From Bacteroidales bacterium (lineage in GTDB: Bacteria > Bacteroidota > Bacteroidia > Bacteroidales > UBA7960): a stretch of DNA of 37,526 nt. The translations under genes were made by a program, and so were the position numbers. The notes beneath the pieces are model-generated. The model was not told the DNA's origin, did not search any database, and saw only the letters and a list, made by a program, of their open reading frames with translations. This document shows, one piece after another, positions 1-37,526 of this stretch; the stretch's first letter is position 1; each line of letters opens with the position of its first letter. Location: NCBI GenBank assembly GCA_007128045.1, contig SKYG01000012.1, forward strand, positions 1 through 37,526, read 5' to 3'.

Positions 1-2
1 AA

Positions 3-1037
3 ATTGCTGTCATAGCGTTCAGTACTATCTTTCTTTTCCTGGGTTGCAATATGCGCCCAAAAAATGACATCACCGTTTTTCCCGCTTCAAAAAAAGCAAC
101 TCTGAATGAAATCGGTATTCCGAACGTTTTAGCGGTACCAATGGAGCTTGTAATTCTCGATGATAAGATTATAATTTATGATATGCTTTCTGAATGGATA
201 TTCAAAATTTTTTCCAGAGAGAGTTTTGATTTTAAAGGAGATTTAATCATGCGAGGAAGGGGACCCATGGAAGAAGTAGACGTTTCGCCATATTTCAGAA
301 GATATGGGAATGACACTTTTCTTTACAAAAGCACTGGCACCGTAAAAGTTGCTGAAATACATTCCAACAATAGAGATTTGAATTATGTTATCATTGATGA
401 ATTTGCTTTGCCTGCGGATATGCATTATGATGACGATTTTTTTCTGTTAAACGACAAACTCTTCTCATCTATTACCTTTCAATCGATCGCCAGGGATTTT
501 AGATGTTTTGACATTGATGCCAATAGTACCTACGAGTGGGGAGAATTACTTCCCCTGCGCAGACCAAAATCTTTGCATCCAGATGACATATTCTATCTTG
601 CCAAGTTTACAACAGTGAATCCTGACCAAAATCTTTTAGCCGTTGTTTATCAGAACCTTCCAATACTTAGAATTTATTGCATTAATAGTGTCCGGGCGCT
701 TTCTCAACAACATATGGCCGATGGTTCAGATAACATAAAATATTTTAAAAGAAATTCTTTTGGAGAAGGATTTCTCACATATTATGGGCGCATAAAATCA
801 ACCAAAGAATTTATTTACGCACTTTACCCAGGTACTGGTTTGTCCTGGGATGATGAAAATATTCCTGACTTAGCAACTGTTATTCATATCTGGAAATGGG
901 ACGGAACACCGGCGATGAAGCTTGAGCTTGACCGACCCATCTTTTCGTTTGACGTTACCCCCGACAACAAGCAGCTAATAGCCTCCTCAATAGTAGATGT
1001 TGACAAGCTTTTCGTGGCTGAGATACCATGGGATTAA
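3..1037 (+). CDS. Lipoprotein, probable 6-bladed beta-propeller (TolB-like/BF3164-type); 5' end outside window
   Basis: The frame stays open upstream of the ATG at 51 and reads IAVIAFSTIFLFLGCN, a hydrophobic stretch with a lipobox (Cys codon 45-47). Motifs RGRGPMEE, FIYALY, IHIWKWDGTP and FSFDVTPDNKQL resemble Bacteroidota TolB-like propeller lipoproteins. Confidence 0.7.
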   Translation: MAVIAFSTIFLFLGCNMRPKNDITVFPASKKATLNEIGIPNVLAVPMELVILDDKIIIYDMLSEWIFKIFSRESFDFKGDLIMRGRGPMEEVDVSPYFRRYGNDTFLYKSTGTVKVAEIHSNNRDLNYVIIDEFALPADMHYDDDFFLLNDKLFSSITFQSIARDFRCFDIDANSTYEWGELLPLRRPKSLHPDDIFYLAKFTTVNPDQNLLAVVYQNLPILRIYCINSVRALSQQHMADGSDNIKYFKRNSFGEGFLTYYGRIKSTKEFIYALYPGTGLSWDDENIPDLATVIHIWKWDGTPAMKLELDRPIFSFDVTPDNKQLIASSIVDVDKLFVAEIPWD

Positions 1038-1141
1038 TTGATTATAACAAATTAAGTTAGTGTCCCGCTTATTGTGTGGTTGAGAAGAACAGACGAGACT
1101 GGTTGTTGTCAAAAGTGATAACAATAGGTCAAATAAATTTA

Positions 1142-1149
1142 TAATTTAG
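1142..1149 (+). promoter_or_regulatory. Possible Bacteroidota -7 promoter element variant (TAATTTAG) upstream of tolC
   Basis: One mismatch to TAnnTTTG, in an AT-rich spacer about 115 bp before the tolC start. Confidence 0.35.
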
Positions 1150-1263
1150 CGGCATAACGAAATAATTAATATATTTAACCACAATATATCAATATACACC
1201 CGTATTTGCCGTTTTTCACCTGCTCGCCACACAGACCATTTGATCATCTATAAAGAATAAACC

Positions 1264-2757
1264 ATGAGAAGGTATTTCATCACCATTGCATTGTTCATAC
1301 ATAGTTTTACCTCCTTGTCCTCACAGGAAAAACTGCACCTCACCCTGGATGATGTGTTAACGCTTGCCCGTGAACAATCACTTCAGACATTCCTGAATCA
1401 GCATTATTATATGGTTGACTATTGGGCATACCGCAGCTTTAAGGCAGACTTTCTGCCATCGGTAAACCTGAGGGCAAATCCATTGGGATATTCCAATGTG
1501 TCACGTCTGCGATACAACTCTTTAACCCAAACCGATGAATTTGTTCGTACCGAGAATCTTACATCCGACATGGTACTTGAAGTGTCTCAGAAACTGGCAG
1601 CTACCGGAGGAACGTTCTTTATGCAATCTGAACTGGGACGAATTGAAAATTTTGGCTTGAATAACTTCACTCAATACTCATCCGTGCCCTTCAGAATTGG
1701 CTATCAACAGGAACTGTTTGGCTTCAATCCCATGAAATGGCTTCGTAAAATTGAACCGCTCAAATTTGAAAAAGCCAGGCAAGAGTATCTTGAGTCAGTT
1801 GAAGATATGCATATTGCCGCAGTCCGTTACTTCTTTGCGATGGCCAGGGCTGCCGTTAGACAAGAGACGGCCTCAACAAACCTCGAAAACAATAACAACC
1901 TCCTTCAGATAGCACACAATCGCTTTGAGCTGGGAACCGTAACCCGTGAGGAATTGCTTGACTTGAGATTATCAAGCAACAATGCCGCAATCGTGCTACA
2001 GGAATCCAACCTGGAATACCGTGAAACAAAAGAGAGCCTGCTGAATTTTCTGATGCTGCCTATCGATACGGACATCGAAATACAACTGCCTAACAACATC
2101 CCTGTAACGCAAGTGGATGTCGGGATTGTGCTTCACAATGCCTTTGCCAACAACCCGGAGATACTGCAATTGGAACAGCAAGTCCTTGAAAGCAAAAGAA
2201 ATGTTGAACAGGCCAAAACAGCCCGCCACTTTCGCGCCAATGTCAATGTTTTTTATGGTATGAGTAAGGATGATGGTGATTTGTCGCGAAGCGGACATAT
2301 CGATAATGTCTATAGTGGAGATTTTAACAACCACCAGCGGATATCATTGGGCATCAATATCCCTATACTTGACTGGGGAAGAAATAAAGGACACTATGAA
2401 ATAGCCTTATCGCAACAACAAATTGCCGAAACTGCTGCACAGCAGTCGCTGCAGAAGTTCGAACAAAAGGCTGTAACAGATGCTATCGCTTTCAATATAC
2501 AGAAAGCACGTGTTGAGTCAGCTGCCCTTTCCGATACCCTGGCCGCAGAAAGTTATGAATTGACCATGGCAAGGTTTCGCGGTGGACAGGCGGATGTGTT
2601 AAGGCTTACCTCTTCTCAAAGTGCGAAGGATAACGCACGGCTGCAATACATCAATACCTTGTCTGAATATTGGGAAAGTTATTTTCTGCTCAGACGCCTG
2701 ACATTATACGATTTTGAAAATAACAGGGTCATAGAGTTTAATGAAATGGAGTTATAG
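1264..2757 (+). CDS. TolC family outer-membrane efflux protein
   Basis: Signal peptide, LTLDDVLTLA N-terminal helix, FLPSVNL, ARFRGGQ and INIPILDWG motifs, two repeated OEP halves, and position upstream of adaptor and RND genes. Confidence 0.92.
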   Translation: MRRYFITIALFIHSFTSLSSQEKLHLTLDDVLTLAREQSLQTFLNQHYYMVDYWAYRSFKADFLPSVNLRANPLGYSNVSRLRYNSLTQTDEFVRTENLTSDMVLEVSQKLAATGGTFFMQSELGRIENFGLNNFTQYSSVPFRIGYQQELFGFNPMKWLRKIEPLKFEKARQEYLESVEDMHIAAVRYFFAMARAAVRQETASTNLENNNNLLQIAHNRFELGTVTREELLDLRLSSNNAAIVLQESNLEYRETKESLLNFLMLPIDTDIEIQLPNNIPVTQVDVGIVLHNAFANNPEILQLEQQVLESKRNVEQAKTARHFRANVNVFYGMSKDDGDLSRSGHIDNVYSGDFNNHQRISLGINIPILDWGRNKGHYEIALSQQQIAETAAQQSLQKFEQKAVTDAIAFNIQKARVESAALSDTLAAESYELTMARFRGGQADVLRLTSSQSAKDNARLQYINTLSEYWESYFLLRRLTLYDFENNRVIEFNEMEL

Positions 2758-2783
2758 TATAAAACAATATAAATCATAATGAC

Positions 2784-3881
2784 ATGCCTGAACATCCGAT
2801 TCTTCTCACAATAAAAGTCATGTTGCTGGCCGCATGCTTATCGGCAATTGTATCATGCCGTCAACAGAGCGGTGACGATTCTACCGCCCTTGCGCGTAGG
2901 GCACACTATGCAGAGCTTATTGAAGTGAGTACTACCCCCGCAAAAAAGGGCAATTTCTCAATGGAGCTTATTACAAACGGCCGCCTGAGTGCAATAAATA
3001 AGGCTACAGTGCTATTCAGGGTGCAGGAATTGGTCAGGGAAGTTCATGTGATCAACGGCCAGAGAGTAAGAAAAGGTGAACTACTGGCTGTGCTGGAGGA
3101 GTTCCCCTTTGTGTCGAGACTCGAGAGGGCCCTCGACCAGGTTGAGAAAACCAGGCTGGAACTGGAAGACGTGCTGTTAGGTTATGGCCATTTCTTACGC
3201 GATAGTGCCCAGGTATCCGAACATATCTGGAATATGGCAAAAATAAGAAGCGGGTATAATGCCGCCATGAACGAGTTGGCCGAAGCGCGATATCAAATGA
3301 ATGGCACCAGGATCGAGGCTCCTGTTGCCGGAGTGGTTTCAGGACTGGAGGTCAAACCCCATAACCACAGTTCATCCTATGAAAAATTTTGTGTAATTGT
3401 TGATAATACACGCCTGGAAGCCAGATTTCCAGTTCTGGAGTCGGAAACATCGATGGTGGCCAGAGGGCAACCCGTGGAGGTAAGGCCCTATGCAAACAGG
3501 AGTATATCATATACAGGTACTGTAACAGGTTTTGACCCAAGTGTTGATGAGCGGGGGATGGTAATGGTAAGGGCATTGATAGAAAACCCCGGTGGCGAAC
3601 TGCTGGATGGAATGAATGTGCAGGTAATCCTTAAAAAGGAAATACCCAACCAGATCATTGTCCCGCGTGATGCGCTGGTGCTAAGGCAGGGAAGACAGGT
3701 GGTCTTTACTCTGGAAGATAGTATCGCACTTTGGACCTATGTTGAAACTGGTTTTCAGAATAGCAGGGAGTATACCATAAATAGCGGCATTATCGAGGGA
3801 CAGGAGGTTATTGTGTCAGGTAATTTCAACCTGGCACATGAAACCCCGGTAAGGAAAGTTCAACAAGAGGATAATCGCTAA
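2784..3881 (+). CDS. Efflux RND transporter periplasmic adaptor (MFP), probable lipoprotein
   Basis: Lipobox-like SAIVSC, lipoyl half-motifs VINGQRVRKGELLAVL and IEAPVAGVVS, LLDGMNV, IIVPRDAL and VETG...GIIEGQEVIVSG. Confidence 0.92.
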   Translation: MPEHPILLTIKVMLLAACLSAIVSCRQQSGDDSTALARRAHYAELIEVSTTPAKKGNFSMELITNGRLSAINKATVLFRVQELVREVHVINGQRVRKGELLAVLEEFPFVSRLERALDQVEKTRLELEDVLLGYGHFLRDSAQVSEHIWNMAKIRSGYNAAMNELAEARYQMNGTRIEAPVAGVVSGLEVKPHNHSSSYEKFCVIVDNTRLEARFPVLESETSMVARGQPVEVRPYANRSISYTGTVTGFDPSVDERGMVMVRALIENPGGELLDGMNVQVILKKEIPNQIIVPRDALVLRQGRQVVFTLEDSIALWTYVETGFQNSREYTINSGIIEGQEVIVSGNFNLAHETPVRKVQQEDNR

Positions 3882-3970
3882 TAACGATTATATTTTATTC
3901 AAACCGGACAACTCAGGTTTTTGCATGTATAATCTATACAGGTTAGGTACAGAAGATTAAAGATGCTGAA

Positions 3971-6900
3971 ATGATAAATGCAGGGTTCAATAACAGGCAG
4001 CCAGGCCTCCTTCCATGGGGGATGTCAGCATTTACTACCAATATCATTTTCGTGGTGTTGATAATTGGCGGTATTGCCCTCGCCCCGCTCACCTCATTCA
4101 AGTTTAAACCAACCCGTGCACTGCCTTCGATATCGGTGAGCTATAACTGGCCAAATATTAGTGGCAGGGTTATTGAAATGCAGGTTACCGGCCCCCTGGA
4201 ATCTGCCTTTTCTACAGTTAGGGGAATAAGAAACATCAACTCCGTATCTTCCAGAGGCAGCGGCAGGATCAATATGGCGTTCGACAAAACTGCCGACATG
4301 GATGCGATTAGGTTCGAGATCGCTGCGCTTATTCGTCAGGTGTATCCTAAGCTGCCTGAAGGCGTGAGCCGGCCTTCGCTGACCCTAAACAGACCCGGCG
4401 AAAACGAACCACCCCTGATAACCTATACCATTAATGCCAAAACAACGGTTTTTACCATTGGTAAGTATGCTGAAGATGTGATCAAAAGGCGGCTGTCAGA
4501 TATACCGGGAGTGTATTCAATAGATATTACCGGTACACTTCCCTATGAATGGGAACTGAAATATGATGCTGACAGGATGCAGGAGCTTGGCATTGACCAT
4601 ACAAAACTTCGCGCATCTATTAACAACTACCTTAGCGTACATGAAATGGGTCAGGTGCTGCTGGATCGGGACGGGGATACGGAAAACAGGATCAATCTGC
4701 TTTTCAGAGGAAACCCGGGCGACAACTTTAACTGGGAACATATTCCGGTTGCAGTTTCAGGCGGAAGAATAGTGAAACTGACCGAAGTGGCACAGCCCTG
4801 GTACGTTGAGCAGGCTCCCAACTCTTATTACCGCATTAACGGACTGAGTACCGTGAATATGATAATTACCGCGGAAAAAGGCGCCAACCACCTGAACGTG
4901 GCAAAGGAGGTGAAAAACAGGATGAGCCGTCTGCGGGATGAACTGCCCGCAGGATTCTCAATAACCGTAGCCCGCGATTCAACAGAGTTTCTAAGAGGTG
5001 AGCTACGAAAGAACATATTTCGTACCTCCTTTTCCCTGGTGGCACTCCTGATCTTTATATACCTGGTAACCCTGCAACGACGCTACCTGTACATTGTCGC
5101 CATAAGCCTCCTGGCAAACCTGATCATTGCCTTTATCTTTTATTTCATGCTCGGTGTTGAGATACACCTCTACTCACTTGCTGGGATCACTGTGTCTTTG
5201 GGGATTCTGATCGACAATACCATCGTGATGATAGACCATCTGCGCCATAAGAAAAACCTGAAAATATTCATTGCCCTCCTGGCTGCAACCCTTACCACCA
5301 TCGGTGCGTTGACAGTGGTCTTTTTCCTTAAGGAAAGCCAAAAGGTAGACCTGGTAGATTTTTCAATGGTTGTTATCATTAACCTCTCGATATGCCTCTT
5401 TATTGCCTTGTTTTTTGTACCCGCCCTTATGGAGAAGATGCCGCTGCGTACCAACCATACATCCAGGATGTTGCGTAGAAAAAGGCGTGTGGCAGCATTC
5501 AACGGTTACTACCGGCGTTATATTGCATTTGGCCGACGCTTCAGATTCGCTTTTATCATTGCCGCGGTACTGGCATTTGGCTTGCCTGTATTCTGGCTCC
5601 CGCAAAAAGTAGAAGGTGAAAAGTGGTACCATTCCCTTTATAACACCACCCTGGGTAGTGAAAAATATATCAAATCCATAAAGCCTGTAACCGACAAGGT
5701 ACTTGGAGGAACGCTCAGGCTCTTTGTCTATCACGTATCGGAACGGTCATTCTTTACACAGCCCGAACGTACCACCCTGCACGTCAGGGCTTACCTCCCT
5801 GAAGGGTCAACCATTATACAGGCAAATACGGTGATGGAGGATTGGGAGAATTTCCTGGCGCGCTTTGATGAGGTTGAGCAATATCATACCAGAGTGAATG
5901 GACCGGAAAGTGGCAGTATAGAAATTCATTTTTATCCTGAACATGAAAATACCTTTTTCCCTTACCGGCTCAAAAGCCTGCTTGAGCAAAAGGCTATCTA
6001 TTCAGGAGGTGCCGATTTTACGGTGTTTGGCGTGGGACAGGGTTTCTCAAACAGGTTTTATGAAAGAGCAAGCCCCGGCATCAGAATCACCGGCTACAAC
6101 TACGACATGCTTTCCAACTATGCCACGCAGATTGTTGCAAAACTCGAAGCACAACCCAGGATACAAAAAGTGCACATGCAATCAAGCCGGAATTACTGGT
6201 CCCTTGACCTGAGAACAGAATATCACATGGAGTTTGACAGGGGCTCCCTTGCAAGACTGGGATATACCATCCCCAGTGTTTATTCATACCTCCGCAGCCT
6301 CTTTATTCATGATTCAGGCCCTTTTGGAGGAAATATTCAGGGAGAGTATGTGCCCATGCGGTTAAAAGCAAAAAATGCTGAACAACTGGGACTATGGGAA
6401 GTGGAAAATACGATGATCGGCAGCAGCAGAGGCCATGCTTTCAAATTAAACGAGGTTGCTGAAATTACAAGAACAAGGGCGCCAGATGCGGTTTTCAAGG
6501 AGAACCAGCAGTATTTTATAACCCTGATGTATGACTTCATGGGTCCATATGAACTGTCGAGAAGAGTAAGAGAAGGCGTAATAGATGAGGCCAACGGGTT
6601 TCTGCCATTGGGATTCAGGGCATTAGACCCGCAAAGGGGTATGACATGGAGGGTTGATGAAAAAAGACAATATGGCCTGTTACTCCTTGTCATATTGATC
6701 ATATTCTTTATATGTGCCATATTGCTGGAGTCATTGCTGCAGCCCCTGGCTGTCATTCTTATGTTGCTGCTGTCATATATTGGCGTATTTCTCACATTTT
6801 ACTTGTTTAACTTTAATTTCGACCAGGGGGGATACGCAGCCTTCCTGTTTTTGAGCGGCATCGTGGTTAACTCAGCACTGTATATCCTTAACGATTTGAA

Positions 6901-7186
6901 TAACCTGCGCAAAAGCAATCCCTATCTGACGGTTATCGATATGTATATCAAGGCGTATAATGCCAAGATCATTCCCATATTGCTGACCGTGATATCCACC
7001 ATACTGGGACTGACGCCTTTTCTTTTTGGTGGCAAAACCGAGTCATTCTGGTTCGCCCTGGCGGTAGGAACGATCGGAGGACTGGTTTTCTCTCTTCTTG
7101 TGTTGATGGTGTTTTTGCCGCTATTGATAAAATATGTGTCGCCTGAAAGATCTTCTGTGTCGCTGTACCTGCGAAACCTGTGCTGA
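3971..7186 (+). CDS. Efflux RND transporter permease subunit A (AcrB/AcrD/AcrF family); alternative start 4022
   Basis: 1071 aa with 1+5+1+5 TM topology, QVTGPLESAF, TM4 GILIDNTIV and PILLT motifs. Confidence 0.92.
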   Translation: MINAGFNNRQPGLLPWGMSAFTTNIIFVVLIIGGIALAPLTSFKFKPTRALPSISVSYNWPNISGRVIEMQVTGPLESAFSTVRGIRNINSVSSRGSGRINMAFDKTADMDAIRFEIAALIRQVYPKLPEGVSRPSLTLNRPGENEPPLITYTINAKTTVFTIGKYAEDVIKRRLSDIPGVYSIDITGTLPYEWELKYDADRMQELGIDHTKLRASINNYLSVHEMGQVLLDRDGDTENRINLLFRGNPGDNFNWEHIPVAVSGGRIVKLTEVAQPWYVEQAPNSYYRINGLSTVNMIITAEKGANHLNVAKEVKNRMSRLRDELPAGFSITVARDSTEFLRGELRKNIFRTSFSLVALLIFIYLVTLQRRYLYIVAISLLANLIIAFIFYFMLGVEIHLYSLAGITVSLGILIDNTIVMIDHLRHKKNLKIFIALLAATLTTIGALTVVFFLKESQKVDLVDFSMVVIINLSICLFIALFFVPALMEKMPLRTNHTSRMLRRKRRVAAFNGYYRRYIAFGRRFRFAFIIAAVLAFGLPVFWLPQKVEGEKWYHSLYNTTLGSEKYIKSIKPVTDKVLGGTLRLFVYHVSERSFFTQPERTTLHVRAYLPEGSTIIQANTVMEDWENFLARFDEVEQYHTRVNGPESGSIEIHFYPEHENTFFPYRLKSLLEQKAIYSGGADFTVFGVGQGFSNRFYERASPGIRITGYNYDMLSNYATQIVAKLEAQPRIQKVHMQSSRNYWSLDLRTEYHMEFDRGSLARLGYTIPSVYSYLRSLFIHDSGPFGGNIQGEYVPMRLKAKNAEQLGLWEVENTMIGSSRGHAFKLNEVAEITRTRAPDAVFKENQQYFITLMYDFMGPYELSRRVREGVIDEANGFLPLGFRALDPQRGMTWRVDEKRQYGLLLLVILIIFFICAILLESLLQPLAVILMLLLSYIGVFLTFYLFNFNFDQGGYAAFLFLSGIVVNSALYILNDLNNLRKSNPYLTVIDMYIKAYNAKIIPILLTVISTILGLTPFLFGGKTESFWFALAVGTIGGLVFSLLVLMVFLPLLIKYVSPERSSVSLYLRNLC

Positions 7187-7200
7187 GCTTAGTCGAAGTA
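7177..7200 (+). repeat. 24-bp REP-like unit CCTGTGCTGAGCTTAGTCGAAGTA containing the RND-A stop codon
   Basis: Resembles the dispersed CTGAGC..GTCGAAG repeats I recall from Bacteroidota intergenic DNA. It lies between CCTGCGAAA and TCTGCGGG. Only one copy is in this window. Confidence 0.5.
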
Positions 7201-7268
7201 TCTGCGGGACACATAAATAACAGACTTTCGCGGATCGTTTGTATGTATATAAAACTTGAAATGGTACT

Positions 7269-10200
7269 ATGGTAAAATTCCTTATTAATCGACCGGTTGC
7301 GGTAATCATGAGTTTTCTGGCGATGGTATTGCTGGGATTGGTAAGCGGTGGACTGCTCCCGGTGTCGCTGTTGCCTGACATACAAATACCGGAGATCACC
7401 GTTCAGGTTTCGCATCCCAATGCTTCGGTCAGAGAGCTGGAGAATACTGTGGTAAGGCCACTCCGACAACAACTGCTTCAGGTGGCTGGGCTGTCAGACA
7501 TTGAGAGTGAGGTCCGCGATGGTAACGCAATGATACGTTTGCGTTTCACCCACGGCTCGAACATGAATTACCTCTATATCGAAGTCAATGAAAAAATTGA
7601 TGCCGTAATGGGCAACCTGCCAAGGGAACTGGAAAGACCCCGTGTGATCAAGGCAAGCGCATCGGATATTCCGGTTTTCTATCTTAATATATTTATGAAC
7701 AGAATAGATCAGGATCAGGACCTTTCCCAATTTCTTGAGCTGAGTGAGTTTGCCGATTGGGTTATTCGCAAGCGAATCGAACAATTGCCGCAGGTGGCCA
7801 TGGTCGATGTAAGCGGTTTGGTATACCCTGAAGTTTCTGTAGTGCCTGATCAGGGGATGATGACAGGCCTGGGTTTGACACATGATGATATCAGGCAGAT
7901 GATGGAGCAGAACAACGTGACCCTCGGGAGCCTCATGGTGCGCGATGGCATCTACCAGTATAACGTAAGGTTTACCTCAACACTGCATAATGTTGAGGAT
8001 ATCGGGAATATCATGATCATGGCTTCAGACAGGCTGTTTAGACTAAAAGATCTGGCAAAGATAAACGTACGCCCAAGAAAACCGGAGGGCCTCTTTCACT
8101 GGAACGGCAGGCCTGCTGTCACAATGGCCGTTATAAAGCAAGCCGAAGCCCGTATGAGCGACATGAAAGCGGCGATGAAAAACCTTACATCAAGGTTTGA
8201 AAAGGATTACCCCCAGATGCGTTTTGAACTTTCGCAGGACCAGACGGGTATATTGGACTATACCATCGGAAACCTGAGAAATAACCTGATCCTCGGGGGC
8301 AGCCTGGCAATTATCTTGATGTTCCTGTTTCTGAAGGATGTAAGGTCGCCGTTGCTAATTGCCATGAGTGTACCTACCTCACTTATTATCAGCTTGCTGT
8401 TTTTCAAGCTGACGGGCCTGTCACTCAATATCATTTCCCTGTCGGGTTTGATACTCGGAGTGGGTATGATGATTGACAATTCAATCATCGTTATAGACAA
8501 TATCACCCAGCACATGGAACGTGGCCACCCGCTTCACGAAGCATGTATAAAGGGTACCAATGAAGTTATCCGGCCACTGATATCATCTGTACTGACTACC
8601 TGTGCGGTGTTTATCCCCCTGATCTTTCTTAGCGGCATTGCCGGAGCCCTTTTCTACGATCAGGCAATAGCAGTGGCCTCAGGACTGGCTGCGTCACTAA
8701 TCGTGTCAATAACGCTAATTCCGGCATTGTATCACCTGATTCATTATAAAACCCGAAACAAGTCCGGCTTGAAGAAGTTCCATTCTTTTCAGGTGTTCAA
8801 ACTCGAGAATGCCTATAACCGAGGATTCGACCTGGTGTTTAAGTACCGCCGTCTTGCCATGGTTGGTTTTGTATTGTTATTGTTGATTGCCGGAGCACTG
8901 TATACCATGTTGCCCCTGCAAAAGATGCCACCGCTTAAGCAGATAGAAATGGTCATGAAGATCGACTGGAACGAAAGCATCCATCTTGACGAGAACACCT
9001 CAAGGGTATCGTCACTGATCAATCACCATGATGAGATGATTGTAGAATCGGCCGCTTTTACCGGGCGGCAACAGTTTCTGCTCGGACGTGACATTGATAA
9101 CGATATAACCCACGCCTATGTCTATCTGAAATCCCATGATCAACAGTCACTATCTGCGCTCAGGGAAAACATACTTGCTACCGTTGCCAGTCGCTATCCC
9201 CTGGCAAGAATCGGCTTTGAGCCTGCAACAAATGTGTTTGATAAGATCTTTGAATCACAACAGCCCCCCCTGGTTGCGAAAATTACCAGCGTTCAGGGAC
9301 AAAGGGTGCCGGAAGTGAAAAAGATCAGGCACATTGGACGGATGATTGCCGGTGCCCACCCTGATGCTGAAATTAACCCATTGCCATTGGGTGAGAATAT
9401 TGTTTTAGGGGTGTATCCTGACAAGCTATTGCTATACAAGGTGAATCAAACCCACCTTTACGGTCAGATAAAAACGGCACTTGATCAGTACGAGATAGGC
9501 CGGTTAATGGCCGATCAGACTCTGGTGCCCATTGTTTTGGGGGAGGAGGAACGGCTGATTGAAGATATCATTAACACCCTGCTGGTACGAAATTCTGAAG
9601 GTGCCCACATTCCCGCCACAGCACTTGTCAGCATGCACCGGGAGGCCGGTTACAGCTCCCTGGCTGCAGGCAGAGAGGGAGAGTATATACCTGTAATATT
9701 CAGCAATCCGGGAAACAGAACCGGGATGCTTATCAGCAGTGTGGAGCAGCTTGTAAGGCAAGACCCTGAACTTGATGTGAGCTTTTCTGGCAGCTGGTTT
9801 GAAACGCGCATGCTGATGCGTGAGATGCTGCTCGTGGTGCTGATCTCTCTGCTGCTTCTGTATTTTATCCTGGCAGCTCAGTTCGAATCGCTGCTACAGC
9901 CCCTCATTGTGATGCTGGAGATACCAATGAACCTGGCAGGGGTGTTCCTTGCCCTGTTTATTGCCGGGGCAGGTATCAATATCATGTCAATGATTGGTAT
10001 CGTGGTAATGGCAGGTATCGTGATCAACGACTCCATCCTAAAGATAGACACCATCAACCACCTGAGGGCTGACGGCATGTCGCTCATGGATGCGTTGCAT
10101 ACCGGCGGTACCAGAAGGCTGAAACCTATTGTGATGACAAGCCTCACCACCATTCTCGCCCTGACACCCACACTCATTGGCAAAGACATGGGCTCGGAGT

Positions 10201-10337
10201 TGCAGGAACCCCTCGCCCTGGCAATCATTGGTGGCATGGCAATGGGTACTGTTGTCAGCCTGTATTTTATCCCGCTGGTTTACTGGTTTTTTTATAACAA
10301 GACTCCGGAAGCCTCAACACTCACTCAATCACCGTAA
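7269..10337 (+). CDS. Efflux RND transporter permease subunit B (AcrB/AcrD/AcrF family)
   Basis: 1022 aa; MVKFLINRPVAV start, LPVSLLPDIQIPEITV, TM4 GMMIDNSIIVIDNI, LAAQFESLLQP and RLKPIVMTSLTT. Confidence 0.95.
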   Translation: MVKFLINRPVAVIMSFLAMVLLGLVSGGLLPVSLLPDIQIPEITVQVSHPNASVRELENTVVRPLRQQLLQVAGLSDIESEVRDGNAMIRLRFTHGSNMNYLYIEVNEKIDAVMGNLPRELERPRVIKASASDIPVFYLNIFMNRIDQDQDLSQFLELSEFADWVIRKRIEQLPQVAMVDVSGLVYPEVSVVPDQGMMTGLGLTHDDIRQMMEQNNVTLGSLMVRDGIYQYNVRFTSTLHNVEDIGNIMIMASDRLFRLKDLAKINVRPRKPEGLFHWNGRPAVTMAVIKQAEARMSDMKAAMKNLTSRFEKDYPQMRFELSQDQTGILDYTIGNLRNNLILGGSLAIILMFLFLKDVRSPLLIAMSVPTSLIISLLFFKLTGLSLNIISLSGLILGVGMMIDNSIIVIDNITQHMERGHPLHEACIKGTNEVIRPLISSVLTTCAVFIPLIFLSGIAGALFYDQAIAVASGLAASLIVSITLIPALYHLIHYKTRNKSGLKKFHSFQVFKLENAYNRGFDLVFKYRRLAMVGFVLLLLIAGALYTMLPLQKMPPLKQIEMVMKIDWNESIHLDENTSRVSSLINHHDEMIVESAAFTGRQQFLLGRDIDNDITHAYVYLKSHDQQSLSALRENILATVASRYPLARIGFEPATNVFDKIFESQQPPLVAKITSVQGQRVPEVKKIRHIGRMIAGAHPDAEINPLPLGENIVLGVYPDKLLLYKVNQTHLYGQIKTALDQYEIGRLMADQTLVPIVLGEEERLIEDIINTLLVRNSEGAHIPATALVSMHREAGYSSLAAGREGEYIPVIFSNPGNRTGMLISSVEQLVRQDPELDVSFSGSWFETRMLMREMLLVVLISLLLLYFILAAQFESLLQPLIVMLEIPMNLAGVFLALFIAGAGINIMSMIGIVVMAGIVINDSILKIDTINHLRADGMSLMDALHTGGTRRLKPIVMTSLTTILALTPTLIGKDMGSELQEPLALAIIGGMAMGTVVSLYFIPLVYWFFYNKTPEASTLTQSP

Positions 10338-11340
10338 CCCACCCATGCTCATCAGCTTCATCCCCATACTGGATGCCCTGAAGCTTTTGAAACAGCTTGG
10401 TGGACCAGGGTCCGGCCTTGCCATCTTTGCTGAAGGTGTAGATTTTGCCACTTTCTCGTTCAACGATTGTTCCTATCGGAGAGATGATAGCGGCTGTGCC
10501 GCATGCCCCGGCTTCTTCAAACTCTGCAAGCTCCTCAACAGCTACCTGCCTGCGCTCAACCTTCAACCCCAGATCTTCTGCCAATCGCATAAGACTCATG
10601 TTTGTTATGGAGGGCAGGATAGAGTCAGACTTGGGTGTGATATACGTTTTATCCTTAATGCCGAAGAAATTGGCAGGACCGGCTTCATCAATGTATTTCT
10701 TTTCTTTGGCTTCTAAAAAGATGACGGATGCAAACCCTTCGCTCTTGGCTCTTTCAGAAGCTCTCAGACTGCCGGCATAATTTCCCCCTACCTTGATATG
10801 TCCTGTGCCAAGTGGCGCTGCACGGTCTATATCGCGAATGACCTGCATCTTTACCGGGTTAAACCCTTCCTTGAAATATGGGCCAACAGGTCCAACGAAT
10901 ACCATGAACATATACTCATTGGCCGGACTGACGCCAATCTGGACGCCGCTACCTAATAGCAGCGGACGAATATATAACGCGGCCCCGTGACCATATGGCG
11001 GTACAAATCGCTCATTAAGTTTTACAACCTTAAATACCATCTCCTTGAACAATGTTTCAGGCACTTTGGCCATGAGAATGCCTTCGGCAGATCGTTGCAT
11101 ACGTTTTGCATTCTCTTCCCAGCGAAACAACCTGACCTTTCCGTCTTTTCCCCTGTAGGCCTTCATGCCCTCAAAGGCCTCCTGACCATAATGAAGACAT
11201 GTTGCCGCCATATGCATGTTAACGATCTCAGATGATGAAATCTCTATCTCCCCCCATTTCCCATCACGATAATAACAGCGGAGGTTGTAATCTGTTTTGA
11301 AATACCCGAAAGGCAGCTTTGACCATTCAATTTCGTGCAT
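10321..11340 (-). CDS. ilvE: Branched-chain amino acid aminotransferase
   Basis: LHYGQEAFEGMKAY, LYIRP, PLP lysine KVGGNYA, ILPSIT and GTAA motifs of class IV aminotransferases. Confidence 0.95.
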   Translation of the reverse strand: MHEIEWSKLPFGYFKTDYNLRCYYRDGKWGEIEISSSEIVNMHMAATCLHYGQEAFEGMKAYRGKDGKVRLFRWEENAKRMQRSAEGILMAKVPETLFKEMVFKVVKLNERFVPPYGHGAALYIRPLLLGSGVQIGVSPANEYMFMVFVGPVGPYFKEGFNPVKMQVIRDIDRAAPLGTGHIKVGGNYAGSLRASERAKSEGFASVIFLEAKEKKYIDEAGPANFFGIKDKTYITPKSDSILPSITNMSLMRLAEDLGLKVERRQVAVEELAEFEEAGACGTAAIISPIGTIVERESGKIYTFSKDGKAGPWSTKLFQKLQGIQYGDEADEHGWVTVIE

Positions 11341-11385
11341 GACAATCTGAATTTATAGGTTGATGTGTGTTTTTTTTGTCTATGG

Positions 11386-11393
11386 CGAAATTA
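11386..11393 (-). promoter_or_regulatory. Possible -7 element (TAATTTCG) for ilvE
   Basis: One mismatch to TAnnTTTG, about 45 bp upstream of the start on the minus strand. Confidence 0.4.
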
Positions 11394-11441
11394 TGAATAA
11401 TTTTTTGTTTTTGGCTGATCGCGATGGTAATTTTTCCCACA

Positions 11442-11468
11442 CCTGTCATTTCGAGCGAAGCGAGAAAT
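11442..11468 (+). repeat. TGTCATTTCGAGCGAAGCGAGAAAT-type dispersed repeat arm
   Basis: Its reverse complement matches the joined segments 35962-35974 and 36104-36117 at 23/27 positions. Confidence 0.6.
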
Positions 11469-11558
11469 ACCCTACAGATCGAAGGTTCCCATGTTACGAG
11501 GTTACGGGGTTAAGAGAATTAACCGCAAAGGAACGCGGAGTGATTCGCAGAGCACGCT

Positions 11559-11589
11559 GTATAGGCCGGGCTTGACCGGCCTTCAATCA
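11559..11589 (+). repeat. REP-like palindrome GTAT-AGGCCGG-GCTTGA-CCGGCCT-TCAATCA
   Basis: Perfect 7-bp stem; inverted copy with one mismatch at 36727-36757. Confidence 0.85.
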
Positions 11590-11604
11590 CACTGGCATTG
11601 CCCT

Positions 11605-11777
11605 GTAGGGACAGGGCTTGACCTGTCCGACATGATATTCTGGCAGGTGATATGTATCAACAGGGCTTGACCTGTCCGACATGATATTCTGGCAGGTGAT
11701 GCGTATCATCAGGGCTTGACCTGTCCGACATGATATTCTGGCAGGTGATGTGTATTAACAGGGCTTGACCTGTCCTC
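11605..11777 (+). repeat. GTAG-family REP (GTAG-GGACAGG-GCTTGA-CCTGTCC) expanded into a 49-bp tandem array of about 3.4 units
   Basis: Units start at 11611, 11660, 11709 and 11758 (partial). The first ~40 bp are almost invariant, with a few substitutions at the unit ends. Confidence 0.9.
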
Positions 11778-11806
11778 ACAGGGTTACATGTTTACTGCGC
11801 TTTCTA

Positions 11807-11887
11807 AATTCTCAATTCTCAATTCTCAATTCTCAATTCTCAATTCTCAACGCTCAGCGCTAATTTCTAAAGGCGCTCAGCGCTAAT
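11807..11887. repeat. (AATTCTC)x6 heptamer array followed by CGCTCAGCGCTAAT x2
   Basis: Heptamers at 11807-11848; 14-mers at 11851-11864 and 11874-11887, reaching the dacB stop codon. Confidence 0.95.
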
Positions 11888-13368
11888 CACTCCCCAATGG
11901 CATTCAGCAACTCCACCATCTTATTGCGCATGGCAGCAGGGCTGCCGTCATAGTCGTTTACGATCAGGGCAAAGGCTGCCGGATGGCCGTTCTTTAACCT
12001 GGTATAGCCTGCATACGACCTGACATTTCCCAGAAAACCACTTTTTGCCTGTAGGATACCCTCTGATGGTGTATTCCTGAAAAGGTTGGTGAGTGAACCG
12101 GTTCTGCCCGCTACAGGGAGGCTGTTGATTAAATATGGCGATATGTTGCTGTTATGGCTATGCACCAGCATGTTAACGATCAGCTCTGTCGTTATCCGGT
12201 TCGATGGCGACAGTCCGCTACCATCATGAAGCCGCATGCCTGAGATGTCAATCCCATGTTGTTTCCATAACTCGTATATGGCCTTGGTGCCGGCTTCCAG
12301 GCTACCTGTGCCGGAGGTGGCAAGACCCAGGGTCTTTACGATATTCTCAGCATACACATTCACACTTTCCATATTCGTGCGGAAGATGATCTCCGGCAGG
12401 GTGGGGGAATGCCATTGGCATAGCGAGGTTCTTGGCTTTGATGCGGATAAACCTGCTTTAGTAGCTGTTCTAAGGGTATGCGCCTGGCCTGTGATGGCAA
12501 TTCCGTTTTTCTGAAGCTGATCACTGAACCAGCGGGCTGCAAAAAGTGGCGGATCCGGCATGGATCCTCTTACCGAAAAATGCCTGCTCCCCAGAGGAAC
12601 AGTGCCTGTGAGCAATCGATGCTGGATATACGGTGCCCCAAAGATATATACCTGATCGCCAGAGCCACGCTCGCCAGTTGTCACTTCGTTCACAAACACC
12701 AGTTCGTGCAGGTCTGGTTGTATATCCGAAATTTTTGCCGGTTCGCCAACTACCTGGCCTGCATCGAAAAACACCGTAAATTCATTTTCATGGATTGTAA
12801 GTCCGCTGGATCCTGCACCGAAGTAGTTGCCAATGTCTTCCCACAACCATTTGCGGGGTATCATGTTCGCGTCAAAGGCAGCGTCATCTGCTATTATATG
12901 GCCATCTATATGATTAATTCCCGCTGCTTTTATACTCCTTAAAAAATGACCTGATACTTTGCCAAGTGATAATGAATCACTCATCCGGCTTGATCCGAAA
13001 CTGGGGTCTCCGCTGCCCTTAATGTAAAGATTTCCGCGTAGGATACCCTGGTGGTCGATGTGCCCGTCATACTGCAGTGTCGTGATATACCTATATTCAG
13101 GACCCAGTATCATCAATGCTGATATGGTTGTGACAAGCTTCTGAACAGAAGCCGGTGTAAGTGAAAGATGCTGATTGTGTGCCAGAACAGGTTGGCCGGT
13201 TACCATGTCAACGACAAAGACAGACCAGCCTGCATGCTTCATAGCCGGGTCGTTCTTAAACGCATTGTACCGGGCATGTAATTCAGGAGATTGTCGCGAT
13301 TGGGATGACAATGTGCCTGGAAGCAACAAACAAATGACTGAAAGATAAAGCCAATAGATTCTGTTCAT
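11887..13368 (-). CDS. dacB: D-alanyl-D-alanine carboxypeptidase/endopeptidase (PBP4, peptidase S13)
   Basis: Signal peptide, PASVQK (SxxK), SVN (SxN), AKSG (KTG-like), GSGDPSF and DGSGLS. Confidence 0.95.
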   Translation of the reverse strand: MNRIYWLYLSVICLLLPGTLSSQSRQSPELHARYNAFKNDPAMKHAGWSVFVVDMVTGQPVLAHNQHLSLTPASVQKLVTTISALMILGPEYRYITTLQYDGHIDHQGILRGNLYIKGSGDPSFGSSRMSDSLSLGKVSGHFLRSIKAAGINHIDGHIIADDAAFDANMIPRKWLWEDIGNYFGAGSSGLTIHENEFTVFFDAGQVVGEPAKISDIQPDLHELVFVNEVTTGERGSGDQVYIFGAPYIQHRLLTGTVPLGSRHFSVRGSMPDPPLFAARWFSDQLQKNGIAITGQAHTLRTATKAGLSASKPRTSLCQWHSPTLPEIIFRTNMESVNVYAENIVKTLGLATSGTGSLEAGTKAIYELWKQHGIDISGMRLHDGSGLSPSNRITTELIVNMLVHSHNSNISPYLINSLPVAGRTGSLTNLFRNTPSEGILQAKSGFLGNVRSYAGYTRLKNGHPAAFALIVNDYDGSPAAMRNKMVELLNAIGE

Positions 13369-13452
13369 CCTGCTAGTGTTATTTTTTTACTCCTGCTGCT
13401 CAAGAAACAATATATCTGCTTAAATATGTGAGTCCACTCCGAAAAGTCTTTG

Positions 13453-13481
13453 CCCGCTGATTGCGCTGATTCTCGATGATT
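13453..13481. repeat. Degenerate triple repeat CGCTGATT/CGCTGATT/CGATGATT
   Basis: Units at 13455, 13464 and 13474, directly after the stop codon of the MlaD-family gene. Confidence 0.55.
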
Positions 13482-14360
13482 TTATTTGCCAAAAACGGAG
13501 AAGCTGAAATACTTTTTTGGATTGTTGCGGATATCTTCCAACAGGTATTCAAGTTGTTTTGTAGATGCTTCAAGAGTTAGGTACAGATCTTCATTGTTTA
13601 GCAGCATGCCTGCGGTACCTTCACCAGCTTCCAGGTTGTGTAGCAGATTGGAGAGTGATTGTAAGGTCTCATTGGTCTGTTTGAGGAGTGGAGAAAACTC
13701 CAAAGCAGCAAGGGTATCCGACACTGCAGAGAAGTTGTCAATGATGTTTGCTATAGAATTTTCATGATCCCGGATATTGGCAGCAATCGATTCAATATGA
13801 GCGAGGCTTTTATCCAGTTGATGCAAGCCGGAATTAATTTGTGATCGGGTTTCCTCGTTAAACAACATATTTAGAGATGCCAACAAGGTGTCGAGCCGTG
13901 TAATAACACTTACTGCCTGGTCTTTGACAGGTTCAATCATACCTAAGAGTTCATCCTGTATAGGAGGTTTGATCCTTCCCGGCAGTGTATCGCCATGTTG
14001 GAGGTAATCAGGTGTGTTTCCCAGAAGTAATTCAATCTCGAAACCACCAATCAAACTGGATGATTTCAATAAAGCAATAGAATTGGATGGGATATCAATA
14101 TAGTCGCCAATAAGGCATTCAACAACCACCCGGCCGCTTCTGTCCTTATGAAACCCAATCCGGTTCACCTGTCCGATAGCAACACCGTTTACCGTAACGG
14201 GATGCGATTCAATAAGGCCATCTATCACAGGATAAACCACAAAAAATCGCTGTTGTTTTTTTAGCAGGTCTTTGCCTTTCAAATAATTAAATCCCCAAAC
14301 AAACAGCAATAATGCTATTACACCTACTGCACCCAGAATAAACTCACGACGTATTTTCAA
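13482..14360 (-). CDS. MlaD/MCE family protein
   Basis: N-terminal TM, WGFNYLKGKDL, GLIESHPVTVNGVAIGQV (MCE domain), helical tail and LLEDIRNNPKKY; TTG start. Confidence 0.9.
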   Translation of the reverse strand: MKIRREFILGAVGVIALLLFVWGFNYLKGKDLLKKQQRFFVVYPVIDGLIESHPVTVNGVAIGQVNRIGFHKDRSGRVVVECLIGDYIDIPSNSIALLKSSSLIGGFEIELLLGNTPDYLQHGDTLPGRIKPPIQDELLGMIEPVKDQAVSVITRLDTLLASLNMLFNEETRSQINSGLHQLDKSLAHIESIAANIRDHENSIANIIDNFSAVSDTLAALEFSPLLKQTNETLQSLSNLLHNLEAGEGTAGMLLNNEDLYLTLEASTKQLEYLLEDIRNNPKKYFSFSVFGK

Positions 14361-14381
14361 AATGTCTTTATAGTTAGATGG

Positions 14382-15719
14382 TTATTGATTGGAAGATTGA
14401 ACACTCAACAGCCTGATAGCTTCCTGCGGGCTGATTCTTTCTTCTTTTTGGAATGCCACGACAAAGGCATCGGAAAACCCCTTGCGGTGCATCTCTTTTT
14501 GCAAGAGGACGGCACTTTCCAGTGTCTTTTCATTGCCTACGGTATATTTAAATAAGCCCTGGTGAACATAATGGTTTACGCCACTGAGGCCTTTAAATTC
14601 GGGCGCATCATCGGGTCTCTTGCGGCTGGAAACAGCTATCTGAACCCTGAAGTATATCTCACACTCAGATGAAGAAGGTTCTGAAGAATTAGCTGTGGCG
14701 GTTTCTGTAACAACCAAATCGCTGGTCCCTACAGAAATATTGGCATGTCCGGTATTGACTACATTTCCGGCATCATGACTGTGTTCTTCTTCAGCTTGGT
14801 TCTGAACAGCACCATTTGCTGCCAGATCACCGCCCTGATTTATAATGGCGGGGATGTGCGTGGAGTCAATAATTGAAGGAGGTTTATTTGGGGGATCAAC
14901 ATTTGTTGTCCCACCTGATAAATACTGAAGGCGGGCGGAGGCAATGTCGTCTTGCTGTTCTTTATAGTCACGGAATGCCCGGTATATGGCAGAGGCAATA
15001 TATGCTTGTCCGGATTCAGACATCAGGTACTGTTCTTCTCTGGGGTTCGACAGAAATCCTGCTTCTACCAAAATGCCTGGCATGGTGATTTGATAAAGTA
15101 CCAGAAACCCTGCCTGCTTAACGCCTCTGTCTATTCGTCTTGCCCGCTCCCTGAATTGATCCTGAACGAGTGACGCAACGGAAAGGCTTTGATCCAGATA
15201 GGCATTCTGGTATAGACTGAAAATGATATTTGCTTCCGGAGAATGCGGATCAAAGCCATCGTATGTATCCATATAATCATCCTCAAAAAGTATGGAGGCA
15301 TTTTCTTTGCGGGCCACTTCCAGGTTGGCCTCACTTCTGTGAAGTCCCATCACGAATGTCTCGGTACCTATGGCTGTAGAAGACCGGCTGCTATTACAAT
15401 GAATGGATATGAACAGATCTGCGTTATTTTCGTTAGCGATTTGTGCGCGCCTGAACAGCTCTACGAACTCATCCTTCTCCCGGGTATAAATAACCTTTAC
15501 ATCAGGCATATTTTCTTTGATATATTCTCCCAGCTTCAAAGAAATTGCCAGGGTGAGATCCTTTTCTTTGGAGTTCCGTCCTACGGCACCTGGGTCACGT
15601 CCGCCATGTCCCGGATCAATAACAACTGTATTGATGAAACCGTGACGATCAGCCAAGGCAACCTGAGTAGTCACCAGGGCAAGTAACAGAATACCAAAAA
15701 TTATAAAGAAACGTTTCAC
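14382..15719 (-). CDS. N-acetylmuramoyl-L-alanine amidase (Amidase_3) with C-terminal SPOR-like domain
   Basis: VVIDPGHGGRDPGA, EKDLTL, LFISIHCN and ILVEAGFLSN; C-terminal FRVQI...GFSDAFVVAF; GTG start. Confidence 0.93.
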   Translation of the reverse strand: MKRFFIIFGILLLALVTTQVALADRHGFINTVVIDPGHGGRDPGAVGRNSKEKDLTLAISLKLGEYIKENMPDVKVIYTREKDEFVELFRRAQIANENNADLFISIHCNSSRSSTAIGTETFVMGLHRSEANLEVARKENASILFEDDYMDTYDGFDPHSPEANIIFSLYQNAYLDQSLSVASLVQDQFRERARRIDRGVKQAGFLVLYQITMPGILVEAGFLSNPREEQYLMSESGQAYIASAIYRAFRDYKEQQDDIASARLQYLSGGTTNVDPPNKPPSIIDSTHIPAIINQGGDLAANGAVQNQAEEEHSHDAGNVVNTGHANISVGTSDLVVTETATANSSEPSSSECEIYFRVQIAVSSRKRPDDAPEFKGLSGVNHYVHQGLFKYTVGNEKTLESAVLLQKEMHRKGFSDAFVVAFQKEERISPQEAIRLLSVQSSNQ

Positions 15720-15740
15720 TTATAATATGTCAAATTTAGT

Positions 15741-15748
15741 TAGTTTTG
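15741..15748 (+). promoter_or_regulatory. -7 promoter element TAGTTTTG for lptD
   Basis: Exact TAnnTTTG about 70 bp upstream of the start. Confidence 0.55.
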
Positions 15749-15817
15749 CCATGATTATTCGCCTACATAATAACGGTAATAGCGGCAAATAGTATACAAA
15801 AATAACACTAATTCGGT

Positions 15818-18556
15818 TTGCTGACAAAATTGGGATTCAAGTTTTCTCTCCTTTTATGGATTATTTCACTGATTGGAATGGTCACACAGGCGCAGGTTCC
15901 ATTAAGTCCGGTGGAAGCAGATAGCTTGTTTCAGGATCCGTTAATATATGATATTGATACACTTGAAGTACAAGCCGACAGCTTGTTTCTGGTTCCCTTT
16001 TCTGCTGATATTGATACGCTTGATGTGCAGACGGAAAGACATACCGGTTCTGCAAACATATTGGATGCACGTGTCGATTATGCCGCGTCAGATTCAATAT
16101 TCTTTGACCTGAAGAACCAGAAGGTGTTTTTATATGGAGATGCAGACTTAACCTATGGGAACATCCACCTTGTTGCTGCTTTTGTGGAGCTTGACTTCCG
16201 TACCAATGAGTTATTTGCAAAGGGTATGCCTGATTCACTGGGTGTCATGCAGGGAAATCCGGTTTTTACGGAAGCAGACCAAAGTTTTGAGTCGGCGGAG
16301 TTACGTTACAACTTTGAAACCAAGCGAGGGCGTACGGTCAATGTGATTACTGAAGAGGCTGATGGATTTGTTCATGGTCATTTTGTGAAAATTCAACCAG
16401 ACAGGGTTGTTCACGTTGAAGATGGAAAATATACCACCTGTGATGATCCTGATCCACACTTTCATATAGGGTTCAGAAAAGCCAAACTGATACCGAACGA
16501 CAAAATTATCACCAGTGTTGCCTTTCTGGTTATTGAAAAAGTCCCCATGCCTTTGATTATCCCGTTCGGGTTTTTTCCCAACAAACGGGGACAGGCATCC
16601 GGCATTTTAATGCCATCATACGGGGAAGCTGCCAACAGAGGATTTTACCTCGAAAATGGCGGATTTTACATGGGCATTAATGATTATGTAGACTTATCGC
16701 TGAGGGGTGACATATACTCCAGGGGTAGCTGGGGTTTACGGTTAGGATCAACCTATAGGGTTAGATATCGCTACAACGGAAACATTAATTTGAATTATGC
16801 CATCAATGTAATGGGGGAGAGGGATCTTCCCGGTTATTCCCGTAGCCGCGATTTTCGGGTTGTTTGGAGCCACAACCAGGATCCTAAGGCTCGCCCAAAC
16901 AGTACTTTCAGAGCCAATGTCAATGCCGGAAGTTCGCAGTCGACACGCTTTAACCCTGAGTCGGAAAGGGATTACCTGTCCAATACTTTTTCCTCGAACA
17001 TCTCTTACTCTGCCTCCTGGGCAGGAAGGTATAACTTCTCGGCCAATGCCAGACACAGCCAGAATACCATTAACAGGACGGTTGATCTGAACCTGCCGGA
17101 GATTGCCTTCAGTGTGAGCAGGATATACCCCTTCCGGAGAAGTCAGACGACAGGCAGGACACGCTGGTACGAAGACATCAACTTTACCTATTCGATGAAT
17201 GCACGAAATGAAATCCGTGCTCCCGATTCATTGCTTTTTGAGCCTGAGACCTGGGCCCGAATGCGTAACGGAGTAAACCACGTTATCCCATTATCATACT
17301 CCACCAGGGTGCTGAATCATCTAAACTTCAGTACCAGTATGAATTATACTGAGAGATGGTATTTCAGTACCATCGAAAAATCCTGGGATGACTCCTTTAT
17401 GCGCATCGTCGGCAATGATACTATTTACGGTAGAGAGAGAATAGACACCGTTCCTGGCTTTAAGTCGGCCAGGGATTTTAACTTTAGTACTGGCCTCAGT
17501 ACAAGAATTTATGGCCAGATGGGATTCAGCAGAGGACCGGTCAGGGCTATAAGGCATGTGGTTTCACCCAGTGTCAGCCTTTCTTTCAGGCCTGACTTTG
17601 CCGATCCATTCTGGGGGTATTATAAGCAGTATTATAACCCGCAAAGAAATGAAGAGGTGAGGTATTCTATTTTCGAAGGTGCACTCTATTCTGGTCCGCA
17701 GCCAAACCGATCAGGCAATATGGGATTTAATATTACCAATAACCTGGAGATGAAGGTCAGAAACAGGAATGACACCGTGACGGGAGAGCGAAAAATATCT
17801 TTGATAGATAATTTTACTGTATCTGGGGGGTATGACCTGGCAAGAGACTCCCTTAATTGGTCAGATATACGACTTAGCGGTCGTACCCGGTTATTTGGAA
17901 ACTTTGATGTATCTTATTCAAGTTCTTACACACTATACGCAAGAAATGAAGCAGGGGCTTACATCAACAGATATCTGTGGGATACTGAAAATAAGCTGTT
18001 TAGATTGAACAACACATCCTGGTCGTTAAGTTTCAACTATAATATCGGTTCAGATAGAGATGGAGCAGGAGGTCGGTCAGATATGGGTACAGGTGCCCAA
18101 ATACCGGGTAGTCCAGGAATTAATGACCAGCTGTTGGACCCAAATGGAAATGGATTGGATGAGATGGATCATGAAATACCAGTGGCACAGGAAGGGATCG
18201 ACTTTTCAGTTCCCTGGTCACTGAACTTTAGCTATTCATTTAATTATAACTCAAGGTATCAGCACCTGCAAAAGGAATATGACAGGTCATATATTCAGAA
18301 CCTGAGTGTTTCCGGAAACGTGGCATTAAGCCCCAAATGGCGGGTAGGATTTCGTACCGGATTTGACTTTGATCGCAAGGAGATCACTTATACCTCAGTA
18401 GATATTTACCGGGATCTGCATTGTTGGGAGATGACACTTAACTGGATACCTTTTGGCTTTCGACAAAGTTACAATTTCACCATCAGGGTCAAATCATCAG
18501 TTCTTCAGGATCTGAAACTTACCCGCAGAACGCACCACCTCGACAGGATGTTCTGA
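15818..18556 (+). CDS. lptD: Putative LPS assembly protein LptD (Bacteroidota type)
   Basis: Signal peptide, YTTCD, GILMPSYGE, beta-barrel alternation and C-terminal RDLHCWEM...SSVLQDLK; divergent from amidase-mlaD as is usual in Bacteroidota. Confidence 0.88.
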   Translation: MLTKLGFKFSLLLWIISLIGMVTQAQVPLSPVEADSLFQDPLIYDIDTLEVQADSLFLVPFSADIDTLDVQTERHTGSANILDARVDYAASDSIFFDLKNQKVFLYGDADLTYGNIHLVAAFVELDFRTNELFAKGMPDSLGVMQGNPVFTEADQSFESAELRYNFETKRGRTVNVITEEADGFVHGHFVKIQPDRVVHVEDGKYTTCDDPDPHFHIGFRKAKLIPNDKIITSVAFLVIEKVPMPLIIPFGFFPNKRGQASGILMPSYGEAANRGFYLENGGFYMGINDYVDLSLRGDIYSRGSWGLRLGSTYRVRYRYNGNINLNYAINVMGERDLPGYSRSRDFRVVWSHNQDPKARPNSTFRANVNAGSSQSTRFNPESERDYLSNTFSSNISYSASWAGRYNFSANARHSQNTINRTVDLNLPEIAFSVSRIYPFRRSQTTGRTRWYEDINFTYSMNARNEIRAPDSLLFEPETWARMRNGVNHVIPLSYSTRVLNHLNFSTSMNYTERWYFSTIEKSWDDSFMRIVGNDTIYGRERIDTVPGFKSARDFNFSTGLSTRIYGQMGFSRGPVRAIRHVVSPSVSLSFRPDFADPFWGYYKQYYNPQRNEEVRYSIFEGALYSGPQPNRSGNMGFNITNNLEMKVRNRNDTVTGERKISLIDNFTVSGGYDLARDSLNWSDIRLSGRTRLFGNFDVSYSSSYTLYARNEAGAYINRYLWDTENKLFRLNNTSWSLSFNYNIGSDRDGAGGRSDMGTGAQIPGSPGINDQLLDPNGNGLDEMDHEIPVAQEGIDFSVPWSLNFSYSFNYNSRYQHLQKEYDRSYIQNLSVSGNVALSPKWRVGFRTGFDFDRKEITYTSVDIYRDLHCWEMTLNWIPFGFRQSYNFTIRVKSSVLQDLKLTRRTHHLDRMF

Positions 18557-18580
18557 TACACGGAAAACCGACATGGCATA

Positions 18581-18615
18581 GAAGGTCGAAGGTCGAAAGC
18601 CGAAAGTCGAGGGTC
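18581..18615. repeat. Degenerate heptamer array (GAAGGTC)x5
   Basis: GAAGGTC GAAGGTC GAAAGCC GAAAGTC GAGGGTC, about 25 bp after the lptD stop. Confidence 0.85.
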
Positions 18616-18761
18616 AAAAAAAAAACAGAAATGATCGTTAACGACAAATGTTTTTAGGAAAAAAAATTCGAAAAATACCACTGTTTGAAAAAAAATTTGA
18701 ATATTTGCACTTGAATTACAAACATGCCTGTTTGGCAATGTGTTTTTTGGTATTTAAGACT

Positions 18762-18769
18762 TACATTTG
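18762..18769 (+). promoter_or_regulatory. -7 promoter element TACATTTG
   Basis: Exact TAnnTTTG about 30 bp upstream of ATG 18799, supporting that start. Confidence 0.55.
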
Positions 18770-18798
18770 CATATTCACCTAAACGCTTTAGACCGATT

Positions 18799-19386
18799 AT
18801 GAAAACAATTATTCAGATTGTGATGGTTATTATTATCGTAGTGCTGGTATATCTGATATATGACAGTATCATGGAGCCTGTACGTTTTAATCAGGAAGTT
18901 GCCCGCAGAGAAGCATTAATCATTCAACGACTTAAAGATATACGGGCTGCGCAGATTGCACACAGATCCAGATACCAGAGTTTTCTTGGAGACCTGGATT
19001 CGCTGGTATTGTTTGTAAAAAATGATTCATTACCGATCATTATGGCTATTGGTTCTGTGCCTGATTCATTGACTGAGTCTGAAGCCGTCCGTTTAGGAAT
19101 TGTTCAAAGGGATACAATTTGGAAACCAGCAGTTGACAGCCTCTTCAGACGAACCAGATATCCTGTTGATTCATTACCTTATGTGCCCAGGAGCGACGGT
19201 AAGAGGTTTACAATGGAAGCCGGACAGATCGAACGGGGCCTTGTTAAGCTCCCCGTTTTTGAAGCTTTTACAATGCCGGAAGATTATTTGGGTGATATGG
19301 ATAACTGGAGAACATATTACACCCGTACCGCAGGGTTAAAAGTTGGCTCTATGGTCGAATCTTCTATAGACGGGAACTGGGAATAG
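18799..19386 (+). CDS. Membrane-anchored hypothetical protein with pilin-like N-terminal helix
   Basis: MKTIIQIV start followed by one TM, RLKDIRAAQ, and LKVGS...GNWE C-terminus; I recall this family lying upstream of DUF3822 in Bacteroidota. Confidence 0.75.
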   Translation: MKTIIQIVMVIIIVVLVYLIYDSIMEPVRFNQEVARREALIIQRLKDIRAAQIAHRSRYQSFLGDLDSLVLFVKNDSLPIIMAIGSVPDSLTESEAVRLGIVQRDTIWKPAVDSLFRRTRYPVDSLPYVPRSDGKRFTMEAGQIERGLVKLPVFEAFTMPEDYLGDMDNWRTYYTRTAGLKVGSMVESSIDGNWE

Positions 19387-19404
19387 ACATAAACTATACA
19401 TATC

Positions 19405-20271
19405 ATGTCTGGCCCATTAAGAAAAATAATCTCAGTTGTTGATAAGGATTTTCTGCCGGGCGCATCCGATAAGAGCATTTTATCCATCGAGTTTCAACCC
19501 GATGGATTTTCTTTTTCAATACTTGATACATTAAAGGCAAAGTACCAATTACTTGAAGTCTTTCAATCTGAGGATATGGATGGCTTCTTTGGTGATCCTG
19601 TAGAATTGCTGAAGTCAGTAATTCATCAAAGCCCATACCTGCAGAATGCCTATAAAGAAGTTATCTTGAATTATTATTCCCGTCATTTGTTGCTACACCC
19701 TGAGGAGGGATTCAAACGCGAAGATCAGATAACTTTGTATTCCTCCTTCCGAAAAATACCGCAAAAATACAAGCTCAGGATTGACAAACTCAGTAATTTA
19801 GGCGGTTATGGCCTTTATATCGTTCATGAAGAACTTTTAAAACTGTTGGATGTGAGCTTCCCTGGCCATACATTGATGCACACTGGAAGCGCCTTTATAG
19901 AAAATTACCTGGGATCAATTATGCCCGGCAACTTCAAGCCCGATATCATTCTGCATGTCAGACATACTAATTTTGAGCTGCTATTGATGGAGGATGGAGG
20001 ACTTTCTTTTTACAGGCTATTTCCATACCAAAGCTTTGAAGATATACTTTTCTACTTGTTCTTAGTCTTACAAAATCAGAACAAAAAGGCTCAGGATATG
20101 GATATTATGGTTGTTGGTGAGATACATCCCAATTCAATAAATTTCAAACAACTGGTATCGTATTTTAACCAGGCCGGTTTAGCCGAAAGAGGCCATCGCT
20201 ATCAGTACGCCCCAGGTTTTGAAAGTATTCCAGGACATTTTTACTATAATGTGTTAAATCATTTACTTTGA
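19405..20271 (+). CDS. DUF3822 family protein
   Basis: LSIEFQPDGFSFSI N-terminal motif, EDILFYLF, and position immediately upstream of rsmD. Confidence 0.82.
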   Translation: MSGPLRKIISVVDKDFLPGASDKSILSIEFQPDGFSFSILDTLKAKYQLLEVFQSEDMDGFFGDPVELLKSVIHQSPYLQNAYKEVILNYYSRHLLLHPEEGFKREDQITLYSSFRKIPQKYKLRIDKLSNLGGYGLYIVHEELLKLLDVSFPGHTLMHTGSAFIENYLGSIMPGNFKPDIILHVRHTNFELLLMEDGGLSFYRLFPYQSFEDILFYLFLVLQNQNKKAQDMDIMVVGEIHPNSINFKQLVSYFNQAGLAERGHRYQYAPGFESIPGHFYYNVLNHLL

Positions 20272-20807
20272 GAATTATAGGCGGTTCAAATAAAAGACGG
20301 ATCATCAAAGTTCCTTCCGGCTTGCCGGTAAGGCCTACTACAGATCTGGCAAAAGAAGCTCTTTTTAATATTCTTAATAATCATTTCGATTTTGAAGCAA
20401 TCAGGGTACTTGATCTATTCTCCGGCACAGGAAATATTGCTTTTGAGTTTGCTTCCAGAGGTGCACTGGAAGTCATTGCAGTAGAAAACAATAGCCGGTG
20501 TGTTACACATCTCCATAACACAATCAAAAGCCTACAGTTCGGGCAAATGGTTGCTGTTAAGGCAGATGCCCTTCGTTTTATCACCAGCTGCAGAAGTAAT
20601 TTTGACATTGTATTTGCAGACCCCCCATATGAAATACCTGACATTGTATCCATTCCTGACCTTGTTTTTAAACACAATTTGCTGGATTCCAACGGATGGC
20701 TTGTGTTGGAACATGCTTCGCATACTCATTTCGATAATCATCCGAATTTTACCGGTAAAAGAAAATATGGCAGGGTGCATTTTAGTTTTTTCTCCGGTCA
20801 ACCATAA
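20268..20807 (+). CDS. rsmD: 16S rRNA m2G966 methyltransferase
   Basis: RIIGG, VRPTTD.AKEALFNIL, VLDLFSGTG, FADPPY and RKYG; TTG start overlapping the upstream stop (TTGA). Confidence 0.93.
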   Translation: MRIIGGSNKRRIIKVPSGLPVRPTTDLAKEALFNILNNHFDFEAIRVLDLFSGTGNIAFEFASRGALEVIAVENNSRCVTHLHNTIKSLQFGQMVAVKADALRFITSCRSNFDIVFADPPYEIPDIVSIPDLVFKHNLLDSNGWLVLEHASHTHFDNHPNFTGKRKYGRVHFSFFSGQP

Positions 20808-20839
20808 CTTCTCATAGTATATTGTTGCCCTGTTCTGGT

Positions 20840-20847
20840 TATATTTG
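20840..20847 (+). promoter_or_regulatory. -7 promoter element TATATTTG for coaD
   Basis: Exact TAnnTTTG about 20 bp upstream of the ATG. Confidence 0.5.
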
Positions 20848-20868
20848 TGATCATAAAGAATTGTCACT

Positions 20869-21330
20869 ATGAATAAAGTAGCGCTTTTCCCCGGCTCATT
20901 TGACCCTATTACCAAAGGCCATGAGTCTATTATCTTGAGAGCAATCCCATTGTTTGACCGCATTATTGTGGCCATCGGAGTAAATGTGGAAAAAAATTAT
21001 TTTTTCCCGCTTGAGAAACGAATGAACTGGATACGCAAGGTCTTTAAAGAATATCCTTCAATAGAAGTGATTACTTATGAGGGTCTTACCGTTGATCTTT
21101 GTAAGAGTTTGGACGTGAGATATATACTGCGCGGACTAAGGACATCTGCCGACTTTGAATTTGAAAGGAGTATCGGGCAAATGAATAAGATGATGCTGCC
21201 CGGCCTGGAAACCGTATTTTTATTAACAACACCAGAACATACCGCACTAAATTCTTCTATTGTCAGGGATATTATCAGGAATGGGGGCGATGCCAGCCAA
21301 TTTGTACCAGATCAGGTAGATTTGATATAG
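20869..21330 (+). CDS. coaD: Pantetheine-phosphate adenylyltransferase
   Basis: FPGSFDPITKGH, ILRGLR..ADFEFE, ETVFL and SSIVR. Confidence 0.97.
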   Translation: MNKVALFPGSFDPITKGHESIILRAIPLFDRIIVAIGVNVEKNYFFPLEKRMNWIRKVFKEYPSIEVITYEGLTVDLCKSLDVRYILRGLRTSADFEFERSIGQMNKMMLPGLETVFLLTTPEHTALNSSIVRDIIRNGGDASQFVPDQVDLI

Positions 21331-21932
21331 TAAATAGTAAGTAGTTTAGCAATAGACCTGTAGGCCCCTTTAAGCTTCTTATGGATATCTTTTCTTGGCA
21401 CCCATTCCGCTTTGGTAATATTCTCAGATGTTTGTGGTTGAAGATGCTGCCAGGTTTCAGCCTGCATCAAATACCAGTGTGTTTTTTTTAGTATCCAGCT
21501 ATTGCTACTGTCTTGATAAACATGGTAGGTAGGTGGTAATGTATTTGTGATTATCAAACCACCGATACCGCATTCTTCCTCTACCTCCCTGATCGCGGTA
21601 TCTTGTGTCGTCTCACCTGCATCTACTTTGCCTTTTGGCAAGTCCCATTTACCCAGACGGAATATCATCAACAAATCTCCATTAGGGTTCTCTACCACGC
21701 CTCCTGCTGCTTCAATAATTGTAAAATTCTGAGATAGGTCGAGAAAGCGTTTCTCAGGTTCATCGGTAACATAAACAAGGTCAGATAAGTCAGGTATCTG
21801 ACTCCAGGATAAGAAAGATTGCCAGACATCGTCTTTACAGTCAAATGACCTGATTATATCCCTATTGCATAGCGTATCATCGTGGCTTTGTATATAAAAG
21901 GCGCGGGGTTCTAAAAAGATGATTATCATCAT
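21312..21932 (-). CDS. NUDIX hydrolase (start 21932, 21929 or TTG 21944)
   Basis: AAGGVV, WDLPKGK and Nudix box GKVDAGETTQDTAIREVEEECGI. Confidence 0.92.
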   Translation of the reverse strand: MMIIIFLEPRAFYIQSHDDTLCNRDIIRSFDCKDDVWQSFLSWSQIPDLSDLVYVTDEPEKRFLDLSQNFTIIEAAGGVVENPNGDLLMIFRLGKWDLPKGKVDAGETTQDTAIREVEEECGIGGLIITNTLPPTYHVYQDSSNSWILKKTHWYLMQAETWQHLQPQTSENITKAEWVPRKDIHKKLKGAYRSIAKLLTIYYIKST

Positions 21933-21961
21933 TACTTCAATCAAATGTTAAAAAAAACAAG

Positions 21962-21969
21962 TAGTTTTG
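21962..21969 (+). promoter_or_regulatory. -7 promoter element TAGTTTTG for pyrE
   Basis: Exact TAnnTTTG about 22 bp upstream of the ATG. Confidence 0.55.
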
Positions 21970-21991
21970 CCGAAACCAATTATTTGTTTTT

Positions 21992-22642
21992 ATGAACGAC
22001 GAGAAGTCTACAGCGTTAACAATAGCATCAGCTTTGCTGCAAATTAACGCAATTAAATTGAATGTAAAAAATCCATATACCTGGGTTTCCGGTATCAAAT
22101 CTCCTATATACTGTGATAACAGAAGAACGCTGTCATATCCTGATATACGAAATATGATTGCCGATGGTATTGTAACATGTATAAGACGAGAATTTCCTGA
22201 TTGCGATGTGATTGCAGGCGTTGCCACAGGGGCAATAGCCCATGGGATGCTTGTGGCTGACAGAATGAATAAACCCTTTATCTACGTTCGTAGCTCCGCC
22301 AAAGAACATGGGCTTGCAAACAGGATCGAGGGGAACATAAGCCCGGGTTCTGCTGTTGTAGTCGTTGAAGACCTCGTTTCAACCGGTAAGAGCAGCCTGA
22401 ATGCCGTGAAAGCTTTAAAGCAGGCTGGTTGTAATGTGTTGGGTATGGTAGCCATCTTTTCGTATGAGATGCCGGAAGCGAATGACGGTATGAAACAAGA
22501 AAATTGTCCTTTGTATACACTAAGCAACTTTTCTGCTTTAATCAGACAGGCACAGGATGAGAAAATTATAGCTTCAGATGAGGTTGAAGTATTGTCGGCG
22601 TGGAGAAAAAATCCAGAAAAATATTATTATGACAAGATTTGA
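21992..22642 (+). CDS. pyrE: Orotate phosphoribosyltransferase
   Basis: SGIKSPIYCDNR, YVRSSAKEHG and PRPP motif VVVVEDLVSTGKS. Confidence 0.97.
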   Translation: MNDEKSTALTIASALLQINAIKLNVKNPYTWVSGIKSPIYCDNRRTLSYPDIRNMIADGIVTCIRREFPDCDVIAGVATGAIAHGMLVADRMNKPFIYVRSSAKEHGLANRIEGNISPGSAVVVVEDLVSTGKSSLNAVKALKQAGCNVLGMVAIFSYEMPEANDGMKQENCPLYTLSNFSALIRQAQDEKIIASDEVEVLSAWRKNPEKYYYDKI

Positions 22643-23027
22643 GAGTGAATCAGTAGTTTTGAATACACCGTGTGAAGAAGTATTTTCTTTTTTAAGTGAC
22701 TTCAGGAAAATAAAGCAGGTGATGCCTGAACAAATTATCAACTGGAAAGCTGAAGAAGATAGTTGTAGTTTTACCATACAGGGCGTAGCGGATTTGTCGA
22801 TGCGCCTGGCATCTATGTCGCATTGCAGAAATATTCATATCGTATCTGAAGGCAACAATCCTATTGAGTATTCTATGGATTATTTCTTTATAAAAAAAGG
22901 GGACTCTCAATGTGAAGTCACGGTATTGCTTGATGCGGAATTGAATGCCTTATTGAAGATGATGGCATCCAGGCCATTACAAAATCTTGTTGATATGATA
23001 GCAGGCAAACTGAAGGAAATGTATTAA
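22629..23027 (+). CDS. SRPBCC/CoxG-like family protein
   Basis: MTRFES...EEVFSFLSDF...MP pattern and C-terminal helix LNALLKMMASRPLQ; overlaps the pyrE stop. Confidence 0.7.
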   Translation: MTRFESESVVLNTPCEEVFSFLSDFRKIKQVMPEQIINWKAEEDSCSFTIQGVADLSMRLASMSHCRNIHIVSEGNNPIEYSMDYFFIKKGDSQCEVTVLLDAELNALLKMMASRPLQNLVDMIAGKLKEMY

Positions 23028-23030
23028 TGC

Positions 23031-23085
23031 ATCTTGAATAGAGTTTGTCCATAAAGTCGGGTGTCTGGATCAAAATGTTCGAGAT
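23031..23085. terminator. Imperfect hairpin between convergent SRPBCC and birA genes
   Basis: ATCTTGAATA can pair with TGTTCGAGAT using G-U pairs, with inner TTTG/CAAA and TCCA/TGGA. There is no strong U tract. Confidence 0.3.
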
Positions 23086-23831
23086 CAAAGCAACAACCTG
23101 ACTTCTTTATGGTCGTATTCTTTTAAGACTCCATTCACCTTAAGGATGAGTTTGCCATAATGGGTAACGCCAAAAATTTCAGCGCTGAAAGTTTCCTGAC
23201 CACTAACGAACTGGAGTTGCTTCCTGTATCCCCACAATAGATGAATGTATTGATGACCAATTAATTCCAGCAATCCGTTTTTCAAATTGCTTATCCATAT
23301 CCCAACAAAATGACAAATGTTGTACAGACAGTCATCCAGCTCAAGTTTGTGGCCTGTTAGTTGAGCCAGAGAAATGGGATTGGGCGCATCAGAAGCAAAT
23401 GACAATTGGTTCACATTTACCCCTATGCCAACTACAGATACATCAAATACTGATCCTACGATACTATTTTCTATCAAGATACCCGCTGCTTTCTTTTTAT
23501 TTATGTAAATGTCGTTAGGCCATTTAATCTGTACCTGGTTGTTGGGGCACAGATATGATATTGCCTTACATAATGCAATTGATACGGCCTGACTGAGGTA
23601 AAACTGATTCGACACATCCAGGTATGTTGGTCTTAACACAATCGATATGTTCAGGTTGCTGTTCGCTTCGCTCTCCCAGGAGGTGCCCCCCTGGCCTTTG
23701 CCTGCTGTTTGAAAATCAGCCCTGATGATAGTCCCTTCGTCTAATGACGTGCTGTTTAGTACCCTCCACGCTTCATTGTTGGTAGAATCGACACGAGAGT
23801 ACATGATGACCTTATTTCCGATAGTATTCAT
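23085..23831 (-). CDS. birA: Biotin--[acetyl-CoA carboxylase] ligase, class I (no HTH)
   Basis: VDSTN, QTAGKGQ..W, IKWPNDI, KKAAGILIE and GIGVNVN. Confidence 0.93.
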   Translation of the reverse strand: MNTIGNKVIMYSRVDSTNNEAWRVLNSTSLDEGTIIRADFQTAGKGQGGTSWESEANSNLNISIVLRPTYLDVSNQFYLSQAVSIALCKAISYLCPNNQVQIKWPNDIYINKKKAAGILIENSIVGSVFDVSVVGIGVNVNQLSFASDAPNPISLAQLTGHKLELDDCLYNICHFVGIWISNLKNGLLELIGHQYIHLLWGYRKQLQFVSGQETFSAEIFGVTHYGKLILKVNGVLKEYDHKEVRLLL

Positions 23832-23903
23832 ACTGGTTAAAAGTAAATAAAAGATTTATATTTATTAACCTTTTAGATAGAACATTATGTGCCCAAAAAT
23901 CGT

Positions 23904-23911
23904 TAATTTTG
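23904..23911 (+). promoter_or_regulatory. -7 promoter element TAATTTTG for rsfS-ftsH operon
   Basis: Exact TAnnTTTG about 20 bp upstream of the ATG. Confidence 0.55.
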
Positions 23912-23932
23912 CACAACTCTAAACAGCGATGA

Positions 23933-24301
23933 ATGATAAAACACAAATCCACAGATCCGGTTGATTTACTGCTTGAAGCTATAGTGGAAGGAATCCGGGA
24001 AAAGAAAGGTATTGATATAGTCGGTCTAAATCTGGCCGAAATACATTCAACGGTTTGTGATTACTTCATTGTATGTCATGGAACTTCCCGAACACATGCC
24101 AATGCTATCGCTGAATCAGTTGAAGAGATAGTAAAGGCAAGTATTGGCGTAAAACCCAGTCGCCGGGAGGGCATCACCAACGCCGAGTGGATACTGCTGG
24201 ATTACTTGGATGTTGTTGTGCATATCTTCCAGGAACCTGTACGTAACTACTATCAGATTGAACAATTATGGGCTGATGCTCCTTTAGTAAATTACTCATG
24301 A
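23933..24301 (+). CDS. rsfS: Ribosome silencing factor
   Basis: EKKG.DI, DYFIVCHG, WILLDY.DVVVHIF and YYQIEQLWADAP. Confidence 0.96.
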   Translation: MIKHKSTDPVDLLLEAIVEGIREKKGIDIVGLNLAEIHSTVCDYFIVCHGTSRTHANAIAESVEEIVKASIGVKPSRREGITNAEWILLDYLDVVVHIFQEPVRNYYQIEQLWADAPLVNYS

Positions 24302-24370
24302 CAGATTACGGGCACTGTAATTCCGTAGTTAAGTTACTTACTTTGATTACTTACAACTGACAAACAGCAT

Positions 24371-26530
24371 ATGGCGAATACAAACAAAGAACATAATCCG
24401 GCTCCTGGCGCGAATGGAGAAAAAGGCAACCCTGGAGCTGGTGGCAAATCACCAAATAAAAAACCCGGTTTTAACTTTTACTGGGTTTATGCCATTCTGG
24501 CCATTGTATTTATTGGCTTGCAGCTTTTTAATTGGGGTGGCTCAGCTGTTGAAATTTCTCAGATGCGTTTTGAGAATGAGATGCTATTTGTCGGCGAGCA
24601 TGAGCAGAATGACATTGAAAAGCTCAAAATTATCAATCAGGAGATAGTGGAGGTGTTCATTAAACCCGATCGCCTGTCTAAAGAGAAATATGAAGACGCC
24701 ACCGTACATACCGGTTTAAGAGAGGCCACAACCCCACATTACGTGTTTCAGATTGCCTCCGTTGAAAATTTTGAGAATCTGGTACGTGAGGCTCAAAAAG
24801 ACAGACCTCGCGAAGAACGTTTCCCTGTATATCCTGAGACCCGTAAGAACTGGGGTGGAGACATCCTGAGCTGGTTATTGCCTATCGGGTTGCTGATTGC
24901 CTTTTGGATATTCATCATGCGTCGGATGGCTGGTGGAGGGCCTGGCGGGCAACTCTTCAACATTGGAAAAGCCAAGGCAACCCTGTTTGATAAAGACCTC
25001 CATGTGAACATCACATTTAAAGATGTTGCCGGCCTTGATGAAGCGAAGATTGAGCTCATGGAGATCGTTGACTTTCTGAAAAACCCCAAGAAATATACTG
25101 ACCTGGGCGGGCAAATACCAAAAGGGGCATTGCTCGTAGGCCCTCCGGGCACTGGAAAAACATTGCTGGCAAAAGCTGTTGCCGGTCAGGCACAGGTACC
25201 TTTTTTCTCATTGAGTGGCTCAGACTTTGTTGAGATGTTCGTGGGTGTTGGTGCATCCAGGGTACGTGACTTGTTTAAACAGGCCAAAGAGAAAGCTCCC
25301 TGTATCATCTTTATTGATGAGATTGATGCCATAGGCCGGGCTCGTGGTAAGAACCCGGTTACCGGAGCAAATGATGAAAGGGAAAATACATTGAACCAGC
25401 TGCTTACAGAGATGGATGGTTTTGGTACAAATGTAGGCGTAATCATTCTGGCAGCAACAAACCGTGCGGATATCTTAGACAGAGCGTTACTCAGGGCAGG
25501 ACGGTTTGACCGGCAGATTCAGGTGGAGATGCCAGACCTCGAAGAACGAAAAGCAATTTTTAAGGTTCATATGAAACCGCTAAAGCTGTCAGAAGAGGTA
25601 AGCTCTGACTTTCTCGCCAAACAAACACCTGGATTTTCAGGCGCTGATATTGCCAATGTGTGTAATGAAGCTGCTCTGATCGCTGCCAGAAAAAACAAGA
25701 AAATTATTGAACGCCAGGATTTTCTGGATGCAGTTGATCGCATTATTGGTGGACTGGAAAAAAGAAACAAAATTATTTCCCCTTTTGAGAAGAAGGTAAT
25801 TGCATACCATGAAGCTGGTCATGCTGCCATAAGCTGGCTCCTCGAACATGCACACCCATTGGTTAAAGTCACTATTGTGCCCCGGGGAAAAGCGCTTGGA
25901 GCAGCCTGGTATCTGCCCGAAGAACGACAAATCTCTACATTCGAGCAGATGTTCGATGAGATAACTGCCACATTGGGTGGCAGAGCCTCAGAAGACCTTA
26001 TTTTTGGCAAGGTTTCTACCGGGGCACTTAACGACCTGGAAAAGATTACCAAACAGGCATATGCTATGGTTGTTTATTTTGGACTGAATGCCAAAATTGG
26101 TAATGTAAGCTATTACGACTCCAGTGGTCAGAACGAATATGGTTTTACCAAACCGTATTCTGAAAATACCGCACAGACTATTGATGAAGAAGTCAGAGAA
26201 TTGATTGAAAAGGGCTATCTAAGGGCAAAGCAGATTTTGAAAGACAATCAGGAGAAGCTAGAGGCTTTAGCGACCTTGCTGCTTGAGAAAGAGGTGCTGT
26301 TCAGGGAAGACCTGGAGGCGATATTTGGTAAACGCCCTTATGATAAAGATGAGGATAACCTTCCGATGTCTAATACTGAAATACCTCCGGTAAATGTTGG
26401 TTTAAACAATGAAAATGAACAGCAACAGCAACAGGAACATGTAGATACCGATGCAAGTCATCATCCAGGAGAAGAACCAGATAACTCTTTAACTCCTAAG
26501 AATAGAACAGGAGAAGAACCGGTATCTTAA
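24371..26530 (+). CDS. ftsH: ATP-dependent zinc metalloprotease FtsH
   Basis: Two TMs, Walker A GPPGTGKT, Walker B IIFIDEID, SRH ALLRAGRFDR and HEAGH zinc motif. Confidence 0.98.
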   Translation: MANTNKEHNPAPGANGEKGNPGAGGKSPNKKPGFNFYWVYAILAIVFIGLQLFNWGGSAVEISQMRFENEMLFVGEHEQNDIEKLKIINQEIVEVFIKPDRLSKEKYEDATVHTGLREATTPHYVFQIASVENFENLVREAQKDRPREERFPVYPETRKNWGGDILSWLLPIGLLIAFWIFIMRRMAGGGPGGQLFNIGKAKATLFDKDLHVNITFKDVAGLDEAKIELMEIVDFLKNPKKYTDLGGQIPKGALLVGPPGTGKTLLAKAVAGQAQVPFFSLSGSDFVEMFVGVGASRVRDLFKQAKEKAPCIIFIDEIDAIGRARGKNPVTGANDERENTLNQLLTEMDGFGTNVGVIILAATNRADILDRALLRAGRFDRQIQVEMPDLEERKAIFKVHMKPLKLSEEVSSDFLAKQTPGFSGADIANVCNEAALIAARKNKKIIERQDFLDAVDRIIGGLEKRNKIISPFEKKVIAYHEAGHAAISWLLEHAHPLVKVTIVPRGKALGAAWYLPEERQISTFEQMFDEITATLGGRASEDLIFGKVSTGALNDLEKITKQAYAMVVYFGLNAKIGNVSYYDSSGQNEYGFTKPYSENTAQTIDEEVRELIEKGYLRAKQILKDNQEKLEALATLLLEKEVLFREDLEAIFGKRPYDKDEDNLPMSNTEIPPVNVGLNNENEQQQQQEHVDTDASHHPGEEPDNSLTPKNRTGEEPVS

Positions 26531-26542
26531 ATATATCAGGTG

Positions 26543-27190
26543 ATGAAGGAGTCAACCCAAAAGGAAAAAGTCCTGAAAAACGTAAGGGATGCCTTGGTAA
26601 ATGCCATGGATGTGCCTTTCAAAGATGTTGATATGGACAAGGAAGTTTACTTTCAACCGGCACCAGATTCACTTGACATTGTATTTGCAGAAGAATTTTC
26701 AAAGTCTAATGGCAAGTTTATATATTGTGCCAATACTGATGAGCTGGTCAATGCTTTGATAGGCTTGTTGCGTGAGAGAAGTATTAAAAGCTTGTTTTGT
26801 GCCGATGATTTTTTCGATGGATTGTTGGAAGAGTATGGCATCACATGTTATTATAATACAGATGATATCGCTCGGTGTGAAGCCTCAATCACTACGTGCG
26901 AGGTACTGTTAAGCAGGCTCGGCTCGATCATGGTAAGCAGCAAGCATGGCAATGGCCGCCAGGGCGCTATCTTTCCTCCTGTGCATATTGTAGTGGCCTC
27001 AACCAGGCAGCTTGTAAAAGATATCAACGAAGCATTTCAATTTTTGTATAAAAGATATGGCTCCTCCTGGCCTTCTATGATAAGCCTAATTACAGGGCCG
27101 AGTCGTACTGCAGAGATTGAGGGCACACTGGTTCATGGCGCACATGGTCCTAAAGATATATTTCTTTTTCTGCTTGATGCGGATGGCTAA
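26543..27190 (+). CDS. LUD domain (LutC/YkgG-like) protein
   Basis: PPVHIV and LITGPSRTAEIE..LVHGAHGPK. Confidence 0.9.
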   Translation: MKESTQKEKVLKNVRDALVNAMDVPFKDVDMDKEVYFQPAPDSLDIVFAEEFSKSNGKFIYCANTDELVNALIGLLRERSIKSLFCADDFFDGLLEEYGITCYYNTDDIARCEASITTCEVLLSRLGSIMVSSKHGNGRQGAIFPPVHIVVASTRQLVKDINEAFQFLYKRYGSSWPSMISLITGPSRTAEIEGTLVHGAHGPKDIFLFLLDADG

Positions 27191-27195
27191 TACAA

Positions 27196-27408
27196 ATGAA
27201 GATGGATGATAAAGACTGGCAAAAAATATACAGCTCAGCCTATGAGCATAAAGTGGAAATTGTTAAAGCAGTGCTTGAGGATATGGGTATACATAGCGTA
27301 ATCATCAATAAAAAAGACTCAGCCTACTTATTTGGTGAACTGGAACTCTACGTGCAAGCTGATTATGTGATTCGCGCCAAAGCCATTATAAATAAAGAAA
27401 CGCTTTGA
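27196..27408 (+). CDS. DUF2007-type small putative signal-transducing protein
   Basis: WQKIY...EIVKAVLED.GI.SVIINKKDS.Y.FGELELYV; coupled to cdsA by a TTGA overlap. Confidence 0.75.
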   Translation: MKMDDKDWQKIYSSAYEHKVEIVKAVLEDMGIHSVIINKKDSAYLFGELELYVQADYVIRAKAIINKETL

Positions 27409-28223
27409 ATAATCTGGTAAAACGCACCATTACAGGTATCGTATTCGTACTATTGATAGTTGGCTCTATAATTGCTGACCGTCATCTGTTCTCATTGCTG
27501 TTTGTATTCATTACAGCCATGGGTTTATGGGAATTTTATACCCTCGTAGAAAAGGCCGGTATCTCACCCAATAAGTTTGCAGGGCTTATGGCCGGTATAT
27601 TCCTTTTTGCCTCCAATGCTATGATAGCTTTGAATATTGCGCCCAGGGAGATTCAAATGGGTAACTTTGTCCTGATATTTCTGATTTTCCTGTTCGAGCT
27701 GTATAGAAAACTCCCCAACCCGTTTACCAACATTGCATTTACATTATTCGGCATATTATATGTCGCCGTACCCTTCTCACTGTTAAACTTTTTCCCCAAT
27801 CCTGTGTTCCTCCCGGGTGTTTACAATCATAAGTTGTTGCTCGGGTTCTTTTTCCTGATATGGATCAACGAAACCGGAGCTTTTCTTGTAGGTACTGCTA
27901 TAGGGCGAAGAAGGTTGTTTGAACGTGTGTCTCCAAAAAAAACGTGGGAAGGATTCTTTGGCGGAGGCGTTCTTTCTATCATCACCGCGGTGATCCTGGC
28001 AAGATTCTACACCCAGATCATGACTGTAGATTGGGTGATCATAGCTGTTATTGTGGTGATTTGCAGTACCTATGGTGACTTGTTTGAATCTATGTTCAAG
28101 AGAAGTATAAATGCCAAGGACAGTGGAACAATTCTGCCAGGACATGGTGGAATTCTCGATCGTTTCGATGGGGTGATCATGGCTGCGCCCTTTGTTTTCG
28201 TATATCTTACATTATTCTATTGA
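27405..28223 (+). CDS. cdsA: Phosphatidate cytidylyltransferase
   Basis: Polytopic membrane protein with SPKKTWEG and GDLFESMFKR...KDSG.ILPGHGGILDRFD. Confidence 0.96.
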   Translation: MNNLVKRTITGIVFVLLIVGSIIADRHLFSLLFVFITAMGLWEFYTLVEKAGISPNKFAGLMAGIFLFASNAMIALNIAPREIQMGNFVLIFLIFLFELYRKLPNPFTNIAFTLFGILYVAVPFSLLNFFPNPVFLPGVYNHKLLLGFFFLIWINETGAFLVGTAIGRRRLFERVSPKKTWEGFFGGGVLSIITAVILARFYTQIMTVDWVIIAVIVVICSTYGDLFESMFKRSINAKDSGTILPGHGGILDRFDGVIMAAPFVFVYLTLFY

Positions 28224-28234
28224 AAATTTTATCT

Positions 28235-28894
28235 ATGACCATCCATAAAGAAGGGTATAAAATAATTTCTGTTAGCCTGATCGCTGTAGTAAGCCTGATC
28301 GTTATTTTTCGTATGCTTTTATTTCCTGTTCTCTCTGGATGGCATTGGTTGATATACGGCGGTTTGCTGGTGTTATTATTTGGGATTGTCTATTTTTTCA
28401 GATTGCCGTCAAGAATTTTTCATACTGACCCGGCTAAGGTGTTGAGTCCTGCTGATGGAAAGGTAGTAATTGTTGAAGAAACAATGGAACATGAGTATTT
28501 TAAACAGCCAATGCAACAGGTTTCCGTATTTATGTCTCCGATAAATGTGCATGTAAACCTATACCCGGTCTCAGGTAAAATTATTTACAGCAAATACCAT
28601 CCCGGTAAGTTCCTGGTGGCCTGGCATCCCAAATCAAGTACCTTGAATGAGAGAATGAGTATAGCCATCCAAACAAATGATAATAAGGATGTTATGATAC
28701 GACAGATCGCTGGACTACTTGCACGGCGTATCGTTTGTTACAGCACGGAGCACCAGGCTGTGGAACAGTGCCAGGAGCTAGGCTTTATTAAATTCGGATC
28801 CAGAGTAGATGTGTTCCTGCCATTGAGTAGCAAGATACTCGTTAAACCCGGTGATAAGGTTACTGGTGGCATTACTGCATTGGCATCCCTGTAA
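28235..28894 (+). CDS. psd: Phosphatidylserine decarboxylase family proenzyme (alternative TTG start 28220)
   Basis: FFR.P.R, SPADGKV, VFMSP.NVHVN, QIAG..ARRI and self-cleavage motif GFIKFGSRVD. Confidence 0.93.
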   Translation: MTIHKEGYKIISVSLIAVVSLIVIFRMLLFPVLSGWHWLIYGGLLVLLFGIVYFFRLPSRIFHTDPAKVLSPADGKVVIVEETMEHEYFKQPMQQVSVFMSPINVHVNLYPVSGKIIYSKYHPGKFLVAWHPKSSTLNERMSIAIQTNDNKDVMIRQIAGLLARRIVCYSTEHQAVEQCQELGFIKFGSRVDVFLPLSSKILVKPGDKVTGGITALASL

Positions 28895-29034
28895 TTTTTG
28901 TTTGGCTTAAGCAGTTCCAGGGGTGGGGGGTATACCTGGTATATCGACCATACCGAATTCATACACTTTATTTGTACAATCATACCGGTTAACGAAACCA
29001 TACCATTGTTCCGTCAGGCTAACCAATTATTTCG

Positions 29035-29042
29035 TATTTTTG
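29035..29042 (+). promoter_or_regulatory. -7 promoter element TATTTTTG for recQ
   Basis: Exact TAnnTTTG about 42 bp upstream of the ATG. Confidence 0.45.
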
Positions 29043-29084
29043 ATATATAAAAATACTACATGATTGCTATACGTATGATGTAAT

Positions 29085-30998
29085 ATGGAATTAAACCTGC
29101 AGTCGGTCTTGTTAAAACATTGGGGCTATGCGTCTTTCCGGCCACTTCAGGAAGATATTATCCGGTCTGTGCTCGAAAACCACGATACCCTGGCCTTACT
29201 GCCTACCGGTGGTGGTAAGTCCATATGCTACCAGGTACCTGCACTGGTAAGGGATGGAATATGCATCGTGGTAACCCCACTCATTGCCCTGATGAAGGAT
29301 CAGATCCAAGCCTTGAAAAACAAGGGAATCCCAGCAGTGGGAGTATACCACGGTCTGAGTAAAATGGAACTCGACATCGCCATCGACAATTGCGTATATG
29401 GACAAGTAAAGTTTTTGTATTTGAGTCCGGAACGCCTGACCACCGACCTCATACGCAGCCGTATACAAAAGATGAAGGTAAACCTGCTGGCTGTAGATGA
29501 AGCGCATTGTATCTCGCAATGGGGGTATGATTTCCGGCCTCCTTATCTGCGTATTGCTGAGATACGTGAGTTTATTCCTGCCACACCGGTCATCGCACTA
29601 ACTGCCACTGCCACTGTAAATGTTGTCGGAGATATTCAGGAAAAGCTTGCCTTTAAAGATCAGAAGGTTTTTAGAAAAAGCTTTGAAAGAAAAAACCTGA
29701 CTTACATGGTGTTCCATGAAGAAGACAAGCTGGGACGCTTGCTCAAGATTTGTCAGAAGCAAACCGGAGTTGGAATCGTGTATGTCAGAAATCGTAAAAA
29801 AACACGGGAAATATCGGAATTTCTAAAAAACAACCAGGTTGCGGCTGATTATTACCATGCCGGTCTGACTACCATGGAGCGAGACCTTAAGCAGAATGCC
29901 TGGATGAAAGAACGCACCCGCGTAATCGTTTCTACCAATGCCTTTGGCATGGGCATTGACAAACCCAATGTACGTTTTGTGGTTCATATGGATTTGCCAG
30001 ACAGCCCGGAAGCCTATTTTCAGGAAGCAGGAAGGGCTGGAAGGGATGAGAAAAAAGCGTTTGCAGTACTGTTATATAATAATTCCGACATCATTGATCT
30101 GAAGAAGTCACATGAGCAGTCATTTCCATCGGTCGATTATATCAAGCTGGTATATAACTGCCTGGGTAACTACTTTCAGTTGGCACAAGGCAGCGGCAGA
30201 GATCAAAGCTTGGAGTTTGACCTGATAGCATTCTCCGCTAATTATGACCTGGATCCAATTCTGGTATTCAACGCGATGAAATTTCTTGAAAAAGACGGCT
30301 ACCTGGCCCTCTCGGAAGCCATGACCAACCCCTCAAGAATACTCTTTACCCTTGACAAAGAAGATTTATATCGCTTCCAGGTCGCAAACCCCAGATATGA
30401 TGCTTTTGTGAAATTGCTTTTAAGATCATACCCCGGACTATTTACTGAATTTGTCAAAATACGCGAACAAGATGTAGCTAATCGGGCAAATATTACCGTC
30501 GAACAAACGGAAAAGATACTGAATGAACTGCATAGGATGAATATTCTACAGTACGAAAAACAAAACAAAAAGCCATTAATAACCTGGGTCGAAGAAAGAA
30601 TTTCATCAGATAGCCTGAGAATATCAAAAGAAAACCATGCCGAAAGAAGGCAGTTTGCCAGAAAAAGACTTGATGCCATGGTAGAATACGTGCAGTCATC
30701 CCATACCTGCAGAAGTATATTCCTCCTGGCATATTTTGGAGAAAGAAAAACCATGAAGTGCGGACAGTGTGATGTTTGCCTGGATATCCGGGAGCTTAAG
30801 TTGAGTGACCTGGAATTTGATACGTTGCGTCAAATGATCCGAAAAACACTTACTGTTCAGAGTTACAGACTGGAAGAATTGGTTGAGGTTCTTCCTACAA
30901 CTATAACTGAAAAGAAGATTCTTAAGGTTATTCGCTGGCTTAAAGACCATGGAAGTATCCCTGAAGAACCTGATGGAAAACTTCGCTGGCAGGATTAA
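29085..30998 (+). CDS. RecQ family ATP-dependent DNA helicase (no evident HRDC domain)
   Basis: LPTGGGKS, VDEAHC.SQWG.DFRP, QEAGRAGRD and zinc site CRS...CGQCDVC. Confidence 0.95.
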   Translation: MELNLQSVLLKHWGYASFRPLQEDIIRSVLENHDTLALLPTGGGKSICYQVPALVRDGICIVVTPLIALMKDQIQALKNKGIPAVGVYHGLSKMELDIAIDNCVYGQVKFLYLSPERLTTDLIRSRIQKMKVNLLAVDEAHCISQWGYDFRPPYLRIAEIREFIPATPVIALTATATVNVVGDIQEKLAFKDQKVFRKSFERKNLTYMVFHEEDKLGRLLKICQKQTGVGIVYVRNRKKTREISEFLKNNQVAADYYHAGLTTMERDLKQNAWMKERTRVIVSTNAFGMGIDKPNVRFVVHMDLPDSPEAYFQEAGRAGRDEKKAFAVLLYNNSDIIDLKKSHEQSFPSVDYIKLVYNCLGNYFQLAQGSGRDQSLEFDLIAFSANYDLDPILVFNAMKFLEKDGYLALSEAMTNPSRILFTLDKEDLYRFQVANPRYDAFVKLLLRSYPGLFTEFVKIREQDVANRANITVEQTEKILNELHRMNILQYEKQNKKPLITWVEERISSDSLRISKENHAERRQFARKRLDAMVEYVQSSHTCRSIFLLAYFGERKTMKCGQCDVCLDIRELKLSDLEFDTLRQMIRKTLTVQSYRLEELVEVLPTTITEKKILKVIRWLKDHGSIPEEPDGKLRWQD

Positions 30999-31009
30999 CC
31001 CGATGCTGT

Positions 31010-31041
31010 TGTTGAATTGTTGAGTTGTTGAATTGTTGAAT
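31010..31041. repeat. (TGTTGAAT)x4 octamer array
   Basis: TGTTGAAT TGTTGAGT TGTTGAAT TGTTGAAT, 11 bp after the recQ stop. Confidence 0.9.
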
Positions 31042-31101
31042 GATTTGGCAGAAGGTTCTGGGTTGAGGCATCCGAATTTTGTAAGGGCAGTACATGCTCT
31101 G

Positions 31102-31287
31102 TTATAAAATCCTGTTGCTGTTTTTGGCATCAGGGTTCAGTGGACAGTCAGTACAATCACTGCTGCAGCCATCACAGTCCGCTGCTTTTTGCGTTGTTCT
31201 TTGTATCGTTTTTGCAATCTTTACCACGGCATATACCAATGCAGCGCACACAATCAATCCGGTAAGTATCCATTGCCACATAATCAT
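31102..31287 (-). CDS. FeoB-associated Cys-rich membrane protein (start 31287 or 31281)
   Basis: N-terminal TM followed by CDGCSSDCTDCPL; begins immediately after the feoB stop. Confidence 0.85.
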   Translation of the reverse strand: MIMWQWILTGLIVCAALVYAVVKIAKTIQRTTQKAADCDGCSSDCTDCPLNPDAKNSNRIL

Positions 31288-31288
31288 C

Positions 31289-33826
31289 CTAATTAAAAAA
31301 AAGAATACCAAGTTGATACACAAAAAATGAAACCATCCAGGCAACGGCTGTGGTGTAAACCATTGTGAATAACCCCCACTTCCAGTGTCCTGACTCCCTG
31401 CTTATGGCGGCAATAACACCAACACATGGAAAATACAGCAACACGAACATCATGAATGACAGCGCCACCAATGGGGTAAAGACTGGTTGACCTTTTTTGG
31501 GGCCGGAAGGGTACGTTTGATTTTGTATCTTCTCTATCAATGAAGGGGTATGGGTCTGAACATTTTCATCAATATGATACAACACGCCAAGGGTACTTAC
31601 CACGATTTCTTTTGCGGCAACACCTGAAATGATGCTGATGGTCATTTTCCAGTCAAAGCCCAATGGTGCCATGAGTGGCTGAACGGCCTTCCCAATTTGT
31701 CCGATATAACTGCTTTGCTGACGCTCAACCATGGCAGAATACTCAACTTCATGGATTTCTCTTTCCTTTTGTTGCTTCAAAACCGTCAAAGCTGCTGAAT
31801 CAGAAGAATCTGTCATTAAAAGCTTTTCTGTGTAGGCTTGCTCGACAGAAAGTTTCTTAGTTTCCATCATAGCAGATGTTTTTCCTCCATGGGGGAAATA
31901 TCCCAATGCCCAGATAATTATGGAGGCTACCAATATGACGCCACTGATCTTTCTTAGGTACTGTACTGCTTTGCTCCACATGTGTATGGTTATCGATTTT
32001 GTCGTTGGTATTCTGTATGGAGGCAACTCCATTACGAATGGAACCTCTTCGGAACGAAACAGCGTGCGTTTGAACAATACGGCAATACCTATGGCAACTA
32101 CTACTCCGGTACCGTAAATGAGGAATAGCAATGTTCCCTGGTATTCAGAGAAGAATGCGCTGATAAATAAAACATATATAGGCAATCTGGCACTGCACGA
32201 CATAAATGGATTGATCAACATGGTGAGCATGCGGTCATTACGGTTTGCCAATGTACGTGTAGCCATTATTGCCGGTACATTGCACCCAAAACCCATTAAT
32301 AGTGGTATAAATGACTTGCCATGCAGACCGATTTTATGCATCAGCTTGTCCATGATAAAGACAGCCCTCGACATATATCCGGAATCCTCCATTAAACTGA
32401 TGAAGAAAAACAATAGCATAATGTTTGGCAAGAACACAATAACGCCCCCCACACCTCCAACAATACCGTTTATTGATAAGTCTTTTAACGGCCCGGGCCT
32501 GATGTTCTCTTCAAGGTATCCGGAAAAGGCCCCCATGCCTGCTTCTATCCACTCCATCGGATAATTCCCGAGCTTAAACGTAGCTGTAAACATCAACCAC
32601 ATAAAAAAGAGAAATATAGGAAATCCGAGCAATCGATGTGTTATCAGGCTATCAATGGTCTGGCTTTTCCTGATACGAGCAGAAGGGGCATGCTTGTATG
32701 TCTCTTTCAGTGCCCCGGCAATGAATCCGTACTTGAGATCGGTAGAGATAGTCTCAGGGGTTTCGTTAAATTCTTTCTCCAGCCTTTTGGCCTCCTGCCT
32801 GGCAACAAATACAATTTCTTCATGGTTATGACAATTTGTCATCACCTTTTTAATGGCCTCTTTGTCGTTTTCTAACAATCGAATAGCCAGAAACCTTGAT
32901 GATATCAGGTCGGTGAGGTGTTGATTGCCCTCCCGGTTAATCACATTCTGTATCTCGTGAATGGATTGCTCAACAAACGTTCCGTAATTGATATGAATAT
33001 GCCGTACCGTTTCATTGCGCCCCTCATATACCTCAATAACTTTAGTGAATGTTTCCCGGATACCAATACTTTTAGAACTAACTGCAGGAATAATAGGTAT
33101 CCCTAACATCTTTCCCAAAGTCTCGTAATCGAAAATATCTCCTTTTTTTTCCAGCTCATCGTACATGTTAAGCACCATAATAACCCTGATATCCATGTCG
33201 ATAAGTTGGGTGGTCAGGTAAAGATTACGCTCCAGGTTGGAGGCATCGACTACATTGATCACCACATCAGGTATTTTTTCTGATATATATTTTTGTACAA
33301 AGAGTTCTTCCGGAGTATATGCTGAAATAGAATAAGTGCCTGGCAGGTCAGTAATATTGATTTTATACCCTTCATGGAAGAACTTAGCCTCCTTGGCATC
33401 GACAGTTACACCACTATAATTTCCTACACGTTCCCTGGAGCCGCTTGCATGGTTGAAAAAAGTCGTCTTCCCACTATTGGGATTACCCACCAATGCTACA
33501 TTGATTACTTTTTCAGGGCGATGTAAACTATTTCCGGTTTTTTCGCTGAAAAATGTACCGTCAAAAGGAACGTCTGCGTACTTGTGCTGATCATCGACGG
33601 GTGTGACCTCGATAAGTTGCGCTTCACTGCTTCTCAGGGATACATTATACCCCATGATGCTATACTCTATAGGATCCTGAAGGGGGGCTTTCTTTATGAC
33701 CTCTACCGTCTTGCCGGTTACAAAACCCATCTCAATGATCCTTCTGCGAAAAGCTCCGCGGCCACGTACCTTTAAAATAATGCCTCTTTCGCTGTTTTGA
33801 AGGTCCAGCAGGGTCATAACTCGCAT
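31289..33826 (-). CDS. feoB: Ferrous iron transporter FeoB with fused N-terminal FeoA domain (alternative start 33817)
   Basis: FeoA-like RRRIIEMGF...APLQDPI, G motifs GNPNSGKT, GVTV, DLPG and NMYD, and Gate motifs GFGCNVPA, PFMSCSARLP and LYFPC. Confidence 0.97.
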   Translation of the reverse strand: MRVMTLLDLQNSERGIILKVRGRGAFRRRIIEMGFVTGKTVEVIKKAPLQDPIEYSIMGYNVSLRSSEAQLIEVTPVDDQHKYADVPFDGTFFSEKTGNSLHRPEKVINVALVGNPNSGKTTFFNHASGSRERVGNYSGVTVDAKEAKFFHEGYKINITDLPGTYSISAYTPEELFVQKYISEKIPDVVINVVDASNLERNLYLTTQLIDMDIRVIMVLNMYDELEKKGDIFDYETLGKMLGIPIIPAVSSKSIGIRETFTKVIEVYEGRNETVRHIHINYGTFVEQSIHEIQNVINREGNQHLTDLISSRFLAIRLLENDKEAIKKVMTNCHNHEEIVFVARQEAKRLEKEFNETPETISTDLKYGFIAGALKETYKHAPSARIRKSQTIDSLITHRLLGFPIFLFFMWLMFTATFKLGNYPMEWIEAGMGAFSGYLEENIRPGPLKDLSINGIVGGVGGVIVFLPNIMLLFFFISLMEDSGYMSRAVFIMDKLMHKIGLHGKSFIPLLMGFGCNVPAIMATRTLANRNDRMLTMLINPFMSCSARLPIYVLFISAFFSEYQGTLLFLIYGTGVVVAIGIAVLFKRTLFRSEEVPFVMELPPYRIPTTKSITIHMWSKAVQYLRKISGVILVASIIIWALGYFPHGGKTSAMMETKKLSVEQAYTEKLLMTDSSDSAALTVLKQQKEREIHEVEYSAMVERQQSSYIGQIGKAVQPLMAPLGFDWKMTISIISGVAAKEIVVSTLGVLYHIDENVQTHTPSLIEKIQNQTYPSGPKKGQPVFTPLVALSFMMFVLLYFPCVGVIAAISRESGHWKWGLFTMVYTTAVAWMVSFFVYQLGILFFN

Positions 33827-33836
33827 TCCTGTGTTT

Positions 33837-33855
33837 ATTAAGATTTATTATAAAT
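33837..33855. promoter_or_regulatory. Putative iron-regulator (Fur-type) operator ATTAAGATTTATTATAAAT
   Basis: Imperfect palindrome between the feoB -7 box and start codon; 15/19 match to ATTTAGAATAATTCTAAAT, a Bacteroidota iron box recalled from memory. Confidence 0.55.
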
Positions 33856-33859
33856 ACCG

Positions 33860-33878
33860 CAAAGGTAAATTATTTTTG
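33860..33878. promoter_or_regulatory. Back-to-back -7 elements: TACCTTTG (minus, 33860-33867, feoB) and TATTTTTG (plus, 33871-33878, glgB)
   Basis: Two exact TAnnTTTG boxes 3 bp apart in the divergent spacer. Confidence 0.5.
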
Positions 33879-33934
33879 GCAAATGAAGGAATTGGGTTAA
33901 TTTTACATACCATACACACAAAAATAAGATTACC

Positions 33935-35929
33935 ATGCTGACACCTGATTTTGTGCGCAAAGATGAGCATTTGCTACCCCATGCCGGGGCAATTACCGGA
34001 AGAATGCGAAAGGCGTTTAACAAAGAAAAAGAACTCACCGGAATTTCTGGATCTTTGTCTGACTTTGCCTTGGGATATATGTATTATGGACTGCATAATA
34101 AAGGGGATAGTTGGGTGTATCGGGATTGGGCACCCAATGCCCGTGAAATTTTTCTGGTCGGTGCATTTTCCGGATGGAAACCTGATGAGCGTTTTGCCGT
34201 GCATCCTCTTGAGAATGGGAACTGGGAACTCTCGATCCCACTCGAAACATTGCAACACGGCGATTTATATAAATTACATATGGTTTGGGATGGTGGGAGT
34301 GGGGATCGCATCCCGGCATGGGCAAATCGTGTGGTACAAGACCAAAATACGCTGGTGTTTAATGCCCAGGTCTGGAACCCGCCTTCTTCCTATAAATGGG
34401 AAAATGTAGCCCCTTCAAATAATGACTTTGTGCCTATAATTTATGAGGCACATGTTGGTATGGCCACTGAAAAATATGGTGTCGGAACCTGGGAGGAGTT
34501 TCGCACTCAAGTCTTGCCACATGTAGAAAAAGCCGGCTATAACACCATACAGATGATGGCCGTGCAAGAGCATCCCTTTTATGGGTCTTTTGGCTATCAC
34601 GTAAGTAACTTTTTTGCTCCTTCAAGCCGCTTTGGAACACCCGAGGAGCTTAAGGCACTTATAGATGATGCCCATGGCAGAGGCATACGCGTGATCATGG
34701 ATATTGTGCATTCACATGCAGTAAAAAATGAGGTGGAAGGAATCAGCAGGTACGATGGAACTTATTATCAGTTCTTTCATGATGGCCCCAGGGGAAATCA
34801 TATAGCCTGGGATAGCAGGTGTTTCGATTATGGCAAAAATGAGGTGCTCCATTTCCTGCTATCCAATTGTAAATACTGGCTTGATGAATTTCAGTTCGAT
34901 GGATTTCGTTTTGATGGGGTCACAAGCATGTTATACCTGGATCATGGATTGGGTTCCGTGTTCAGCAGCTATGACCAGTATTACAATCTTAATCAGGATG
35001 AAGATGCGATCGCATATCTTCATCTGGCCAATAAACTCATTCATCAGGTAAATCCAAACGCCATATCCATAGCTGAAGAGATGAGTGGAATGCCTGGCCT
35101 TGCCACACCACAGAGCCTGGGTGGCTATGGCTTCGACTATCGCCTGGCCATGGGTGTTCCTGACTTCTGGATTAAAACCATCAAAGAAAAGAAAGTGGAA
35201 CTCTGGAATGTAGGAGATATATTTTACAACCTCTCCAACAAACGTCTTGATGAAAAGACGATTCATTATGCTGAATCACACGATCAGGCCCTGGTAGGAG
35301 ATAAAACGATCATATTCTGGTTGATGGATAAGGATATGTATTTCGATATGCATGTCGATCGCCAAAATATCGTTATTGATAATGGGATGGCCCTGCATAA
35401 AATGATCCGACTTATTACCATCGCCACTGCCGGTAATGGTTACCTGAATTTCATGGGTAATGAGTTTGGACACCCTGAATGGATTGACTTCCCTGGTGCC
35501 CATAATAACTGGTCGTACCATTACGCAAGAAGGCAGTGGGGCCTGCGCGACAATCCAACACTCAAATTCAGGTTTCTGAATCAATTTGACAAGGCCATGA
35601 TCAACCTGGTAGATGATAGCAACATACTCCTGGAACCTTCCATTCCTGCTTATTTGCAACATACAGATGATCAGGTGCTTGTTTTTGGAAGGGGCAACTA
35701 TCTGTTTGTGTTTAACTTTAGCCCTTTTAAATCGTACACAGATTATTTAGTCCCTGTGCCCAAAGGTACGTACAAAATTGTTCTTGATAGTGATGACACA
35801 GTTTATGGTGGTTTTGGCAGGATAGATCACAGCTTTGATTATACAACCCATTATAATGAAAAAGAAAACAACAGCCTGAAACTGTACCTGCCCACACTTA
35901 CCGGGCTTGTTCTTAGAAGGAACAATTGA
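33935..35929 (+). CDS. glgB: 1,4-alpha-glucan branching enzyme (GH13, GH13_8-like)
   Basis: WAPNA CBM48, IYEAHVG, GFRFDGVTSM (nucleophile), IAEEMSG, YAESHDQ and LNFMGNEFGHPEWIDFP. Confidence 0.95.
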   Translation: MLTPDFVRKDEHLLPHAGAITGRMRKAFNKEKELTGISGSLSDFALGYMYYGLHNKGDSWVYRDWAPNAREIFLVGAFSGWKPDERFAVHPLENGNWELSIPLETLQHGDLYKLHMVWDGGSGDRIPAWANRVVQDQNTLVFNAQVWNPPSSYKWENVAPSNNDFVPIIYEAHVGMATEKYGVGTWEEFRTQVLPHVEKAGYNTIQMMAVQEHPFYGSFGYHVSNFFAPSSRFGTPEELKALIDDAHGRGIRVIMDIVHSHAVKNEVEGISRYDGTYYQFFHDGPRGNHIAWDSRCFDYGKNEVLHFLLSNCKYWLDEFQFDGFRFDGVTSMLYLDHGLGSVFSSYDQYYNLNQDEDAIAYLHLANKLIHQVNPNAISIAEEMSGMPGLATPQSLGGYGFDYRLAMGVPDFWIKTIKEKKVELWNVGDIFYNLSNKRLDEKTIHYAESHDQALVGDKTIIFWLMDKDMYFDMHVDRQNIVIDNGMALHKMIRLITIATAGNGYLNFMGNEFGHPEWIDFPGAHNNWSYHYARRQWGLRDNPTLKFRFLNQFDKAMINLVDDSNILLEPSIPAYLQHTDDQVLVFGRGNYLFVFNFSPFKSYTDYLVPVPKGTYKIVLDSDDTVYGGFGRIDHSFDYTTHYNEKENNSLKLYLPTLTGLVLRRNN

Positions 35930-35960
35930 TAAATTATGAACCATCCAACATCACGAACGG

Positions 35961-36118
35961 GATCTCTCACTTCGTTACCCATGATAAGTCTCTTGTAAAG
36001 CACTGATATACAAACTAATCGTACTTTTGCATTATGGCCTTAATATGCTGATTTTACATTCGTTTTGTCATTACGCATTGTGGCCCGGGGCCCGGGCTTT
36101 CCATTCGAGATGACAGGG
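35961..36118 (-). repeat. Split TGTCAT-type repeat arm with an internal insert of about 129 bp
   Basis: GATCTCTCACTTCG(TT) at 35961-35976 and TTCGAGATGACAGGG at 36104-36118 reconstitute the reverse complement of 11442-11468. Confidence 0.5.
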
Positions 36119-36149
36119 TGCTATGCAACAGCTTCGGTAACCCGGCAAC

Positions 36150-36174
36150 GGGCGACCACAAGGGTCGCCCCTAC
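36150..36174 (-). repeat. GTAG-family REP (GTAG-GGGCGACC-CTTGT-GGTCGCCC)
   Basis: GTAG head plus a perfect 8-bp GC-rich stem. Confidence 0.85.
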
Positions 36175-36207
36175 AGAAAAACAAACAACCCCCAACTCAC
36201 AACCCCC

Positions 36208-36585
36208 ATGAAAACTCTAAAACTTACCCGCAAAATCCAGGCAACACCGCAAGAAGTGTATCGCGCGCTGACCAATCCATTTACCATTGAATTATGGACC
36301 GGTGATCCTGCCGTTATGAGCGAAGTGGCAGGGGAGGAGTTTAGCCTTCTTGACGGGAATATTACAGGCAGGAATGTTTCCTTTGTTCCCGATCAGGAAA
36401 TAAAACAGGTCTGGTATTTCGGTGAAGACACAGAATCGGATGTGATCATCAGGCTGTTCCCGGATAAATCCAATACACAAGTGTGGGTTGAACATAGCGG
36501 CATTCCCGATGATGCGTATGATAATATGCGCGAAGGCTGGAATGAAGCCTATCTGAATCCACTGAAGGACTTTTTTGAAATATAA
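36208..36585 (+). CDS. SRPBCC/AHSA1 (activator of Hsp90 ATPase 1-like) domain protein
   Basis: I.ATPQEVYRALT, W.G..A, FSLLDGNITG, IKQVWYF and GW...Y; the ORF extension upstream of 36208 is translated REP sequence. Confidence 0.88.
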   Translation: MKTLKLTRKIQATPQEVYRALTNPFTIELWTGDPAVMSEVAGEEFSLLDGNITGRNVSFVPDQEIKQVWYFGEDTESDVIIRLFPDKSNTQVWVEHSGIPDDAYDNMREGWNEAYLNPLKDFFEI

Positions 36586-36624
36586 GGTATTCTCAATATC
36601 TGTAATTTCAATATGTTGTTTCTT

Positions 36625-36776
36625 TAGGGCATATTCAATAGGGCGTATTCAATACGTCCCTACGACTGCAACATATTGTTGATTTGAGGACAGGTCAAGC
36701 CCTGTCCCTACGACTGCACACCACTCTGATTGAAGGCCGGTCAAGCCCAGCCTATACCAACCCGTAACCTCGTAAC
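36625..36776 (-). repeat. REP cluster: GTAG REPs at 36641-36663 and 36686-36711, GTAT palindrome 36727-36757, GTTACGAG doublet 36761-36776
   Basis: Each REP is a GTAG- or GTAT-headed hairpin on the minus strand; three modules are inverted copies of modules within 11493-11777. Confidence 0.88.
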
Positions 36777-36780
36777 TTTT

Positions 36781-36840
36781 CAACACCTCAACACCTCAAC
36801 TCCTCAACACCTCAACTCCTCAACTCCTCAACTCCTCAAC
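36781..36840. repeat. (CAACWCCT)x7.5 octamer array
   Basis: Seven full units plus CAAC, ending at the rtcB stop codon. Confidence 0.95.
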
Positions 36841-37526
36841 TATCCTTTAATAACTGCCAGCGGCTGAAGTTCTGTGAGCACCTCTACCAGGTCTTTTTGG
36901 TTGTTCATCACCTCGGAAATATCCTTGTATGCACTGGTGGCTTCTTCAAGGTCGCTTTGGTTTCTGATGGCATGAAGAACTCCTTTTTGGTCAAGCTTCC
37001 GGATCTCTTCTTTCAGGTTTAGCTTTCGGATTGCTTCTTTGCGGCCCATGATCCGGCCTGCTCCATGCGAACAGCTTTCAAAACTCTCTTTATTACCCTT
37101 CCCTTTAACGATATAACTATTGCTGCCCTGACTGCCAGGAATAATACCAATGGTCTCTTTGGATGCTTTTGTGGCCCCCTTCCTGTGAACCATGACCTCT
37201 AAACCAAAATGTTTTTCCGTGGTTGCGTAGTTGTGGGCTATATTGATCATCGGACCAGAACGAAAGCTTTTGCCGAAATGGTGTTCAAATACATTCAGTA
37301 TATTGGTCATCATCATTTTCCGGTTGGCATAGGCGAAGTCAATACAATAATTCATTTCTCTGATATACTGTTGGCCTTCATCGCTCGACAGATACAGATA
37401 CGCCAATTGAGCTGATTTTGGTACCTGACTTTTCCACTTAACGTTGAATTCTATTGCCAGGCGGTTGTAATGGTCCGCAACCTGTTTGCCGATATTTCTG
37501 CTTCCGGAGTGTACCATGATCCAGAT
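36840..37526 (-). CDS. rtcB: RtcB family RNA ligase, C-terminal part; 5' end outside window
   Basis: Frame open to the window edge (IWIMVHSGSR); HNYA, HRKGAT, IIPGSQG, SCSHGAGR, AYKDI and PLAVIKG. Confidence 0.93.
   Translation of the reverse strand: MWIMVHSGSRNIGKQVADHYNRLAIEFNVKWKSQVPKSAQLAYLYLSSDEGQQYIREMNYCIDFAYANRKMMMTNILNVFEHHFGKSFRSGPMINIAHNYATTEKHFGLEVMVHRKGATKASKETIGIIPGSQGSNSYIVKGKGNKESFESCSHGAGRIMGRKEAIRKLNLKEEIRKLDQKGVLHAIRNQSDLEEATSAYKDISEVMNNQKDLVEVLTELQPLAVIKG

Follow-up and report, generated by a model that had tools for sequence, protein, structure and literature searches.

The window is a 37,526-nucleotide stretch of DNA that makes up an entire contig (C49) of a 389-contig Bacteroidales assembly with a completeness of 83.7%. 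A sequence-only reading had placed five co-oriented genes at one end of it, and all five are present on the + strand between positions 3 and 10337, each with a family match. They encode a propeller lipoprotein, a TolC-type channel, a putative lipoprotein adaptor, and two RND permeases (RND-A and RND-B).

3..1037, + strand: six-bladed NHL-type β-propeller lipoprotein (PROP), PF15869 TolB_like, 5′-truncated at the contig boundary
1038..1263, no strand: AT-rich spacer, separating the propeller gene from the TolC gene
1264..2757, + strand: TolC-type outer-membrane factor, PF02321 OEP in two stretches (E 2.2e-27)
2784..3881, + strand: periplasmic adaptor (MFP), TIGR01730 RND_mfp, 154.5 bits (cut-off 94.9)
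3971..7186, + strand: RND-A, divergent permease of 1071 aa, PF00873 in two pieces (E 1.5e-93, 314.7 bits)
7269..10337, + strand: RND-B, more canonical permease of 1022 aa, PF00873 over the full length (E 1.6e-174, 582.7 bits)

The next gene, ilvE (10321..11340), is convergent to the pump genes. No regulator gene is located within 1..10337, in agreement with the earlier reading. The contig ends at base 1, which limits what can be said of the absent regulator and the single propeller, and because it begins within the propeller gene, the peptide, thioredoxin-like and S26 genes discussed below are absent from the window. Contigs from four DNA runs extend the window at most 57 bases past base 1, and those of two related metagenome runs part from it in the spacer region, between about 1083 and 1240. 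A scan for sigma-70-type promoters gave 27 matches compared to 20.7 ± 4.4 in shuffled sequences, i.e. no excess. TAnnTTTG is the −7 motif of Bacteroidota, and its first match on the + strand is found only at 7534 or later, with none earlier in the window.

The propeller scores 58.7 bits against TolB_like (cut-off 29.2). Its translation opens within the signal peptide, and the lipobox reads ..FLFLGC. The AlphaFold model of this protein (pLDDT 82.8, pTM 0.83) has its top structural matches in the NHL domain of Brat (Z 20.2), PAL (Z 18.5), and the DUF4221 protein BVU_1028 (Z 17.5). The score over the cut-off, together with the NHL matches at Z 17–20, assigns it as a TolB_like six-bladed propeller, whereas the propellers of relatives belong to DUF5128 or DUF4221. 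It is the sole member of its family detected in the assembly (84% complete). The propellers have a mean column identity of 15%, and only a GxGPxE motif and the Cys of the lipobox come close to being invariant. Short propellers of the window type were considered as a pump-proximal subclass, but the case is weak (an adaptor or TolC gene follows 5/19 of the window type and 10/66 of the DUF5128 type).

The TolC-type protein has a signal peptide at its N-terminus and scores 96.5 bits against PF02321 (cut-off 22). Its score against TIGR01844 (type I secretion TolC) is 41.5 bits, far under the cut-off of 225, and the channel is therefore an OMF outside this TolC subfamily model. The adaptor also matches PF16576 and PF13437, and judging from the ..AIVSC lipobox at its N-terminus it is probably a lipoprotein.

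Both permeases are members of the RND superfamily by the PF00873 ACR_tran cut-off of 28 bits. They had been described as very different from each other, and the identity between them is indeed only 24% across 554 aligned residues. The closest solved structure to RND-A is MdtB (E 4.2e-39). The relay of HAE1-type pumps such as AcrB and MexB (TM4 Asp-Asp, TM10 Lys, TM11 Arg) is found in neither protein. In RND-A the corresponding residues are D-N in TM4, N-S in TM10 and K at −3 of P in TM11; in RND-B, as aligned to a solved RND chain, they are D-N in TM4, N-D in TM10 and K before P in TM11. These signatures are conserved in 84 orthologues of RND-A and 68 of RND-B. The canonical DD/K/R relay is present in three other RND pumps of the same genome.

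The arrangement of one adaptor gene serving two adjacent paralogous RND permease genes is like that of MdtABC-TolC and MuxABC-OpmB. MdtBC functions as a B2C heterotrimer, as described in PMC7015380. By comparison of the loci, RND-A and RND-B are obligately paired, and they probably form a heteromer like MdtB2C. Neither is an orthologue of the known subunits, however. Against MdtB (NF007798, cut-off 1584) RND-A and RND-B score 145.3 and 284 bits, and against MdtC (NF007905, cut-off 1774) 153.9 and 330.7 bits, respectively. Further differences from MdtABC and MuxABC are the low identity between the two subunits, the lack of the DD/K/R relay in both, and a gene context of peptides, propellers and thioredoxins instead of drug-response regulators.

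Loci with RND-A were gathered by a genome search and a metagenome scan; a scan of genome contigs with RND-A yielded only 2 loci. Nearly all genomes having RND-A carry one copy. There are 47 well-flanked loci, in which RND-A has 4 kb or more on either side. RND-B and the adaptor lie within 12 kb of RND-A in 47/47 of these and a propeller in 35/47, while at two additional loci (L017 and L020) the propeller is just beyond the fetched stretch. Five genomes were selected for their contiguity; of their 28 propeller genes, 26 are no more than 30 kb from the one RND-A gene, as detected with a profile that derives from copies beside the pump and may be biased towards these. A propeller is within this distance of 5/5 twin pumps, compared to 1/29 of the other RND genes in the same genomes. 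Among 150 other genomes of the order, 22 have both RND-A and a propeller, 7 RND-A only, 14 a propeller only, and 107 neither. The link between pump and propeller is thus not random: the association put forward in the sequence-only reading is borne out, with TolB_like, DUF5128 and DUF4221 lipoproteins recurring at the permease pair far above chance, and the neighbourhood tabulation it called for shows propeller enrichment. In six propeller-rich genomes (G043, G044, G101, G127, G148 and G161), most copies, among the matches listed, are on other contigs than the pump.

In relatives, the propeller is part of a cassette, which contains a small Cys-rich peptide with a Sec signal, the NHL-type propeller lipoprotein, and a membrane-anchored thioredoxin-fold protein with a CxxC motif. 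A Cys-rich signal-peptide ORF is located within 700 nt of 29 of the 78 propeller genes with upstream context, although 3 of the 29 look false. One such ORF (L026:4669-4908) is a member of the NVEALA family (39.8 bits, Pfam cut-off 27), and the small secreted neighbours of the NVEALA type that had been proposed are in this way supported. The thioredoxin-like partners have a single CxxC in 30/31 cases, and the model of this protein (pLDDT 87.0) has its best folds among the ResA, TlpA and Sco-type thiol-disulfide oxidoreductases. Dedicated paralogues of S26 signal peptidase often accompany the cassettes that are interleaved with the pump; of the 8 members that are 200 aa or longer, all have the KR box and 6 an SM nucleophile motif. 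The propeller and thioredoxin genes are placed between RND-A and RND-B at one locus (L084), and an S26 gene lies between pump genes at two others (L019 and L021). No ABC or C39 families were found among 93 neighbour proteins scanned.

In the window, the gene directly after the propeller is TolC, and not the CxxC thioredoxin-fold gene that lies beside the propeller in many relatives. HMMs for the thioredoxin-like and peptide genes have no match anywhere in the 84%-complete assembly, and PF14055 has none either, though its control also matched nowhere. The single S26 gene of the assembly, at a contig start (C335), is probably the housekeeping LepB.

Our preferred reading, to which we give nearly an even chance, is that a heteromeric RND/TolC pump releases disulfide-bonded peptides from the periplasm after their export by Sec. 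In this reading, the locus would be the export end of a conserved, previously undescribed Bacteroidia gene system. Sec would carry the peptide over the inner membrane, where it would be cut at an AxA site supplied by the NVEALA motif. The thioredoxin-like protein would oxidise the peptide while it is held by the cognate propeller, and the twin-RND/TolC pump would then expel it from the periplasm. A dedicated oxidoreductase makes sense here because Bacteroides lacks general disulfide machinery, and bacteroidetocin loci encode a thiol oxidoreductase of their own, both according to PMC6671954. A more detailed version is doubtful: a private S26 peptidase trims at NVEALA, a private thioredoxin-like enzyme oxidises the peptide on the propeller, the propeller hands it to the RND heteromer, and the two permeases divide cargo handling and proton coupling between them. 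In this version, a dedicated two-step secretion pathway of Bacteroidia, the RND pump would serve to secrete peptides, with lipoprotein adaptors that can be swapped. We know of no RND pump that exports a folded peptide of 4–6 kDa.

Peptide or protein export in place of drug efflux, as first proposed, fits the gene context, but the window holds no peptide gene and some pump loci have no accessory genes: the accessory families are all absent at 7/47 well-flanked loci, or 5 after correction for L017 and L020. Also counted against export are the missing thioredoxin-like and peptide matches in the assembly, the 7/29 RND-A genomes without a propeller match, the 14 propeller genomes without an RND-A match, and the location of most listed copies away from the pump in the propeller-rich genomes. 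The earlier idea of the propeller itself as cargo is unlikely, as the propellers are lipoproteins, each matched by one thioredoxin-like protein; the propeller may instead be a binding partner or an immunity protein.

The same gene links would be expected if the pump served self-protection, clearing the Cys-rich peptides of the cell or its neighbours from the periplasm or inner membrane, with the propellers as peptide-specific immunity binders and secretion by another route. Each peptide cassette has a single propeller, and the extreme divergence of the propellers, with only GxGPxE and the lipobox Cys kept, fits specific binders better than enzymes. However, the dedicated S26 and thioredoxin genes suggest production and not defence, and the cassettes and the pump are co-oriented as if in one operon. 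We consider this explanation unlikely. Ordinary efflux of small amphiphiles (bile, detergents, metabolites) by a two-permease pump of the MdtABC kind, near which cassettes merely accumulate, appears quite unlikely. The four pump parts are all of standard families, MdtB is the closest to RND-A among solved structures, the sources annotate homologues as 'multidrug efflux pump subunit AcrB', and the pump stands alone at 5 to 7 of the 47 loci. The relay residues are unlike those of HAE1 pumps, however, and no TetR- or AraC-type regulator was found among the neighbour proteins scanned. Moreover, S26 and cassette genes are inserted between pump genes, and the propeller linkage, both near the twin pumps of the five genomes and in presence over the 150 genomes, speaks against a generic pump.

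In a further alternative, the thioredoxin and NHL propeller pair would service envelope proteins or glycoconjugates, and the pump would export a small product, or a lipid or glycan that is made with the help of O-antigen-ligase-like, transglutaminase-like and glycosyltransferase neighbours. Genes for Wzy_C+TPR (O-antigen-ligase-like) proteins are located near 8 of the 47 well-flanked loci, transglutaminase-like genes near 7, DUF1573 near 7, and GT2/GT4 genes near some, and SOQ1 (Z 15.7) and NHLRC2 (Z 15.3) are among the structural matches of the propeller model. These neighbours are present at a minority of loci and none is in the window, while the SOQ1 and NHLRC2 matches are weaker than those to generic NHL domains (Z 20.2). 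In addition, the thioredoxin proteins have an obvious substrate in the Cys-rich peptides, and we regard the envelope role as very unlikely. NHLRC2 and SOQ1 do share the combination of a thioredoxin-like fold and an NHL propeller, fused in those proteins and encoded side by side here, with one product lipid-anchored and the other membrane-anchored. A search for fused forms of the propeller among proteins of 806–2300 aa found 3, and none of these has a thioredoxin domain.

Peptide export by the twin pump would have its parallels in known systems. MacAB-TolC exports heat-stable enterotoxin II, PvdRT-OpmQ pyoverdine, and RND pumps enterobactin, in each case from the periplasm to the outside. The two-step logic is the same, the cargo being first in the periplasm and then leaving by an adaptor and a TolC-type duct; the enterotoxin and pyoverdine pumps, however, use MacB-type ABC motors and not an RND pump. 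Loci for bacteroidetocins (class IIf bacteriocins of Bacteroidales) similarly encode both a small secreted peptide that contains Cys and a thiol oxidoreductase. There, however, the peptide carries a GG leader of 15 residues, the exporter is of the ABC type with a C39 peptidase, and a propeller is lacking, in contrast to the Sec-type signal, S26 peptidase, RND/TolC pump and NHL propeller of the present system. Neither a GG-leader peptide nor a C39-peptidase ABC exporter was found in the window.

NVEALA (PF14055), DUF5128 (PF17170), TolB_like (PF15869) and DUF4221 (PF13970; structure 3s9j) are database families without function. The literature searched has no mention of NVEALA, DUF5128, DUF4221 or PF17170, and mentions BF3164 and PF15869 each in a single unrelated paper. 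If the export reading is correct, these large Bacteroidota families would gain a role and RND pumps a peptide-export job. It would also account for the release of disulfide-rich peptides by bacteria that have no general disulfide machinery, and would caution against taking the twin pump for a multidrug-resistance gene.

Bacteroides thetaiotaomicron appears to offer a way of testing the system. A table of PMC10434189 names BT0662 as an O-antigen ligase family protein, BT0664 as a 6-bladed β-propeller, BT0667 as signal peptidase I, and BT0669 as an RND adaptor. By these annotation names only, the BT0662–BT0669 set matches the gene set and order of the system.

The five co-oriented genes that the sequence-only reading had described at 3..10337 are present there, and that observation stands. 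The features are as follows.

3..1037, + strand: propeller lipoprotein, 5' end open (PF15869 TolB_like, 58.7 bits against a cut-off of 29.2)
1264..2757, + strand: TolC-type channel, the outer-membrane factor (PF02321, E 2.2e-27)
2784..3881, + strand: RND adaptor with a lipobox (TIGR01730, 154.5 bits against a cut-off of 94.9)
3971..7186, + strand: RND-A, full-length RND permease (PF00873, E 1.5e-93)
7269..10337, + strand: RND-B, full-length RND permease (PF00873, E 1.6e-174)

The translation of the propeller gene (3..1037) starts within a signal peptide with the lipobox ..FLFLGC. The next gene after RND-B is ilvE, which is convergent (- strand); its 3' end and that of RND-B share 17 bases at 10321-10337, and no terminator-like site stands out at this junction. 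The remaining genes of the window are housekeeping (PBP4, MlaD-like, amidase, LptD, FtsH, CdsA, Psd, RecQ, FeoAB, branching enzyme and RtcB). No gene for a small peptide, a thioredoxin-like (Trx) protein or an S26 signal-peptidase paralogue is visible in the window, because the left end of the contig cuts the propeller gene. The window is an entire contig (C49, 37,526 bases) of a 3.14-Mb assembly that has 389 contigs and is rated 83.7% complete. An HMM scan of the rest of this incomplete assembly found no peptide or Trx gene, and its sole S26 match (contig C335) is probably the housekeeping LepB.

RND-A and RND-B are only 24% identical to each other, and they form an obligate pair. The ORFs around RND-A orthologues were scanned with family HMMs built for this analysis, and counts were made on the 47 well-flanked loci, in which RND-A has 4 kb or more on either side. 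RND-B and the adaptor are located within 12 kb of RND-A in all 47, and a TolC-type gene is found in 21. The commonest order is adaptor, RND-B, (TolC), RND-A; that of the window (TolC, adaptor, RND-A, RND-B) is a minority form. Homologues of RND-A are plentiful at about 45% identity across Bacteroidota, and their names, where given, are only those of a generic efflux permease. Orthologues are present in 13 of 40 related genomes (E <= 1e-50). An even sampling of the order gave 150 further genomes, of which 29 have an orthologue (E <= 1e-60), nearly always in a single copy. Across the phylum, 8 of 300 sampled genomes have clear orthologues (at least 37% identity), and a further 59 have full-length matches at 23-29% identity. 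In one relative (G106:C10:118037-124325), a second, different adjacent RND pair occurs that has no propeller near it, and the twin pump therefore coexists with two-permease pumps of a different type.

The proposal that propeller lipoproteins are enriched beside this pump is borne out by the RND-A neighbourhoods. A profile grown from the window propeller finds 39 propellers in the first 44 loci, assigned by Pfam to TolB_like, DUF5128 (PF17170) or DUF4221 (PF13970). A propeller is located within 12 kb of RND-A in 35 of the 47 well-flanked loci, and two more loci (L017 and L020) have one just past the fetched stretch. In five genomes picked for few contigs, 26 of 28 propeller matches are 30 kb or less from the one RND-A gene, and only one of the 29 other RND genes has a propeller within that distance. 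The 150-genome sample of the order contains 22 genomes with both RND-A and propeller, 7 with RND-A only, 14 with propeller only (eight of them with one weak match each, E above 1e-20) and 107 with neither. The link of propeller to twin pump is far above chance in these counts, which use a profile built from pump-side copies and include related genomes that are not independent.

In relatives, the propeller lipoprotein is part of a cassette together with a small Cys-rich signal-peptide ORF and a CxxC Trx gene. The overall pattern is a single pump per genome with numerous cassettes, of which some lie at the pump and others are scattered. Counting against the link of propeller to pump, in six propeller-rich genomes (G043, G044, G101, G127, G148 and G161), most copies among the matches listed, at most 13 per genome, are on other contigs than the pump; in two (G130 and G175), roughly half or more are at the pump.

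The window propeller is predicted to be six-bladed and of the NHL type (model pLDDT 82.8, pTM 0.83). Its best structural matches are Brat NHL (Z score 20.2), Mei-P26 (18.8), peptidyl-hydroxyglycine amidating lyase (18.5), the DUF4221 structure 3s9j (17.5), SOQ1 (15.7) and NHLRC2 (15.3). Sequences in the family have diverged extremely (mean column identity 15-16%), and near-invariance is confined to the lipobox Cys and a GxGPxE motif. From this pattern of divergence, we infer that the role of the propeller is specific binding and not catalysis. One Trx subfamily accompanies the window-type propellers (19 of 85) and a different one the DUF5128-type propellers (66 of 85); the numbers are small.

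The Trx-like proteins are membrane-anchored, have 170-230 residues and are encoded directly 3' of the propeller genes; 30 of 31 contain a single CxxC. The model of one of them (pLDDT 87.0) adopts a thioredoxin fold whose closest matches are ResA, TlpA and Sco-type thiol-disulfide oxidoreductases. Of 78 propeller genes, 29 are preceded by a small ORF whose N-terminus is signal-like and whose tail contains two or more Cys residues; three of these ORFs look false. The NVEALA-type peptides expected as neighbours are represented by L026:4669-4908, a member of NVEALA (PF14055) at 39.8 bits against a cut-off of 27, and two more small peptides match below the cut-off.

Clustering of unlabelled neighbours, together with family scans, identified further recurrent families. 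Of the 47 loci, 11 have S26 paralogues, which in some cases are placed between the pump genes (L019 and L021); the KR box is found in all eight members of at least 200 residues, and the SM nucleophile motif is visible in six of these eight. Wzy_C+TPR genes are found in 8 of the 47 loci, transglutaminase-like genes in 7 and DUF1573 genes in 7. The motif that follows the hydrophobic segment of the peptides (NVEALA, AQAE, AEAE, ALAN or AIAE, by eye) fits the AxA rule of S26 peptidases, which suggests that a private S26 peptidase may cut there. In a one-contig genome (G054), an island of about 40 kb, on one strand throughout and flanked by housekeeping genes, contains repeated peptide/propeller/Trx units, followed by genes of the S26, Wzy-like, transglutaminase-like and DUF1573 families and by the pump.

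In the G054 island, an IS4-family transposase (L107:5116-6279) adjoins a propeller remnant (L107:6316-7212). Small genes matching PF05635 ('23S rRNA intervening sequence protein') lie in or beside the pump operon (L002:903-1262, L003:11620-11982 and L009:7330-7614), and the small ORF L018:11023-11412 is grouped with them as a candidate; all four, each in a different relative, lie either between the adaptor and a permease or between RND-A and RND-B. In three relatives, RND-A is directly preceded by a conserved gene of some 220 codons (L004:7854-8510, L011:2575-3228 and L014:2066-2752), which follows RND-B in L004 and L014 and weakly matches an IS200-like Y1 transposase (E 2.2e-4).

Aligned to solved chains, both RND-A and RND-B lack the canonical proton relay, which three other pumps of the same genome contain (Asp-Asp in TM4, Lys in TM10 and Arg in TM11). 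RND-A has D-N in TM4, N-S in TM10, and a TM11 Lys three residues before the conserved Pro. RND-B has D-N in TM4, N-D in TM10, and a TM11 Lys directly before the Pro. Among 84 RND-A orthologues, the TM4 D is found in 84, the TM4 N in 82, the TM10 N in 79 and the TM11 K in 84. Among 68 RND-B orthologues, the TM4 D and N are found in 68 and 60, the TM10 N and D in 68 and 67, and TM11 has K in 53 or R in 10. These signatures are family traits. From the relay residues of both subunits, there are therefore two membrane carboxylates in RND-B and one in RND-A, and this inequality would fit a division of labour within the putative heteromer. Another RND gene of the window's genome (G000:C377:7686-11045, - strand, open frame of 1151 residues) has D-N in TM4 and N-N in TM10 and keeps the TM11 Arg, a third non-canonical type.

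The likeliest reading, to which we give somewhat less than an even chance, is that a peptide would be exported by Sec, trimmed by the S26 paralogue, oxidised by the Trx-like protein, held by its cognate propeller and then expelled out of the periplasm by the heteromeric RND/TolC pump. The main mechanistic objection to peptide export is that no RND pump is known to carry a folded peptide of 4-6 kDa. The pump could instead serve self-protection, with the propellers as immunity binders, which appears unlikely. An ordinary small-molecule pump, with the cassettes merely nearby, is rather less likely again. Least probable of these is an envelope system, acting in redox or on glycoconjugates, whose cargo is a different one.

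Two aspects of the peptide-export reading have counterparts in the literature. General disulfide machinery is absent from Bacteroides, and the loci for bacteroidetocins encode an oxidoreductase of their own (PMC6671954); MdtBC is a B2C heterotrimer (PMC7015380). The literature searched has no mention of NVEALA, DUF5128, DUF4221 or PF17170, and it names BF3164 and PF15869 in a single paper each, on an unrelated subject. In PMC10434189, a B. thetaiotaomicron table lists BT0662 (O-antigen ligase family), BT0664 (6-bladed beta-propeller), BT0667 (signal peptidase I) and BT0669 (RND adaptor), all with non-significant expression changes; their likeness to the pump locus is by annotation names only. 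The literature searched names these four locus tags nowhere else.

The G+C content of the window is 0.38 at 1-1000 (propeller gene) and 0.41-0.49 at 1001-10000 (pump genes), and that of the assembly is 0.449; the low value for the propeller gene would suit a cassette-like origin. Contigs from two related metagenome runs (X3 and X4) match the window as far as about 1083 and from about 1240 onward and differ in between, and the propeller-TolC spacer is therefore strain-variable. One loose contig end in this spacer (1083-1240) bears a repeated 8-base word. The runs containing most of window 1-10000 carry the labels soda lake, alkali sediment or sediment metagenome, with none recorded as RNA, and the top two match the window at 99% or more over long pieces.
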